From Methanomassiliicoccales archaeon (lineage in GTDB: Archaea > Thermoplasmatota > Thermoplasmata > Methanomassiliicoccales > UBA472), in NCBI GenBank assembly GCA_036504055.1, contig DASXVU010000045.1, positions 70,147 through 134,146 on the forward strand: 64,000 nucleotides of DNA, in the 5' to 3' direction. Under the pieces are notes generated by a model that saw nothing but the letters and a program-made list of their open reading frames with translations, was not told the origin of the DNA and did no database searches. Position 1 is the first letter of the stretch; the number at the start of each line of letters is the position of its first letter. Position numbers and translations under genes: made by a program. Shown in pieces: positions 1 to 64,000 of the stretch.

Positions 1-327
1 CCGTTGCTTCGCCCGCCGAGGGGTGAACTCCGGACCCACCTCCGCATAGGCGCAGAAATAGACATTCTCGGACGCAGCGTTCAAGGCCTGCAGCAAGCGG
101 TCCCGCTTGAATCCGGTGTCGAAGGCAATGACGTTGCCGAGCGCCGAAACTCCCCGATCGGTCCGGCTGGCGGCCCTGAACCTGGATCCCTTTACCGAAT
201 CGATGGCCTTGATCTTCTTAAGGGCCCGTATGCACTCGTCCTCTACGGTCCCTTTATCGGGCTGCCTCTGGGACCCGGTGAAGTCCCTCCCATCGTATGC
301 TATGATGACTGCGGCATGCCAGACCAT
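1..327 (-). CDS. truA: tRNA pseudouridine(38-40) synthase TruA, 5' part (runs off window start)
   Basis: Hand translation of minus strand from ATG 327: MVWHAAVIIAYDGRDFTGSQRQPDKGTVE...FRAASRTDRGVSALGNVIAF, which contains the TruA YDG..F.G.QRQP and catalytic RTD motifs. Absent from the ORF track because it is truncated. Confidence 0.92.
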   Translation of the reverse strand, partial: MVWHAAVIIAYDGRDFTGSQRQPDKGTVEDECIRALKKIKAIDSVKGSRFRAASRTDRGVSALGNVIAFDTGFKRDRLLQALNAASENVYFCAYAEVGPEFTPRRAKQR

Positions 328-394
328 ATTACCGTTAACCTCAGTACTGATAGTTATGGTTAGCGCTCCAGCAGATTGATTATGGATCCCGCTA

Positions 395-1408
395 ATGGTT
401 GATTCGATGCACCAGGGCGTTGGAGCTGCCGATCAGGAGATCATCGACCGCCTTGTTTCTTCGGACGATCCCACTGTAAGACTGGCCGCCATGACAGAGC
501 TGGGAGGATTCCGCGGATCTGATCCGGAGGTGTTCCGAGCCCGCCAGGAAGCGATGCGATCGGGACCGATACCGAAGATCCTTGCCGCCCAAGACCCAGG
601 CGGATTCTGGGGCCGTGAAGAACAATTCTATGTCGGCGGTAAATACAAGGGCACGGTCTGGAACTTCATCCTGCTCGCACAACTGGAGGCCGATGGGAGT
701 GACGGTCGGATCAGGGCTGCGTCCGAATTCCTGTGGAGATGGTCGCAGCACGAGTGCGGCGGATTCGGGTATCAAGGTAATGCCGAAGGCAGCTCCGCCG
801 AAAGCATTCTACCGTGTCTGACCGGAAATCTCGTTTGGTCTATGCTGCGATTCGGCATGAAGGACGATAGCCGTGTCCGGACCGCCATAGAATGGATAGC
901 GAAATACCAGCGTTTCGACGACAACGAAGGACCGGCCCCGAAGGGATGGCCATATACCCGTAAGAATTGCTGGGGAAAGCACACCTGCCACATGGGCGTG
1001 GTCAAGGACCTTAAGGCGATCTCATTGGTCCCGAAGGACGAGAGATCGACGGCCTTGGCCAACGTCGCTTCCGCCGGGGCGGAGCATCTTCTTAAGCATC
1101 GTCTCTTCAAGAGGAGCCACGATCCGAGCCAAATCGCCAAGAAATGGTGGATCAATCTGGGATTCCCCCTCATGTGGGACACGGACGCGCTGGAAATGCT
1201 CGAAGTGCTGACCGACCTGGGATACCGGGATGAGCGGATGGAGGATGCGATCGAGCTTGTCCTGTCCAAGCGCCGCTCGGACGGCCTGTGGAGGAACGAG
1301 AGGAGCTACAACGGAAGGATCATTACCACGATTGAAAAACAGGGAGCGCCCAGCCAGTGGGTCACGCTCAGAGCGCTTGCGGTGCTCAAGAAGCTCGATC
1401 GGCTCTGA
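395..1408 (+). CDS. Prenyltransferase/squalene-cyclase-like (alpha/alpha barrel) repeat protein, function unknown
   Basis: QW-like repeats AQDPGGFWG, SQHECGGF, KRRSDGLW; 337 aa. Confidence 0.6.
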   Translation: MVDSMHQGVGAADQEIIDRLVSSDDPTVRLAAMTELGGFRGSDPEVFRARQEAMRSGPIPKILAAQDPGGFWGREEQFYVGGKYKGTVWNFILLAQLEADGSDGRIRAASEFLWRWSQHECGGFGYQGNAEGSSAESILPCLTGNLVWSMLRFGMKDDSRVRTAIEWIAKYQRFDDNEGPAPKGWPYTRKNCWGKHTCHMGVVKDLKAISLVPKDERSTALANVASAGAEHLLKHRLFKRSHDPSQIAKKWWINLGFPLMWDTDALEMLEVLTDLGYRDERMEDAIELVLSKRRSDGLWRNERSYNGRIITTIEKQGAPSQWVTLRALAVLKKLDRL

Positions 1409-1472
1409 TGGGCGGCAGATCCTCCAGAAAACAATTATACCGTTGGTTGATTCGCTGAGCGAAGGGATATTG

Positions 1473-2195
1473 ATGACTAGCTTCAGGATCGTCCTGGTAG
1501 AGCCCCAGACCGACGGGAACGTGGGAGCGGTGGCCAGGTCGATGGGTAATTTCGGTTTCGAGCGTCTGTTCATGGTAAACCCATGCGAACTCACCGAGGA
1601 AGCGTTCAAAAGGGCGAAGCATGGCAATCATATCCTCAGGGGTGCGACCACCGTCACCACCTTCGAAGAGGCTATCGCAGGCTGCTTCCTTGTCGTAGGT
1701 ACAAGCGGCATCATCACCTACGGGGACAAGCACTTCATCCGGATACCGATCACCCCTAGGGAACTGGCCTTGAGGATAGACGACCAGGAGGACGAGGTGG
1801 CGCTGGTCTTCGGAAGGGAGGACATCGGGCTGACACAAGAACAGCTGACCCGATGCGACATATTGGTCAACATACCGTCTAACGAGGAATACCCGATCCT
1901 CAACTTATCCCACGCTGCCACCATCGTCATGTACGAGATCTTCGCCAGTCATGGCAAGCCAAGCAATCCGAAGAAGGCGACCGAGTTCGAAAAGGACAAA
2001 TTGTACCAGTTCTTCGATTCTTTGCTCGACGCGGTCGACTACCCAGATCATCGCAGGGAAAAGACCAGCATCATGTTCAAGAGGATGATGGGCCGTGCCA
2101 TCCCGACCAGCTGGGAGTTCCACACCATAATGGGCGTCATCGGTGACGCGGCCAAGAAGATAAAGCGGCTCGAGAAGGCGGAAAAGGAAAAGTGA
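1473..2195 (+). CDS. trmJ: SPOUT tRNA methyltransferase, TrmJ/TrmH family
   Basis: RIVLVEPQTDGNVGAVARSM, LVFGREDIGL and LNLSHAATIVMYE motifs; start moved to ATG 1473. Confidence 0.88.
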   Translation: MTSFRIVLVEPQTDGNVGAVARSMGNFGFERLFMVNPCELTEEAFKRAKHGNHILRGATTVTTFEEAIAGCFLVVGTSGIITYGDKHFIRIPITPRELALRIDDQEDEVALVFGREDIGLTQEQLTRCDILVNIPSNEEYPILNLSHAATIVMYEIFASHGKPSNPKKATEFEKDKLYQFFDSLLDAVDYPDHRREKTSIMFKRMMGRAIPTSWEFHTIMGVIGDAAKKIKRLEKAEKEK

Positions 2196-2200
2196 CCGGT

Positions 2201-3220
2201 TCAGCGCCGGTATTTTCCGATCACTACGTTGATGTCATCGATCGGACCGGCAGCCGGAGGGAGTTCGGATATTCCAGTGACCAGCGCTATTAGCCTGATC
2301 GTTTCGTTGTCATCCTCCACCGTCCTTACGCCAAACTTCACGTTGGCATCCACATCAAGCTGCTCCGTCAGCCCTTCCACTATCCGATGGACCCGCCGGA
2401 GCGTGAGGTTGCTGCCTCCGGATATGTGGATCAGAGCACCGGTGCCTCCCTTGATGTCCACATCCAGCAATGGATTCTCCACCGCATCACGAACGACGCC
2501 TTCAGGGTCGGCATTCTCAGCGTAAAGGAGCGTGGATATCCCTCCATGTTTTATGATGGTCCGAAGATCGGCAAAATCGAGGTTGATCAATGACGGTTTT
2601 GTCAGCGCGTCCACCAGCCCTTTGATCAGCTCGGAGACCAGCGCATCCATTACTCCGAGGGCCTGGTTCATCGGCAGGTTGTCCACCATCTGCAGGAGGC
2701 GGTTGTTGTCCAGGACAAGTACGGTGTTCGAATATTCATTGAGCCGATTGAGCCCTATCATGGCGTTCCGACGCCTGGTGCCAGACTCGATCTTGAACGG
2801 CATCGTGGCTATCGATATGACTATGGAGCCGGCCTTCTGGGCATACTCCGCTATGACCGGGGACGCCCCGGTTCCGGTTCCGCCTCCCATGCCGGTTATT
2901 ATGAAAGTAAGGTCAACGTCGTTGAACATCTCGCAGAACAGGTTGGCACAGTTGCGCGCGCACTGTTCCCCCACCTCCGGGAGCCCTCCAGCGCCCAGCC
3001 CATGGGTGAAGTTTGCCCCGATCAGAACACGATTCTCGCAACGGGTGTCCTTCAGACTGCGCTGGTCTGTGTTTATGGCGATGGTCATGGCTGACTCTAG
3101 GCCGATGCGATTCAGCCTGGTAATGCTGTTACAGCCACCGCCTCCGCATCCGATGACGAGTATCTTCAGATCAGGCGCGTCGATGCCTGACTGGTCTTTC
3201 CATCCCGAGCCAATCCCCAT
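2201..3220 (-). CDS. ftsZ2: Cell division protein FtsZ, FtsZ2-type
   Basis: GCGGGGCN, GGGTGTG and T7 loop INLDFAD; FtsZ2-type LDNNRLL..NLP; lies directly downstream of an RHH gene. Confidence 0.88.
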   Translation of the reverse strand: MGIGSGWKDQSGIDAPDLKILVIGCGGGGCNSITRLNRIGLESAMTIAINTDQRSLKDTRCENRVLIGANFTHGLGAGGLPEVGEQCARNCANLFCEMFNDVDLTFIITGMGGGTGTGASPVIAEYAQKAGSIVISIATMPFKIESGTRRRNAMIGLNRLNEYSNTVLVLDNNRLLQMVDNLPMNQALGVMDALVSELIKGLVDALTKPSLINLDFADLRTIIKHGGISTLLYAENADPEGVVRDAVENPLLDVDIKGGTGALIHISGGSNLTLRRVHRIVEGLTEQLDVDANVKFGVRTVEDDNETIRLIALVTGISELPPAAGPIDDINVVIGKYRR

Positions 3221-3247
3221 CTTGATTACCTCACGGAAAGCGTGTCT

Positions 3248-3559
3248 TCACTTCAACTCGCTGACCGCCTTCTCCAGGCGCATTCTGACATATTCCCGTA
3301 CAGCATTCCTGATGGCGTCGTCTATGGAGACCGAGTCTCCGTCCTTGACGAGTGCTTGTAGTTCAACTATCTTGGTCTTCGGCAGCTCCACGGTTACCCT
3401 TCCGATGTAATCGGGCGTGGTATGCGTCTCGACGAATGTCTCGATCGCCGCCCTTATCGCGTCGGAGATGGTCGGGAATTTGCCGTTGTCCACCAGTGCC
3501 TGTAATGCTTGCAGCTTTTCGGCAGGAATCCTGACCGTGATCCGTTCGCTGTCGACCAT
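3248..3559 (-). CDS. Tandem ribbon-helix-helix (CdrS/CopG-like) transcription regulator
   Basis: Two RHH units: ERITVRIP...GKFPTISDAIRAAI and GRVTVELP...SIDDAIRNAVREY. Confidence 0.85.
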   Translation of the reverse strand: MVDSERITVRIPAEKLQALQALVDNGKFPTISDAIRAAIETFVETHTTPDYIGRVTVELPKTKIVELQALVKDGDSVSIDDAIRNAVREYVRMRLEKAVSELK

Positions 3560-3583
3560 GACACAACTCTTGTTCCGTTGATT

Positions 3584-3672
3584 TGTCTGACGCTTTTTGC
3601 CAAAACGTCTGACAAATTGGATGATTCACTTGAGAATATTTAAAAGTTAGCGAATCAAATAGCGTCTGACAA
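3584..3672 (-). promoter_or_regulatory. Putative promoter of RHH-ftsZ2 with repeated GTCTGAC operator-like sites
   Basis: GTCTGAC at 3585, 3607 and 3664 (CGTCTGACAA twice) flank a minus-strand TTTTAAATA box at about 3637-3645. Confidence 0.6.
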
Positions 3673-4055
3673 TAATGACGACGAACACGACCAGACTTCG
3701 TCGACATACGTAGCTGAATTTTGAACAGTGTCGTATTCGGGTCAACAGTTACAAATATTCCGAAGAGACCACTTCGCAGCACTTCGATGACGATCTTCTA
3801 TTGTCATGGATCTATTATGCCCATCAACCTGTCTTGAATGTCCGACCCTGGACCAGATCTATCATGAGAACGGATCTGATTCCCTAAATCTGACAAGCTC
3901 GAACCAACGGCATGAAGGCGACCTGGCCTCTGTCCAATCAATCGAACATGGAAACCAATCTTGAATCCTAACATCATGCGCAGATGCTAAAAAGCCACAG
4001 GACGTTGCGGATGCGTGGTCGAGACGTCGAAAATGCTGAGCATGGAGGTGCGTTC

Positions 4056-4925
4056 ATGATGAAGATCGACTTTCCTATAATGGACAATCACCTTCACCTG
4101 CAACCTAGAGGCCGTAACGTCGAAGCAATAAAAGAGTTCGAGAAGGCAGGCGGTACCCACGCCATCCTCAGCCACATGCCATATGATGAACTGCCGATAA
4201 CGAACGGCGCTGATTTCGAAAGGTCGTACCGAATAACCATGGACACGGCCGAGCGCTGCAACCGGGATTCGAAGGTAAAGGTCTTCGTGACCTTGGGTCC
4301 GTATCCGGTCCTGCTGATCGACCTGGCCAAAACCCATGGTATAGGGCCTGCCACCCAGATGATGAAGGAGGGAATGGAGTCGGCCGCCCGGCTGGTGCGA
4401 GAGGGCAAGGCCATAGCCATCGGTGAGGTTGGCAGGCCCCATTTTGAGGTGCCCTCCGATATCATGGAAGCCTCCAACGATATTCTCCATTACGGCATGT
4501 CGCTCGCCAAGGAGGCGTCATGCCCCATCGTCATCCACGCCGAGACCGCCACTCCAGAGACCATGGAGGACCTCGGCCGCATGGCTGACTCTGTCGGACT
4601 GGAAAGGGGAAAGGTTGTCAAACACTACTCGCCTCCTTTGGTGCTAGAGGAGGAGAATCGGGGACTCATGGCATCAGTCCTTGCCTCAAGAGGCAACGTT
4701 CAGGAGGCGTTCAGAAAGGGGAACCGTTTCTTCCTCGAGACCGATTTCATGGACGAACCGACCCGTCCGGGAGCGGTGCTCCCCATCGATACCGTGCCGA
4801 AGAGGATCAAAGGCATCGTTCAGTCCGGCATTGCCACATCGGATTTGATCGAAGCCGTTTGGAAGGTCAACAAGGACAATCCGAAGAAGGTCTACGGGAT
4901 AGATCTGGAAAGACCTGGAGACTAG
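4056..4925 (+). CDS. TatD-related metal-dependent hydrolase/deoxyribonuclease
   Basis: DNHLHL, AIGEVGRPHF, IVIHAE and FFLETDF motifs; SD GGAGGTG before ATG 4056. Confidence 0.85.
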   Translation: MMKIDFPIMDNHLHLQPRGRNVEAIKEFEKAGGTHAILSHMPYDELPITNGADFERSYRITMDTAERCNRDSKVKVFVTLGPYPVLLIDLAKTHGIGPATQMMKEGMESAARLVREGKAIAIGEVGRPHFEVPSDIMEASNDILHYGMSLAKEASCPIVIHAETATPETMEDLGRMADSVGLERGKVVKHYSPPLVLEEENRGLMASVLASRGNVQEAFRKGNRFFLETDFMDEPTRPGAVLPIDTVPKRIKGIVQSGIATSDLIEAVWKVNKDNPKKVYGIDLERPGD

Positions 4926-5206
4926 AGTATCTCGAACCTGTCATACTGATCACGATATTCGGTCCAAACCGCGTCCATGCCATCGACACGGGCATATGGG
5001 TGCTCCTCTCTTAGCATCCTTATGACCTCTTCGATGTTCTCCCTGTCTCCCTCAAAGACCGCCTTGACCGTACCGTCGGGAAGGTTCTTTACCCACCCGA
5101 ATACCTCCTTCTGCATGGCGAACCTTCGGGTGTAATCGCGGAAGTAGACACCCTGGACCTTACCCTTGAATATCACTTCTACCCGGGATTTCATTTTATT
5201 GGCCAC
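4922..5206 (-). CDS. acyP: Acylphosphatase
   Basis: GKVQGVYFR and GWVKNLPDGTV signature. Confidence 0.92.
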   Translation of the reverse strand: MANKMKSRVEVIFKGKVQGVYFRDYTRRFAMQKEVFGWVKNLPDGTVKAVFEGDRENIEEVIRMLREEHPYARVDGMDAVWTEYRDQYDRFEIL

Positions 5207-5385
5207 TTACACCGGACAATGCCGTTGTGATTATTATTTTTTCCACGGGCGGTTTTCCTTTACTGGCTATCAAAACAGATTGTTTTTATCGCCTGGCAAC
5301 AAAACCCCGATATGATTTTTATAATCCGTCAGCATATGGGGATTAATATTAGTGGTTACTTCAGGCTATCAGGAAGGGAAATGGG

Positions 5386-6519
5386 ATGTTGAAATCATTA
5401 GTCGAGGATGCACTGGCCAGGGACGACGTGCCAGTACCAAAGTTCGAGCAGGCGCCCGCGGCTCAGCCGGCCTTCAAGCAGGCAGACGGAGTGGATGACG
5501 AACTCATCGCAATTCTGCAAACGCTGAGAACCAACATAAAGATCTTCGGTGTCGGCGGAGGCGGTTCCAACACAATCAACCGGATCTACGATGAACAGAT
5601 CGTAGGTGCAGAGACTTATGCAGCGAACACTGACGCGCAGCACTTGCTGATGGTCCGCGCGCAGCACAAGATTCTTCTTGGAAGAAGAAGCACCCGCGGC
5701 CTGGGAGCGGGAGCGCTACCGCAAGCGGGAGAGCAGGCGGCCCAAGAGGCTGAACAGGAAATTCGCAAGGCCGTGCAGGACGCGAACATCGTATTCGTTA
5801 CGGCAGGCATGGGCGGAGGCACCGGTACCGGAGCCGCTGCGGTCGTGGCCGGGATCGCCAAGGACGCAGGCGCACTGACGATCGCGGTAACGACCACCCC
5901 CTTCAAAGGCGAGGGTAAGATGAGGATGGAGAACGCGGAGTGGGGTCTGGAGAGGCTCAGGAATGCCGCCGATACGGTCATCGTCATCCCGAACGACAAA
6001 CTGCTGGAGCTGTACCCCAGACTGTCTCTTAACCAGGCCTTCAAAGTTGCAGACGAGGTCCTTACCAGGGCCATCAAGGGGATCACCGAACTGATCACCA
6101 AGCCAGGATTGGTCAACCTCGACTTCAACGACCTGCGCACCATCATGAAGGGAGCGGGTGTGGCCATGATTGGCATGGGAGAGTCCACCGGTCACGTGGA
6201 GGACCGGGCATTGGAAGCCATCCAGATGGCGCTCAACTCACCGCTGTTAGAGGTCGACATAAGCACCGCGAATGGCGTGCTGGTCAACGTTGTCGGCGGA
6301 CCGGACATGACCATCGGCGACGCCCAGAAGGTAGCGGAAGAAGTGCAGAAGAAGGTCAGCCCCAATGCCAGGATCATCTGGGGTGCGGGCGTGGACCCTG
6401 CGCTGGAGCACAAGATCCGGGTGATGGTCGTCATCGCCGGAGTCCACTCCAAGCAGATCCTCGGAAAGTCCAGCGAGCAGGCAAAGCTCAAGGGCTCGGA
6501 CGTCGACTTCATTAAGTAA
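5386..6519 (+). CDS. ftsZ1: Cell division protein FtsZ, FtsZ1-type, copy a
   Basis: [28 protein letters not shown] and C-terminal DVDFIK. Confidence 0.93.
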   Translation: MLKSLVEDALARDDVPVPKFEQAPAAQPAFKQADGVDDELIAILQTLRTNIKIFGVGGGGSNTINRIYDEQIVGAETYAANTDAQHLLMVRAQHKILLGRRSTRGLGAGALPQAGEQAAQEAEQEIRKAVQDANIVFVTAGMGGGTGTGAAAVVAGIAKDAGALTIAVTTTPFKGEGKMRMENAEWGLERLRNAADTVIVIPNDKLLELYPRLSLNQAFKVADEVLTRAIKGITELITKPGLVNLDFNDLRTIMKGAGVAMIGMGESTGHVEDRALEAIQMALNSPLLEVDISTANGVLVNVVGGPDMTIGDAQKVAEEVQKKVSPNARIIWGAGVDPALEHKIRVMVVIAGVHSKQILGKSSEQAKLKGSDVDFIK

Positions 6520-6552
6520 GCCACACGTCCGACAGAAACCTTTTCCCTTCTT

Positions 6553-6759
6553 CTACAGTTTCTCTTTCTGATCGAACAGGAAGACATCCTCAATTCTCAC
6601 CTTGAAGAAGCGTGATATCTTGAAGGCGAGCTCAAGCGAAGGGTCGAACCTTTCGTTCTCTATGCAGATGATCGTCTGCCTGCTGACGCCGATCTTCTCC
6701 GCTAGCTCGGCTTGGGTCATGTTCGTGAGCGCCCGGTATACACGGAGATTGTTCTTCAT
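6553..6759 (-). CDS. Small XRE/Cro-CI family HTH regulator
   Basis: MKNNLRVYRALTNMTQAELAEKIGVSRQTIICIENERFDPSLELAFKIS. Confidence 0.9.
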   Translation of the reverse strand: MKNNLRVYRALTNMTQAELAEKIGVSRQTIICIENERFDPSLELAFKISRFFKVRIEDVFLFDQKEKL

Positions 6760-6831
6760 AGGTTCACTCGGGGACATTACTAGTGATGACGTTCGACGTT
6801 ATGTACATATTGATAACATTGCGTTTCTAAT

Positions 6832-6870
6832 TGTAATGTGTTAATATCAAATAGTAAATAACACTTTACA
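6832..6870. promoter_or_regulatory. Inverted-repeat operator candidate upstream of the XRE gene
   Basis: TGTAATGTGTTA (6832-6843) and TAACACTTTACA (6859-6870) form an 11/12 inverted repeat; internal GTAAA-N6-TTTAC at 6854-6869. Confidence 0.5.
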
Positions 6871-7076
6871 TGAATGCTCTAAAAACTAACAATATTTTTA
6901 TCGTGACTTCCAACATTAGCGCATCCAGACAGGAAAAAGAAGGGTAGCGGATATCACGAGAAAATCTAATTATATCTAAATCATCACCGAAATGTTTTAT
7001 ACACCCCAAGCCTCTAACGACATTAACCATACATTGCCAGCGATGCAGTCATGGCCAATATGTGGAGGAATTCACC

Positions 7077-8189
7077 TTGAAATCGTTCATCACCGACGCC
7101 CTTACCCGTGCAGGACCTGCAGGCGCAGCAGAGCCAGTTCAGACGCAGTATGGAAAACCTTACTCTCAGGATGATGAAGAGCTCACGAAGATCCTGATGG
7201 GGCTGAGGACGAACATCAAGATCATCGGCTGCGGGGGCGGAGGATCGAACACCATCGATCGGCTTTATGCATCCAACATCAAGGATGCCGACCTGTATGC
7301 GGCCAACACCGATGCCCAGCACCTGCTGGTGACGCGGGCGCACAGGAAGATCCTGCTGGGCAGGAGAAGCACCCGCGGACTCGGCGCCGGAGCCCTGCCC
7401 CAGGTGGGAGAAGAGGCGGCCAGGGAGGCCGAGGAGGAGCTAAGGAAGGCCCTCCAAGGAGCCGATATCGTATTCGTCACAGCTGGATTGGGCGGAGGCA
7501 CGGGTACCGGTTCAGCTCCTTACATCGCCCAGCTGGCAAAGGATATGGGAGCGCTCACGATCGCGATCGTCACCTCCCCGTTCAAAGCAGAAGGGACCAT
7601 CAGGGCGGAAAATGCCGAATGGGGGCTGGAAAGGATGAGGGCGGTCGCCGATACCGTTATCGTCATCCCGAACGACAAGCTCATCGAGCTTGTTCCCCGA
7701 TATTCACTAAACCAGGCGTTCAAGGTAGCCGACGAGGTCCTCATGAGGGCCATCAAAGGGATCACCGAACTGATCACCAAGCCAGGATTGGTCAACCTCG
7801 ACTTCAACGACCTGCGCACCATCATGAAGGGGGGCGGCGTGGCCATGATCGGCATGGGAGAAGGGGAGGCGGACGACCGGGTGGAGGACGCGGTTGAGGA
7901 GGCGATCAACTCACCGCTCATCAACGTCGACATTTCCGGGGCCAATGGAGTGCTGGTGAACGTCACCGGCGGAGAGGACATGTCCATCGGGGACGCCCAG
8001 AAGGTGGCCGAACTGATACAGGCCAAGGTCTCACCCAACGCAAGGATCATCTGGGGAGCATCGGTCGATCCGGCCCTGGAGAACCGTATCCGGGTAATGG
8101 TGGTCATCACAGGGGTCAAATCGAAGAACATCCTCGGTCCGAAGGAATCGAAGTCTGTAAAGGCGATGAACGTAGATTTCATCAAATGA
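7077..8189 (+). CDS. ftsZ1: Cell division protein FtsZ, FtsZ1-type, copy b (syntenic with secE-spt5)
   Basis: Same motifs as copy a; TTG start after SD GGAGG aligns with LKS.. of copy a; C-terminal NVDFIK. Confidence 0.93.
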
Positions 8190-8254
8190 TGCAGATACGT
8201 GAGGAAAGGATTATCTAGAGAAAACTAATAGACCCCTCTTCAAGAGTGCTTAAA

Positions 8255-8479
8255 ATGGACATCGTCGAGAAATCCTGGGAAGTCCAAGAGACTATCGAAG
8301 ATAGGGTCAAGAGGATCGGCAAGGGTAAGTACGGCCGAGTAATCAAAATGGCCCGGAAGCCGACTCCAGATGAATACGTCAAGACCGTCATGATCACTGG
8401 ACTAGGCATCATCCTCATCGGTGGGATGGGTTTCGCAATATACTTAATATGGAAGTACTTGCCGGGACTGTTCGGCTGA
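8255..8479 (+). CDS. secE: Protein translocase subunit SecE (Sec61 gamma)
   Basis: YGRVIKMARKPTPDEY plus one TM helix; canonical position between ftsZ1 and spt5. Confidence 0.92.
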   Translation: MDIVEKSWEVQETIEDRVKRIGKGKYGRVIKMARKPTPDEYVKTVMITGLGIILIGGMGFAIYLIWKYLPGLFG

Positions 8480-8507
8480 TGTCCGTTTCATTGCCGGGGT
8501 ATATCGT

Positions 8508-9374
8508 ATGACTGATGAAGATAACCAGACACTAATGCCCCAGACGCAGGGCGCCGGTTCTGTCTCACTTAGCGGAGATAACGCCCCCAGCGTCATGGCA
8601 GCAGGATCCGTCACGACCTGGCCGCTACAGGTGAAGAGCAACGATAGCGGCAAGAAGAAGGTCGTTCTACGCGCGAAGATTACCCTGGAAGAGGGAGCTC
8701 CGGAATGGGAGATCAAGATCACGGATGCCACGGGGGCATCGCTGTGGGAGAGCCAAGCTGCCGGTTCACCTCAGATCGAGTTCAATCTGGACGGCCCGCG
8801 CCCGAAAGATCTTAAGCTCATCGTAGAGGCGCCCAAAGGGGCCCGTTACAATGACAAGGTGACCATCGAGCTGGAGGTCTGCCTTGGAGACCAGGTCTGC
8901 GCGGCAAAAGAGTTCAGCGCGACCGCCAGACAATCTATCCTGGTCCTAAAGACCTCGATCGGCCATGAGAGGAACGTCGCAGACGGCGTTTCCAGCAAGG
9001 CCAAGACCGGCAACACCGGTATTTTCGCCATACTTGCCCCGGGCAAGTTGGATGGTTACGTCTTCATGGAAGCTATGAACACTGACCTAGTCCGGGAGAC
9101 CGTCCGCGGCGTCCGCAAGGCCAAGGGCCTGGTGGAAGGCGAGACGAGCTTCAGCGAGATAGAGCACTTCCTGACCCCGAAGCCGCTGGTTTCCGGGATC
9201 ATGGAGGGTGACGTGGTCGAACTGGTCGCCGGTCCGTTCAAGGGCGAGAAGGCCAGGGTCCAGAAGATCGATGAGAGCAAGGAAGAGATCACCGTCGAGC
9301 TGTTCGAGGCGACCGTTCCGATACCGGTCACCGTTAGAGGCGACCACGTGAGAGTCCTCGAGAAGGAGAAGTGA
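8508..9374 (+). CDS. spt5: Transcription elongation factor Spt5 (NusG) with ~140-aa N-terminal extension
   Basis: NGN domain (KTSIGHE..., GYVFME) and KOW motif (GDVVELVAGPFKGEKARV). Confidence 0.92.
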   Translation: MTDEDNQTLMPQTQGAGSVSLSGDNAPSVMAAGSVTTWPLQVKSNDSGKKKVVLRAKITLEEGAPEWEIKITDATGASLWESQAAGSPQIEFNLDGPRPKDLKLIVEAPKGARYNDKVTIELEVCLGDQVCAAKEFSATARQSILVLKTSIGHERNVADGVSSKAKTGNTGIFAILAPGKLDGYVFMEAMNTDLVRETVRGVRKAKGLVEGETSFSEIEHFLTPKPLVSGIMEGDVVELVAGPFKGEKARVQKIDESKEEITVELFEATVPIPVTVRGDHVRVLEKEK

Positions 9375-9379
9375 GTATA

Positions 9380-9856
9380 ATGCCAGAGACTATTGAAGTG
9401 CTAGTAGACGGTGGCAAGGCCACCCCCGGACAGCCGCTCGGCCCAGCGCTGGGCCCGACCGGGATCAACGTCGTCCAGGTAGTGCAGAAGATCAACGAGA
9501 AGACCCAGGCCTTCGCGGGGATGAAGGTCCCGGTCAAGATCACGATCAACGCGAACAAGACCTTCGAGATCAAGGTCGGCACCCCGCCGACATCCGCGCT
9601 CCTGTTCAAGGAGCTGGGTGTGGAGAAGGGATCGGGCGCCCCGAAGGCGACCAAGGCCGGAAACATCTCCATGGAGCAGGCCGTAAAGGTCTCCGAGATG
9701 AAGAAGGACTCTCTCATGGGCAAGGACCAGAAGCACCGTGCCAAGGAGGTCATCGGAACCTGCGTCTCGTGCGGTATCACCGTCGAGGGCAAGGAGCCGA
9801 GGGACATCCTGAGGGAGATCGACGAGGGCAAGTGGGACGCAAAATTCGGGGCCTGA
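9380..9856 (+). CDS. rpl11: 50S ribosomal protein L11 (uL11)
   Basis: GGKATPGQPLGPALGP, PPTSALL. Confidence 0.96.
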   Translation: MPETIEVLVDGGKATPGQPLGPALGPTGINVVQVVQKINEKTQAFAGMKVPVKITINANKTFEIKVGTPPTSALLFKELGVEKGSGAPKATKAGNISMEQAVKVSEMKKDSLMGKDQKHRAKEVIGTCVSCGITVEGKEPRDILREIDEGKWDAKFGA

Positions 9857-9917
9857 ACAGCCCCCGTCCCTTTACAATAGTTTTATAAACGGTAGGCCCA
9901 TTTAGGGCCTACCCGCT

Positions 9918-9952
9918 CTGTAGGAGAGGCAACTCGTTACTACTACAGGAGG
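9918..9952 (+). promoter_or_regulatory. Putative L1-binding mRNA leader (autogenous translational operator)
   Basis: Stem CTGTAG/CTACAG encloses GAG-AG-GCAA-CT-C-GTTACTA and abuts the SD AGGAGG of rpl1; TATA-like TTTTATAAA at 9881-9889. Confidence 0.65.
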
Positions 9953-9959
9953 AATTGCA

Positions 9960-10598
9960 TTGGCAGAGAAGACAACACTAACGGCCGTCAAGAAGGCGCT
10001 GGAGAAATCTCCGAAGCGCAATTTTAGAGAGACGGTCGACCTATCGATAAACCTGAAGGATGTGGATCTTTCTATCCCGAAGAACAGGATACAGGAAGAT
10101 ATCATCTTGCCTCATGGTAGGGGAAGGGCTGTCAAGGTCTGCATCATCGGCGGTGGCGAACTTGCCCAGAAGGCCAAGAACGTCGCCGATAAGGTCGTCA
10201 CCCCAGAGGAGCTGGGAACCCTCGCCGACAACAAGAGGGAGGCAAAGAAGGTTGCCGCAGGACACGATTTCTTCGTCTGCGAAGCGCCACTGATGCCGAC
10301 CGTCGGTAAGAGATTGGGTATCGTGCTCGCTCCCCGGGGAAAGATGCCGAGGCCAATCGCCCCAGGCGCCGACCCGAAACCGATGGTGGACAACCTGAGG
10401 AAGTCCGTCGCCATCAGAAGCAAGGACAAGATGACATTCCATGTCCCGGTAGGTACGACTGATCTGACTCCGGAACAGATCGCTGACAACATCGACCTCA
10501 TAATCAAGAGGATCGCGGTCAAGCTGGAAAAGGGAACGATGAACATCCGGTCGGCTTATATCAAGACGACCATGGGCCCTGCAGAGAGGCTCATCTGA
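9960..10598 (+). CDS. rpl1: 50S ribosomal protein L1 (uL1)
   Basis: RNFRETVDLSINL, LGIVLAPRGKMP, YIKTTMGP; TTG start. Confidence 0.96.
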   Translation: MAEKTTLTAVKKALEKSPKRNFRETVDLSINLKDVDLSIPKNRIQEDIILPHGRGRAVKVCIIGGGELAQKAKNVADKVVTPEELGTLADNKREAKKVAAGHDFFVCEAPLMPTVGKRLGIVLAPRGKMPRPIAPGADPKPMVDNLRKSVAIRSKDKMTFHVPVGTTDLTPEQIADNIDLIIKRIAVKLEKGTMNIRSAYIKTTMGPAERLI

Positions 10599-10610
10599 GG
10601 AGGGTCGATT

Positions 10611-11471
10611 ATGGCACACGTCGCAGCTTGGAAGAAGGAAAAGGTCCAGGAACTGACGAATGCGATGACCAGCAAGAAAGTGGTCGCCATCGTCGACGTA
10701 CACGGCATACCGTCCGCCCAGCTTCAGCAGATGAGGCAGGGACTCAGAGCAAAGGCGTCCATCATGATGTCGAGGAACAACTTGATCGATATTGCGATCG
10801 AGCAGGCGGCCAAGGACCGGCCGGGACTGGAGAAACTCCTAGAGTCTGTCAGTTCCCAGTGCGCCGTGGTCACCACCGATGTCAACCCGTTCAGGCTATT
10901 CCGCGAGATGGAATCGACCAAGAGCGCAGCGCCGGCAAAGCCAGGCGACATAGCGCCCGAGGACATCGTGATCAAGGCGGGGGACACCCCGTTCAAGCCA
11001 GGCCCGATCGTCGGTGAACTGCAAAAGGCAGGGATCCCCGCCGGTATCGAGGGCGGCAAGATCGTCATCAAGAAGGAGAAGGTCCTGGTCAAGAAGGGCG
11101 ACGCCATTTCTGAAGAGATAGCCAAGATCCTACCGAAGCTCGAGATAATGCCGATGACAGTCGGCCTTGATCTCGTAGCCGCGTTCGACGAAGGCGTTCT
11201 CTACGGAAGGGACGTACTGAACATCCCAGAGGACTACTACAGCTCGATGCTGTCAATGGGCTCCAGGCAAGCCATGGCCTTGAGCATGAAGATCGCGTAT
11301 GTGACCCCGCAGACCGTCGTCCCGCTGTTCGCCAAGGCGTACAGAGAAGCGATGGCAGTCAGCGTAAAGGCCGTCATACCGACCAAGGACAACATCAAGA
11401 TACTCTTGGCAAAGGCGAACGCCGAAATGCTAGCCGTTTCAGCGCTCTCCGAGAAACACGAAAAGAAGTAA
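10611..11471 (+). CDS. rpl10: 50S ribosomal protein L10 (uL10/P0)
   Basis: MAHVAAWKKEKV, GDTPFKPGPIVGELQ. Confidence 0.95.
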   Translation: MAHVAAWKKEKVQELTNAMTSKKVVAIVDVHGIPSAQLQQMRQGLRAKASIMMSRNNLIDIAIEQAAKDRPGLEKLLESVSSQCAVVTTDVNPFRLFREMESTKSAAPAKPGDIAPEDIVIKAGDTPFKPGPIVGELQKAGIPAGIEGGKIVIKKEKVLVKKGDAISEEIAKILPKLEIMPMTVGLDLVAAFDEGVLYGRDVLNIPEDYYSSMLSMGSRQAMALSMKIAYVTPQTVVPLFAKAYREAMAVSVKAVIPTKDNIKILLAKANAEMLAVSALSEKHEKK

Positions 11472-11492
11472 GAAAACAAGGAGGTAAGAAAA

Positions 11493-11795
11493 ATGGAATA
11501 CATATACAGCGCATTGGTGCTTCACGCAGCAGGAAAGCCGATCAACGAGGATGGCGTAATCGCGATCCTCAAGGGAGCTGGAATCGAGGCAGATGCAGCC
11601 AAGGTCAAGGCCTTGACCGCATCCCTCGAGGGCGTCAACATCGACGAGGCAATCGCCTCCGCGATGGTCGCCGCAGCCCCGGCCGCAGCCGCTCCAGCAG
11701 CAGCCGCCCCGGCAGCAAAGAAGGAAGAGAAGCCGGAAGAGCCGGCAGTCACTGAGGAAGAGGCCGCAGCCGGTCTCTCCGCCCTGTTCGGTTAA
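11493..11795 (+). CDS. rpl12: 50S ribosomal protein L12 (P1/P2 stalk)
   Basis: [11 protein letters not shown], Ala-rich hinge, GLSALFG C-terminus. Confidence 0.96.
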
Positions 11796-11828
11796 ACGAA
11801 CTGGTGCCTCAGAGGCGCTTCAAACCCC

Positions 11829-11864
11829 GGGGCGAAAGCCCCCAAATCCCTTCATCTGTTTTTT
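11829..11864 (+). terminator. Hairpin plus T-tract after rpl12
   Basis: GGGGC-GAAA-GCCCC (11829-11842) followed by T6 at 11859-11864. Confidence 0.55.
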
Positions 11865-11987
11865 ACATCCCAACTGAAGCGGGGATGCCATCGAGGTCAT
11901 GCAACATCGTTCATGACCCGAGGAAATCTGGAATTTAGAGGCGGGGATTCTAACAACCTATTTCTAATGCATACACATTTTCATTGA

Positions 11988-12956
11988 ATGTTTGAAATGA
12001 AGCTCATCGACATCTACAAGCTTGCGGTCCAGATGGGGATGGACGCCGATCTGCGAACGAAAGAGGAGATAGAGGTGGAGCTGAAGCGGGTCGGCGAACG
12101 CTACAAGAAGATGGACCCGACCGACCAGGAGCTGTTCGATAGGGACCAGCTATGGAACCCGTATGCCGATTCTCGTCTTCTCCATGGCGACCCTTCGACA
12201 GAGGTGGAAGGGGTCCTCTGGGGCATCGATATCGGGACGGGCGAGATAATGCTCGCCGACCGGTTGCGGGAGAAAGGCAAGCGTATCGATGCCACCATCA
12301 GCCATCATCCGAACGGCTATGCCCACGCCAATTTCTATGAGGTCATGCATGTGCAGGAGACGCTGATGCAGCAGGCCGGCATCTCCATCAATGTGGCTGA
12401 GGACATCGTCTCTCCGAGGATCCGGGAGGTGCACAACGCCATCGCCTCCGGCAACCACGAGCAGACGGTCGATGCGGCGCGCCTGATGAACATGCCGTTG
12501 ATGTGCCTGCACCAGCCAACGGATATCCTGGTCCAGCGCTTCCTGCAGGACCTGATTGAGGAGAAGAGGCCGGAACGCGTCGAGGATGTCCTCAAGGTGC
12601 TGTCGTCGCTACCCGAGATGCGTTACGCGATCAGCCACAACAACCCTCCAGAGGTTTGGGTGGGTGACCGGTCGCGCCATACGGGCAAGATATCGGTCAA
12701 GATGTGCGGGGGCACCGCCTACCCAAAGGACGTCTATGAGAAACTGGCCCAAGCGGGCGTCGGCACGGTCATCTGCATGCACGTCCCGGAGAGCCACATA
12801 GAGGAGGCCCGCAAGAACCATGTGAACATCATCATATCCGGCCACATGGCATCGGATTCGCTTGGCGTGAACCTGTTCGCCGACCGGGTCGAACAGAACG
12901 GGGTGGAGATAACTCCCTGCTCCGGCTTCATCAGGGTAAAGAGGAGTGGAAATTGA
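11988..12956 (+). CDS. NIF3/NGG1-interacting-factor-like metal-binding protein
   Basis: GIDIG, ISHHP, LMCLHQPTD, ISGHMASDSLG metal-ligand motifs. Confidence 0.8.
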   Translation: MFEMKLIDIYKLAVQMGMDADLRTKEEIEVELKRVGERYKKMDPTDQELFDRDQLWNPYADSRLLHGDPSTEVEGVLWGIDIGTGEIMLADRLREKGKRIDATISHHPNGYAHANFYEVMHVQETLMQQAGISINVAEDIVSPRIREVHNAIASGNHEQTVDAARLMNMPLMCLHQPTDILVQRFLQDLIEEKRPERVEDVLKVLSSLPEMRYAISHNNPPEVWVGDRSRHTGKISVKMCGGTAYPKDVYEKLAQAGVGTVICMHVPESHIEEARKNHVNIIISGHMASDSLGVNLFADRVEQNGVEITPCSGFIRVKRSGN

Positions 12957-14119
12957 GACAGGTCGCCCCCCGCAAACTGTTCAAGGATGAATCGAAGCTG
13001 TCCTTCGACTATGTGCCAGAGAAGCTGGTCCACAGGGAGCGGCAGCTGGACAAATTGTGGATGATCTTCCGGCCGGTGCTGGAAGGTGCCATGTCACAGA
13101 CGGCGTTCCTGATCGGCAATGTCGGTACCGGGAAGACCGCCACATCGAAGAGGTTCTGCATCGACCTGAAGAAGCAGGGCGGCGAGCAGGGGCGGGTCAT
13201 CGATTATATCATCATCAATTGCCGGCAGCGCAACTCGGAGAGCGCGGTGCTCCAACGTCTGGTCACCCACTTCGACGAACACTACCCGGACCGGGGTTTC
13301 AGCATCGCGGAGATGCTGCGGGCCATCCGGAAGCACCTGGAAAAGAACAAGATGCACCTGGTGGTGGTGCTGGACGAGGCGGACATCCTGATCAGGAAGG
13401 GAGCCAGCGACCTCATCTATCAGCTTTCCCGGTTCGACGAGGAGACCGTCGGTGCCAGACCTTCCCTCTCATTGATCCTGGTCTCCCAGAAGTACGTTCT
13501 GGACCTGCTCGATCCGGCCGCCTTCTCGACCTTCCGTCGGGCCAACGCGATCCAGTTCGACAAGTACAACACCGAGGAGCTGCGGGACATAGTCGCCGAC
13601 AGGGTCGAGCTGGCATTCCATCAGGGAATGGTCAGGAGGGACTCGATCGACCTGGTCGCGGACATCGCCTCGGAATGGGGCGACGCCCGGTTCGCCATCG
13701 AACTGCTTGACCGCGCTGGGATGATGGCCGAGGAAGAGAGCGCTCCGGCGGTCGGTCCGGAGCACGTCCGTGCGGCCAAGGCGCTGACCTATTCCATCGT
13801 CACGGAGAGCAAGGTGGACCAGCTCGACCGGCAGCGCAAGATCGTGCTCTTGGCTGTGGCCAGGGCGATGAGGGACGAGGCCTACGTGACCACCGGCGAT
13901 GCGGAGAAGGTCTATAAAGTGGTCGCCGAGGAGTACGGAGAAAAACCGCGGGCGCATACCCAGTTCTGGGCATATATCCAGGGGATCGCGAACGAGGGGA
14001 TCGTCCAGACGAAGGTGTCAGGCGACGCCGCCGGAGGACGGACCACCTACATATCCATCCCGGACGTGCCGACCAAGGTGCTAAAAGAGATGCTGGAGAA
14101 GATGCTCACCATCGAGTGA
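12953..14119 (+). CDS. cdc6: Orc1/Cdc6 family replication initiator
   Basis: LSFDYVPEKLVHRE, Walker A GNVGTGKT, Walker B VVLDEAD, C-terminal winged helix. Confidence 0.93.
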   Translation: MRQVAPRKLFKDESKLSFDYVPEKLVHRERQLDKLWMIFRPVLEGAMSQTAFLIGNVGTGKTATSKRFCIDLKKQGGEQGRVIDYIIINCRQRNSESAVLQRLVTHFDEHYPDRGFSIAEMLRAIRKHLEKNKMHLVVVLDEADILIRKGASDLIYQLSRFDEETVGARPSLSLILVSQKYVLDLLDPAAFSTFRRANAIQFDKYNTEELRDIVADRVELAFHQGMVRRDSIDLVADIASEWGDARFAIELLDRAGMMAEEESAPAVGPEHVRAAKALTYSIVTESKVDQLDRQRKIVLLAVARAMRDEAYVTTGDAEKVYKVVAEEYGEKPRAHTQFWAYIQGIANEGIVQTKVSGDAAGGRTTYISIPDVPTKVLKEMLEKMLTIE

Positions 14120-14161
14120 CCGGGGCAAACATATTCTACGGGGGAGTGGCTTCTTCAGGGC

Positions 14162-15343
14162 ATGAAGAGGACCCCATTGTATGACTGGCACGTCTCTTCC
14201 GGAGCCCGCATGATCGACTTCGGCGGATGGGAGATGCCGCTGCAGTACACCGGCATTGCCGATGAGCACATCAATGTGCGAAAGCGGGTAGGCATCTTCG
14301 ACGTTTCCCACATGGGGGACATCATCATCCGGGGGGAAGGGGCCGGGTCACTGGTAAACCGTCTGATGACCAACGATCCCGCAGGAATGCCGGTAGGCAA
14401 AGGCATCTATGGCCATATCCTCAACGATGAGGGCCGGATCATCGACGATACCATTGTCTATCGCATAACTGAGGACGGCTACCTGCTGGTACCCAACGCC
14501 TCGATGACCGGAACGGTGTTCCAATGGATCAAGGACCATACAACAGACCAGGAAGTAATGGACGTGACCGACGAGATAGCCTGTTTCGCCGTCCAAGGAC
14601 CGGAGGCGGGGGCGCTCCTTCAACGGCTGACGGACCGGGACCTGTCATCTGTCAAACGGTTCCATTTTGTCATCACGGCGCTGGAGATCGATGGCCAGCC
14701 GAAGGACCTCGTCACCGGGCTGCGGCCGCCCCTGCTCTTAGATAAGGAGATCGGTCTCGATCTGGAGGAAGCCGGTGTCTGGCCGGGAGGACCTTTCGGT
14801 GCCAGGATCATGCTTTCACGCACTGGATATACCGGCGAGGATGGATTCGAGGTGGTATGTGACTCCCGGGCGGCGGTCGCCATCTGGAACCTCATCATCA
14901 GTATGGGCGCTAAACATGGCCTGCTTCCGGCCGGGCTGGGGGCCAGGGACAGCCTGAGGCTGGAGATGGGCTACCTGCTCTCCGGAACCGACTTCGACGG
15001 CAGCCAGAGCACGGTGCAGACCGGTCCTGGTTGGGCGATCAAATGGGAACATGACTTCATCGGCAAGGAAGCCCTACTCCGGGATGCGGGCCTTCCCCTT
15101 CCCCGGTTGACGGCGATGGTCCTCGACGACCGGGGCATACCCCGGCAAGGATACCCCTTGCTTAAAGATGGCAAAGAAATCGGCCATATCACCAGCGGGA
15201 CCCTGTCACCGTGCCTTAGGAAGGGGATCGCCCTGGGCTACATGATACCGGAATTCTCTAAGCCCGGGAGCGAGCTAACCGTCGCCATAAGAGATATGCG
15301 GGTGCCCGCCCATGTGGTTATCCCGCCGTTCATAAGGAAGTGA
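14162..15343 (+). CDS. gcvT: Glycine cleavage system T protein (aminomethyltransferase)
   Basis: MKRTPLY, FDVSHMG, SRTGYTGEDGFE, GLGARDSLRLEMG. Confidence 0.9.
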   Translation: MKRTPLYDWHVSSGARMIDFGGWEMPLQYTGIADEHINVRKRVGIFDVSHMGDIIIRGEGAGSLVNRLMTNDPAGMPVGKGIYGHILNDEGRIIDDTIVYRITEDGYLLVPNASMTGTVFQWIKDHTTDQEVMDVTDEIACFAVQGPEAGALLQRLTDRDLSSVKRFHFVITALEIDGQPKDLVTGLRPPLLLDKEIGLDLEEAGVWPGGPFGARIMLSRTGYTGEDGFEVVCDSRAAVAIWNLIISMGAKHGLLPAGLGARDSLRLEMGYLLSGTDFDGSQSTVQTGPGWAIKWEHDFIGKEALLRDAGLPLPRLTAMVLDDRGIPRQGYPLLKDGKEIGHITSGTLSPCLRKGIALGYMIPEFSKPGSELTVAIRDMRVPAHVVIPPFIRK

Positions 15344-16407
15344 GCATTTTGGCTGAGGGCGTAGTTGAGACACTTATCGACATGATCCTGATCGGGAGCG
15401 AGGAGAGGGAGAACAAGGACGAGATCGTCAAGTACGCGTCAGACTGGCTCAAGGACCTGGGCATGGAGGTGGACATCGTGGGTGATAAGCGCTACCCGGC
15501 GATATGCGCCTACAACGGTTTCCGGGGGGTCGCCCTGTCTGGACATCTGGATACGGTCCCGATCGGGGACCGCTGGACCAAGGACCAGGGGGAGATGTCG
15601 GACGGCAAGGTGTTCGGTCGTGGCTCGGCCGATATGAAGGGCGGATGCGCGGCCATGCTGCACTCCGCCAAGGCGCTGATGGCGGACGACCTGGACTGCT
15701 ATCTCCTTTTCACCACCGATGAGGAGGACCTGATGACCGGGGCGAATGCGCTCATCCGCACCCACGGCGCCAAGAACGCCAGGGCCATCGTGATCGGCGA
15801 ACCGACCAACATGAGACCGGTCTACAAAGAGAAGGGAGTGGCCAGGGTCGGGGTAAAGGCCTTCGGGAAAGCATCCCATGCCAGCATGCCGTGGCTAGGC
15901 GAGAATGCCATCATGACCATGTCACGCCTGCTGGATAAGCTCGGGGCGCTCAATGCGGAAGGCCGGGAGGCGGCCGAAGGCCTGACCATGAACGCCACCA
16001 CCATCAAGGGCGGGGACATGTACAACGTCATCCCGGACGAATGCGAAGTGGATCTGGATGTACGCTTTCCGGCATCGATGAGCGCCCACGAGGTCTTCTC
16101 ATCGATCCTGGCGACGCTAAAAGGCGAGGATTGCGAGCTCGCGCTGCTTCACGAGTTCCCGGCTTTCGGGACCGACCCCGAATCGCCCCTGGTCAAGGCG
16201 GCGACGGCCTATCTTAGGGAAGAACCGATGGCCGTGCCCTATGCCACGGAGGCGGCGGTCTATGCCAAGGTCAACCCCAATATCCTGATCTGCGGTCCGG
16301 GCGATACCGATGTGGCCCACACCGCCGACGAGTTCGTGGAGATGGCCCAGCTGGAGCAGGCCGTTCAGTTATACATCCACCTTGCCAAGACCCTGATTCA
16401 GGGGTAG
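15340..16407 (+). CDS. M20/ArgE-DapE family metallopeptidase/deacetylase
   Basis: SGHLDTVP, GRGSADMKGG, DEE, GEPT, AHTADE. Confidence 0.88.
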   Translation: MSILAEGVVETLIDMILIGSEERENKDEIVKYASDWLKDLGMEVDIVGDKRYPAICAYNGFRGVALSGHLDTVPIGDRWTKDQGEMSDGKVFGRGSADMKGGCAAMLHSAKALMADDLDCYLLFTTDEEDLMTGANALIRTHGAKNARAIVIGEPTNMRPVYKEKGVARVGVKAFGKASHASMPWLGENAIMTMSRLLDKLGALNAEGREAAEGLTMNATTIKGGDMYNVIPDECEVDLDVRFPASMSAHEVFSSILATLKGEDCELALLHEFPAFGTDPESPLVKAATAYLREEPMAVPYATEAAVYAKVNPNILICGPGDTDVAHTADEFVEMAQLEQAVQLYIHLAKTLIQG

Positions 16408-17696
16408 ACCCGGGAAACCGTCCGAGGGAACGGTATGGCATCCCGTATGTGCTCCAGCTTGCACACCCAGCGCACTATGCGCTCCACCCCGAGCCCGAAC
16501 CCGGAATGCGGCACGGAGCCGTATTTCCTCAGGTCCAGGTACCACTGGTACGAATCGACCGGTACGCATTGGGATTCCAGCCTCTCCAAAATCTTGGTCA
16601 GGTCTGTCTCCCTTTCCGATCCGCCGATGATCTCCCCGTAACCCTCGGGGGCCAGCAGGTCGGCGCACTTGTACGTGCGCGGGTCGTCCGGATCTTCCTT
16701 CATGTAGAACGCCTTGCACTCCTTGGGGAAGTTTGTTATGAAAGTAGGTAGCGACTCGTCGGCCGTCACCGCTCTCTCCTCCGGCGCACCCAGGTCCTGC
16801 CCCCATTCGATACTGAAGTCCTTCTGTTTCAGCCTCTCAATGGTCTGGGCATAGGTGACCCGGTTGAACGGAGGAACGATCAACTTGAGCTGATCGACAT
16901 CCCTGCCGACCAGCTTGAGCTCGTCTCGCCTCTCATCGACGATCTTTGCGATCATCGCCGAAACCAGCTCTTCCTGGATCTTCATGTTGCCGGCGTTGTC
17001 CGTCCATGCTTCCTCCAGCTCGAGGTGCCAGTATTCAGTCAGATGCCTGGTGGTCCGGGACTTCTCGGCCCGGAAGGAGGGAGTGATGGAATAGACCCTT
17101 TCCAGGGAATAGATGAGAGCCTCCAGGTACATTTGTGCGCTCTGGCTCAGGTACGCCTCCCGATCGAAATATTTGAGTTTGAACAGTGTGACCCCGCCCT
17201 CGCAGGCATTCTGGGTGAAGATCGGGGGAGTGACCTCGGTGAAACCCTGTTCGTCCAGCCACTCGCGGGCACCTTTCATGGCGCTGCTCTTGATCTTCAT
17301 CACCGCGTTCTGCTCGCGCGATCTTATCCAGAGGTGCCGGTTGTCGAGGAGAAGCTCCTCGCTCTGGTACTCGGTGATCGGGAAAGGTTGCGAAGGACCG
17401 ACAAGCGTGAACCCGGTAGCCCTGATCTCATAACCGCCGGGAGCCCTCTTGTCCTCTGCCAGAGTTCCCTGTACCGTGACCGATGATTCGATGGCGGAGG
17501 CAACTGACTGGTCGAAATCCCCGTCCGGCAGAGCCCCCTTCTTCACCGTGACCTGGATTATGCCGGTGGAATCCCTCACCACGGCGAAGACGATCTTGCC
17601 GCTACTCCTGGTGCGGTATATCCAGCCCCTAACGGCGGTCTCTGCCCCAACGACCGGGGAGTCCAGCAGCTGTTTTATCGGCACAGGGGAACTCAT
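16398..17696 (-). CDS. asnS: Asparagine--tRNA ligase
   Basis: OB-fold VRGWIYRTR, ACEGGVTLF, LSQSAQMY, RAEKSRTTRHLTEYW, HSGFGLGVER. Confidence 0.93.
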   Translation of the reverse strand: MSSPVPIKQLLDSPVVGAETAVRGWIYRTRSSGKIVFAVVRDSTGIIQVTVKKGALPDGDFDQSVASAIESSVTVQGTLAEDKRAPGGYEIRATGFTLVGPSQPFPITEYQSEELLLDNRHLWIRSREQNAVMKIKSSAMKGAREWLDEQGFTEVTPPIFTQNACEGGVTLFKLKYFDREAYLSQSAQMYLEALIYSLERVYSITPSFRAEKSRTTRHLTEYWHLELEEAWTDNAGNMKIQEELVSAMIAKIVDERRDELKLVGRDVDQLKLIVPPFNRVTYAQTIERLKQKDFSIEWGQDLGAPEERAVTADESLPTFITNFPKECKAFYMKEDPDDPRTYKCADLLAPEGYGEIIGGSERETDLTKILERLESQCVPVDSYQWYLDLRKYGSVPHSGFGLGVERIVRWVCKLEHIRDAIPFPRTVSRVYP

Positions 17697-17794
17697 CTAA
17701 ATACCCACCAGGGTTACAAATGGCACTCTACTATCTTTTTATTTCGGTGGACCTGGCCACATCTTATTAATATCCGTTGTCAGGATGGAACGTT

Positions 17795-18232
17795 ATGCGC
17801 GTAAGAGAGGCCACCCCACAGGACCTGGACGACCTGATGCGCATCGAAGAGGAATCATTTCAGGAAGAAAGGTTCAACAGGGACCTCCTGGAGATGTTCG
17901 TGAACGAGGAGGAGTTCGAGACCCTGGTCTGCGAGATGGATGGAATCGTCGTGGGGTATGCCACCGCCTACACTGAGCCGGGGGTCAAGAGCCGCGTTCT
18001 ATCGCTGGCCGTGGATAAGAGGCATCGAGGAAGGGGGATCGGAGTTGAACTGATGAGGGAGATCGAACACCGCGCAAGGACTTTGAGATCAAACTCTGTT
18101 TCCCTTGAGGTACGCGTCACCAACGAAGTGGCGGTGAACCTCTACCTGAAGGAAGGATACCGTATCAAAGGGACCATTCCTGACTACTATTCCAAGGGAG
18201 AGGACGCATTCTACATGGAGAAGAAGCTATAG
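17795..18232 (+). CDS. rimI: GNAT N-acetyltransferase, RimI/Ard1 family
   Basis: LAVDKRHRGRGIG, LEVRVTN..AVNLY, YYSKGEDAFYM. Confidence 0.88.
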   Translation: MRVREATPQDLDDLMRIEEESFQEERFNRDLLEMFVNEEEFETLVCEMDGIVVGYATAYTEPGVKSRVLSLAVDKRHRGRGIGVELMREIEHRARTLRSNSVSLEVRVTNEVAVNLYLKEGYRIKGTIPDYYSKGEDAFYMEKKL

Positions 18233-18454
18233 ATCGACGGGTTTTCTGAGATTCCGGACAGCGATTTGTCTAGCCGCCTGAAAAATAGAAGATAACCGGC
18301 CGCCCTTTAATGATTGTAACCTTTTATGGGTATTTTGATGGCATATCTGGGTGCGTTTTGTGAAATATCAATAGACCTCGGAAACCATTAAGTAATAGAC
18401 CTATTATTGGTGGTTGTCATCAACACTCGCAGATTGTTGGCTAGGGGTGCGTAA

Positions 18455-18622
18455 ATGGAAGAGTCACTTTGCAACGTCGAGTTCCTTAAGAACAATAACA
18501 CTTACATTGCCCGTGTACAAAGCGACCTTGGTGGCCTCAGGGAGTACCAAAGTTCTAACCTAGAGGAAGTCCTCGAACAGGTCATCATCGACCTTCAAGA
18601 GGAGTTCGAGACCTCCATCTGA
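18455..18622 (+). CDS. Small hypothetical protein (55 aa), below the ORF-track cutoff
   Basis: Hand translation MEESLCNVEFLKNNNTYIARVQSDLGGLREYQSSNLEEVLEQVIIDLQEEFETSI; SD-like AGGGGTG upstream. Confidence 0.7.
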   Translation: MEESLCNVEFLKNNNTYIARVQSDLGGLREYQSSNLEEVLEQVIIDLQEEFETSI

Positions 18623-18745
18623 GCGTGCCAGGCCAAGAAAGCGGGCCACGGTCTTCTGGAGGCAGATGCTTCTGGATAACTTGGGCTCCATCCATTAGGA
18701 GGGGTTCAGGTGCAAGAAAAGGAAGGTAACGAGATTGATACGGTA

Positions 18746-19051
18746 ATGTCCTCTTACTACGGGGAGGAGCAGGTTACTGCGATTATTAACCTCAAGGTCG
18801 ATACCAAGGCCGCAGACACGATCGCGGAAAAGGTGGCCAAGTATGCCCTTGTGGAGGATGTCTTCCTGGTCACTGGTGATACTGATATCGTTGTCAAGAC
18901 CAAGTTCCACAACTATAATCAGCTCAAGAGGTTCCTTGTGGACGAGATCTCGAACATCGATGGAGTGAAGGACACGAAGACTCTGATGGTGGTCACGACC
19001 TTCAAGGAAAGGGGAAAGATCGTAGCTGAATCGCAGGAGCCGAACAAATAG
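18746..19051 (+). CDS. Lrp/AsnC ligand-binding (RAM) domain protein without HTH
   Basis: VEDVFLVTGDTDIVVK, IDGVKDTKTLMV; no N-terminal HTH. Confidence 0.85.
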   Translation: MSSYYGEEQVTAIINLKVDTKAADTIAEKVAKYALVEDVFLVTGDTDIVVKTKFHNYNQLKRFLVDEISNIDGVKDTKTLMVVTTFKERGKIVAESQEPNK

Positions 19052-19087
19052 GCTTCATGGTGCAAATTAGTCTCAAGAGGTGTTAAC

Positions 19088-19363
19088 ATGGTAGTAGTTG
19101 ATGTCAAGCAAAAGATGGGTCAAATTTTGGAAGTATTGGACCAGTTGGCCGAGGATACGTCGGTCCCTCGGAACATCAGGCGCGGAGCCACAGAGGCAAA
19201 GGCAAAGCTGGAGCAGAGCGCAGCCTTGGATGTCCGGGTGGCCGGGGCGATCGGAAAGCTGGACGATCTGGCGAACGACCCGAACATACCGATGCATGGA
19301 AGGACCATCATCTATCGCATCATCACCGAGCTGGAGAACCTGCTCGCGGCAGCTCCGAAGTGA
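19088..19363 (+). CDS. UPF0147 family protein
   Basis: DTSVPRNIRR and DPNIPMHGRT motifs; SD GAGGTG. Confidence 0.9.
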   Translation: MVVVDVKQKMGQILEVLDQLAEDTSVPRNIRRGATEAKAKLEQSAALDVRVAGAIGKLDDLANDPNIPMHGRTIIYRIITELENLLAAAPK

Positions 19364-19478
19364 GGACATATTTCTTCGAACAAACTGATTAGCCTCCAGG
19401 GGCCATCTTCCGGCAAATGCTGGCAGTGTCTTGGGTCAGAAAAGATTAAGATATTGTGCTGGATTTGGTAGCGCACAG

Positions 19479-19550
19479 GCGGCCATAGTCTAGTGGTTAG
19501 GACTGAAGCTTCCCAAGCTTCGAACTCGGGTTCGAATCCCGGTGGCCGCA
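19479..19550 (+). tRNA. tRNA-Gly (CCC), intronless, CCA not encoded
   Basis: Acceptor GCGGCCA/TGGCCGC-A; anticodon arm GAAGC-TT-CCC-AA-GCTTC; T-loop GGTTCGAATCC. Confidence 0.96.
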
Positions 19551-20075
19551 CTTTTTATCTTATCCATTCAGCTGATCTTAGGATCATAGGCCTTTTTGCC
19601 ATTACCGAAAACGGTATACCATGTTTTGAATGTAACATGATAGGAGAAATCTAGGTCAGGCAACGGACCTACTATAATAGTTTGGCGATTTCGTTTTGTA
19701 AAATTTATTATTAATTAATTGCATATTTTAGACAATATGAACTGTTCAGGAACTATATGATAACAAATTTCCATATAATTTTGTTTATAATGTATGATCG
19801 AATCTCCTGAACAGGGGAGAATAATGGAAGAGACCCTTGTCGAGGGTGATGTTCTCTGCCATCAGATCAGTTGCAATCAACATCTCGGGATCCATTTTTG
19901 ATCCAGATGTTCAGGCTGTATGCCTCATTGAGCGATTTCTTCCGATCGCTAGCATACGAGACAGACCCTGCGACGATCATCGAGATCGTTGTGGTGGCAG
20001 TCTCCATCCAGTCTGATCAGTGCAACGTAACGAAAAAGGAGATGAAAATATTAGGATGGGATCAACATTGAAGAG

Positions 20076-20157
20076 GGACAAGTTCGGGACGGCTGTCACC
20101 AGGACAGCTGTTCCGGTCGCACCGGGACCGGCTACGACGGTGGCCTTGTCCGTTTTT
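20076..20157 (+). ncRNA. Candidate structured RNA (four-way junction followed by a U-tract)
   Basis: Hand-paired stems of 7, 12, 4 and 5 bp with three G-U pairs on the + strand; no known family recognised. Confidence 0.4.
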
Positions 20158-20264
20158 AACAGCATAGCGAACAAAGCAAGGGACAACGCTTGGAAGATCG
20201 GCGATCAGGCGATGAAAAAGGGCGCCTTCGAGATTGCCTCGGGAATAACGAGAGGTTGTTTCGA

Positions 20265-21290
20265 ATGAGATTCTTCAACAAGCACCGATTGAAAAACTAC
20301 GCCCTGATGCTCGGATCCATAGTGATCGTCATTTCATTGCTGTCCGTAAGTTTGCAGGTCACCAGTGCCGTCCCGAGCTATAACTATAAGATCGTCGGCT
20401 CGAAGGTTCTTAGCTCGACCGGGGCGGTTGTCTATACAGGAACCAACTTCGGCAAGGCGCTTACCTGGACCATGGGCCAGGCGAACAAGGTCACATACGT
20501 GCCCGCGGGCAACTACATCGTTAGCACAGCCATCTATACGGCCTCCGGCGCCAAATTATATGGTGATGGTGACGGACCCACCGGTACGGTGCTCAATTTC
20601 AACGATGCGTCCGCCTCTGCCGAGCAATTCGTTGTGTATAATAAGAATGGCGTAACGTTCAGCAACTTCAGAATGACAGGATATGGCAGCATAGAGGTCC
20701 TGGCCTCGCGTTCATCTGTTACAGCAATAACGATCGACCACGTGACGGCCTACCGTTGTCACGGTAACGACTACGCCTTTGGCTTGATCGCGGTAAGCCC
20801 CTACAAAATTTCTGGAGTGACATTCACAGATTGTCATGCGGAGGGAGTGGATGGATTTGGATACTTGCTGACCGGCACTGGTCAGAAGGCCAATATCAAA
20901 TTCACTGATTGCTCCGCCAATTATTGTGGATATTATTCCACCCGTTTCAATAAATGGGCAACGGGATTCGATGTGTGTGAACTTGGTAGCGTCTCGAACG
21001 TATTACTCACCAGATGCACTGCCAAATACAACTTGGAATCCGGTTTCCACATGGAGTATGCCGCCTCGGTCACTGGAGTGCTGTTCACAGATTGTGTCGC
21101 ATCCTATAATGGACAAAAGCCAGCGGGTTTTGTTAACGGCGACGGAACGGTAGGTCCACAGTATGCAGTAGGTTTCTTGTTCAATGCCAAGAAAATACCG
21201 AGCATCTCATTCGATGGATGCTCGGGTGTGGGGAACATCAAAGGATTGAGCAGGATGGCACCAAGAGCTACGACCCTGTCTACAGTGTAA
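20265..21290 (+). CDS. Secreted right-handed parallel beta-helix (pectin-lyase-like) protein
   Basis: Signal-peptide-like N-terminus; VTYVPAGNYIV..LYGDG...TVLNF motif; repeated (F/L)TDC.A..N rungs. Confidence 0.75.
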   Translation: MRFFNKHRLKNYALMLGSIVIVISLLSVSLQVTSAVPSYNYKIVGSKVLSSTGAVVYTGTNFGKALTWTMGQANKVTYVPAGNYIVSTAIYTASGAKLYGDGDGPTGTVLNFNDASASAEQFVVYNKNGVTFSNFRMTGYGSIEVLASRSSVTAITIDHVTAYRCHGNDYAFGLIAVSPYKISGVTFTDCHAEGVDGFGYLLTGTGQKANIKFTDCSANYCGYYSTRFNKWATGFDVCELGSVSNVLLTRCTAKYNLESGFHMEYAASVTGVLFTDCVASYNGQKPAGFVNGDGTVGPQYAVGFLFNAKKIPSISFDGCSGVGNIKGLSRMAPRATTLSTV

Positions 21291-21318
21291 GTGGAACTGC
21301 GCAGCTCGAAACCACAAA

Positions 21319-21345
21319 TGGGGCGAAATGCCCCACCTTTCTTTT
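21319..21345 (+). terminator. Hairpin plus T-rich tract after the beta-helix gene
   Basis: TGGGGC-GAAAT-GCCCCA followed by CTTTCTTTT. Confidence 0.5.
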
Positions 21346-21353
21346 ACTTCACG

Positions 21354-21526
21354 ATTACGAGCGAAGCCCGACCAAATACCTACCAAACCTGGAGGAAGGA
21401 GGATTGCTGAAAAGGTCTGAGGAGAAGGACAGGATGATCAACGAGATAACCGATAAGGGTAGGCACTTCCTTACCGAGTTCCAGCGCATGGAAGCGTTCG
21501 TCAACGGTTTCGGCCTGGATATTTAG
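21354..21526 (+). pseudogene. C-terminal remnant of a small winged-helix regulator
   Basis: TKYLPNLEEGGLL...EITDKGRHFLTEFQRMEAFVNGFGLDI is typical of the C-terminal half of archaeal small wHTH proteins; no plausible start codon and no N-terminal helices. Confidence 0.55.
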
Positions 21527-21704
21527 GTACCTTGGCTCCGATATGTCTTGATGGTCAAAAACTCGGTTATCCTTGGTCGAATTTTGACCTGGGTTATGCG
21601 GCCGACAATATCTTTTTCGGTCGAATTATATAGATGGTCATGTCTTGTGAGTTGAAACCAGCAATTGGTCTGCATTGCCTTTCTCAACATTAACAGGTGG
21701 ATTG

Positions 21705-23174
21705 ATGAGCCCTCGAGAACAAGAGAAATCTAACGGTAATTGGAGGATACTTGCGATTTTGGCATCGGTCGCGATGATGGTCATGTTCATCGAGATCATG
21801 CTTGTTCCGGCCCTGCCATACGTAGGAGTGGACTTCAACAACTTTCAGTGGATCTCTTGGGTGCTATCGATCTATTTGCTGGTAGGCGCCGTGGCCACCC
21901 CTCTGGCCGGACGTCTGGGCGATATGTACGGCAAGAAGAGGATCATGCTGTACGTCATGTGCATCTACATCATAGGACTGCTCGGCAGCGGGTTCTCGCT
22001 GGACATATCCCGCGCACTGCTCGGCGAGCCTTCGATCTTCGTTCTGATCTTCTTCAGGGGAGTTCAGGGCATAGGAATGGGCATGTTCCCGTTGGCCTTC
22101 GGAATCATACGCGACACTTTCCCCAAGGACAAGATACCCACCGCCATCGGCACCGTCAGTGCGATGTTCTCGGTCGGTGTTTCCCTCGGCCTGCTGGGCG
22201 GGGGCTATATCACCTCCGTCGGCCATTGGTATGATGCGTTCCACGTCGTCGTCCCGTTCTTCGCGGCACTGACCATCCTTACAATGTTCCTCATCAAGGA
22301 CCCTATCATAGTGAAGAGGGGGTCCTTGGACATGGCAGGAGCCGCAACTCTGGGGATCGGCGTGTTCTCGTTGCTGCTGGGCCTGACCCAAGGACAAGAA
22401 TGGGGATGGGCGAGCCCGCTGGTCCTGGCCCTGTTTGTGCTTGCCTTGTCGATGTTCCTGTTGTTCACCAAGCTGGAGCTGAGGACAAAGGACCCGATAG
22501 TCCGCCTGTCTATGTTCAGAAACCGCGGTGTGTTGGATGCCAGCGTAACGGCCATCTTCATCGGCTTCTGCATGTTCCTGATGTTCCAGACGCTACCGTT
22601 CTTCCTTGAGACCCCTAAGGCGGCGGGGGGCTTCTTCGGAATATCCGATACCTTCGTGATCGGGCTCTACATGTTCCCATCAGCGATCGCCCAGCTCATC
22701 TTCGGCCCGATGGGCGGCATTCTTTCGAAGAAGTTCGGGGCCGACAAGGTACTGATGTCCGGCCTTGCCATAATGGCCCTCGGATTCGCCACACTGGTAT
22801 TCATGCATACGGATTGGGTGGGGATCGTGATCTCGATATTCATCACGGGAGCGGGAATGGCCCTGTGCATGGTGTCTATGATCAACCTCGTCGTGGTCAC
22901 CTGCAAACAGAGCGAGTTCGGTGTGGCGTCGGGGATGAACACCTTGTTTAGAGTGGTGGGCGGGGCGATCGGGCCAGTCCTGGCCGTCGTGATCTTGTCG
23001 AACTACACCCAAATCATCCTGGGTCGCCCGGTCTATACCGAGAACGGATATGTGACCACATGGATCATTGGAGCCGCGTTCTCGCTCATCGGACTTGCAT
23101 GCGCCGTCCTCCTTCGCCCGAAGAAAGGGGAAATGGAGTGCGATATCGCGCCCGAGGACCTTCCAGCGAAGTAG
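21705..23174 (+). CDS. MFS transporter, DHA2-like (14 TM)
   Basis: GRLGDMYGKKR motif A, FRGVQGIG, many TM helices. Confidence 0.9.
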   Translation: MSPREQEKSNGNWRILAILASVAMMVMFIEIMLVPALPYVGVDFNNFQWISWVLSIYLLVGAVATPLAGRLGDMYGKKRIMLYVMCIYIIGLLGSGFSLDISRALLGEPSIFVLIFFRGVQGIGMGMFPLAFGIIRDTFPKDKIPTAIGTVSAMFSVGVSLGLLGGGYITSVGHWYDAFHVVVPFFAALTILTMFLIKDPIIVKRGSLDMAGAATLGIGVFSLLLGLTQGQEWGWASPLVLALFVLALSMFLLFTKLELRTKDPIVRLSMFRNRGVLDASVTAIFIGFCMFLMFQTLPFFLETPKAAGGFFGISDTFVIGLYMFPSAIAQLIFGPMGGILSKKFGADKVLMSGLAIMALGFATLVFMHTDWVGIVISIFITGAGMALCMVSMINLVVVTCKQSEFGVASGMNTLFRVVGGAIGPVLAVVILSNYTQIILGRPVYTENGYVTTWIIGAAFSLIGLACAVLLRPKKGEMECDIAPEDLPAK

Positions 23175-23222
23175 AAGAATCGGCTAGAACAGATTTCATG
23201 GATCCGATGTTGGAAGCCGCGT

Positions 23223-23843
23223 TCACTGCTGCAAGGCCAACGCCTTCGTGTCTTTCCAAGCTTTGGCCAGTGCGTCCAGGCCGCAGCTCGTGCATTCATG
23301 CTGAAGGCCAACCTGGTTGGAGAACTGCTCAGAGAGACCCTGGAAACGCTCCTTTTCCCCCACCCCGGTATCGATATAAAGGCACCTTGAATAACCAGCG
23401 AAGAGGATCTTCACGAAGTACATCGGTTCATATCCTTGCTCGATGGCGGAATCGAGACGAAGCTCTTTGATCACTCCCTTCAACCCCATCTCCGCCCAGC
23501 CGGAAGTATTGAACCATGTGCCGGTCACCTTCCGCTTCTCCTCTGCGTACCGCAGCGGGCTCAAAAGGGCGCCGATGCAGTCATCGGCATCCAGCATCAC
23601 CGTCGGTACCCTTAGCTCTTCCTTGACCCCTTTTAATGACTGGCAGATGGCATACCCCAGGAAGACCGCGTCCACCTTACCTTCCAGCGAATTGACCCGC
23701 TCGATCACCGTGGCCTTGAGCTTTGCTGAATCGACATGTAGCGCGAATTCCAGGTATTCCTTGTGAACGATGTCGGGGTCGTTGCCGACGACCGCGTCTA
23801 TCTCACGTCTCCAGATATCGCAGGCAATGATTCCGATGCGCAT
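23223..23843 (-). CDS. DUF1638 family protein
   Basis: IIAC, LEFALH, LGYAIC, DDCIG motifs; start moved to ATG 23843. Confidence 0.8.
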   Translation of the reverse strand: MRIGIIACDIWRREIDAVVGNDPDIVHKEYLEFALHVDSAKLKATVIERVNSLEGKVDAVFLGYAICQSLKGVKEELRVPTVMLDADDCIGALLSPLRYAEEKRKVTGTWFNTSGWAEMGLKGVIKELRLDSAIEQGYEPMYFVKILFAGYSRCLYIDTGVGEKERFQGLSEQFSNQVGLQHECTSCGLDALAKAWKDTKALALQQ

Positions 23844-23914
23844 CTTAGAAAATCCCGCCGTAGGCCACGAGGATGGATGTCCCTTCCAGTGATTTAAACT
23901 TAGCCGGAAGTGGT

Positions 23915-25825
23915 CTACAGCCGTCTCCACCTGTTGTCATCGTCCGGTCCATCCCGCCTTTGAGCCTCGTCCGGGTTGCCCGATCGCCTCTCGACTGGCT
24001 TGGCAGGCGGATCCCAGTTCATGTCGTCATCGAAACGGGGGAGAGGCACTTCTATGGTGTTCACATCCCTGACGATCGTCGGATTTTCCTTCTTGGCGGC
24101 CTTCTGGAACTGGATCCCGTCCTTTTCCACTCTCTGCTGTTCGACACGAGACAGCGTCATCGGATCGGTGGTGAGCCTGTGGGTCCTCCGCATGAGCTCC
24201 AGGGATCCGAGGAAATATGCCAGGAAGACGAACAGGCATAGATACCACTCTATTCTGAAGATGAATGCCGTGGAAGCGATCGTCAGGAGACTGCCGCAGA
24301 TGAAACTGCTGATAAAGCTCGAGATCGGCTTCGGGTCCTTGGTCAGGACACCGAGATTATCGTAGCTGATGGTCTTGATTATGGGGCGCAGTTCCTGCTC
24401 CGTGATGAAATATACCGTTATGGAGACGGCCAGGGCGGCGATGTACATCAAGAATGCCAGCTCGTTTCCCGAGATCATGATGCCGACCAGGGCGATGAAA
24501 TAGACCGACAGCAGGACCTCGATCTTCCTGTCCCGCTGGAACAGCTTCAGGGAGGAGGGGAGGATCAGCTTGGCCATCGTTCTGTTCATGAGCGATGAGC
24601 TGTATTTGGCGAAGCCCGGAACGATCCGCCTAAGGCCTTTGTAGATCGAATCGCTGGTCTTCATCATGATCGGTGTGAGAATGCTCAGGACAAAACAGAA
24701 CGTCCCAGCGAATGGATTGAGCTGGGATGCTTTGGTCAACCCGGCCGCCCCTGAACCTACCGAGGCGAACATGACGGACTCGGCACCCCTGCTGCACATG
24801 GACGATCCCATGAAAGTGGCTGCCCTGCCGGAGAAGCCCAGGAAATAGGCGAGCGCTCCGGTGAGCAGCAGGTCGCCCAGGATCACTACTGGCACCGCAA
24901 TTATCACTATCCAGATGACCGTCGGGAACATCCCGGGATCTATGAGCATGCCGAACGATATGAAGAACACGGCCACGAGGGCGTCCTTGAATGGGCTGAT
25001 GCGGTCCTTCAAACGGTCCGCTATCTTGGTCTCGGCGAAGACCATGCCCAGGAAGAAGGCCCCGATTATCGCAGGAACCCCGGAAACCTCGGCCATTGCC
25101 GAGGAAAGGAAGACCAGACCGAGCGCGAACAGAACGAACATCTCGTCGCTCTTTATGTTCTCGAAGTGCTTGGCGCACCTGGGTATGACCACCAGTGCCA
25201 GGAATATGAAGAAGGAGTAGAAGGCCAGCACACCGACGATCATCGTTGTGAGCGTCAGGGGGTTGTCGCTCCCGCTCTTGAACAGCAATCCGCCTGCGAT
25301 GGTCATCAGGATCATGGAGAGGAAATCCTCCACCACGACCATGCCCAGCAGGAACTCGGTCTCGGGATTGGACATCTTCTGAAGTTCCATCAGGGACTGG
25401 CCGGTGATGGCGGCGGAACCCATGGCGATGACACCAGCCAGGAACACTGTGTCCACGATGGGCCAGCCAAGGGCCATGCCTATGAGTATGCCAAGGAAGA
25501 AATCGATGCCGGTATTGATCAGAGCGAGGAGGAATGCCGACGATTTGGTCTTCCTCAGCTTGCTGACGCTGAACTCCAGACCGACAAAGAACATGAGGAG
25601 CGTCAGGCCCAGCGTGGAAAGGTATGAAACGAAGCTAGTGTCCTTCATCAATCCATCATACTGGAAACCGAAGATGTTGAAATGGATGAAAGGGCCGATC
25701 AGGACGCCAGCTACTATGTAGCCTAGGATAACGCTCTGCTTCGCCCTCGTGGCCAAAGCGGCACCGATGAAGGAGACGAGCATGATCATGCCCACCTCGA
25801 ACATTATCTCCTCTGTTGCGACCAT
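23915..25825 (-). CDS. Cation:proton antiporter, CPA2/Kef family, with extra C-terminal TM domain
   Basis: LMFFVGLEFS, VVEDF, FFISFGM, SRGAES; start may be ATG 25804 after GAGGAG. Confidence 0.85.
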   Translation of the reverse strand: MVATEEIMFEVGMIMLVSFIGAALATRAKQSVILGYIVAGVLIGPFIHFNIFGFQYDGLMKDTSFVSYLSTLGLTLLMFFVGLEFSVSKLRKTKSSAFLLALINTGIDFFLGILIGMALGWPIVDTVFLAGVIAMGSAAITGQSLMELQKMSNPETEFLLGMVVVEDFLSMILMTIAGGLLFKSGSDNPLTLTTMIVGVLAFYSFFIFLALVVIPRCAKHFENIKSDEMFVLFALGLVFLSSAMAEVSGVPAIIGAFFLGMVFAETKIADRLKDRISPFKDALVAVFFISFGMLIDPGMFPTVIWIVIIAVPVVILGDLLLTGALAYFLGFSGRAATFMGSSMCSRGAESVMFASVGSGAAGLTKASQLNPFAGTFCFVLSILTPIMMKTSDSIYKGLRRIVPGFAKYSSSLMNRTMAKLILPSSLKLFQRDRKIEVLLSVYFIALVGIMISGNELAFLMYIAALAVSITVYFITEQELRPIIKTISYDNLGVLTKDPKPISSFISSFICGSLLTIASTAFIFRIEWYLCLFVFLAYFLGSLELMRRTHRLTTDPMTLSRVEQQRVEKDGIQFQKAAKKENPTIVRDVNTIEVPLPRFDDDMNWDPPAKPVERRSGNPDEAQRRDGPDDDNRWRRL

Positions 25826-26109
25826 CTATGTCTCAGCCCAGTGATGCGGACATGTAACGGTGGCTACGACTACCAAGTGGATCGCGCATTATGGATTTGC
25901 CAGTTCCCCGGTATCGCTCGACCGTTTTATCCAAGATATGCCCACGACTCGTCCAGAGTACAGGCTAGTGCATCCCTAACCATCTTAATAGCCTGAAAGA
26001 TATAAAAGCGTATTGTGCCAGATAATTGTTGGACGAATTTTGGAATGGAGTCCCGACCGTCCTGCCAGCCCCTACCCCAACTACCGCCGAAAACATCATC
26101 CGCCTTCGA

Positions 26110-28881
26110 ATGCAATCATTTCCGCAGGCTGATCAATTGTCGGGCGATTTCCATTCGATGAGCGCAGAGGAGGCCGTGTCGAGCCTGGGCTCTTCCCCGG
26201 CAGGCCTGCCGGCGGAGGAGGCCGTCCGACGCCTGAAGGAGTTCGGACCGAACGAGTTGGTGAATCAACGCACCCTGTCCCCCTGGCGTCTGCTGCTGGA
26301 GCAGTTCAAGGACCTGATGGTCATCGTCCTGATCGTGGCAGCATTGATCTCTGGAACGTTGGCGCTCCTGAAGGGGTCGACAGAGGAATGGATCGACACC
26401 ATAGTGATCATAGTGATCGTGGCGGTGAACGCAATATTGGGCTTTTTCCAGACGTACCGGGCCGAGAAGACCATCGAAGCCCTTCGCGACATGGCGTCGC
26501 CACGCGCTACCGTCGTGAGAGGAGGAAACGAGATCGACACCCCCTCGAAGGACCTTGTCCCAGGGGATGTCATTATCCTTACGACCGGGGATAAGGTAGG
26601 TGCGGATGCCCGCCTGACCGATTCCTTCAACCTCAAAATGAACGAGGCGGCCCTGACCGGAGAGTCAGTACCGGTGAGCAAGGACCATGGTGTGGTGCTT
26701 CCAGAGAGCACGCTGGTCTCGGACCGGACCAATATCGTGATGGCGGGAAGCTCCATTCTGAGCGGCCGGGGCCGTGCGGTCGTCGTCTCCACTGGCATGG
26801 GCACCGAGCTGGGAAGGATCGCCCGGATGGTCCAGGGAGAGGATGAGGAAAGCCCCCTGCAGAAGAAGCTTGGGCGCCTGGGGAAGCAGATAGGTATAGG
26901 GATCGTCGGCGCCTGTGTCTTCATATTCCTCATTGGGGTCCTGCAAGGCGTCGCCATCGAAGAGATGTTCCTGACCGCGGTGAGCCTGGCGGTTGCGGCC
27001 ATCCCTGAAGGACTGCCGGCGATAGTGACCATCTCCCTAGCCCTGGGCCTACAGCGCATGGCCAAGAGAAATGCGATCATGCGCCGCTTGCCCGCGGTCG
27101 AGTCGTTGGGCAGCACGACGGTCATTTGTACGGACAAGACGGGCACCTTGACAAAGGGTGAAATGAACATCACCGAGATGTTCACCGGGGAATACCTCCA
27201 GGTTTCCGGGGATGGATATGATCCGGTGGGCGAATTCTCGACCGAGAACGGGAAGATCGAACCTGGCGATGACCCGGGCCTTACCGAGCTCCTGACGGCG
27301 GGAATTCTGTGCAATGATTCCCAACTCTACAAGGAACGAGACCGATGGAAGATAAGAGGCGATCCGACGGAGGGCACCTTGATCGTTACGGCCAGGAAGG
27401 CGGGGCTGGACCCAGACGCCATCAGGTCGGCCAACCCACGAGTGTTCGAGGTCCAGTTCGATTCCGACCGGAAACGGATGACCACTGTACATGATGTTGG
27501 CGGCCGCCGCATCGCATACATGAAAGGCGCCTCCGAAAGCGTAACGCCGCTGTGTTCCGCCATCGACGTGAACGGTTCGGTCGGCATATTGGACGAAGAT
27601 GCCATGAGGAATATCACCGAGCGTGCCGACGAGATGGCATCAAGGGCGCTTAGGATTTTGGCGATAGCCCGCAGGGATGTCACCAATGTCGCTGTGGACG
27701 AAACGGTCGAGCACGATCTCACGTTCCTGGGGCTGGTGGGGATGATCGACGCCCCAAGGAAGGAGGCGGTGGAGGCGCTGGTCCGCTGCCGCACTGCCGG
27801 CATAAAGGTCATAATGATCACCGGAGACCACGCATTGACGGCCCGGTCCATAGCCAGGGATATGTGCCTGCCCAGTTGCGATTTGGCCGAGGTGATCACC
27901 GGAACGGAATTGGAGGCGATGAGCAACGAAGAGCTGTCGCGACGGGTGAACGACGTGTCCGTCTTCGCGCGGGTGTCGCCAGAGCACAAGGTCCGCATAG
28001 TGGAGGCGCTGCAGAAGAACGGGGAGATCGTGGCCATGACCGGGGACGGCGTCAACGATGCGCCCGCCTTGAAGAAGGCGGACATCGGGATAGCCATGGG
28101 CATAACCGGAACGGATGTCGCCAAGGAATCCTCCCAGATGATACTGGTGGACGACAATTTCGCCTCCATCGTCGACGCGGTGGAAGAGGGACGGGGCGTG
28201 TACGAGAACATCCGGAAGTTCGTGAGCTATCTGCTGACATGCAACAGCGCCGAGGTCGCCTCCATGTTCGCTGCCAGCCTGATATACATTGACCCGTTGA
28301 TGCTCCCGTTCCTTCTGCCATTCCAGATACTCTGGATGAATCTGGTCACTGATGGTCTGCCGGCGCTCGCCCTTGGTGTCGATCCGACCCCGAAGGATGT
28401 CATGGAGCGACCTCCGATAGATCCCGAAGAGCCGCCCATAACGCGCCATGCAGCCTACAGAATATTTGTCCTAGGGGCCATAATGGCTGCGTCAACGCTC
28501 ATATCCTTTCAGCTGGAGTATGTGGACGCCACCATGATCATGGGCCTTTCACGGGAGGAGGCGGTCCAGAGAGCGCGTACGGTCGCGTTCTGCACACTGG
28601 TCCTGGCTCAATTGCTTTTGGTCTTCTCGGCCCGTTCACCGACAAAGACGATCAGACAGACCGGGATCCTGGACAACAAGAAGCTCATCATCGCGGTCCT
28701 GGTATCGTTCGCCTTGCAGATGGTGATCGTCTACCTCCCAGGCCTTAACACGGCCTTGCGCGTTACGCCATTGGGGTGGGAGGAATGGGCAGTGCTGGCC
28801 CCCATGGCGATGGTGGGATTGGTAGTGAATGAGATCTGGAAAGTGGTATCACGGAGAAGGTCCCTCCGGGTGAATGAATGA
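26110..28881 (+). CDS. P-type cation-transporting ATPase, P2A (Ca2+-type)
   Basis: LTGES, IPEGLP, DKTGTLT, TGDGVNDAPAL, NLVTDG; exact start uncertain (26110 or 26158). Confidence 0.93.
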   Translation: MQSFPQADQLSGDFHSMSAEEAVSSLGSSPAGLPAEEAVRRLKEFGPNELVNQRTLSPWRLLLEQFKDLMVIVLIVAALISGTLALLKGSTEEWIDTIVIIVIVAVNAILGFFQTYRAEKTIEALRDMASPRATVVRGGNEIDTPSKDLVPGDVIILTTGDKVGADARLTDSFNLKMNEAALTGESVPVSKDHGVVLPESTLVSDRTNIVMAGSSILSGRGRAVVVSTGMGTELGRIARMVQGEDEESPLQKKLGRLGKQIGIGIVGACVFIFLIGVLQGVAIEEMFLTAVSLAVAAIPEGLPAIVTISLALGLQRMAKRNAIMRRLPAVESLGSTTVICTDKTGTLTKGEMNITEMFTGEYLQVSGDGYDPVGEFSTENGKIEPGDDPGLTELLTAGILCNDSQLYKERDRWKIRGDPTEGTLIVTARKAGLDPDAIRSANPRVFEVQFDSDRKRMTTVHDVGGRRIAYMKGASESVTPLCSAIDVNGSVGILDEDAMRNITERADEMASRALRILAIARRDVTNVAVDETVEHDLTFLGLVGMIDAPRKEAVEALVRCRTAGIKVIMITGDHALTARSIARDMCLPSCDLAEVITGTELEAMSNEELSRRVNDVSVFARVSPEHKVRIVEALQKNGEIVAMTGDGVNDAPALKKADIGIAMGITGTDVAKESSQMILVDDNFASIVDAVEEGRGVYENIRKFVSYLLTCNSAEVASMFAASLIYIDPLMLPFLLPFQILWMNLVTDGLPALALGVDPTPKDVMERPPIDPEEPPITRHAAYRIFVLGAIMAASTLISFQLEYVDATMIMGLSREEAVQRARTVAFCTLVLAQLLLVFSARSPTKTIRQTGILDNKKLIIAVLVSFALQMVIVYLPGLNTALRVTPLGWEEWAVLAPMAMVGLVVNEIWKVVSRRRSLRVNE

Positions 28882-29906
28882 TCGAGATCGACGGTTCGGA
28901 AGGAGAGGGCGGCGGCCAGATGCTTAGGACAGCGTTGGGGCTGTCTGCATTGACCGGTCGCTCGTTCAGGTTGGAGAACATCCGGGCCAGAAGAGACAGG
29001 CCGGGCCTCGCCCCGCAACATCTGATGGGGGTCAAAGGGGTGGCGGAGATCTGCCATGCCGCCGTGGATGGGGCAATGGTCGGTTCGACCTCGTTGACGT
29101 TCGAGCCCGGCATCGTGGAGGCCGGGGATTACCATTTCGATGTGGGCACCGCCGGCAGCATCACCCTGGTCCTTCAGGCATGTATGCTCGCCTGCGCCAG
29201 AACGCGGTCCAGGTCCGAGTTCGACATCATCGGTGGCACCAATGTGAGGATGTCCCCGCCCTCGGACTATCTGGAGCATGTCCTTTTCCCGCTTCTGCGG
29301 AAAATAGGATACGACATCGACGTGAAGACATGCGCCAGAGGTTTCTATCCCCAGGGCGGGGGTGAGATGGTGGTCGGGATGTCGATGGGAGAGCGTGTCC
29401 TTCCATTGAACCTGGAAGAAAGGGGGAATTTCCGTCAGATATCGGGCGTCTGCTTCACCCAAAAGCTACCTGACCACATCGCCGACCGCATGGCCTCCAC
29501 CGCAAGGAAGACCCTTGTGGGACATACCCCGGTCAGACTGGTCATGGACCGAAGACATGGTCACTCGATAGGGGCCGGGATATTCCTGGCCGCGGAATAT
29601 GAGAACACTGTCCTGGCCAGCGACGCTTTGGGCGAGAAGGGCATCAGTTCGGAGAAACTGGGGGAACTGGCCGCCACCTCGCTTGTCAAGGAGATGGGGT
29701 CCGGCGAGACCCTGGACCCCCATGCCGCCGACCAGATCCTTCCATATCTGTCATTGGCTGTGGGGCCGTCCTCCTTCCTGGTAAGAGAACTGACGATGCA
29801 TTTCATGACGCAGATGGATCTGGTCTCCAAGTTCCTTGATGTTCAGATCGACACGAGATCTGAAGATGGCGTCCAGCGAGTATCGGTCGTGCCTAACCAT
29901 ACATGA
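28878..29906 (+). CDS. rtcA: RNA 3'-terminal phosphate cyclase
   Basis: IDGSEGEGGGQMLR, GFYPQGGG, LDPHAADQ. Confidence 0.93.
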   Translation: MIEIDGSEGEGGGQMLRTALGLSALTGRSFRLENIRARRDRPGLAPQHLMGVKGVAEICHAAVDGAMVGSTSLTFEPGIVEAGDYHFDVGTAGSITLVLQACMLACARTRSRSEFDIIGGTNVRMSPPSDYLEHVLFPLLRKIGYDIDVKTCARGFYPQGGGEMVVGMSMGERVLPLNLEERGNFRQISGVCFTQKLPDHIADRMASTARKTLVGHTPVRLVMDRRHGHSIGAGIFLAAEYENTVLASDALGEKGISSEKLGELAATSLVKEMGSGETLDPHAADQILPYLSLAVGPSSFLVRELTMHFMTQMDLVSKFLDVQIDTRSEDGVQRVSVVPNHT

Positions 29907-30690
29907 TGGAGCGCTTCTTGGCCAGCTCTTCCGATTCTCCGGTCTTCTTGTTGATCTCCTTGAGCGCCTGCTCCAATACCGCTGCCTCCTCGAGCAATGG
30001 CTGGGTGTCCAGACCGGTATGGAGGATGAGCTTGTCTATGGTGTGCGTGGCGGCAGCCGCGGCCCGGGCATCAGGGTAATCGGAGTGGGCCTCTGACAAT
30101 ATCGACACGACATCGAAATTGCGGTTCACGCCCTCGTTCAAAAGCACTCCGGCAAGACCGACGACGACCCCGTTCTCGAAGATCGGTATGTCGTTGCGAA
30201 GAAGCAGCTCCCTGGCGAACGGCGTCGATCCCACCCCGAAGACCGTGATGTCATCTCCTTCCTTCTTCTTGTCGATCTCGATCTCCGGCATCTCGACGCT
30301 GGTCTCCCCGGCCTTGTTGGCCAGACCTTCTGGGGAGAGGACCATTTTGCAGTGCTTGTCCTCGACCCAATCCATTATCGTCTGGGCCAGTGGCTTAAGG
30401 ATATCCTGGGGGGGCTCGAACTCGGAGACGATGACCACTATCTTCTGTGGACTTCCCTGCCCTATGACACCGGAATAGATACGGACCGGGCTGTACGGGA
30501 TTCCCTCGCGCACAATGGATACCGAGGGAAGGTAAGGGGAATCAATGATGGCGATCTGTTCCAGGTCCAGAAGTGTCACCAGGTAATTGGCGGTGATCGA
30601 ACCGACGAGCCCGATGCTGGAGAAACCCTCTATGACATATGCGCCCTTGCAGTTGTTTCTTCGGAGCTCGACGACCTCAAAATCATTCAT
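29893..30690 (-). CDS. PAC2 family proteasome assembly chaperone
   Basis: IEGFSSIGLVGSI, YPDARAAA. Confidence 0.88.
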   Translation of the reverse strand: MNDFEVVELRRNNCKGAYVIEGFSSIGLVGSITANYLVTLLDLEQIAIIDSPYLPSVSIVREGIPYSPVRIYSGVIGQGSPQKIVVIVSEFEPPQDILKPLAQTIMDWVEDKHCKMVLSPEGLANKAGETSVEMPEIEIDKKKEGDDITVFGVGSTPFARELLLRNDIPIFENGVVVGLAGVLLNEGVNRNFDVVSILSEAHSDYPDARAAAAATHTIDKLILHTGLDTQPLLEEAAVLEQALKEINKKTGESEELAKKRSIMYG

Positions 30691-30807
30691 CGGGCGAATA
30701 ACGACAAGGGGGTTATTTTTCTTTTGGCCGGAGGACGTTCCTACCTCCGGTCAGAGAAAATACTAACGTGTTGGAAGTCGATAATTATTGAGCGGGGAGT
30801 GAGGAGG

Positions 30808-31005
30808 ATGAAATGTCCTATTTGCGGCAAGGAGATGGAACCGGGTATGATGAGGACGGACAGTTTCCTTGGAGGGGCAAAATGGTTGGGTCAGCCATAC
30901 AACAGGTCGAACAAGCACACCCTCGCCAGCCCGGACTGGTTGGGATATATCAAGATGTATGGCTTCCGGTGTGCCGACTGCCGTCAGCTGGTCCTGAACT
31001 ATTGA
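30808..31005 (+). CDS. Small zinc-ribbon protein (65 aa)
   Basis: MKCPICGKEMEPG...GFRCADC; SD GAGGAGG before ATG 30808. Confidence 0.75.
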   Translation: MKCPICGKEMEPGMMRTDSFLGGAKWLGQPYNRSNKHTLASPDWLGYIKMYGFRCADCRQLVLNY

Positions 31006-31097
31006 TGGCTTTAAGGCAGACCGAGCGGTCTGGTAGAATAATGGCCAGCGGGACGACGACCACAAGCTTAAATGCAGACGGAACGGTTTTCTGGTCC

Positions 31098-31739
31098 ATG
31101 AGGCCTAGGGTCACGGTGAATTGCGCCATGTCCCCCGATGGCAAGATCGCTACCAGGGAACACAGGCAGACCAGGATATCCTCTCCCGAGGACATGGAGA
31201 GGGTCAGGTCCCTACGGGCCTCGGTCAATGCCATACTTGTAGGCATAGGGACCATATTGGCGGACGATCCGCATTTGACGGTCAAGGGGCTCCCGCCGGA
31301 AAAGAACCCGCTCCGAGTGGTGCTGGATTCCCATGGCCGGACCCCGGACGAGGCCAAGGTTCTGAACGGAAATGCAAGGACCCTCATCGTCACGAACGAA
31401 TCATGCTCAAGGACCTGGAACAATGCCCAGGTCCTGCGCGCCGGCGGGGAAACGGTGGACCTTACGATTCTTCTCCCCAAGTTGCACGACATGGGGATCA
31501 AGACCCTGATGGTGGAAGGGGGAGGTGAGACCATATGGTCATTTTTTCGGATGAATATGGTCGATGTCTATTCGGTTTACATCGGAAACGATATCCTGGG
31601 CGGCAGGATGGCACCCAGCCCGGTGGACGGGGAGGGTTTCACGGAAGGAGACAAGGTCCACCTGGAACTGCGATCGGTGGAGAGGCTGGGAGATGGGGTC
31701 CTCCTGACCTACGAGCGCCTGGGGCCGGGATGCCAGTGA
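31098..31739 (+). CDS. 2,5-diamino-6-(ribosylamino)-4(3H)-pyrimidinone 5'-phosphate reductase (RibD C-terminal type)
   Basis: NCAMSPDGKIA, GIGTILADDP, LMVEGGG. Confidence 0.88.
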   Translation: MRPRVTVNCAMSPDGKIATREHRQTRISSPEDMERVRSLRASVNAILVGIGTILADDPHLTVKGLPPEKNPLRVVLDSHGRTPDEAKVLNGNARTLIVTNESCSRTWNNAQVLRAGGETVDLTILLPKLHDMGIKTLMVEGGGETIWSFFRMNMVDVYSVYIGNDILGGRMAPSPVDGEGFTEGDKVHLELRSVERLGDGVLLTYERLGPGCQ

Positions 31740-31749
31740 TCGGATCGAC

Positions 31750-32226
31750 ATGAACATGCCGCGTTTCTCCGCCGATGAGATGCTCGGGTCTTTGGCCAGA
31801 TGGCTTCGGTTGATGGGTTACGATACCCGGTATGAAAGGGACGGCAGCGACACCGACATCTTGCTTCGGGCTAGAGAGGAGGGCCGGGTCCTGTTGACCC
31901 GGGACAAGAAGTTGGCGGAGAGAGCGGGTTCGCAAGGTCTTTATATCGACGTCCGGAACCTGGATGACCAGATAAGGCAGGTGGCGACGGCATATGATCT
32001 GGTTTTTGATGAAGATTTATCCAGATGCACAGCATGCAACGGCGAACTCGTGCTCATTGGCAGGCAGGAGGCTTCGGAGGGTGTGCCGGAAGGGGCGCTT
32101 CATTCCAACGAAGAGTTCTTTCGGTGCAAATCATGCGGTAAATACTACTGGAAAGGAAGTCACTGGACGAACATAAGGAAAAGGTTGGAAGCGTTGGACC
32201 GACCAGGTCAGGACAGTTCGCGGTAA
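31750..32226 (+). CDS. Mut7-C RNase (PIN-like) domain protein
   Basis: DEMLGSLARWLR, LLTRD, RCTACN, CKSCGKYYWKGSH. Confidence 0.88.
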   Translation: MNMPRFSADEMLGSLARWLRLMGYDTRYERDGSDTDILLRAREEGRVLLTRDKKLAERAGSQGLYIDVRNLDDQIRQVATAYDLVFDEDLSRCTACNGELVLIGRQEASEGVPEGALHSNEEFFRCKSCGKYYWKGSHWTNIRKRLEALDRPGQDSSR

Positions 32227-33146
32227 TAGTCCTCTGATATTATCTTGCCGGTGCTGGCATTCAGGATCATGACGCCCTTGACCCCTTCGATGCACCAGAT
32301 GGGCAGGTAAAAGATGCCCATGTCGGACAGCTCGATCGAGTCGGCCTTCGGGGAGACGGTCTTCTTTTCCGTCATGGTGACGTGGTTCTCCTCTTTCACC
32401 ACGTCCCTTTCGAAGGTGTGCCTCCTAACCACCTCCTGCATGACCAGGTTCTTGGCCTCCTCGGTGTCGATGAGAGGTTCCAGGCGCTTGTGCGTCACCT
32501 CCAGCGAAAAGACAATGTTCAGGTCGGCCGGCCAGGAGTCTACTTGATGGGTCAGCCCGTTCACCGCCAAAAGCCCGGTCTCGACGCCGAGCTTGTTGTC
32601 ATCGATGTACAGCGGAGCCTTGTAGCCGAAAACGTAATGCGGGACCAGTTCCAGCCGATGCCGGAAACCGGCTACCGTCTGGGCGGCGATCTGTTTTACG
32701 TCCTCGACATCCACGATCGGTTTGACGATCTTCTCCCCAAAGTCCTGGTCCACGGCCTTATCCAGATCCTCCGCGGTAACGATCTTGGGGTAATCGTCCG
32801 CACCGAACTCGTCCATCAGGCCGTGGTCCTTCTCTCCCACGATCCTCTCTATATGCACCCGGCCGATCTCGTGTTCGATCGCCTCCCGGTCCCATACGAA
32901 TGTGCGGTCGTCGACCTTTGACAGCAATGCATCGGGCAAGGGCAGAAGGGTGGCGATGACCCGCTTGCCCTTGAAGTCCTTGAAGTGCTCCATGAAATCC
33001 GAAAAATCCTTGTCGTTCAAGTCGACCAGCAATAAGAACACTACCTCGACTTCCTTCCGTTTCCCCGCGAGGAATCCATCCCGGTCGAATACCTGAAAAT
33101 CCCGGGATTCAAGTATCTCACTGATAACCGCTCTCAGCGAGGTCAA
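32208..33146 (-). CDS. Hypothetical protein with a duplicated C-terminal module
   Basis: 312-aa ORF with SD GAGGTAGG upstream; two KP/EP...P(H/I)(Y/W)...(V/L)N..T modules. Confidence 0.7.
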   Translation of the reverse strand: MTSLRAVISEILESRDFQVFDRDGFLAGKRKEVEVVFLLLVDLNDKDFSDFMEHFKDFKGKRVIATLLPLPDALLSKVDDRTFVWDREAIEHEIGRVHIERIVGEKDHGLMDEFGADDYPKIVTAEDLDKAVDQDFGEKIVKPIVDVEDVKQIAAQTVAGFRHRLELVPHYVFGYKAPLYIDDNKLGVETGLLAVNGLTHQVDSWPADLNIVFSLEVTHKRLEPLIDTEEAKNLVMQEVVRRHTFERDVVKEENHVTMTEKKTVSPKADSIELSDMGIFYLPIWCIEGVKGVMILNASTGKIISEDYYRELS

Positions 33147-33279
33147 AAGGACACCTACCTCACCTAATCATGCTTGTCTCATAAATACGTTGGTGCAATT
33201 CGTCCACATGACCTTGACCGTCCGGTTATCGGTCTGGCATATAAATATGGACAAAATAGTCCTGCATCGACACTGGTCC

Positions 33280-34251
33280 TTACCTCTCCCCATTATGGGA
33301 TGGGAGTTTCCTTTCCTTCCTCCAAGGTAGGATGGGGGCGGTCTCGCCCCGAATGACGGCCGGTAGTCCATCAGCCGAATGCTGGTCCATCTCGGTCCGC
33401 CTCACCCGTGCCCTCAGGGCATAGTTGTTGCAGGTATTGGTGGCGCATCCACCGCTCACTATCTGGCTGATCTCATGCACCGTGAGATATCTGACATCCT
33501 CCTTGGCCTCCAGCAGGTTCCAGCTTACGAATCTCTCGCCCAACGCGAAAAGCCGTTCTTCCCCCATGCTCCTCCCCATCGCCCTGACAGACCGTGCCGT
33601 TTCCCAATATGAGTGGAACCGATTGGCTGTGGAGCGAACCTCATCCATTTTTTCCTGGGACATCCGGACGATGGCCGGTTCATGATGTTTCCTCTTGATC
33701 GTGTCCGGCAGGTGGCCCGTCCATTCGTCCAGCAATGAGAAATTTATTCCTACCAGCAGCCAGGCCGAGGTCTCTCTGAATATCACCTCGCGGACCACGT
33801 TCAGCACCTGGTCGAACTCCTGGAGCATCTCCTCCTCCGTCTCCCATTTTCCCTGCTTGCGCTGGATCTCCACCAGTTGTCCTTCAGATTCAAGGATGGC
33901 CTGCTCCAGGTTCAGGGCGATGGCGGATCGGCCGATGTCCAGTACCCGGTCGGCCGTTGCGTCATCGAGGGTGAAATATCCCCTTGCCATTGGGCTTTCG
34001 AAGAGACGGTCGATTATCGTCTGAGTCACCCCCGCTGTCTTCAGGACGGCGGCTATCTTGCTGAGGTTCCAGTAAGCGTGATGGAAGAACGTGCGCACGA
34101 ACTGTAGGTCTTCCCCCTCCACCCGAAGGTCGCGCCTTATCCTGTTCCAGCTGGAATCCATAATCTCAGCCAGTACAGACCAGTTGAACGGGTACATCAC
34201 ACCCGGCAGGAACTCATCGGCCAGTACGTTAGAGTAGATATCGTCGCTCAT
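33280..34251 (-). CDS. Protein resembling the central domain of PEP-utilizing/rifampin phosphotransferase enzymes
   Basis: YSNV..E.LPGVMYPFNWS and LGE..V....L...EDVRYLT..EI patterns; no ATP-grasp or phospho-His domain. Confidence 0.5.
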   Translation of the reverse strand: MSDDIYSNVLADEFLPGVMYPFNWSVLAEIMDSSWNRIRRDLRVEGEDLQFVRTFFHHAYWNLSKIAAVLKTAGVTQTIIDRLFESPMARGYFTLDDATADRVLDIGRSAIALNLEQAILESEGQLVEIQRKQGKWETEEEMLQEFDQVLNVVREVIFRETSAWLLVGINFSLLDEWTGHLPDTIKRKHHEPAIVRMSQEKMDEVRSTANRFHSYWETARSVRAMGRSMGEERLFALGERFVSWNLLEAKEDVRYLTVHEISQIVSGGCATNTCNNYALRARVRRTEMDQHSADGLPAVIRGETAPILPWRKERKLPSHNGER

Positions 34252-34305
34252 CGCAGATTCTATTGCCCTTCCCGGCTTATCAACGTTCCCTGGGTAAATT
34301 TCAAG

Positions 34306-34728
34306 ATGCGGGGAGGAGTATCAGGAGCGATGCGCTCTGCAACGGTACGAGGCGTGGGAATCGCCCTGCTCATCGTCGGGTTGGTGACGACCGCCTGGAC
34401 GGTCTATTCGGGCCTGACCAAGTTCTATCTGGTGGTGATCGTGCCGGTCTTTGCCAGCGATAATGCTTTCGGCATGCTGCCGCTCTTGGCGATCTTTGCC
34501 GGGATCGTGCTGATCGCGCTGGCGCCGGCATTCTATGAGGATGATGACGCCCCTGCAGTAGAATCGGGACATGGCCAAGAAAGACCAGATCCCGGACGGG
34601 CCAAGGTAGGCGGTGTGGTCCTGATAGGCCCCATACCGATCCTGTTCGGGACGGACAAGAAGATGGCGCTCATGGCGGCGGGGTTAGCGATCGTGGTCCT
34701 GGCGATAATCGTTCTATTTCTGTTGTGA
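34306..34728 (+). CDS. DUF131-like small membrane protein
   Basis: GGVVLIGPIPILFGTD motif. Confidence 0.8.
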   Translation: MRGGVSGAMRSATVRGVGIALLIVGLVTTAWTVYSGLTKFYLVVIVPVFASDNAFGMLPLLAIFAGIVLIALAPAFYEDDDAPAVESGHGQERPDPGRAKVGGVVLIGPIPILFGTDKKMALMAAGLAIVVLAIIVLFLL

Positions 34729-34902
34729 AAGGTATGCCTCGGCAGCCCGGACCAGGTCCAACCTCTCGCTTTGGGCTAGTTCGCGGATTTCGCTGATGAT
34801 GCGAACGTATGAATGGTATTCTAGCCCGGCCCGGCGCATCTCCTTGCCCAGGACCTTCTCGAAAATGTCCTTCTTTCGCATGACGTCGATCGCCCTGCGC
34901 AC
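34714..34902 (-). CDS. Small hypothetical protein
   Basis: 62-aa helical ORF directly downstream of guaAA on the same strand. Confidence 0.45.
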   Translation of the reverse strand: MRRAIDVMRKKDIFEKVLGKEMRRAGLEYHSYVRIISEIRELAQSERLDLVRAAEAYLSQQK

Positions 34903-34922
34903 CGCTTTGATCTCATCAGCGC

Positions 34923-35498
34923 TTAGCTGTGCCAGCGCTGAACCACCTTCAGGAAGTTCTTGAAGATCTCCTCTCCGTGCTCGGTGTTCTCCACCTCGGG
35001 GTGGAACTGGAGACCGTAATATGGACGGTCTTTCATCTTGACCGCCTCAACGGGACATGCGTCTGTGTGGGCCAGGATATCAAACCGGGGAGGTAGCACC
35101 TTCACCTCATCGTTGTGGGATTCCCAGACATTGAACTGCTTTGGCAGCCCTTCGAAGAGCTCGTCCTCCTTCTCGACATAGAGAGCGGCCTTCCCGAACT
35201 CCGCCTGGTTGGCGGCCTCGGTGGTGCCGCCGAAGTGCGTGCACATGAACTGCATCCCGGCGCAGATCCCCAGGATCGGAAATGTAGCCCGGTCCAGGTA
35301 TTCCCCGTTGCAGCCCATGCGGCAGTCGTCCGTGGCGACGTGCGGAGAGCCTCCGGAAAGTACCAATGCGTCCACCTCCCCGATCTGGTCGAACGGGGTG
35401 GTGTTCGGCAGGATCTTCGTATCGACCTTGAGGTACTTCAGGACCCTCCATTCTCTGTGGGTCCATTGACCCCCATTGTCAATGACGTAAACCTTCAT
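34923..35498 (-). CDS. guaAA: GMP synthase glutamine amidotransferase subunit A
   Basis: VIDNGGQWTH, LGICAGMQ, QFHPEV. Confidence 0.93.
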   Translation of the reverse strand: MKVYVIDNGGQWTHREWRVLKYLKVDTKILPNTTPFDQIGEVDALVLSGGSPHVATDDCRMGCNGEYLDRATFPILGICAGMQFMCTHFGGTTEAANQAEFGKAALYVEKEDELFEGLPKQFNVWESHNDEVKVLPPRFDILAHTDACPVEAVKMKDRPYYGLQFHPEVENTEHGEEIFKNFLKVVQRWHS

Positions 35499-35561
35499 CG
35501 CGTGATGCAATGGGCAGGTCATTAATAAAATCGATGTCCGGCCCCTTCGGGCGGCCTATCC

Positions 35562-35792
35562 TCATCTGCCCGTTTCTGATGGTGCTCCCTTCGACTTGCA
35601 GGCCTTGCATTCCCTTCGCCTGATCAGGAACCCCGCCCCGAAGAGCAGAGCCAGGAAAAGGCTGCCCACTCCGAACCAGCTGCCCGTCGTCAGGATAAGG
35701 ATGCCAAAGATCAGGTTCACTGCGATCAATAACAGCAGAAGCAGGTCAACGGCGTCGATAAGGCTCTTTCCGCAGCGGTCGCAAACATACAT
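35562..35792 (-). CDS. Small membrane protein, CxxC-2TM-CxxC
   Basis: CDRC, two hydrophobic helices, CKAC. Confidence 0.6.
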   Translation of the reverse strand: MYVCDRCGKSLIDAVDLLLLLLIAVNLIFGILILTTGSWFGVGSLFLALLFGAGFLIRRRECKACKSKGAPSETGR

Positions 35793-35911
35793 CGCCCCTC
35801 CATGGCATCGCTGACCTAATCAACCCTCCCACAGTGATCGCATCATATCTTCGCCATGAACCGCATGGTCAAGAAAAAGTATTAAGAATCGAAATCGAGG
35901 TAGTGCCAGAC

Positions 35912-36643
35912 ATGAAGGCCGCGGTTTTCGACCTGGGTCACACGCTCATCGATTACTATAGCAACTGGGAGGCACCCGAGCTCAAAGCCATCGAGAGGTC
36001 CTACCGGCTCGCCGCAGAGAATGGGTGCGAGGCCGGGCCGGACAAGTTCCAGTCAGACCTGAAGAAGATGTTGGTGGATGGACGGGTCCGCAAGGAGAAG
36101 GAATTGGTCGAGATCCCCCTGTATCAGGTCCTGGACACGGTCTACCAACGACACGGCTGTGATGTCACGGACGAGATGTTGGTCGAAGGGATGGACATAT
36201 TCTATGGGGTCCTGGTCGAGGACAGGAGGCTGGTGCCGGGGACGATCGAGATGCTGGAACTGGCCCGGGACAGGGGTTACGCCATTGGACTGGTGTCGGA
36301 CGTGGCCTGGGGCCTGCCATCCGATTACCCTCAGAGGGACATGGGGCATTTCCATCTCACGGACCATTTTGACGATATGGTCTTCTCCACGGACGTGGGC
36401 CTGAGGAAACCGCACCCTAAGATGTTCAAGATCGCCTTGTCAAACCTCGGGGCTGACGCCGACCGGTCGATCTTCGTAGGCAATTCCCTTCAATGTGATG
36501 TGAAGGGCGCTTTAGGGGTCGGAATGAAAGCGGTCCTTAAGAAATCGGACTATTATCAGCCCGATGATAGCATAGTTCCAGACGCCAAGGTCGATCAGTG
36601 GTCGGAACTCACGGCGATCCTGGAAGAGAACGATGCTGCGTGA
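35912..36643 (+). CDS. HAD-superfamily hydrolase (subfamily IA)
   Basis: VFDLGHTL, RKPHP, FVGNSLQCDV. Confidence 0.88.
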   Translation: MKAAVFDLGHTLIDYYSNWEAPELKAIERSYRLAAENGCEAGPDKFQSDLKKMLVDGRVRKEKELVEIPLYQVLDTVYQRHGCDVTDEMLVEGMDIFYGVLVEDRRLVPGTIEMLELARDRGYAIGLVSDVAWGLPSDYPQRDMGHFHLTDHFDDMVFSTDVGLRKPHPKMFKIALSNLGADADRSIFVGNSLQCDVKGALGVGMKAVLKKSDYYQPDDSIVPDAKVDQWSELTAILEENDAA

Positions 36644-37591
36644 TCACTCCCACTCGATCGTGGCCGGGGGTTTGTTGGTTATATCGTAGACCACCCGGTT
36701 CACTTCAGCCTTCATCTCATTGGTGATGCGCGTCGATATCTTCTCCAGGACCTCGTGCGGTATGCGCGAATAAGCGGCGGACATGCCATCGATCGACTCC
36801 ACTGCCCTTACCGCGATAGTGCGGCCGTAGGCACGTCTGTCCCCGTGGACCCCGACCGACTGGACCGGCAGGAGAACGGCAAAGTATTGCCAGGGCAGGC
36901 TCATGATCTTCTTCGCGGCGGCCATCTCCAGCTCCTCCTCGACGATGGCGCAGGCCTCCCGCACCACTTCCACGTTCTCGCGGGTCGGCTCACCGATGAC
37001 CCTGATGGCCAAGGCCGGGCCGGGGAAGGGCTGGCGTTCTGAGACCTCGATCTGCAAATATCTTGCCAGCTTTCTGACCTCGTCCTTGTAGAGGTCGCGA
37101 AGGGGCTCCACCAGCGTCAGCTCCATGTCGTCTGGCAATCCTCCAACGTTGTGGTGGCTCTTGATGGTGTCGCGGAGATGGTCCCCCGACTCGATCCAAT
37201 CAGGGGCAATGGTTCCCTGGACCAGATAGTCGGCCTTGTACGCTTTGGCCTCACGCTCGAAGACCCTGATGAACTTCTCCCCGATGATCTTCCTCTTCCT
37301 TTCCGGTTCAGTTATTCCCTTGAGGGCATCGAAGAACTCGTCCGAGGCATCGATGAGGCGATAGTTGATATTCAGCCTGGAGAACATCCTGTCGACCGCC
37401 TCGGTCTCTCCCTTTCTCATGAAGCCGTTGTTGACATAGACGGTCAGGAGCCGGTCCCCGATGGCCCTGGACACCAATACCGCAGCGGCAGTGCTGTCGA
37501 CCCCGCCGGAGCAGGCGATGATGGCCTTTCCCTTGATCGATGTCTTCAGCTCTTCGATCTTCTCATCCGTGAATTCCTTGGGGTCGAACAT
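36644..37591 (-). CDS. guaAB: GMP synthase ATPPase subunit B
   Basis: SGGVDS, IKSHHNVGGLP, PFPGPALAIR, KPPATIEWE. Confidence 0.95.
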   Translation of the reverse strand: MFDPKEFTDEKIEELKTSIKGKAIIACSGGVDSTAAAVLVSRAIGDRLLTVYVNNGFMRKGETEAVDRMFSRLNINYRLIDASDEFFDALKGITEPERKRKIIGEKFIRVFEREAKAYKADYLVQGTIAPDWIESGDHLRDTIKSHHNVGGLPDDMELTLVEPLRDLYKDEVRKLARYLQIEVSERQPFPGPALAIRVIGEPTRENVEVVREACAIVEEELEMAAAKKIMSLPWQYFAVLLPVQSVGVHGDRRAYGRTIAVRAVESIDGMSAAYSRIPHEVLEKISTRITNEMKAEVNRVVYDITNKPPATIEWE

Positions 37592-38058
37592 CAGGCCTGC
37601 ACCTCTTTGGAGTCCGTCTCGATCTTGTCCGCCATCTCTTTCCGGTATTTCTCCAGTTCTGTGGCAAGACGAGGATCGGAGATCGCCAGCATCTCGACCG
37701 CCAGTATGGCTGCGTTCTCGCCCCTGTCCAGGCCGACGGCGGCGACAGGGATCCCCGGAGGCATCTGGACGATCGACAGAATGGAATCGAGGTTGACCGC
37801 CCCGCTCACCGGGACACCGATGACCGGCTTGGTGGTGTAAGAAGCGACCGCTCCAGGCAGCGCCGCCGCAAGCCCGGCCACGGTGATGAATATCTTCGCA
37901 TCGCTCTCACGCACCATGTTCCAGAGGCGTTCAGGGGTTCGGTGGGCAGAGGCCACTACGATCTCGGACCCGACTCCGAACTTTTGCAGCAGGGCGAGCG
38001 CTTTCTTGCCGATCTCTAGGTCGCTCTTGCTTCCAAGGATGATGAGGACAACGGGCAT
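37591..38058 (-). CDS. purE: N5-CAIR mutase / AIR carboxylase PurE
   Basis: LGSKSD, SAHRTP, AGLAAALPG, QMPPGIPVA. Confidence 0.95.
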   Translation of the reverse strand: MPVVLIILGSKSDLEIGKKALALLQKFGVGSEIVVASAHRTPERLWNMVRESDAKIFITVAGLAAALPGAVASYTTKPVIGVPVSGAVNLDSILSIVQMPPGIPVAAVGLDRGENAAILAVEMLAISDPRLATELEKYRKEMADKIETDSKEVQA

Positions 38059-38130
38059 TGGATGGACTGACCCATTTCTTGTTTTAAAAAGTATCGGTAC
38101 GACAGCGATCGGATATTGACCAACGATGGT

Positions 38131-38787
38131 CTAGATCAGCCTTTGCTGGCCTGGAACCACTTTGGGCTCTGGACGGCTCATTTCGGAAGGAGCGGGGGCT
38201 ATCGAAAGAGATCCGGAATAGGTCCTGAGTATCTCATCGACGAGGGTACCATCGAGCTCGCCGGGTGCGATCCACTCCGCCTCCATGTCATGCGCGACTA
38301 TCACTGGCATTCGATCATGAAGGTCAGCCATGGCCTTGGCTGCGGCAGTCGTCACAATGGTGAAGGTTGACAGAACACTGCCATCACCTCCCTGCCAAAC
38401 ATCATAGAGCCCGGCCATGGCGAAGTAGTCCTGATTCCGGACCTTGATCACGTAGGGCACCCTTCCATCCTCCTTTTTCCACTCGTAGAAGCCTGAAGCG
38501 GGAATGAGACAACGTTTTCTTTTCAACAGGATACGGAAGGACGGTTTCTCATCTAAGGTCTCCGATCGTGCGTTGAACATCTTGCTGCCGATCTTGACAT
38601 CCTTCGCCCAGCTCGGAACGAGGCCCCATTGCATCTCGACCACCCTTCTTCCCTCTAGGTCGAATATCACCGGCGCTGGCTGTCCTGGCGATATGTTGAG
38701 CCGGGAGGTGCGGGCGATCGAATCCTCAGGGAGCTCGAAACGCTCGAAGAACCTGGCCGTAATGGTCAGCGCGAACCTGCCACACAC
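38131..38787 (-). CDS. SOS response-associated peptidase (SRAP; HMCES/YedK family)
   Basis: N-terminal (M)CGRF, FNARSET, ASGFYEW, HDRMPV. Confidence 0.92.
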   Translation of the reverse strand: MCGRFALTITARFFERFELPEDSIARTSRLNISPGQPAPVIFDLEGRRVVEMQWGLVPSWAKDVKIGSKMFNARSETLDEKPSFRILLKRKRCLIPASGFYEWKKEDGRVPYVIKVRNQDYFAMAGLYDVWQGGDGSVLSTFTIVTTAAAKAMADLHDRMPVIVAHDMEAEWIAPGELDGTLVDEILRTYSGSLSIAPAPSEMSRPEPKVVPGQQRLI

Positions 38788-38893
38788 GCGTTACCATAGG
38801 AGCTGGCAGGGCATAAAGGATGTGGAAGGGTGGCCTGAACCGAGATAAAAAATGGAGAAAAGTTAAAGGTATTTTGGGAAAGGGTTTTCGTGA

Positions 38894-39208
38894 TTAGCTC
38901 TTCATGATCGCGAGCAGGAAGACCCCGACCGCGATGAGCGCCCCGATTACCGCCGCGATTATGTTGACAAAGGCGGTCCAGATCACATTGCTTATGCCAA
39001 TCGCTTTGCCGTCAACGGTGAACAAGAGCGGTCCACCATACATGGTCGCGTAGATCCAAAAGATGGCGACTACCAGCCCAACGACCAGCAGAACGACACC
39101 GATGATCCTGCTCTTGCCGCTTCCGAAGTAGGCTGTGAAGGCACCCGCTAGCACCATGAACAGGCCGAAAGTCAGCAGAAGTACTGTCAGGAATTCCATT
39201 AAATTCAT
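38894..39208 (-). CDS. Small 3-TM membrane protein of unknown function
   Basis: Hydrophobic ORF with FTAYFGSGKSR loop; SD GGGTGAG. Confidence 0.75.
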   Translation of the reverse strand: MNLMEFLTVLLLTFGLFMVLAGAFTAYFGSGKSRIIGVVLLVVGLVVAIFWIYATMYGGPLLFTVDGKAIGISNVIWTAFVNIIAAVIGALIAVGVFLLAIMKS

Positions 39209-39408
39209 CTTTTCTCACCCTTCTCATTTCATGTCTGAGATATCGGTGTCGACGACTGCTTGGGAGGCCTCGCTTAGCGATGTCCAGCCCAATGCCATAC
39301 ATTCACCTTGGCGGCCCTTTACGGTTTCCGTGTTATTAAACATTTCCCCGTTCGAACGTAACCAGACAATTATCCCAGCCAAGCCAGAGTTGCAATGATC
39401 GTACTGTG

Positions 39409-40341
39409 TCATAGGACGGACCTTGCCCGTTCCAATACCTCTGGCCATTCAGGGATGTTGGTGAGCGATCCGCTAGCCTCGATCACGAAGGAGGCGGCGG
39501 CGGCTCCGAAACGTGCGCTGTCCTTGATCGAATAATTCCGGTAAAGCCCCGCAAAATAGCCGGCCCTGAACGCATCCCCTGCCCCAGTGGTATCGATGAC
39601 CTTTGTCGGTTTGACGGCTGGAATCTCCAATTCACCTTCCTCCGTATAGATGCGGCTTCCCTTGGAGCCGATCGTGTTGAACAGAACGTCCACATGATCC
39701 AAGAGGTCCTCCGGACGCTTGGCCTCCAGGTACCTCATGGCGGTCTTGAGCTCGTTCTCGTTGCAGAAGAACATGTCGCACATGCCTATGGCCTGCCTGA
39801 AGGCCTCCTCGGTCCAGATGTGATGGATCTCCTGGGCTGGATCGAAAGAGATGTTCTTCCCAAGTCTGACGCACTCCTTCATCAGGCGCAGGTAATATTC
39901 CGGACGGCCGGTCATGATGTGGATGAACTGAGCCTCGTTTGCCGCGTTCATCCTGAGCTCGAACTCCTCCATCCTTCGCATCGGTCCCTGGTAGACGTAC
40001 GCGATCTGGTCATGGGCCCTATCCGACACTATCCATACGGTCGGGGTCTCGTATCCGTCCACCTCCACCAGGTCCCGTAGATCCACCCCTTTGGCGATCA
40101 TGAGCTCCCTGAACTCTGTTGGCATGTCCTTGCCAACATACGACGCGAGGGCTGTGGGCACTCCCAGCGAGGCGGCAACCGTCGCCACGTTCGCCCCTGT
40201 CCCTCCAAAGTATCTCTGCTTCTCCACGACATCGACGGACGTGTTCTTTTCCGGGAACCGTTCCAGCGACATGATGAAGTCCAGGTTCGTATGGCCGAAT
40301 ACACAGAGGAACGGGATCAAGGTCAGGTCCCTTCCTGCCAT
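39409..40341 (-). CDS. PfkB family carbohydrate/nucleoside kinase
   Basis: GGTGANVA, DTTGAGDAFRAG. Confidence 0.92.
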   Translation of the reverse strand: MAGRDLTLIPFLCVFGHTNLDFIMSLERFPEKNTSVDVVEKQRYFGGTGANVATVAASLGVPTALASYVGKDMPTEFRELMIAKGVDLRDLVEVDGYETPTVWIVSDRAHDQIAYVYQGPMRRMEEFELRMNAANEAQFIHIMTGRPEYYLRLMKECVRLGKNISFDPAQEIHHIWTEEAFRQAIGMCDMFFCNENELKTAMRYLEAKRPEDLLDHVDVLFNTIGSKGSRIYTEEGELEIPAVKPTKVIDTTGAGDAFRAGYFAGLYRNYSIKDSARFGAAAASFVIEASGSLTNIPEWPEVLERARSVL

Positions 40342-41567
40342 GCCTCTAGATATTTCTTCTGGGTCGGGGTAAGCTTATCGATCCCCACGCCCATCGTGCG
40401 TAGTTTGATCGTAGCGACCTCCTCGTCCATCTCCGGAGGGACATTGTAGACCTCTGCCTTGAGATTCATATGGTTCTTGACCAGGTGCTCCAGGGAGAGC
40501 GCCTGTATGGAGAAGCTCATGTCCATAATCTCAGCTGGATGGCCCTGACCCGCGGCCAGGTTCATCAACCTTCCTTCGGCGATCAGGTAGACCTTGCGGC
40601 TTCTCGGCAGGTCGTACTGGTCCACGTACTCACGGACCCGGACCGGCTTGGAGCCGTATGATTCCAGCGCCGGTTTAGAGACTTCGTTGTCGAAGTGACC
40701 GGTATTGCCGAGCACACACCCGTCCTTGATGACCTCCAGATGCTCCTTGGTGATGATGTCCTTGCATCCCGTGACGGTTATGATGATGTCAGCCAGCTTG
40801 ACCGCCTCCAGCATCGGCATGACACTGAACCCGTCCATCTTAGCCTCGATGGCTCTGATCGGGTTCACCTCGGTGACGACGACGTTGGCGCCCAGTCCTT
40901 TGGCCCTCATGGCGACCCCTTTCCCGCACCAGCCGTAACCGGCCACGACCAGGTTCTTTCCCGCTACCAACAGGTTCGTGGCATTCATCCAACCATCGAA
41001 GGTGGACTGACCGGTCCCATACCGGTTATCGAACAGGTACTTCATCTGGGCATCGTTCACGGAAATGACCGGGAACTTCAGCCTTCCCTCTTTGGCCATG
41101 GCCCTCAGCCGTATGACCCCGGTCGTGGTTTCCTCGTTCGCCCCCTTGATGTGGGGCAATTGTTTCTGGCGCTCGGTATGAAGCATCGTGATGAGGTCTG
41201 CCCCATCGTCGATGACGAAGTCGGGGTCCAGGTCCAGCACGGCGTTCAGATTGTGATAGTATTCCTCGGTCGATTCCCATTTCTTGGCATAGGTCTCGAT
41301 GCCGTATTCCTCCCGCAGAGCTAGAGATACTGAATCGTCGGTGGAAAGGGGATTGCAGCTGGCCAGCCTGACCTTGGCTCCGGCCTTGGCAAGGGAGACG
41401 GCGAGCATCCCGGTCTTGGCCTCGACGTGCAACGCCATGCCGACCTTGACGCCCTTAAGCGACTGTTCCTTGACCAGCCTCTCCCTTATCTCCTTTAGAA
41501 CTGGCATATGGGAGTTGGCCCATTCCAGCCTTCTCACTCCCTTCATCAGCAGATCGTTATCTGTCAT
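40323..41567 (-). CDS. ahcY: S-adenosylhomocysteine hydrolase
   Basis: SCNPLST, EETTTG, FDNRYGTGQS, GYGWCGKG, GHPAEIMD. Confidence 0.96.
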   Translation of the reverse strand: MTDNDLLMKGVRRLEWANSHMPVLKEIRERLVKEQSLKGVKVGMALHVEAKTGMLAVSLAKAGAKVRLASCNPLSTDDSVSLALREEYGIETYAKKWESTEEYYHNLNAVLDLDPDFVIDDGADLITMLHTERQKQLPHIKGANEETTTGVIRLRAMAKEGRLKFPVISVNDAQMKYLFDNRYGTGQSTFDGWMNATNLLVAGKNLVVAGYGWCGKGVAMRAKGLGANVVVTEVNPIRAIEAKMDGFSVMPMLEAVKLADIIITVTGCKDIITKEHLEVIKDGCVLGNTGHFDNEVSKPALESYGSKPVRVREYVDQYDLPRSRKVYLIAEGRLMNLAAGQGHPAEIMDMSFSIQALSLEHLVKNHMNLKAEVYNVPPEMDEEVATIKLRTMGVGIDKLTPTQKKYLEAWQEGT

Positions 41568-41600
41568 AGAACCACTAGGCCTACATGCACCAGAGGGAAA

Positions 41601-42356
41601 TTATGTTTTGGATGACAGTTCGAACTTAAGGTGGTCGGATATGCCCTTCAGGATGTGACCCAAATTGCGGCGGTTGTTGAACCCCATGATCAGATCGCAT
41701 CTTCTTCCTGCATCGCCGGTCAGTTCCCCGACATGGGCGATGAGGTTCGGCACTGCCCTGGTCAGTTCGTCGGTGATGCTGACATCGGCCGCCATCGAGG
41801 TCCGGGACACTGGGTTCAGGTCGATGGCGATGACCTTCTTGCCCGCCTTAACGAGCGCTTCCGCACGATCGCCATCCTCTAAAGGAATGAGCACCACGTC
41901 GGCCATCCCTATGCCCTCAGTGGCACTAAGTGCCCGATCAGATGCTATCCCTTCCAATGTAAAGTCCTGGACCCTGCCGAGCACATCCTTGGCCCCTAAT
42001 GATTCCAGATATCCACAGACGAGCTCGATCCTTTCCACCGAACGATGGAAAAGATTGACCTCGAGCCGTGCGTTGATAGCCTCGGAAAGTTGTATGAGCT
42101 CCTTCCCGGCAAGTGCAGCGGCGTTCCCGTTGACAGTAATGACGGGGCGTTTTGCTTCCATGAGCATCGCTGCCGCCACACGTTCAGCCATTTCAGCTGG
42201 GGGTAGAGTGATTTCTCCTAGAAGGTAATCGAACGCCTCGCCTCGGCCATGTGCGATCAGCCCTGTCGGCGCTACGATGCCCTTCCTCATCATCTCTGAC
42301 ATCGTCTCTCTGGTGACTAATGATTTGTAGCGGGGGTGATCCCTTGAGATTTCCAC
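41601..42356 (-). CDS. Archaeal phosphopantothenate synthetase (4-phosphopantoate--beta-alanine ligase)
   Basis: HPRYKSL, AHGRGEAFDYLLGE, PLEDGDR, IDLNP.SRT. Confidence 0.92.
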   Translation of the reverse strand: MEISRDHPRYKSLVTRETMSEMMRKGIVAPTGLIAHGRGEAFDYLLGEITLPPAEMAERVAAAMLMEAKRPVITVNGNAAALAGKELIQLSEAINARLEVNLFHRSVERIELVCGYLESLGAKDVLGRVQDFTLEGIASDRALSATEGIGMADVVLIPLEDGDRAEALVKAGKKVIAIDLNPVSRTSMAADVSITDELTRAVPNLIAHVGELTGDAGRRCDLIMGFNNRRNLGHILKGISDHLKFELSSKT

Positions 42357-42583
42357 AGTGACATTAGGAGAATCGCAGGTTTTAAATGCTTCCTGGGGTT
42401 TTTATGACCGGTATGCCCTTTGGCCATCGCGTATATGGCTAGCGTTATCAAAAAACCGAACCCTGTACAAAAAGAATAAAAGGCCAAAACGAAAACGTAA
42501 TAAAGGTTTGCACAATTCTTATATAGTAAATGTTTACTTCTAGTAGCAACACCGGAAAAGAATCGGGTGTGAATTGGTGAACC

Positions 42584-42853
42584 ATGCAGTTTCTTGGAAA
42601 AGTCCAAGAAGTGACTTTTGACGGCAGGATAATTGTCAAAGGCTCCTTTGCGCCGCAGATAAGGTCCAGAGTAGTCGACAACCGCAACAAGATTGTGGGG
42701 AAGGTCCTGCGTATCTTTGGTCCGGTTGATTCACCATATGTCACTGTTGAACCCACCGGTGATTTTAGCCTGCTCTCTGCCATAGGTAAGCAGGTGTACG
42801 TGGAAGGGGTAGAAGAACATGGCAAAACCAAAGGAAGGGACCGAAGAAGTTGA
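42584..42853 (+). CDS. gar1: H/ACA RNP subunit Gar1/Naf1
   Basis: [16 protein letters not shown]; conserved gar1-tfb pairing. Confidence 0.85.
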
Positions 42854-43751
42854 AAGATGCCCCGAATGCAATAGCGGGCATCTAGTCAGGGACTATGAGA
42901 GGGGTGAGCTCATCTGCGAGGAGTGCGGCCTCGTTATTGATGACCAGTTCATTGACCTCGGACCGGAATGGCGGGCCTTTGACGTAGAGCAAGGCGAAAA
43001 GCGGGCCAGGACCGGCGCGCCAATGACCTACACCATCCACGACAAGGGTCTTTCTACCGAAATCTCCTGGAAGAACAAGGACAGTTACGGCAAAAGCATC
43101 CCGACCAGGAACCGTGCCCAGCTGTACCGTCTCAGGAAATGGCAGCGGAGGATCCGTGTCTCTAACGCAACAGAAAGGAACCTCGCATTTGCCTTGAGCG
43201 AATTGGACCGTATGGCTTCTGCCATGGGTCTGCCGCGAAACGTCCGGGAGACCGCGGCCATGGTGTATAGGAAAGCGGTCAACAAGAACCTCATCCGCGG
43301 AAGGAGCATTGAGGGAGTTGTCGCCGCTTCATTATATGCGGCATGCAGACAATGCAACGTACCCCGTACCCTGGATGAGGTGGCGAACTCGTCACGCGTT
43401 GGACGCAAGGAGATCGGTCGTACGTACCGTTTCATGACCCGCGAGCTGAAGCTCAAACTGATGCCGACGCGCCCGCAGGACTATGTGCAAAGGTTCTGCT
43501 CGGAGCTAAAGCTCTCAGGTGAGGTCCAGTCCAAGGCAGCAGACATACTGAAGGACGCTGCAAAGAAGGAACTCACATCGGGCCGCGGACCGACCGGGGT
43601 CGCTGCGGCTGCCATCTACATAGCTTCGATCCTGTGCAACGAACGCAGGACCCAGCGCGAAGTGGCTGACATCGCAGGCGTAACTGAGGTCACTATCCGT
43701 AACCGGTACAAGGAGCTCACGGACAAGCTCGGAATCGAGATACAGCTCTAA
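42819..43751 (+). CDS. tfb: Transcription initiation factor IIB
   Basis: CPEC..CEECG zinc ribbon, GPEWRAF, two cyclin repeats. Confidence 0.97.
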
Positions 43752-43851
43752 AATCCCACTGGCCCGTCTTTTTAGGGCCTATTCATTCAAAAAACGCTAG
43801 ATATTTAACGCTGGCGCGCAATTGGATTATATTCTCTGCGGTGTGAACTTC

Positions 43852-44856
43852 ATGGAACGCAAGAACATGCTCCTGAAACCGATGGCTGTCTGGCTGGTCT
43901 TCGCAGGCATCCTTACCATAGTCACGATATTCTACGCCATCTTTGCTGTCAAGACCATCGGCGTCATCGTCGGCGTCCTGCTGATGCTCCTTTTGATCCT
44001 GATCGCCGCATGGGAACTTACTGTCGTGCGTTCGGTTTGGGGAAGCCAGGTCGGTGAACGGGAGAACATCATCCGCGCCATGACGGCCTCCTTCCTGGCT
44101 CGGATCCTTATCATATATCTGATACTGGATGTGAACGCGTTCGGTCAGATCGGCAATTTCGGCAGCCTCGGATCTGTGCAGCAGGCCGGGATCCTGTTCG
44201 TGTTCCTGTCCCTGATCTCCGCCGCGGTGGAGATAACAGTCCTTTTCATCGCAGTGAGGAGGAAAGAATACTTTCAGCCCTCGAAGGAAGAGCTGGAGAA
44301 CGCTCTGCGGAAGATGGGCGGTGCCGGAATCAAGTCCGTTTCCGAGTGTCCCAAGTGCAAGGAACTAGTGGAGCTCGACTGGAGCCTATGCCCGAACTGT
44401 GGTGCGGCCCTTCCGAAATACTGTGCCAATTGCGGTAACGAGCTCACGGGGAACCAGGACACCTGCCCCAAATGCGGGGCAAACGTCGAGCCCCCCAAGT
44501 CCTTGAACGCCATGGTCCAAACGCTAAAGGCCAGTGCCGAATCCCCGGCGATGAAGGAGACCAGCTCGGCGAGATATGCCCGGCTGGCAGAGGCACAGTT
44601 GAAGAACGGTGACGTGGAAGGGGCAGTCGATTCCTATAGGAAGGCCATCCAATACACCGAGTTCAACCGGAAGAGAACAAATTTCATGGTCAAGATGGCG
44701 ATGGTGCTCTACAACACTGGAAAGAAAGAGGAGGCCATGAAGCTTCTGGAGGAGTCCCTGAGCATGGAACCGGAGGATTGGGCAGGGGCAAAGAAGGTCA
44801 TCGATAACATCAATGCAGAAGAGGCCAAGCCTAAGGGCGACGCCTGCACCGGCTGA
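43852..44856 (+). CDS. Membrane protein with double zinc ribbon and TPR repeats
   Basis: About 4 TM helices, four CxxC pairs, C-terminal TPR-like helices. Confidence 0.75.
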   Translation: MERKNMLLKPMAVWLVFAGILTIVTIFYAIFAVKTIGVIVGVLLMLLLILIAAWELTVVRSVWGSQVGERENIIRAMTASFLARILIIYLILDVNAFGQIGNFGSLGSVQQAGILFVFLSLISAAVEITVLFIAVRRKEYFQPSKEELENALRKMGGAGIKSVSECPKCKELVELDWSLCPNCGAALPKYCANCGNELTGNQDTCPKCGANVEPPKSLNAMVQTLKASAESPAMKETSSARYARLAEAQLKNGDVEGAVDSYRKAIQYTEFNRKRTNFMVKMAMVLYNTGKKEEAMKLLEESLSMEPEDWAGAKKVIDNINAEEAKPKGDACTG

Positions 44857-44865
44857 ACAAGACCT

Positions 44866-45921
44866 CTACGGTTTGACGCGCTTCAGTTTCATGTATCCGA
44901 TGGAGTCCTTGGACACGCAGGCGAACAGGATGTCCTTCTTGACGCCATGCGCCAGCCTGATGGCTCGCGAGATCTCCGCCCAAACGGTGGAATAATCGTC
45001 TGGCACGGCATGCACCAGATATTCAGAGTGATGGCTGGACGGATCGCCCTTATAGACCCGGAAGTGAGTTCCGTACTTGAAACCGGTCTTGACCACCAGC
45101 TTCCGGTTTCTCAGGTCCGAATAGGCGAGCAGCCTCATGTCGAAGTCGGGCTGGATCTCCTTCGCCCGTTTTAGGAACGTTCGTTCCGCCATCTTTCTTC
45201 CCGTCCCGACCGCCCGAAGAGATAAACGGCCATGTTCGATGAGATAGGCGGTCTCGATGAACGAGAGCTGCAACATCTTGCCGATCTTCTTTCCGTAGAA
45301 TCCATACTGGTAGAGCTTGGTGCCCAGGGATTCGTCCAGCACAAGGATGCTCCCTTCCATGAGGAGTCCCTCTGGCACCTCCTTCATGGCCTTGTCGTTC
45401 AGCTCTCCCTTTGGATCTGCGTTCTCGGCGGTGTAATAGGTGATGTCCCCCTCCTCGTCCACCACTGCGAGCAACAGGTCCTTCCTGGTGCGCTGCGACA
45501 TCTCAGCCTGACGCATCAGTTCGACTATGTTGAAGATGTCGCGTTCAGAAATCGCCAAGACCCAAAGGTTGGTCTGGGTAGTGCTTGGGGTGCCACCACG
45601 CGGATACAGTCTGAAATTGAAATCGCCCGAGTCGGTCTTGACGATGTATCCACGCTGCCTCAGGTCCCTGTAAACTATGAAACGGGTCTCCAGATCGTTG
45701 TGCAGGGCGGCCGCACAGGTCATCAGCCCGGCAAAATCGATCTTCTGGTCATCCACCAAGATCTCGATCCGGTCTCCTTCCAGCAGATGCAACGCCTCCA
45801 GCAGGTCCAGATGAAGCGATCCGCCGGACTGAGGATATCCAAAGAACCCTTTGCTGTATATCTGGCTGGCCTCCCTTTCTTCCTCAACGACCACGGTGTC
45901 TCCGACCAGTTTGCCAGACAT
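44866..45921 (-). CDS. endA: tRNA-splicing endonuclease (alpha2 type)
   Basis: Two endonuclease repeats; VVKTGFKYGTHFRVY, RLAHGVKK. Confidence 0.93.
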   Translation of the reverse strand: MSGKLVGDTVVVEEEREASQIYSKGFFGYPQSGGSLHLDLLEALHLLEGDRIEILVDDQKIDFAGLMTCAAALHNDLETRFIVYRDLRQRGYIVKTDSGDFNFRLYPRGGTPSTTQTNLWVLAISERDIFNIVELMRQAEMSQRTRKDLLLAVVDEEGDITYYTAENADPKGELNDKAMKEVPEGLLMEGSILVLDESLGTKLYQYGFYGKKIGKMLQLSFIETAYLIEHGRLSLRAVGTGRKMAERTFLKRAKEIQPDFDMRLLAYSDLRNRKLVVKTGFKYGTHFRVYKGDPSSHHSEYLVHAVPDDYSTVWAEISRAIRLAHGVKKDILFACVSKDSIGYMKLKRVKP

Positions 45922-46028
45922 TGAAGCTTGAAGACCGAGGGCGTAGTTAAAGTTTGACCCGGATAAGCAAACCGGGAAGTAGGGAGGTCCAAAGAAGGTT
46001 ATTTATCCTCAATAAATACTCTATTACT

Positions 46029-46052
46029 ATGTTAACAACAATTAGTTAACAT
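46029..46052. promoter_or_regulatory. Palindromic operator upstream of the heat-shock regulator
   Basis: ATGTTAAC-N8-GTTAACAT, containing AAC-N5-GTT at 46037-46047, just downstream of an AATAAATA box. Confidence 0.55.
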
Positions 46053-46059
46053 CTAGGAA

Positions 46060-46719
46060 GTGAAAATAATGGATGAATTGGACGTTCTGCTCTCAGTGAT
46101 CGAGAATCCCACCCGCAGACGGATTCTGGAAGCTTTGGTAAGAGAGCCCCATTACCCCCTGCAGCTCTCCCGCGAGCTCGGCATGAGCCAGCAGATCATC
46201 ATGAAGCATCTGAAGGTATTGGAGGAATGCAGAATGGTGCGTTCGTATCCAGAGGAGAGCGATCAGGGCGGACCGATGCGGAAGCGATACGTCCCGATCA
46301 GCGGTTTCTCCATCATCGTGGACGTCGGTTCGGGCATGTTCAGCGTGGAGTCGATGCGCCGGGAGATGGATGATGAGCCCGAGCATCATCATGAGAAGAC
46401 CCGGGGTGAGCAGGGAAACAATGAGCTCACCGAAAGGGTTATGGCACTCCGGCAAGAGTTAAGTATTTTGGATGGTCGGATGGACGAGCTCCGTAAGAAG
46501 AGAGAGGAGCTGATCGACCAAAAACAAAGGCTGCTGGACGAGGCCGTTCATTTGGTCGAGTCCGCTACCTTGGACTATGGCCAAAGACATGTGGTCTTTG
46601 AATATATCCAGCATCCGGACATCGATCCGGACCAACTGGCCGACTATCTAGGGCTGAGGAATGATGTGGTCCGGGAGATACTCGGACCATACCAAAGAGG
46701 AGATGAACAAGATGGCTGA
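46060..46719 (+). CDS. ArsR-type wHTH plus coiled-coil regulator, Phr/HSR1-like
   Basis: IENPTRRRILEAL..EPHYPLQLSRELG..QQ.IMKHLKVLEE; located upstream of cdc48-hsp20. Confidence 0.75.
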   Translation: MKIMDELDVLLSVIENPTRRRILEALVREPHYPLQLSRELGMSQQIIMKHLKVLEECRMVRSYPEESDQGGPMRKRYVPISGFSIIVDVGSGMFSVESMRREMDDEPEHHHEKTRGEQGNNELTERVMALRQELSILDGRMDELRKKREELIDQKQRLLDEAVHLVESATLDYGQRHVVFEYIQHPDIDPDQLADYLGLRNDVVREILGPYQRGDEQDG

Positions 46720-47029
46720 AAAGAACAGGGCACAAGAAATGGCGGAGAAGTACATCGCGCGTGTCAAGATCGCCAAGGACGAGGCGAAGAAAGCCTTCGA
46801 GAAGAGCATGTCTGAGCTGGACCAGATCGGCACCGACATGTACGAGGACATGAGGGTCAACCTGAAAGAGAACGGTGTCGACCTGGACAAGATGCAGGCT
46901 AAGATGAAGGAAGGCCTGATGAAGGACAAGGACGAGCTGCAAAAGAACTTCTGGCACATGGAGAGCCGCTTGGTCAAGTTCGGGGAGGACATCGAAAAGG
47001 AGGTCCGAAGGACCTTTAAGCAGCCTTAA
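46712..47029 (+). CDS. Small charged amphipathic helical protein
   Basis: 105 aa, rich in K/E/M; SD GAGGAG; overlaps the regulator stop. Confidence 0.75.
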   Translation: MAEKNRAQEMAEKYIARVKIAKDEAKKAFEKSMSELDQIGTDMYEDMRVNLKENGVDLDKMQAKMKEGLMKDKDELQKNFWHMESRLVKFGEDIEKEVRRTFKQP

Positions 47030-47068
47030 TATAGAAGAACAAATAATGTACTATATCATAATAGGTTG

Positions 47069-47083
47069 TCAACCCATGGTTGA
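47069..47083. promoter_or_regulatory. Palindromic operator upstream of cdc48
   Basis: Perfect TCAAC-N5-GTTGA directly downstream of a TATATCATAATA element. Confidence 0.55.
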
Positions 47084-47135
47084 TATCCAAGAATGGATCA
47101 TGGAACGACCGTAATCATAACAAGAAGGACTGAAG

Positions 47136-49319
47136 ATGAGCGATTCCGAAAAAGTGCTTAAGGTGGCAGAAGCCAAGTCAAAGGATGCCGGAAGAGGCAT
47201 AGCCAGAGTTGACCCGGCAGTCATGGAGGTGCTTGAGATCACCGCCGGCGATGTCGTCCAGATCGAGGGCAAGAAAAGAACGGTGGCGATCGTCTGGCCA
47301 GGCTATAACGAGGACGCTAACCGGGGCTTGATCCGCATCGATGGCACGATACGCCGCAATGCGAGCGTCGGCATAGACGACAAAGTGGCCCTGCGTAAGG
47401 TCAATGTCAAGCCAGCCCAGAAGATCGCGTTCGCGCCCATGGAAGAGCTCAAGATAATGGGGGGCGAGGAATACCTTGGCCAGGCCCTCGAAGGAAGGGT
47501 GGTCACCCGTGGTGACGTCATTGAGATCAACGTCATGGGACGCCGGATAGACCTGGTCGTGATGACCCACGCACCGTCCACAGATGCGGTCATGATAATG
47601 CGCGACACCGATGTGAAGATCTCCGAGAAGCCGTCAAAGGAAGGCATGTCGAAGATCCCCAAGGTCACCTACGAGGACATCGGCGGACTGGGTGACGAGG
47701 TGAAGAAGGTCAGGGAAATGATCGAGCTCCCGCTGCGTCATCCGGAACTGTTCGAGCGCCTCGGGGTGGAAGCGCCCAAGGGCGTGCTTCTGCATGGCCC
47801 TCCAGGTACTGGCAAGACACTGCTGGCAAAGGCCGTGGCCGGGGAGACCAACGCCAATTTCATCTACATCGGCGGACCGGAGATCATGTCCAAGTTCTAT
47901 GGAGAATCCGAGGAACGCCTTCGTGAGATATTCAAACAGGCGGAGGCGAACGCGCCGACCATCATATTCATCGACGAGATCGATTCCATCGCGCCGAAGC
48001 GCGACGAGGTCACCGGTGAGACCGAAAGAAGGGTGGTGGCCCAGTTACTGGCTTTGATGGACGGTCTGGAATCGAGAGGGAAGGTCGTGGTCATCGGCGC
48101 CACAAACCGTCCCAACGCGCTGGACCCGGCGCTGCGGCGTCCCGGCCGGTTCGATCGGGAGATCGAGATCAACATCCCGAACCAGGAAGGACGGTTGGAC
48201 ATCCTGGGCATTCACACCAGGGGCATGCCGCTGGAGAAGGACGTGGACCTGGAGAAGCTGGCCCGGTTGACTCACGGATACGCCGGGGCCGACCTGCAGG
48301 CACTGACGAAGGAGGCGGCCATACACTCTCTGCGCCGGATACTGCCGGAACTGGACCTGGAGCTCGAGAGCATCCCGTCCGAAGTGCTGGCCAAGATAGT
48401 GGTCAAGAAGGATGATTTCTTTGCGGCGCTGAGGGAGATGCAGCCGGCGAGCCTGCGCGAGGTTCTGGTAGAATCGCCGAACCTGCACTGGTCCGACATA
48501 GGCGGTCTGGCCGATGCCAAGAAGGAGCTCGTCGAGGCGGTGGAGTGGCCGCTCAAGTACGGGGCCCTCTTCGACAAGATGGATGCCAAACCTCCGAAGG
48601 GCATACTGCTATACGGACCACCGGGCACCGGCAAGACCATGCTGGCCAAGGCAGTGGCCACAGAGAGCGAGGCGAACTTCATCAATGTGAAGGGGCCGGA
48701 GTTCCTGAACAAATGGGTTGGGGAATCGGAAAAGGCGGTGCGGGAGACGTTCCGCAAGGCGCGTCAGGCAGCCCCATGCATCATATTCATGGACGAGATC
48801 GATTCCATCGCCCCGGTGAGGGGGACCGGCTCGGACTCCCAGGTGACCGAACGGGTCATCAGCCAGCTGCTGACGGAAATGGACGGGCTGGAGTCATTGC
48901 ACAACGTTGTGGTGATCGCCGCCACCAACCGTCCGGACATCATCGACCCGGCCCTGATGAGGCCAGGAAGGTTCGACAAGATGGTGCAGGTGAAGGCGCC
49001 GGACCTGGAGACCAGGAAGGCGGTGCTGGAAGTGCATCTCAGGTCGAAGCCTCTGGCGGCGGATGTCAATGTCGACGAGATCGCCAAACGCACCGACGGC
49101 TATACCGGGGCGGACCTGGCCGCCGTGGCCAATGAAGGCACCATGCTGGCCATCAGGGAACTGGTGGCTGAGGGCGAGGACGTCACGGATGAGAGGATCA
49201 ACATGAAGAAGGTGACAATGGCCCACCTGCTGAAGGCGATCGAGAAGTTCCGTCCCATATCCAAGAAGGAAATGAACAAGTTCGAGATGGCCTACAAGGA
49301 TTTCGAGTATGTCAGGTGA
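47136..49319 (+). CDS. cdc48: CDC48/VCP-like AAA+ ATPase (VAT)
   Basis: N-domain plus two AAA modules (GPPGTGKT twice; DEID twice; RPGRFD twice). Confidence 0.96.
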
Positions 49320-49325
49320 TGAAGA

Positions 49326-49853
49326 ATGGCAAAAACGGAGAGGAAGAGGACTGATGACATCAACGACAACTTCTCCAATTTCGATGAGGAGTTCGAGGAG
49401 ATGAGAGCACGCATGGACAGGATAATGGAACAGATGCTTACGGGTGAATTCGGTCTCGGTGGAGAAACAAAGATGTACGGAGTGTCGATGAGGATGGGGC
49501 CGGATGGGCAGCCCCATATCCAGGAGTTTGGGAACGTCAAGCCAATTGCACCAGAAAAGGTGAAGGAGATCTCACCGATAGAACCCCTCGTGGATGTGCT
49601 CCAGGAGAAGGACAAGGTGCGGGTCATAATCGAACTTCCAGGAGTGCAGAAGGATGACATAGGCGCCAAAGCGGATGGCCTTTGGCTCGAGGTCTCCGTG
49701 GACACTGAGAACAGAAAGTTCTCAAAACGTATCGAACTCCCTTGCCCGGTCAGATCCGGTACTGAGGCTGTGAGCTATAGGAACGGCGTACTGGACATCA
49801 CCTTGGATAGGGAACCGCCTAAAAGACGGAAGAAGAAGACGATCGTCGAGTGA
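49326..49853 (+). CDS. hsp20: Archaeal small heat-shock protein Hsp20
   Basis: PHIQEFGNV, EPLVDV, IELPGVQK, YRNGVLDI. Confidence 0.9.
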   Translation: MAKTERKRTDDINDNFSNFDEEFEEMRARMDRIMEQMLTGEFGLGGETKMYGVSMRMGPDGQPHIQEFGNVKPIAPEKVKEISPIEPLVDVLQEKDKVRVIIELPGVQKDDIGAKADGLWLEVSVDTENRKFSKRIELPCPVRSGTEAVSYRNGVLDITLDREPPKRRKKKTIVE

Positions 49854-49865
49854 TGACCGTCTTCC

Positions 49866-49883
49866 ATTTTTTTTTCCTTTTTT
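49866..49883 (+). terminator. Archaeal oligo-T terminator after hsp20
   Basis: ATTTTTTTTTCCTTTTTT just after the stop. Confidence 0.65.
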
Positions 49884-49968
49884 CAGCTCCAGACCTAGAA
49901 ATTCCGTAGTTCCATGGCCTCGGTTTTTCCCAATGGTTATATAGAAGAACAGATGAATCTAGTGCTTC

Positions 49969-50928
49969 GTGCAGCGCGATGAGCTCATCAACGGCGTGAG
50001 AAACACGCTCGAGAAGGTCGGGTTCACGGTCTCCAAGCCGCTGAACATGCGCAGCATAAGCTTTGACATTGTTGCCAGGCGGGACAAGACCCTGCTGTTG
50101 GTCAAGATCCTCTCCAATGTCGACGCTTTCTCCAAGGACAATTCCGAGGAGGTGAAGACCCTGGCAGAGGCTCTGGGCGGCTCACCCCTGCTGGTCGGGG
50201 AGAGGTCCGGCGCGGGGGAGATAGAGCAAGGTATCGTCTATTCTAGATTCAGCGTTCCCATCGTGTCCCTGAACACGCTCAAGGACCTTCTTCTGGAAGA
50301 GGTGCCCCCATTCATCTTCGCCGCTCCGGGCGGCCTGTACGTCAAACTGGACAGCGACCTGCTGAAACGCCTTAGGGAGGAGAAGAGCATCTCCCTGGGT
50401 AACCTGGCAGAGGTGGCAGGCGTGTCGCGCCGGACCATCCAGATGTACGAGACCGGCATGGGGGCGATGATCGATGTGGCCATCCGTCTCGAGGAGTTCC
50501 TGGACCAGCCGATAGTGCTGCCGGTGGACCCCCTCAGCTACAAACCGGAGACGTCCGAAAGGCCGAAGGTCAACATGGAGAAGTATGACCAGTTCACCAG
50601 AGAGGTGTTCTCGATCCTCACCGGGCTGGGACTGACCATCACCCCTACCCAGAAATGCCCGTTCGAAGCGCTGACGGTCGATCGTGACATGCTGATACTG
50701 ACCGGCCTCGGCAAGGACGATACCAAGCTCCGGGAGAAGGCCCGGGTGGTGGCTGACATATCCGTCGTCACCGGTCGCGAGTCGGTCATATTCATCGAGA
50801 AGGTGCGCACGCGCCAGAGCATCGAAGGCACCCCCCTGATCGGACGCGATGAGCTGCAGAAGATTCAAGAGTCGGAGAAGCTTCGGGCACTGGTCAGCAA
50901 GAGAAGTGAACCTGATGAGAAGCGTTGA
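49969..50928 (+). CDS. Conserved archaeal HTH-type regulator (nuclease-like fold plus Cro-type HTH)
   Basis: FDIVARR..LLLVKILSNVD, LAEVAGVSRRTIQMYE. Confidence 0.82.
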   Translation: MQRDELINGVRNTLEKVGFTVSKPLNMRSISFDIVARRDKTLLLVKILSNVDAFSKDNSEEVKTLAEALGGSPLLVGERSGAGEIEQGIVYSRFSVPIVSLNTLKDLLLEEVPPFIFAAPGGLYVKLDSDLLKRLREEKSISLGNLAEVAGVSRRTIQMYETGMGAMIDVAIRLEEFLDQPIVLPVDPLSYKPETSERPKVNMEKYDQFTREVFSILTGLGLTITPTQKCPFEALTVDRDMLILTGLGKDDTKLREKARVVADISVVTGRESVIFIEKVRTRQSIEGTPLIGRDELQKIQESEKLRALVSKRSEPDEKR

Positions 50929-51544
50929 GATCGACGGCTCCACGATACTGTTCCTGCCGGTCGTGAAGGGCCTTGTTTCAGAGGGAGAAGCGGTGGAGAA
51001 GGCCATCAACGATGAGAACCCGGATGTCATAGCCATCTCGGTATCCAAGGAGGAACTGGCCGCCTTGGGGAACAAGGAGGACTATGACAAGTACGAACCG
51101 AGCGACATCGAGGAGATCTATTCGGTCCTGCTCGAATCCTTCGGAGATGTCAAGATACCCCCTCCAGGCTATGTGAGGGCAAGGGACGTCGGCACCGAAA
51201 TGGCCATCGCCCTTATCCCGATCGACATGAACGAGGAGCTCTACACCGAGACCTATTGCCGCGAGGTCGGGGGGACCGACCTTATCCGGGAGTCCATGTT
51301 CGTCAAACGCGCGCAGCGTAAGCGCTTCGATCTGTCCTCAGCAGGGGCATTCGCCGTCGATTGGGACAAGAAGGTCAACAAGCCCGGCGGATTCCGCAAG
51401 CTCAATGCGGAACGCGAGGAGCACATGGCGGAGGCGCTGGGAAAGCTCGCCGGAAAATACCGGAAGATCATGGCGGTCATCGAGTACGAACGGGCGGAGA
51501 ACGTGGAGAAGCTCCTGACGAGTAAATCAGCTCAACATTCTTAA
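50915..51544 (+). CDS. Conserved hypothetical protein (possibly TraB-like)
   Basis: Overlaps the previous stop; ENPDVIAISVS pattern. Confidence 0.6.
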   Translation: MRSVEIDGSTILFLPVVKGLVSEGEAVEKAINDENPDVIAISVSKEELAALGNKEDYDKYEPSDIEEIYSVLLESFGDVKIPPPGYVRARDVGTEMAIALIPIDMNEELYTETYCREVGGTDLIRESMFVKRAQRKRFDLSSAGAFAVDWDKKVNKPGGFRKLNAEREEHMAEALGKLAGKYRKIMAVIEYERAENVEKLLTSKSAQHS

Positions 51545-51567
51545 ATAGCGCCCAGCCGTCTCTCTGG

Positions 51568-53250
51568 TTGATGCCAGCATCGAATGGCGGGACGGCTTGG
51601 GAAAAATTCTCGGCCAAAGGTGACGGGCTCATCGCTTTCCTGGAGAAGGAGCGGCTTCCGATCATCGGTGTTTTCGTCTACGTCATACTGCTGGCTTTAG
51701 GCCGGGACATGGCCGAGTACTACCTGTTGGACGCCGAGTTCGTCAACACCGTGCATCCCTGGATCTTCAGCATCGCCCACCACGTCTCCTTCTATGTGGT
51801 GGTGTTCCTGGGGCTGGTGCTGTTGCTTACGGCCTTCTCGGGAAGGGGTTTCCGTCGCTCCCTTAACCTCATCACCAACATCTATTGGCTAATTCTCATC
51901 CCCCCGTTCCTGGACCATTTCGTGTTCGGACTGAACGAGAGCTATGCCTATTTTTCCTGGACCGAATACCTTAATGCGTTCTTCCAGTTCCGAGGGCGGA
52001 CCTTTCATCCAGGGCAGGGATTGGAGGTGGCCGCGTTCCTGTTCGCGCTGTTCGCCTACGTGATCTGGACCCAAAGGAACAGCCTCTTCTTCATCAAGGA
52101 GAGAGCGGTAACGCTACTGCGCGTTTTCTTCCTGGTCCTTTTCACCATCATCTCGATGTTCATAGTCGCCACCCCTGGAGCTTACCTCCCGGTCGGCAAC
52201 ATCGACGGCATGCCGGCCTTCCCCTACTTTGACCAGACGAAGTACTTCCAGTTCCATCTGTTCCTGGTGATGTATTACGTCGTCGCAGGCCTGCTCCTGG
52301 TGACGGTGATCGCATATATGGCCATGAAGGGCTCCTTCCGCCGCCAGATCGCCAGCATGCGGCCGTTCCAGACCCTGTTCTTCGGCATGATCGTGGCCGG
52401 AGGGATGGTGGTCGGATGGAGGACGGTCGATCCGGAACTGGTGATGTCGATAACCCAGACCCCTTACTGGGTGAACATCACTTACGTTATCCTATCGATA
52501 GCGTCTGCCCTCCCGGCCTGGCAGGTCAGCACCATCTGGAACGATATCGCCGATAGCGGGTTCGACGATCCGACTAAGACCTGGAGAACGATCGCGTCCG
52601 GGACCGTGGACCGGGGCACTATGTTCCAAGGGTCCATCGTCATGATGCTGGTGGCTCTGATGGTGGCGCTCCTTCTCTCCTTCACGGAGTTCCTGTTGTT
52701 GGCCCTGATCTTCGTCCTTTCCTATCTGTATTCGTTCAAGCCGGTGCGTTTCAAGGAGCAGGTGATGAGCCCGGCGCTGATCGGCATCGGGGCATCGTTG
52801 GCGTTCCTCTACGGCTACCTGACGCCATACACCGTGGTCGTGACCCAATACCAGTATGACACGCCGGTGATCTTCTTGACGGGGGCGGTGGGGGTCGCCC
52901 CGCTGAGCCTGACGTCCTTCATGATCGCCGCCGTCATATTCCTCGGACTGGTCATCGGGTCGATGGTGACCGACGTTTCCGGCTACGAAGAAGACAAAAA
53001 GGCCAACGTGAGGACCGTATACACCAAGCTAGGTTTGGGAAAGGGGGCATTGCTGGTCTCGGCCCTGATATTGGTCGCTTCCTTCACTCCCTTGGTGCTT
53101 TTCTCCAGACCGACGGATCTTGTCCTGTTCCCTGTGATGGGCGTGGTTGCCGCGGGATGCTTCTACAGGTACCGGAGCTCACGGCTGGTCATGGGCGTGG
53201 CGCTGATCGGCTTCATTTATGCGACCCTCAGGTATCTGGGCATGATCTAG
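51568..53250 (+). CDS. UbiA-family prenyltransferase-like protein with a large N-terminal multi-TM extension
   Basis: C-terminal half has NDIADSGFD...RTIASG and TDVSGYEED..NVRT motifs; 560 aa. Confidence 0.72.
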   Translation: MMPASNGGTAWEKFSAKGDGLIAFLEKERLPIIGVFVYVILLALGRDMAEYYLLDAEFVNTVHPWIFSIAHHVSFYVVVFLGLVLLLTAFSGRGFRRSLNLITNIYWLILIPPFLDHFVFGLNESYAYFSWTEYLNAFFQFRGRTFHPGQGLEVAAFLFALFAYVIWTQRNSLFFIKERAVTLLRVFFLVLFTIISMFIVATPGAYLPVGNIDGMPAFPYFDQTKYFQFHLFLVMYYVVAGLLLVTVIAYMAMKGSFRRQIASMRPFQTLFFGMIVAGGMVVGWRTVDPELVMSITQTPYWVNITYVILSIASALPAWQVSTIWNDIADSGFDDPTKTWRTIASGTVDRGTMFQGSIVMMLVALMVALLLSFTEFLLLALIFVLSYLYSFKPVRFKEQVMSPALIGIGASLAFLYGYLTPYTVVVTQYQYDTPVIFLTGAVGVAPLSLTSFMIAAVIFLGLVIGSMVTDVSGYEEDKKANVRTVYTKLGLGKGALLVSALILVASFTPLVLFSRPTDLVLFPVMGVVAAGCFYRYRSSRLVMGVALIGFIYATLRYLGMI

Positions 53251-53252
53251 GA

Positions 53253-54431
53253 TCAGAGCGAGGAGAAGAAAAGTCTCGGGAAGGACGGTATCGTCTCCGC
53301 CAGCAATCTCCGCCAATCGTCCGCCCCGACCGCTATCCCCTCGGAAGCGCGGACGATGCCCTCATAGCCGATCACGTTTCCGAAGAACTTGTCAGTGTCT
53401 ACCACGCCGATGAGCCAGTGCAGGACCGGGGCGATGATCTCGGCGGCCCTCATGTCCCTTACGATGTTGTCTTTGCAGAGCCGGTCATATCTTGCCAACG
53501 GATCTTTCACTGAACCGGACAGCAGGCCTTTGAGAGCCTCGGTGGCATAACCGGCGCTCTGGAAGGCGTAGGACATGCCCTCTCCGCTGATCGCGCTCGT
53601 GAGACCTCCGGAGTCTCCCACCAACAGCGTTCGTCTGGTGTGCAGCACTTTACGCGCCCGAAGTGGGATCGGGTGGGCCGCGTAACCGCTGATGTCCGGC
53701 AGGACCCCCGTTCTCCGTTCCAGGTCAGTGGAAACCGTGACCATCGCCTTCCCCATCGCCTCGGCGGAATAGCCCGAACCCACAACCCCGATGTTGCATC
53801 CGGTGCGCAGCGGGAACATCCATCCCATGAGAGGGAAGCCTGGACCCCAGCGTATATGCTTCGTCGGAGAGTCGATGAGGAAAAGCTCAATCATATCGCC
53901 ACGATCGATGTCCTCGTTGCACTCCACCGCCATGCCAATGGAGGAGAACTTCCCTGGATAAGGACCGTACAACCGGCTGGCGTTAACGCTGGTCGCCCCT
54001 TCGGCGATGATCAGGGCTTTTGCCCGGAGATCGCTGGCACCGACCTGGCAGTCGACGCCGCCTTCATCCTCTCGTACATTCTCCAGCTTGTGGCCCTGCA
54101 ACACCTCACAACCGGCATTCTCCGCTTTCGCGACCAGGAACGCGTCGAACTTGGACCGGCGGACCATCGAGATGACGACCTTGCCGCTGTCGAGGGTGTG
54201 CATGTGCCCATCATGGACCACCTTGACCCCGGTGACCTTTCGTTCGAGTACGTCCTCTGGCACCGGGAAATCCAGCATGCCGAGGGCGCGCTGCATCACG
54301 CCGCCGGCACAGCATTTGCCGCGCGGAAGCTGCTCTCTCTCGATCAGACCGACCTTGTACCCGCTCTTGGCGAGCAGGTACGAGGCGTAGGAGCCGGAAG
54401 GTCCTGCCCCGGACACGAGCACATCGTACAC
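53253..54431 (-). CDS. Geranylgeranyl reductase family FAD-dependent oxidoreductase
   Basis: DVLVSGAGPSG, RRSKFD..L, GWMFP, LVGDSGG.....SGEGMSYA. Confidence 0.88.
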   Translation of the reverse strand: MYDVLVSGAGPSGSYASYLLAKSGYKVGLIEREQLPRGKCCAGGVMQRALGMLDFPVPEDVLERKVTGVKVVHDGHMHTLDSGKVVISMVRRSKFDAFLVAKAENAGCEVLQGHKLENVREDEGGVDCQVGASDLRAKALIIAEGATSVNASRLYGPYPGKFSSIGMAVECNEDIDRGDMIELFLIDSPTKHIRWGPGFPLMGWMFPLRTGCNIGVVGSGYSAEAMGKAMVTVSTDLERRTGVLPDISGYAAHPIPLRARKVLHTRRTLLVGDSGGLTSAISGEGMSYAFQSAGYATEALKGLLSGSVKDPLARYDRLCKDNIVRDMRAAEIIAPVLHWLIGVVDTDKFFGNVIGYEGIVRASEGIAVGADDWRRLLAETIPSFPRLFFSSL

Positions 54432-54455
54432 GACATTACCCGGTCCGGGACAGTC

Positions 54456-57400
54456 TTACTCCTTCCTCTTTCTTTCGGCCCGTTCGATTACCGCCTCGGC
54501 CACGACGATGCCGAAGACCCCGAAGAGGGGCCATAGGAACGTCAGGTCGACATAGCCGGTCTTGATGTTGATCACCGAGCCCGACGTGTCCAGCACATTC
54601 ACCGGCTGCTCGCTGAACTGCCATCCCCCGGAGGACTGCTGGCTCGTGTATATCCAAAGGGTCGATGTGCTTCCGGCGGTGTAGGTGTAACCCGGGCTGA
54701 AACCGATGGCCATGGCGATATCCATGAAACCGTCTCCGTTGAAGTCGCCTAGCTCGACCGCCTTGACGTCATACGCGTTCGTCCCGATCGCGGCGGACGC
54801 TGCCACCACTGGGATGTTGATTGGAACTCCCAGCTGGGTACCGGAATTGATGCTGGGGATGACGAACAGGGCGTGGTTGGCATCCCCATTCCCTATCATG
54901 GTGGTGCCTACCACAATGTCCAGATAACCGTCCGGCTTTGTATTACTATAGGACGGACCCACGTCCGCCACCGCCAAAGAGGTGATGTAGTTCGGGCTGC
55001 TTATGCCGGGTATCGACTTCTGCCATTTAGTGGAATCGAAGTCCCAGGAGACAGCCGGCGAGTAGTGCGTAATGTTCAACTTATTCACGCAAAGCGTATC
55101 ATTGACTATGTCCGTCGCCTGCCTGTTCGTGTCCTCGATCCTGATATAGTACTTCGAGTTCACTGTGTGCAGGAGCATCCCTGAGTAGTTCTTCTGGGTC
55201 GTGCTCGAGATGGTGAACAGGTGGAACCAGGTCTCATTGTCTGGTGAGTAGGACACATTGAACGAGTCCCCGGCAGTTTTGACCTTGGCGTTGATCGTCA
55301 GGTTGTGCCAGATCTCATTCGGTAGGTTTGGTATCTGCCAGTCCCACTGTACCTGTCGGGACACCGCAAACTTCACCTCTAGATATATGTAGTCGAAACG
55401 CACCGCGCCCGAACCCGTGGTTTCGTCGTTGTAATATCGGAAGCAAATGTTCTGCAGCTTCGCCCAGGTGTTTATGCTGTCGGCCCCTTGACCGTTAAAC
55501 AGATCATATGTCAAATTGACTGAGAGTTGGGTGTTAGTGGGTTTGATATTGGTGTTCATCCATGTGCTTCCGCCGTCCTTTGACCATTGCAGATAGCTAT
55601 TGCCATCGTAATCGGCCAACACCCAGTACTTGGTTCTCATCATGACCTGAGTGACCTGCATCCCACTGTACGACGAATCCGCACTGGCCATGGCGACGCT
55701 GAGCGTCTGATGTCTGTCCACATTGTAGGTTTGTCCGTCATCGCGCTGCAGATTCGACACTGTCTGATTTATGGTCGTATCCCCTGCTGCTTTCGTTATT
55801 GGCCTATCGAACAGGACAGAAGAGTTCTGGAAGACCTCTGTTAGGTTCTCCCATTTGTTGTCTATCGCAGTCAGATCGGCCTTGCTTCCAGTGACCTTGG
55901 CCGTAATCCCGGTCCCGCCATATTCAAGGACCGGGAAATTTTGTGTTTTGGTCGGTTCGGCCCTCTTCGTGATGATCACATAGACGGTGTTGACCGATGC
56001 CGCGGCCGCGCTGGTCCTCACGATATCAGGATAACCGTTGCCGTCCACATCAGCCACCCTAAGCCTAACGGCTCTGCCAGCCAATTCCCACGGCCCCGCG
56101 GTTCCCGGAACGGTCGGTACACTTGTCGATGGCATGAGCGATGCCGTGGTGTTGAACGCGGCATTGAACGGATCGGACGTCGACTGCACATCGCTCCACT
56201 GACTGAGCCATATCTTGGTGACACCGGTCTCATAGACCGCCACTATATCGTCGCATCCGTCCTGGTTGAAGTCCCCTGTGGCAATGTCGATGGCCGCTGG
56301 GTTGTTGTTGCCGTTAGCGTCCAGGAGAGTTGCTCCCTGTTTGAAGGCCGGGAAGTAATCCCTTGATCCGTACAGTGGGGTCATCTTCCAATCCATGGCC
56401 CCACCGTTGTTCCACAGAACGTACAGACCGCGGTTGAAGAACATAGGGGTGTTCAGCGCTGGGTTTGATTTCGCTGCATCCTCAGTGGTCGCGGTGGAGT
56501 GAACGACCACATGGATAAGGCTGACAACGATGTCGGTATGACCGTTTCCGAAATTGCCTGCTGCCATTGCTCCAATGATGTCATAGGACGAATAATAATC
56601 GTTGTCGAACTCGGGTGTGTGACCCCAAGACGTCGTGGCCGCATAGACGGTAACGTCAGCGTTGCCCAGCCCTTTACTGCTGCCACCATCCTTCCAGAGG
56701 CCGGGGGTTCCGTCGAGGGATTTCATTAGACGGTAGGGATTTGACCATGATAGGCCATCAACTGACTGGCTGCGATACCAGGCGACACCGACGCTCGGGT
56801 CCTGGAATCCGACTGCCAGGTCCTGGCGGCTGTCTCCGTCCAGATCCGATTGTACCAGCCCTATTGGTCCATTATATGTCTTGGTCGGAAGGGCAATGTC
56901 TATCTTTTGCCATTGCCCGGTCACCTCGCCGTTCTTGAACCATGCGAGCTGGCTATTTTGCCAGGAGGCTCCGGATGAGCTCCAGGTGAAAGCGCCGGAA
57001 CCGATGCCCGCTATGATGTCCGTCATCGTCCGGGGAGCGGTGATGTTGAACTGGACGGTCAATGAGTGATACGTTTCACCGGTTGTCGAGTTGGCCCCAG
57101 CATCCTGGAACGTGTCTATCGTAAGGGTGTACGAGTTCCTCCTCGGCAGCCACCATCCGGCGTTCGCGTCGATGGGCTTGAAGTAGAAGGTGTAACGAGC
57201 CGACGGATCGTTGGATGATGTCTTCCCATCGGCTATCCAGGTTGCCCCGTTGGTTGAATCTGTCTTGAAGACCGAGCTGACCGGGGCGGTATAGATCGGA
57301 ACCTTGATGCCGGCCGGATTGGCCGCCGGCATTGTCGGGGTCTTTCTTACAACATAACGGCCAGAATAGTCGCTCACCGTCAGGTCGTTCATGAAGACGC

Positions 57401-58766
57401 CGGTCATCTGGCCGTCGACATCGAGAGTGGTCAGCTTGACATATATGGTATCGGTAAGTGAGAAGTTGGCAGAAGGCACCAGAACCCCTCCGCTCAAAAT
57501 ATAAGTGGCAACCTTTGGGTATTGAGCGTTGTTGATGATTATCTGGTCCCAGATGTTGACGACCGTCCCTATGTTGTCCTTCAGCTTGATCTGTATGGGA
57601 TAAGTGTAGCCAATGTTGGGGGCGTTGAACGTGTAGTTATAACGGTAGAAGTCTCCGTAGATACCACCGTATTGGAACGCCGCGGTCGAGCTCGGCGGGG
57701 TCATGATGTTGCCGGTCAGCGGCATATAGACCAGCAGGTTATTGTCAATGGCCAGGTTCCTAAGTGTATCGCTATACACTTCGACCAGTATCTGTTCGCT
57801 GGAGTTGAAGTTCCTGGTTATGTTGCTGTCGGAGGCGCGGCGGATGTAGTAGAATGTGGTCCCTGCCTCTCCCATCGTCTCTCCGGCCTGACCGCCGCTA
57901 GCATCCGGAGGATATGTTCCGTTTGTCAGGTAACTGGAATAGTTGGTGTATGGGCCATTGTAGCCGCTACCGCCGCCAGAGGTGGTCTTGGACACAACGA
58001 TAACGAACTGAGCGGTGGCGTTCTTGCCTAACGAGTCATACGCATTGAAGAATATCGTCTTGCCATTCCATCCACTGTAGGAAGCCAAGTATGTGCTTGT
58101 GCTGGTATAGATCCCGTCGTGGTTAGTGTCGGTCAAGGTGATGTTGTTCGATAGACCGATACCGGAAGCATCGACCCAAACCCCAGCCAGGTTATTCTCC
58201 AGGTCGGTTATGGTGGCATACAAATATACCGGATCCTTATCATAGACCGGTGACGGGGTGAAACCCCGGGCACCAATGATGGGCGGCGTGTTCTGGTCGG
58301 TCTTGTTGCCTGCCAATACCGCTTCCCATACGATATTGTTGGTGGTCTTGTCCACGATCATCAGACGAACGGTCATGCCGGAGGAGTAGGGGGTGGTGTC
58401 ATAGGACCAGACCTCGCCTATCTTCCAGTCGTTGCCTATGCTGGGGTTGCTGGATGAGATGTTGAGAACAGTGGGAATGTCGTTCTTGAAGAGGTATATG
58501 TTAGTGGAATCCTGGGTCAGCGTCTGACCGCCCTTGTGGGTTATGTTCATATATAGATGGCTGCTGGAGGTACCGACCTGAGCACTGAAGTCGCTGAGCG
58601 TCTGGTCCTGTGGCGCAGGCATGTTCGTCACGAAGAATAGGACACCGGTGAACAGTGAGACGGTTATGGCCAGTATGAGCAGGTTGCCTATGATCTCAGA
58701 GACACCGTGGCGGCTTTTCCTGAGATTCTTGCTGTTCCGATGATAATTGCTCTTTTTGTTGGTCAT
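54456..58766 (-). CDS. Giant archaeal type IV pilin-like adhesin (class III signal peptide, FG-GAP propeller, C-terminal TM), 1436 aa
   Basis: RKSRHG/VSEIIGNLLILAITVSLF; repeats such as DLDGDSRQD, GDFNQDGCDD, DVDGNGYPD, GDFNGDGFMD; C-terminal LTFLWPLFGVFGIVVAEAVIERAERKRKE. Confidence 0.85.
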   Translation of the reverse strand: MTNKKSNYHRNSKNLRKSRHGVSEIIGNLLILAITVSLFTGVLFFVTNMPAPQDQTLSDFSAQVGTSSSHLYMNITHKGGQTLTQDSTNIYLFKNDIPTVLNISSSNPSIGNDWKIGEVWSYDTTPYSSGMTVRLMIVDKTTNNIVWEAVLAGNKTDQNTPPIIGARGFTPSPVYDKDPVYLYATITDLENNLAGVWVDASGIGLSNNITLTDTNHDGIYTSTSTYLASYSGWNGKTIFFNAYDSLGKNATAQFVIVVSKTTSGGGSGYNGPYTNYSSYLTNGTYPPDASGGQAGETMGEAGTTFYYIRRASDSNITRNFNSSEQILVEVYSDTLRNLAIDNNLLVYMPLTGNIMTPPSSTAAFQYGGIYGDFYRYNYTFNAPNIGYTYPIQIKLKDNIGTVVNIWDQIIINNAQYPKVATYILSGGVLVPSANFSLTDTIYVKLTTLDVDGQMTGVFMNDLTVSDYSGRYVVRKTPTMPAANPAGIKVPIYTAPVSSVFKTDSTNGATWIADGKTSSNDPSARYTFYFKPIDANAGWWLPRRNSYTLTIDTFQDAGANSTTGETYHSLTVQFNITAPRTMTDIIAGIGSGAFTWSSSGASWQNSQLAWFKNGEVTGQWQKIDIALPTKTYNGPIGLVQSDLDGDSRQDLAVGFQDPSVGVAWYRSQSVDGLSWSNPYRLMKSLDGTPGLWKDGGSSKGLGNADVTVYAATTSWGHTPEFDNDYYSSYDIIGAMAAGNFGNGHTDIVVSLIHVVVHSTATTEDAAKSNPALNTPMFFNRGLYVLWNNGGAMDWKMTPLYGSRDYFPAFKQGATLLDANGNNNPAAIDIATGDFNQDGCDDIVAVYETGVTKIWLSQWSDVQSTSDPFNAAFNTTASLMPSTSVPTVPGTAGPWELAGRAVRLRVADVDGNGYPDIVRTSAAAASVNTVYVIITKRAEPTKTQNFPVLEYGGTGITAKVTGSKADLTAIDNKWENLTEVFQNSSVLFDRPITKAAGDTTINQTVSNLQRDDGQTYNVDRHQTLSVAMASADSSYSGMQVTQVMMRTKYWVLADYDGNSYLQWSKDGGSTWMNTNIKPTNTQLSVNLTYDLFNGQGADSINTWAKLQNICFRYYNDETTGSGAVRFDYIYLEVKFAVSRQVQWDWQIPNLPNEIWHNLTINAKVKTAGDSFNVSYSPDNETWFHLFTISSTTQKNYSGMLLHTVNSKYYIRIEDTNRQATDIVNDTLCVNKLNITHYSPAVSWDFDSTKWQKSIPGISSPNYITSLAVADVGPSYSNTKPDGYLDIVVGTTMIGNGDANHALFVIPSINSGTQLGVPINIPVVAASAAIGTNAYDVKAVELGDFNGDGFMDIAMAIGFSPGYTYTAGSTSTLWIYTSQQSSGGWQFSEQPVNVLDTSGSVINIKTGYVDLTFLWPLFGVFGIVVAEAVIERAERKRKE

Positions 58767-58828
58767 AATTGCTGCCTTCCACTGTCGAGTGCCTGCGCTC
58801 GGGGCAAATTTGATTATTTCGTTTGTCT

Positions 58829-58857
58829 CTATTTAACCATTGGTGGCTGATAATCAA
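58829..58857 (-). promoter_or_regulatory. Putative promoter and palindrome of pilin-like gene 1
   Basis: CTATTTA-N12-TGATAATCAA (+ strand reading), the same spacing as at 62935-62963. Confidence 0.55.
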
Positions 58858-59131
58858 TTTTGAACAGATGATGGCTGGACAGAAATTATTCAATCGTATC
58901 ATCATTGATAATTTGTACGGCCAGAACCCCCACCAACAGGCAAGTTACCTTGAGTGAGCTCGCTCGCCTTCAAGCGACGTTCGCATATATTTCAAGGGTT
59001 TTGACAACGGCGAAATCCAGATCGAATTCAAATGGGGGTTCCATTGATCATTCAATTTACCATGATCCAGAACTGAAATCGACATCAAAGAAGGATCGAA
59101 AGAGGTTTTTCCCAATAGGTAAGACATTTCT

Positions 59132-62100
59132 TCAATAGGTCTGGAACTTCCTAGCATCCAGATCGTTAATTCCTCCAGACCCGATTATCTGATTATCAAC
59201 GACGTAATACTGCCATCCCTGCGTCTTGAGACCCTGATAATTCGCATAATAGCAGATCGCGCTCGAGGTGGCCAAGAGTATGTCAGTCCTACCATTTCCA
59301 TCCACGTCCGCCGCAATCATCTTCACTATGGATTGACCGGTCAGAAGGGCGAATTTTGCATCATATGTTCCAGGTGTGGTCTTGTTCTGGTTTATTAGAT
59401 ACACGCCAGTAGCCGTTGAGACAGCGATATCCAGATATTTTCCTTTGTAAGGATTGAAGAAATTTCCAGCCCCAATATCCAACGCATTGGAGATTCCGGT
59501 GGAATATGGAGAGGATGGGTGATCAAAGATGGAGGAACCAGCGCAGTTCATGAATGCTACCAATGTCCCAGAACCTCCGATGGCAACTATGTCGTTGGCC
59601 CCGTCCCCATTCATATCGGCAACTGTCAATGCGGCAATGCTTGTTCCCACCGATGTCACTGTCGCCCCTACCGTGGTCACAGTCATCTGACCGATCTTCA
59701 AATAGGATTCTCCAGGCGTAGCTGTTTTGATCCAGGGCGCTGAAGCCTTGATCTTTATTATTCCAGTCGAAGTTACCCCGGTAATTATTCCAGAATATTG
59801 AGTGAACGAAGACCCTACTCCAACATAGAGATGAGTGGAGAAGGATTTGAAGGTCAACCCATTATCGATCGAATAGTTGAACTCGATCTTATCACCATCA
59901 TTGCTGGCAGATCTAAGGGCAAACGCTGAGAATGCATAGGTGGATCCAGAACTTGGTACCTTTACCGTCCAATTGTGATCCATTATATCCCCGGTAACCC
60001 AGGTAACGTTCAAAGACCAGTACCTGAAGTCCACGCTGGTGGATAGAGGGTTGGAATTCTCATAGGTGATATTAAGGGTCTTCAATGAACTGGCCAATGG
60101 GAATTTGCTCGTCAGATCATAGCTCGCCCGAACCCAGCCGCCTTCGGTATTCTGGATGTTGATCATGTTGGATGACGTCTCAATTTTGCCCGTTTCGTTA
60201 CTCCAGGTTATGTAATCGGTTCCATCATTATTCCCGTTCGTCTTGTACATTACCTCGAAGGTTACCTGGCTGGTCGGAAGATCATTTATCAATCCAGTGC
60301 CGTCCCAATTGACGATCGATGCGTTGCTGCCTCCGGCCACAGTGTATGGATTTGATGCGGAATTCGCATATTGCAGTTGCGAGATGTCGTCTGGACAGTT
60401 ATCCAGCACGCCTTTCGGTGCTGCGGGTACTGAGATCTGATGCCTCATTGTCAACTGTTCCTGAACCTCTTCATAGATCCAGGGTACCTGTATCGCGCTG
60501 GTTGTGTCCAGATAACTACCAGTAATGATATCGTTTGTAGAATCCTCCCCGATGGCAAAATCCTGAGTTGTCGTGGTTGAAGAAGATAACTTGATCGGGT
60601 TCCAAAGGGTACCGATTCCGTTCTGGTTCTTGAAGACGGTTATGGTCCCGTCGGTCCTTCCGACCACGATGTCCATTGAACGATTTATATCGACGCCGGA
60701 CGATCCAGGAGGCACCATGTTGGCCACCTGGATGGAACTAACCGGTGAACCTGAACCCACTACAGTATATTTGGACCAGATTCCGTCGTTCTTATACAGA
60801 GTCACCGCACCGCTTGCATAGCCTACCACGATGTCCAGTGTCTTTCCCAGACCTGTATTTCCAAGCTGCACGTCAGACGCTGTTCCGGAAATCGATGATA
60901 TCCAGTACTTGTCGAACCCTCCGCTGCTCCGCTGGATGAACAGATACAGATTCGTGCCACCGTCGTCCTCCACGGCCACAAAATCTGTTTTTCCATCCCC
61001 GTTGATATCCCCGGCACGAATGATCGAGATCACCGGATTGTATGATTTCTTGTCGGTTGTGGTCTCCAGCATAAGCGGAGGGTACCAGCTGTTGTCATTT
61101 TTGTAGTAGAGGAGCGAAGCTTGACTCTGGAATCGAGCGCCCCCTTGAGGTTCACCACCTGCAACGATGTCCAATTTGGTGGTCGGAGAAGTGACATTGA
61201 TCACATTTGATAGGACGTAGGTCTCTGTCCCGGCTTGGAACATGTCATATTTTAGAATATAGGCGTTAAATCCAGGTAGCCATGGGGTCAATCCGGTGAC
61301 GTTATACAGATTGATCTCGAAACGATATTTGTTCACTGCGCTCTGCCAGACGTTGCTCACTGAACCGGTCCAATGGGTCACGTGCTGAGAATAATATGTC
61401 GTCGGTGGATAGGGCGAGTCGCTCGGTGGGGTGTTGCTCAATTGGGAATCCCAGAAGAAATCACGTATCTCGACCAGGCCAGACCCGGGGACCCAGGCCC
61501 CTCCGATCTTCGTCGTTATCTCAACATAGACCACATCACTATCTGTGTTGTATGTTGTAAAGCTAGTCGTTTTCTTCGTAAAACTTGAATCCGAATATGT
61601 CGTGAAGGTCGGCAATTGAGTAACTGATGCCCCGGCTGTCTTGATCAGGATCATCTGATTCATCATGAACGCATTGTTGGGATTCCAATTATCCTTCACC
61701 TTCACATCAAGAAGGTAATATGCGGTCAATGAAGGAAGTAGGGATGTATTAATCGAACAATTATATATATAATATCCAGATAGAACATCTAATGGCTGGA
61801 ATGAATTTATCGGGGATGAGACACCTGATTGTACTTGTTTTGTCGTGTCATTCATCACGAGGATCGAATTCATATTCTGGACATTGACCACGAACTTGCT
61901 TGCGATGACGACCACGGCCGTCTGCCCTTTGTCAAATGTGAGGGTCGGTGTTGCACTGTATTTGTGTAGGTTCCAGTCACTCCATTCGAAGATTTGGAAG
62001 CCTTGTAGCCCACTGTAATCTAGATTTCCTGGCGGGGAACCGGATCCCGAACCGCCGTTATTGTCAATGTTGTTACCACTTTGATTTTGCATTACTGAAA

Positions 62101-62875
62101 GAGTAAATTGGACGGAGGAAGTTGCCCCCGCCCGATTCGTTGCATTGAAGAACACCGTCTGACCGTTCCAATCGCGGTACGATGCCTTGTAAGTCAGGTT
62201 GGAAGTAAAGATGCCATCATTGTTTGAATCCCAGAGGACGACATGATTGTTGGTGACTCCCGGAAGGAAAGCGGCATTCATATAAACGCTAGCAATGTTT
62301 GCCAAGCCATTGACATCGACAACCGTTGCGTAGAACTTGACCAGATCCCCATCATATGCTGGCATAGGATTGATACCGCGACTACCGATTATCGGAGGAA
62401 AGTTGTTATTGGCATTACCAGCCAACGTTGCTTGCCATACTATGTTATTCGTGGTCTTGTCCACAACCATTATTCTTACCGAATCGCTATTTTTATCGAA
62501 GTTGCTAAGGATATGCGACCAAACTCCACCGATATTCCAGACATTCCCAAGTTTGGGATCGCTTGAGATATAGAGCAGCTGCAGGTCATTGTTTTTGAAC
62601 AAATAGATGTTGGTTGAATCGTTACTGAGCGATTGCCCTCCTTTGTGTGTTATATTCATATATAAATTGGAACCGGATATGCCGGTCTGGGCACTAAAAT
62701 CGCTTAGCGTTTGATCCTGTGGCGATGGCATGTTGGTCACGAAGAACAGGACGCCGGAAAACAGTGAGACGGTTATGGCGAGGATGAGCAGATTACCAAT
62801 GATCTCCGAAACCCCGGTCCTGCATTTGCGCAATCTCTTGCCAGACCCAAAATAGTTGCTCTTTTTGTTCGTCAT
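59132..62875 (-). CDS. Giant archaeal type IV pilin-like adhesin paralog (class III signal peptide, FG-GAP propeller, no TM anchor), 1247 aa
   Basis: Start reset to ATG 62875 (MTNKKSNY, as in the paralog); RKCRTG/VSEIIGNLLILAITVSLF; GDINGDGKTD, ADMNGDGAND, ADVDGNGRTD. Confidence 0.85.
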   Translation of the reverse strand: MTNKKSNYFGSGKRLRKCRTGVSEIIGNLLILAITVSLFSGVLFFVTNMPSPQDQTLSDFSAQTGISGSNLYMNITHKGGQSLSNDSTNIYLFKNNDLQLLYISSDPKLGNVWNIGGVWSHILSNFDKNSDSVRIMVVDKTTNNIVWQATLAGNANNNFPPIIGSRGINPMPAYDGDLVKFYATVVDVNGLANIASVYMNAAFLPGVTNNHVVLWDSNNDGIFTSNLTYKASYRDWNGQTVFFNATNRAGATSSVQFTLSVMQNQSGNNIDNNGGSGSGSPPGNLDYSGLQGFQIFEWSDWNLHKYSATPTLTFDKGQTAVVVIASKFVVNVQNMNSILVMNDTTKQVQSGVSSPINSFQPLDVLSGYYIYNCSINTSLLPSLTAYYLLDVKVKDNWNPNNAFMMNQMILIKTAGASVTQLPTFTTYSDSSFTKKTTSFTTYNTDSDVVYVEITTKIGGAWVPGSGLVEIRDFFWDSQLSNTPPSDSPYPPTTYYSQHVTHWTGSVSNVWQSAVNKYRFEINLYNVTGLTPWLPGFNAYILKYDMFQAGTETYVLSNVINVTSPTTKLDIVAGGEPQGGARFQSQASLLYYKNDNSWYPPLMLETTTDKKSYNPVISIIRAGDINGDGKTDFVAVEDDGGTNLYLFIQRSSGGFDKYWISSISGTASDVQLGNTGLGKTLDIVVGYASGAVTLYKNDGIWSKYTVVGSGSPVSSIQVANMVPPGSSGVDINRSMDIVVGRTDGTITVFKNQNGIGTLWNPIKLSSSTTTTQDFAIGEDSTNDIITGSYLDTTSAIQVPWIYEEVQEQLTMRHQISVPAAPKGVLDNCPDDISQLQYANSASNPYTVAGGSNASIVNWDGTGLINDLPTSQVTFEVMYKTNGNNDGTDYITWSNETGKIETSSNMINIQNTEGGWVRASYDLTSKFPLASSLKTLNITYENSNPLSTSVDFRYWSLNVTWVTGDIMDHNWTVKVPSSGSTYAFSAFALRSASNDGDKIEFNYSIDNGLTFKSFSTHLYVGVGSSFTQYSGIITGVTSTGIIKIKASAPWIKTATPGESYLKIGQMTVTTVGATVTSVGTSIAALTVADMNGDGANDIVAIGGSGTLVAFMNCAGSSIFDHPSSPYSTGISNALDIGAGNFFNPYKGKYLDIAVSTATGVYLINQNKTTPGTYDAKFALLTGQSIVKMIAADVDGNGRTDILLATSSAICYYANYQGLKTQGWQYYVVDNQIIGSGGINDLDARKFQTY

Positions 62876-62934
62876 GATCGTCGCCTTCCCTCTGGCATCT
62901 ATGCAGGAGACAATCCGACTCATCCAAATGGTCA

Positions 62935-62963
62935 CTATTTATTTATTTGGAGTTGATAATCAA
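62935..62963 (-). promoter_or_regulatory. Putative promoter and palindrome of pilin-like gene 2
   Basis: CTATTTA-N12-TGATAATCAA; TTGATAATCAA is a 5-1-5 palindrome. Confidence 0.55.
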
Positions 62964-63040
62964 GACTCGAATAGACACGGCCAGATCATATAATTGATAT
63001 ATATTAATATAAAATATTATGATTCATGGTAAATATGATA

Positions 63041-63568
63041 TCAGAACTCTATGCCCGCCCGGGCGATCACGCCCTTGTCGTAAGGGTGCTTCTCCGCCAC
63101 CATCCTGGTCACCAGGTCCGCCTCATCTATGACCTCGGGAGGTGCGTTCCTGCCGGTCATGATCACTTCCACATCCCTATGGCGTTTCCTAAGCACCGAC
63201 AAGACCTCTTCTGGTTTGACCAGGTTGAAAAAGAGCGCGACGTTTATCTCGTCCAGTATTATCACGTCATACTCGCCAGATACCAGCACGCTTTCGGCAA
63301 AGGCGAGCGCTCGGTGCGCCAGCTGGATGTCCTCCGGATGGACGCTGCTCCTGGTGATCAGCCGGTCGGAACCGAATTGGTAGAGGTCGATCTCCATCCT
63401 GCGCAGGGCCAGTATCTCGCCGTAATCCTCCCCTTTCTTCATGAACTGGATCATGCAGACCTTGAGGCCCCTGCCCCAGGCCCGGAGCGCCAGACCGAGG
63501 GCTGCTGTCGTCTTGCCTTTACCGTCCCCGGTGTACACCTGCAATAGCCCAAGCTGGTCCTCTTCCAT
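63041..63568 (-). CDS. cobO: Cob(I)alamin adenosyltransferase CobO/BtuR
   Basis: YTGDGKGKTTAALG, QFMK, ILDEIN, MTGRNAP, ADLVT, KHPY..GV.AR.GIEF. Confidence 0.93.
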   Translation of the reverse strand: MEEDQLGLLQVYTGDGKGKTTAALGLALRAWGRGLKVCMIQFMKKGEDYGEILALRRMEIDLYQFGSDRLITRSSVHPEDIQLAHRALAFAESVLVSGEYDVIILDEINVALFFNLVKPEEVLSVLRKRHRDVEVIMTGRNAPPEVIDEADLVTRMVAEKHPYDKGVIARAGIEF

Positions 63569-63650
63569 GCTAATCCAGTCAGGATTGCCTCTCGGGATAC
63601 TTCTTTGTTGCGGGAAAGCCCTGATTAACCAAGAGCACTATCCCAGTCAC

Positions 63651-64000
63651 ATGTTGGAGATCGAGATCAAGACCCGTTCCGAGGACAATCGCAAGGTCGA
63701 GGGGATGCTCCTGGAAAGGGGAGCGACACTTCTGGGCGATCACGAACAGGTCGATGAGTACTTCAACCATCCATGCCGGGATTTTGCAGAGACCGATGAG
63801 GCGCTGAGACTGCGAAAGGACTCCACTGGCAAGATCACGTACAAAGGGCCAAAGATCGACCGGTTCACCAAGACCCGCGAAGAGATCGAAATGGAGATCG
63901 ACGACCTGGATAAGATGTCCGCGATCCTGGTCCGTTTGGGTTTCCGATCGGTTGCAAGGGTGAAAAAGAAACGCAGGGAGTACTTACTTGACGGGGTAAC
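63651..64000 (+). CDS. cyaB: CYTH-domain protein (class IV adenylate cyclase CyaB-like), 5' part (runs off window end)
   Basis: Hand translation MLEIEIKTRS...QVDEYFNHPCRDFAETDEALRLR...TYKGPKID..TKTREEIE (ExExK motif). Confidence 0.88.
   Translation, partial: MLEIEIKTRSEDNRKVEGMLLERGATLLGDHEQVDEYFNHPCRDFAETDEALRLRKDSTGKITYKGPKIDRFTKTREEIEMEIDDLDKMSAILVRLGFRSVARVKKKRREYLLDGV

Follow-up and report, generated by a model that had tools for sequence, protein, structure and literature searches.

A Methanomassiliicoccales surface protein with a pilin-type N-terminus, predicted to be held in the membrane at both ends and linked to a pair of lipid-enzyme genes

Class III (pilin-type) signals are ordinarily read as the mark of a filament subunit or of a protein assembled on a filament. 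In the window analysed here, a stretch of 64,000 nucleotides from contig DASXVU010000045.1 of a Methanomassiliicoccales archaeon, one large gene combines such a signal with a second hydrophobic segment at the very end of its product, which raises the question of whether this protein, called protein 1 below, is a polymerising pilin or a surface protein held at both ends. We favour the second answer with a probability of about 0.55: protein 1 would represent an order-wide class of Methanomassiliicoccales surface proteins, both of whose ends are predicted to stay in the cytoplasmic membrane and which are linked to a pair of lipid enzymes. Protein 1 is laid out as follows.

54456..58766, minus strand: protein 1, an ORF of 1436 aa with a class III (pilin-type) N-terminus, a beta-rich stalk, an FG-GAP propeller with inserted beta domains, and a predicted C-terminal membrane helix with a basic tail
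58704..58766, minus strand: basic class III signal leader, residues 1-21 (MTNKKSNYHRNSKNLRKSRHG), with the predicted prepilin-peptidase cut after G21
58620..58703, minus strand: N-terminal hydrophobic pilin-type helix, residues 22-49 (VSEIIGNLLILAITVSLFTGVLFFVTNM), from Kyte-Doolittle hydropathy, Hessa sum and Pilin_N
54555..57029, minus strand: FG-GAP beta-propeller with inserted beta-sandwich domains, residues 580-1404, from AlphaFold2
54537..54554, minus strand: six-residue connector YVDLTF (1405-1410) from the last propeller strand to the predicted helix, from AlphaFold2 secondary structure
54486..54545, minus strand: predicted C-terminal membrane segment L1408-I1427 (LTFLWPLFGVFGIVVAEAVI), from hydropathy, conservation and AlphaFold2
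54459..54485, minus strand: basic tail ERAERKRKE (1428-1436), putatively cytoplasmic; stop codon at 54456-54458

The pilin-type character of the N-terminus is well marked. Pilin_N (PF07790) scores 44.3 bits in protein 1 and 42.4 bits in its paralog in the window, protein 2 (Pfam curated cut-off 25.2), and the FG-GAP models score 52.3 bits (PF01839) and 29.8 bits (PF13517) in protein 1; both FG-GAP and Pilin_N lie above the curated cut-offs in the two proteins. The N-terminal helix of protein 1 reaches a Kyte-Doolittle 19-residue maximum of 2.50 and a Hessa sum of -2.6. Among about 100 homologs of both the anchored and the unanchored class described below, the basic leader, a G or A at position -1 and the motif VS[ED][IV][IV]GN at +1 to +7 are all conserved, and the Glu or Asp at +3 is part of this extreme conservation. 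All orthologs of protein 1 exceed 1200 aa. The AlphaFold2 model of residues 580-1436 is beta-rich, with a mean pLDDT of 86.6 and its last strand at 1397-1404. A search of public sequencing runs for the sequence returned one DNA run, from a soil metagenome, and listed no RNA run.

Positions 54456-54560 encode residues 1403-1436 of protein 1 and the stop codon, and the ORF translation ends in ...SVINIKTGYVDLTFLWPLFGVFGIVVAEAVIERAERKRKE. The Kyte-Doolittle 19-residue maximum of this tail is 1.99 (the usual threshold for a membrane segment is 1.6), and AlphaFold2 places here a single helix, residues 1411-1435, of typical membrane-spanning length; its pLDDT is low, as expected of a lone membrane helix. 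The only link between propeller and helix is the six-residue connector, and we found no Ser/Thr-rich linker there. Five basic and three acidic residues close the protein, which fits the positive-inside rule, and a terminal K/R cluster is present in every anchored-class ortholog. The membrane helix with a cytoplasmic basic tail that had been proposed for this segment is thus upheld by hydropathy, the AlphaFold2 helix and the K/R cluster, and the predicted topology is self-consistent, with the basic leader inside, the ectodomain outside and the basic tail inside. Alignment of 74 tails showed that P1413 is invariant (74/74) and that G1416 (72/74), L1408 (71/74) and D1407 (59/74) are kept in most; position 1419 is G or A, and Glu is frequent at 1424. 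The C-terminus has a three-part layout, D-L-[TS]-I...P-x-x-G, then hydrophobic residues, then the K/R cluster. Among orthologs the tail shows a higher mean pairwise identity (45-49%) than the body (42%).

The conservation of the tail separates the homologs into two classes, the second of which is represented in the window by protein 2.

59132..62875, minus strand: protein 2, 1247 aa from the probable ATG at 62875 (ORF 59132-62935), unanchored class, a mosaic with low GC3

The tail occurs in 72/72 full-length Methanomassiliicoccales orthologs of protein 1 and in none of about 27 homologs that belong to the unanchored class or are more distant (the relatives of protein 2). Protein 2 ends at the propeller, in ...DARKFQTY, and Kyte-Doolittle analysis revealed no second hydrophobic segment in it. 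The difference that the first-pass annotation had drawn between the two proteins, an extra LTFLWPLFGVFGIVVAEAVI plus ERAERKRKE in one and an end at DARKFQTY in the other, is therefore borne out by the ORFs and their hydropathy; the expected split of the orthologs into anchored and unanchored forms is clean; and a frameshift or read-through origin of the tail, also considered at that stage, is ruled out by its presence in all 72 full-length orthologs.

A further claim, which made protein 2 the counterpart of protein 1 carried on the filament, found no support. Across 151 genomes of the order, one syntenic slot holds the anchored class in some species and the unanchored class in others, and this genome is the only one with both. 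Where unanchored proteins hold the slot, between CobA and Cdc48, they do so without the lipid-enzyme genes (GGR, UbiA) described below, and a complete genome of the same genus carries protein 1 without protein 2. The phyletic pattern and the synteny thus rule out protein 2 as an obligatory partner: the unanchored class, protein 2 included, is an alternative occupant of the protein 1 locus. Protein 2 is colinear over its full length with two other homologs, P0093 and P0078 (40-41% identity), its first 100 aa are 80% identical to protein 1, and its GC3 is 0.55; the copy in this genome is a mosaic of low GC whose N-terminus resembles that of protein 1. That two cassettes alternate at one locus suggests a switching of surface type between species.

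Protein 1 is accompanied by two genes for enzymes of lipid type.

53253..54431, minus strand: geranylgeranyl-reductase-family FAD protein (GGR paralog), 392 aa, TIGR02032 170.5 bits (cut-off 158.8)
51571..53250, plus strand: UbiA-family prenyltransferase (residues about 295-559, Pfam UbiA 54.2 bits) with an uncharacterised membrane domain (about 290 aa) fused to its N-terminus

The GGR gene starts 24 nt after the stop codon of protein 1 on the same strand, is the next gene after protein 1 in every locus examined, and is convergent with the UbiA-fusion gene. The order protein 1, GGR, convergent UbiA fusion was found at loci L009, L010 and L011, the last with otherwise unrelated flanks. The UbiA fusion is present in 51/51 genomes with the anchored-class C-terminus and lies on the same contig as protein 1, convergent and 1.2-2.5 kb away, in 49 of them, a linkage that partly reflects physical adjacency, since a single deletion takes out all three genes. 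The AlphaFold2 model of the fusion has a pLDDT of 89, and in its C-terminal half it is similar to DGGGP synthase, which acts in archaeal lipid synthesis. The N-terminal domain holds many invariant polar residues (R29, R46, D47, E50, D55, H72, D116, E153), with no cysteine and no recognisable protease signature; searches of Pfam (E up to 10), of PDB profiles and with Foldseek matched the UbiA half only. An exhaustive HMMER search with this domain retrieved 38 proteins, and the distant ones that we tested were mostly the same fusion (8/10 with a UbiA match). Among these distant homologs, one lies directly downstream of an archaeal prepilin-peptidase-like gene; an AttH gene is a neighbour in two cases, one of which also has carotenoid-synthase and radical-SAM genes, and GGR in one case. 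The distant fusions thus adjoin genes for lipid or carotenoid enzymes and not for pilin-like proteins. The AttH, carotenoid-synthase, radical-SAM and GGR neighbours point to a purely lipid-related role of the fusion, and the GGR and UbiA-fusion pair may serve simply to produce a lipid or a glycan donor linked to a lipid, without contact with the tail. Our literature search found no description of protein 1 or of its cassette with GGR and the UbiA fusion.

The genome is 99.9% complete, and a survey of it bears on how such a protein could be processed and mounted. The archaeosortase/exosortase model TIGR04178 gave no match at E up to 1, while the genomes of M. jannaschii, H. volcanii and M. acetivorans, used as controls, do match; sortase (PF04203) gave no match at E up to 1 either. 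None of the NCBIfam sorting-signal models (PGF/PEF type and others) matched full-length protein 1, nor four isolated tails at E up to 10, in agreement with the earlier remark that no PGF/PEF-type motif is visible. A rhomboid and a prepilin-peptidase candidate are encoded elsewhere.

C45:33864-34313: rhomboid, 103.6 bits, unlinked to the protein 1 locus
C16:50147-51034: Peptidase_A24 (prepilin peptidase) candidate, one ORF of 295 aa, 29.5 bits summed

Four T2SSE ATPase matches above the cut-off were detected, a locus on contig C34 combines two ATPase and two platform-protein genes with one for a pilin-like protein, and small pilin candidates are also present. C-terminal anchoring is the norm in this genome, as indicated by 37 other large secreted beta-rich proteins with a Sec signal, a Ser/Thr/Asn-rich linker, a hydrophobic C-terminal segment and a K/R tail. 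These generic anchors have a median Hessa sum of -2.9, and their sequence is not conserved. A profile of the protein 1 tail found protein 1 as its sole match in the genome (next best E = 1), which rules out a family of proteins sharing this tail.

How far the C-terminal helix can be taken as a membrane anchor depends on its hydrophobicity. On the Hessa scale the simple sum over the best 19-residue window of the tail is +2.9 kcal/mol (ortholog median +2.65) against -2.9 kcal/mol in the ordinary anchors, a sum that takes no account of residue position and overstates the penalty, as E1424 lies not far from the cytoplasmic end. These sums describe a membrane helix that is marginal and not strongly hydrophobic, whose insertion may need a partner, or it may not span the membrane; in the latter case the helix would be interfacial or packed on a partner protein, with the N-terminal helix as sole anchor, and the Pro, three Gly and one Glu within 20 residues agree with this. 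We consider such an arrangement very improbable, given the Kyte-Doolittle value above threshold, the K/R cluster at the terminus of all orthologs and a length typical of a membrane-spanning helix; the cost of inserting a charged residue also depends on its position, and is small near the cytoplasmic end where Glu1424 lies. A role as a pilus-associated subunit is less improbable, though still unlikely. Protein 1 would enter a type IV pilus-like structure by its N-terminal helix and remain embedded in the membrane by its C-terminal one, either at the base of the structure as a terminator or anchor, or within a priming or platform complex bound to the membrane, much as a minor pilin would that is never extracted. 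The extreme conservation of the pilin-type N-terminus, with its Glu or Asp at +3, speaks for it, as do the pilus-type locus and small pilin candidates of this genome, and the acquisition by protein 2 of a protein-1-like N-terminal module suggests a fit to one host machinery. Proteins 1 and 2 are moreover confined to lineages with at least two T2SSE (pilus-type) ATPases, being absent from a one-ATPase family and a zero-ATPase genus, which leaves room for a filament-related role, although this correlation is confounded by phylogeny. Against it, the protein 1 gene is never beside pilus-machinery genes in the loci examined, the propeller adjoins the C-terminal helix and so places the functional head at the membrane and not on a fibre, and a 1436-aa subunit with a fixed C-terminus cannot polymerise.

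A third alternative, improbable but somewhat less so than these two, treats the tail as a sorting signal that is cleaved off in a system dedicated to a single substrate. The cut, at or near D-L-T...P-x-x-G, would be made within the membrane by the rhomboid or by the N-terminal domain of the UbiA fusion, and the new C-terminus would be released or moved to an isoprenoid lipid supplied by the UbiA domain and saturated by GGR, a function like that of archaeosortase A and PGF-CTERM without homology to it. The three-part layout with its invariant Pro and Gly is in keeping with this idea, and marginal hydrophobicity together with helix-destabilising residues (Pro and Gly in a single-pass helix) sets the tail apart from the 37 generic anchors. 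The genome has a rhomboid and lacks archaeosortase and sortase matches, and the tail is strictly co-located with a polytopic membrane enzyme whose 290-aa N-terminal domain is rich in invariant polar residues and has no known homolog, whose UbiA half is closest to DGGGP synthase, and one distant homolog of which follows a prepilin-peptidase-like gene. It is weakened by the failure of the tail to match any NCBIfam sorting-domain model, by the single tail-bearing protein per genome, and by the N-terminal domain of the fusion, which has neither cysteine nor protease signature. The AttH, carotenoid-synthase, radical-SAM or GGR neighbours of the distant fusions also count against it, and UbiA enzymes are not known to modify proteins.

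Anchoring of protein 1 at both ends accommodates these observations best. The class III signal would insert the N-terminal helix with the N-terminus inside and the remaining chain outside, and prepilin peptidase would then remove the basic leader. An ectodomain of about 1380 residues would be exported, until the conserved C-terminal helix and the K/R cluster acted as a stop-transfer anchor. As the integrin-like FG-GAP propeller is only six residues from this helix, it would sit directly on the membrane, with the remaining ectodomain presumably arching back to the pilin-type helix. Because of its second, C-terminal membrane helix with a basic tail, protein 1 departs from pilins, which have only their N-terminal helix in the membrane and can therefore be extracted into a filament; a stationary adhesin of the cell surface or envelope is a likelier role for it than that of a pilin that polymerises, and at most it may dock to a type IV pilus-like platform through its pilin-type helix. 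The tail is probably not a passive anchor, as it is marginally hydrophobic, carries the invariant Pro-x-x-Gly and belongs to a class always inherited as a three-gene cassette. The unanchored class has the N-terminal helix too, which leaves the tail as the sole membrane-embedded part specific to the anchored class, and we infer that it is the likeliest contact point of protein 1 with the UbiA-fusion enzyme.

The significance of the locus lies in the combination of an order-wide conserved pilin-type N-terminus with a second, sequence-conserved membrane helix, which is not compatible with polymerisation. The envelope of Methanomassiliicoccales is poorly understood: a review mentions a possible double membrane and holds no S-layer data (PMC4243693). 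Protein 1, single-copy and about 1400 aa long, is a candidate for a major envelope or adhesion component, and its cassette may reflect an undescribed mechanism for attaching proteins to the surface of archaeal cells. Speculatively, the anchored protein, GGR and the UbiA fusion could form a self-contained, previously undescribed protein-anchoring or lipidation system in an order without archaeosortases. The tail would be the recognition handle, the 290-aa domain would bind or process it, and the reductase would saturate a lipid that is the final anchor or a private lipid environment; species would switch at one slot between this cassette and the unanchored pilin-like protein. The linkage of the three genes gives a testable handle on surface-protein mounting without archaeosortases, and these predictions can be taken to the bench, as the cultured Methanomassiliicoccus luminyensis appears to carry the cassette, its protein 1 ortholog (P0068) and its UbiA fusion (P0162) probably lying on one contig.

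Comparison with known systems places protein 1 between several of them. As a large surface glycoprotein-like protein that ends in a short Pro/Gly motif, a hydrophobic helix and a basic cluster, it recalls PGF-CTERM and archaeosortase A (Haloferax S-layer glycoprotein), PEF-CTERM, PEP-CTERM and LPXTG; unlike in PGF-CTERM-type signals, Pro-x-x-Gly lies inside the hydrophobic segment and not ahead of it, no model matches, the genome gave no archaeosortase, exosortase or sortase match, and there is one tail-bearing protein per genome. With archaeal class III non-filament proteins such as the sugar-binding proteins of the Sulfolobus bindosome, and with bacterial modular minor pilins (Streptococcus sanguinis PilB and PilC, TadG of Tad systems), it shares a pilin-type N-terminus (basic leader, Gly at -1, hydrophobic helix) bearing a large functional ectodomain. 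Those proteins depend on prepilin peptidase and have a single N-terminal membrane helix, whereas protein 1 adds the conserved C-terminal helix and a putative cytoplasmic basic tail, is 1436 aa long, and is encoded away from transporter or pilus genes. A full-text literature search found no description of a pilin-type N-terminus combined with a conserved C-terminal membrane helix. Protein 1 shares with integrin alpha subunits the FG-GAP beta-propeller and a C-terminus made of one membrane helix and a short, basic cytoplasmic tail, and integrin alpha chains are among the best Foldseek matches of its propeller region by E-value; the TM-scores of 0.15-0.2 restrict this likeness to the domain level. 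Integrins carry the propeller distally on a leg of Ig-like domains (thigh, calf) and have a free N-terminus, whereas in protein 1 the propeller abuts the helix and the N-terminus forms a second membrane helix; no integrin beta-subunit-like gene was found at the loci examined. Finally, protein 1 resembles the 37 ordinary anchored proteins of its own genome, which are also large, beta-rich and secreted and end in a C-terminal helix followed by a K/R cluster, and is distinguished from them by a tail that directly follows the propeller, by the invariant Pro and Gly, and by a class III in place of a Sec signal.

The first-pass annotation placed a C-terminal membrane anchor on protein 1 (p1) and none on its paralog, protein 2 (p2), and the ends of the two ORFs, their hydropathy and the predicted helix of p1 confirmed this difference. 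Both proteins match the Pfam models Pilin_N and FG-GAP above the curated cut-offs and share 36% identity across the first ~730 residues, beyond which they are barely alignable. The features considered here are the following.

54456-58766, minus strand: p1, an ORF of 1436 aa with the C-terminal end ...SVINIKTGYVDLTFLWPLFGVFGIVVAEAVIERAERKRKE
59132-62935, probable ATG at 62875: p2, the paralog upstream of p1, with the C-terminal end ...DARKFQTY
51571-52440: N-terminal domain of the UbiA-fusion protein, a multi-helix membrane domain of ~290 aa
C34:80428-86879 (another contig of the same genome): type IV pilus-like locus with a 343-aa pilin-like protein, two 574-aa ATPases and two platform proteins

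The tail of p1 reaches a Kyte-Doolittle maximum of 1.99 (19 residues), and no second hydrophobic segment was found in p2 on this scale. The AlphaFold2 model of p1 residues 580-1436, for which 50 aligned orthologs were supplied, has a mean pLDDT of 86.6 and places its last beta strand at 1397-1404, followed by a single helix at 1411-1435 whose low confidence is expected for an isolated membrane helix. Only six residues separate the tail from the propeller. A homolog search retrieved 104 proteins, none from outside Methanomassiliicoccales and other Thermoplasmata. A tail of this kind closes all 72 full-length p1-like proteins (1354-1486 aa, down to 37% identity), whereas the p2-like and more distant proteins (~27, of 1126-1294 aa) all lack it; this is the division into anchored and unanchored classes that the first pass proposed to look for. 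The presence of the tail in every full-length p1-like protein rules out an artefact. Conservation is complete or almost so at I1399, N1400, G1404, L1408, P1413 and G1416, with P1413 kept in 74/74 tails; position 1419 is Gly or Ala, 1424 is Glu in 42/74, and the end is K/R-rich in every case. Mean pairwise identity among orthologs is 45-49% for the tail versus 42% for the body, a level that would be unusual in a passive anchor.

The genome (2.66 Mb, 99.9% complete) codes for no fewer than 37 further large proteins that pair a Sec-type signal with a strongly hydrophobic C-terminal helix, preceded by a low-complexity Ser/Thr/Asn linker and followed by a K/R tail, so C-terminal anchoring is the normal way to hold surface proteins in this organism. 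This combination appears to be the standard surface-anchoring mode of an archaeon without archaeosortase. The p1 tail departs from these generic anchors in four respects: its much less favourable Hessa-scale sum (given below), its spacing of just six residues from the propeller, its conserved sequence, and a profile that matched no other ORF in the genome.

Analysis of gene neighbourhoods in other genomes indicated that the two classes occupy the same slot, between CobA and a conserved block (209-aa protein, PDDEXK/HTH, HSP20 and Cdc48), which holds an unanchored protein in L012, L013 and L014 and an anchored one in L009 and L010. In an order-wide sample of 151 genomes, the anchored-class C-terminus is present in ~51 and only the unanchored class in ~20; about half have neither and belong mostly to one family (single T2SSE ATPase) and one genus (none), while several genera contain both states. 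Among the genomes examined, only that of the window carries both classes, and p1 occurs without p2 in a complete genome from this genus. The two classes are alternatives, not partners: the shared slot, the phyletic pattern and the solitary p1 of the same-genus genome speak against the role of filament-borne partner first proposed for p2. As a separate observation, both giant pilin-like classes are almost entirely absent from the single-ATPase family (genomes of 1.0-2.3 Mb), with weak N-terminal matches in two genomes, and are absent altogether from the genus without a T2SSE ATPase; these proteins track lineages with at least two pilus-type ATPases.

GC3 is 0.55 in p2, 0.70 in p1 and ~0.78 in neighbouring genes. 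Over residues 1-100, p2 matches p1 at 80% identity and has the same genus-specific leader, MTNKKSNY..., and its residues 300-1247 are 35-60% identical to the unanchored class of other genera versus 15-30% to p1; by these alignments p2 is a mosaic gene. Low GC3 and mosaic identity together make p2 look like an unanchored-class gene of recent arrival, its pilin module since homogenised with that of p1, and suggest that it was acquired horizontally and its module then altered by gene conversion. In another genome of the genus (G105, C1:1252045-1255997), the p1 ortholog is interrupted by a break and two in-frame TGA codons, which may reflect pseudogene formation, recoding or an assembly error.

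Every anchored-class gene examined is followed after 20-30 nt, on the same strand, by a geranylgeranyl-reductase-family (GGR) gene, which in the window scores 170.5 bits against TIGR02032 (cut-off 158.8). The next gene, the UbiA fusion, is convergent and encodes ~560 aa, of which the C-terminal half contains a UbiA prenyltransferase. Both are absent from the unanchored-class loci examined, and in L011 the trio of anchored protein, GGR and UbiA fusion lies in an otherwise unrelated neighbourhood. Order-wide, the UbiA fusion is present in 51/51 genomes with the anchored C-terminus, and in 49/51 it is convergent on the same contig. The intervening distance is 1.2 kb (one reductase gene) or, in about ten genomes, ~2.45 kb; the one longer locus examined (L015 4743-7172, genome G039) contains two tandem GGR-like genes of 396 aa each. 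Five genomes have the UbiA fusion and no detected anchored-class C-terminus. In L017, the one examined, the reductase gene lies at the contig end; of the others, one retains just an N-terminal piece of the protein, and two either have the fusion near a contig start or are incomplete.

The UbiA-fusion protein was modelled with a pLDDT of 89, with a C-terminal half similar to the structures of DGGGP synthase and other UbiA proteins. The N-terminal domain has invariant R29, R46, D47, E50, D55, H72, D116 and E153, no Pfam, PDB or fold match and no detectable relatives outside the fusion family; an exhaustive HMMER search with it returned only 38 proteins, and the full-length ones tested were mostly the same fusion. 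Distant homologs of the fusion (L018, L020, L021, L022) occur in mixed gene contexts: directly downstream of Arc_PepC (archaeal prepilin-peptidase-like) and upstream of a Cys-rich secreted protein (L018 582-3215); beside a GGR-like gene, another UbiA gene and genes for secreted surface proteins, PKD-domain proteins among them (L021 4004-7730); and beside AttH (L020 and L022), with carotenoid-synthase and radical-SAM genes also adjoining in L020.

Both classes begin with a highly conserved class III signal, consisting of a basic leader of 13-60 residues, Gly/Ala at -1 and then VS[ED][IV][IV]GN[IL]LIL[AG]ITV. The genome has one peptidase A24 candidate, four T2SSE ATPases and, besides p1 and p2, only two Pilin_N proteins (141 and 277 aa). 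The 141-aa protein (C34:129031-129456) is a candidate true pilin, and a 1873-aa surface protein adjoins the type IV pilus-like locus. The 277-aa paralog (C36:15060-15893, outside the window) comprises the pilin module and first beta domain only, is 54-57% identical to p1, is kept as a 278-aa ORF in a same-genus genome and adjoins a 1115-aa Sec-signal surface protein with a generic C-terminal anchor.

The predicted topology of p1 is coherent, with leader inside, ectodomain outside and basic tail inside. We favour, with a probability of roughly 0.55, a surface protein with both ends anchored in the membrane and an integrin-like propeller seated on that membrane, as a fixed adhesin or envelope component and not a polymerising pilin. 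The unanchored class shares the N-terminal helix, and the ectodomain is extracellular; this leaves the tail as the one membrane or cytoplasmic element that distinguishes the anchored class, and hence as the most plausible site at which p1 would contact the co-inherited membrane enzyme. A simple Hessa-scale sum gives +2.9 kcal/mol for this tail, with medians of +2.65 for its orthologs and -2.9 for the 37 generic anchors; the true insertion cost should be lower, because the sum takes no account of residue position and Glu1424 is close to the cytoplasmic end. We read the tail as a real but marginal membrane helix, and consider it very improbable that it fails to span the membrane.

A cleaved, dedicated sorting or lipidation signal would fit the sorting-signal-like layout of the tail and the uncharacterised membrane enzyme adjacent to the anchored gene, but the lipid-type surroundings of distant UbiA-fusion homologs weaken this reading, and it seems unlikely. 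NCBIfam sorting-signal models matched neither whole p1 nor isolated tails, in line with the earlier remark that no PGF/PEF-type motif is visible, and searches with positive controls found no archaeosortase or exosortase in the 99.9% complete genome, which also has no sortase. A rhomboid gene lies elsewhere on the contig; a CPBP/Rce1-like protease gene is found a few kb upstream in anchored- and unanchored-class loci alike, and is thus not specific to the anchored form. That p1 acts at the base or in the priming of a pilus-like structure is slightly more doubtful than a cleaved signal. Compared with all of these, the doubly held surface protein remains our preferred reading. No description of a p1-type protein or of the cassette (p1, GGR and UbiA fusion) was found in the literature searched. 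From each known family tested, p1 departs in a feature that defines that family. Its nearest counterparts, with each of which it has one feature in common, are archaeal class III proteins other than filament subunits, modular minor pilins of bacteria, substrates of the PGF-CTERM/ArtA kind and integrin alpha chains.
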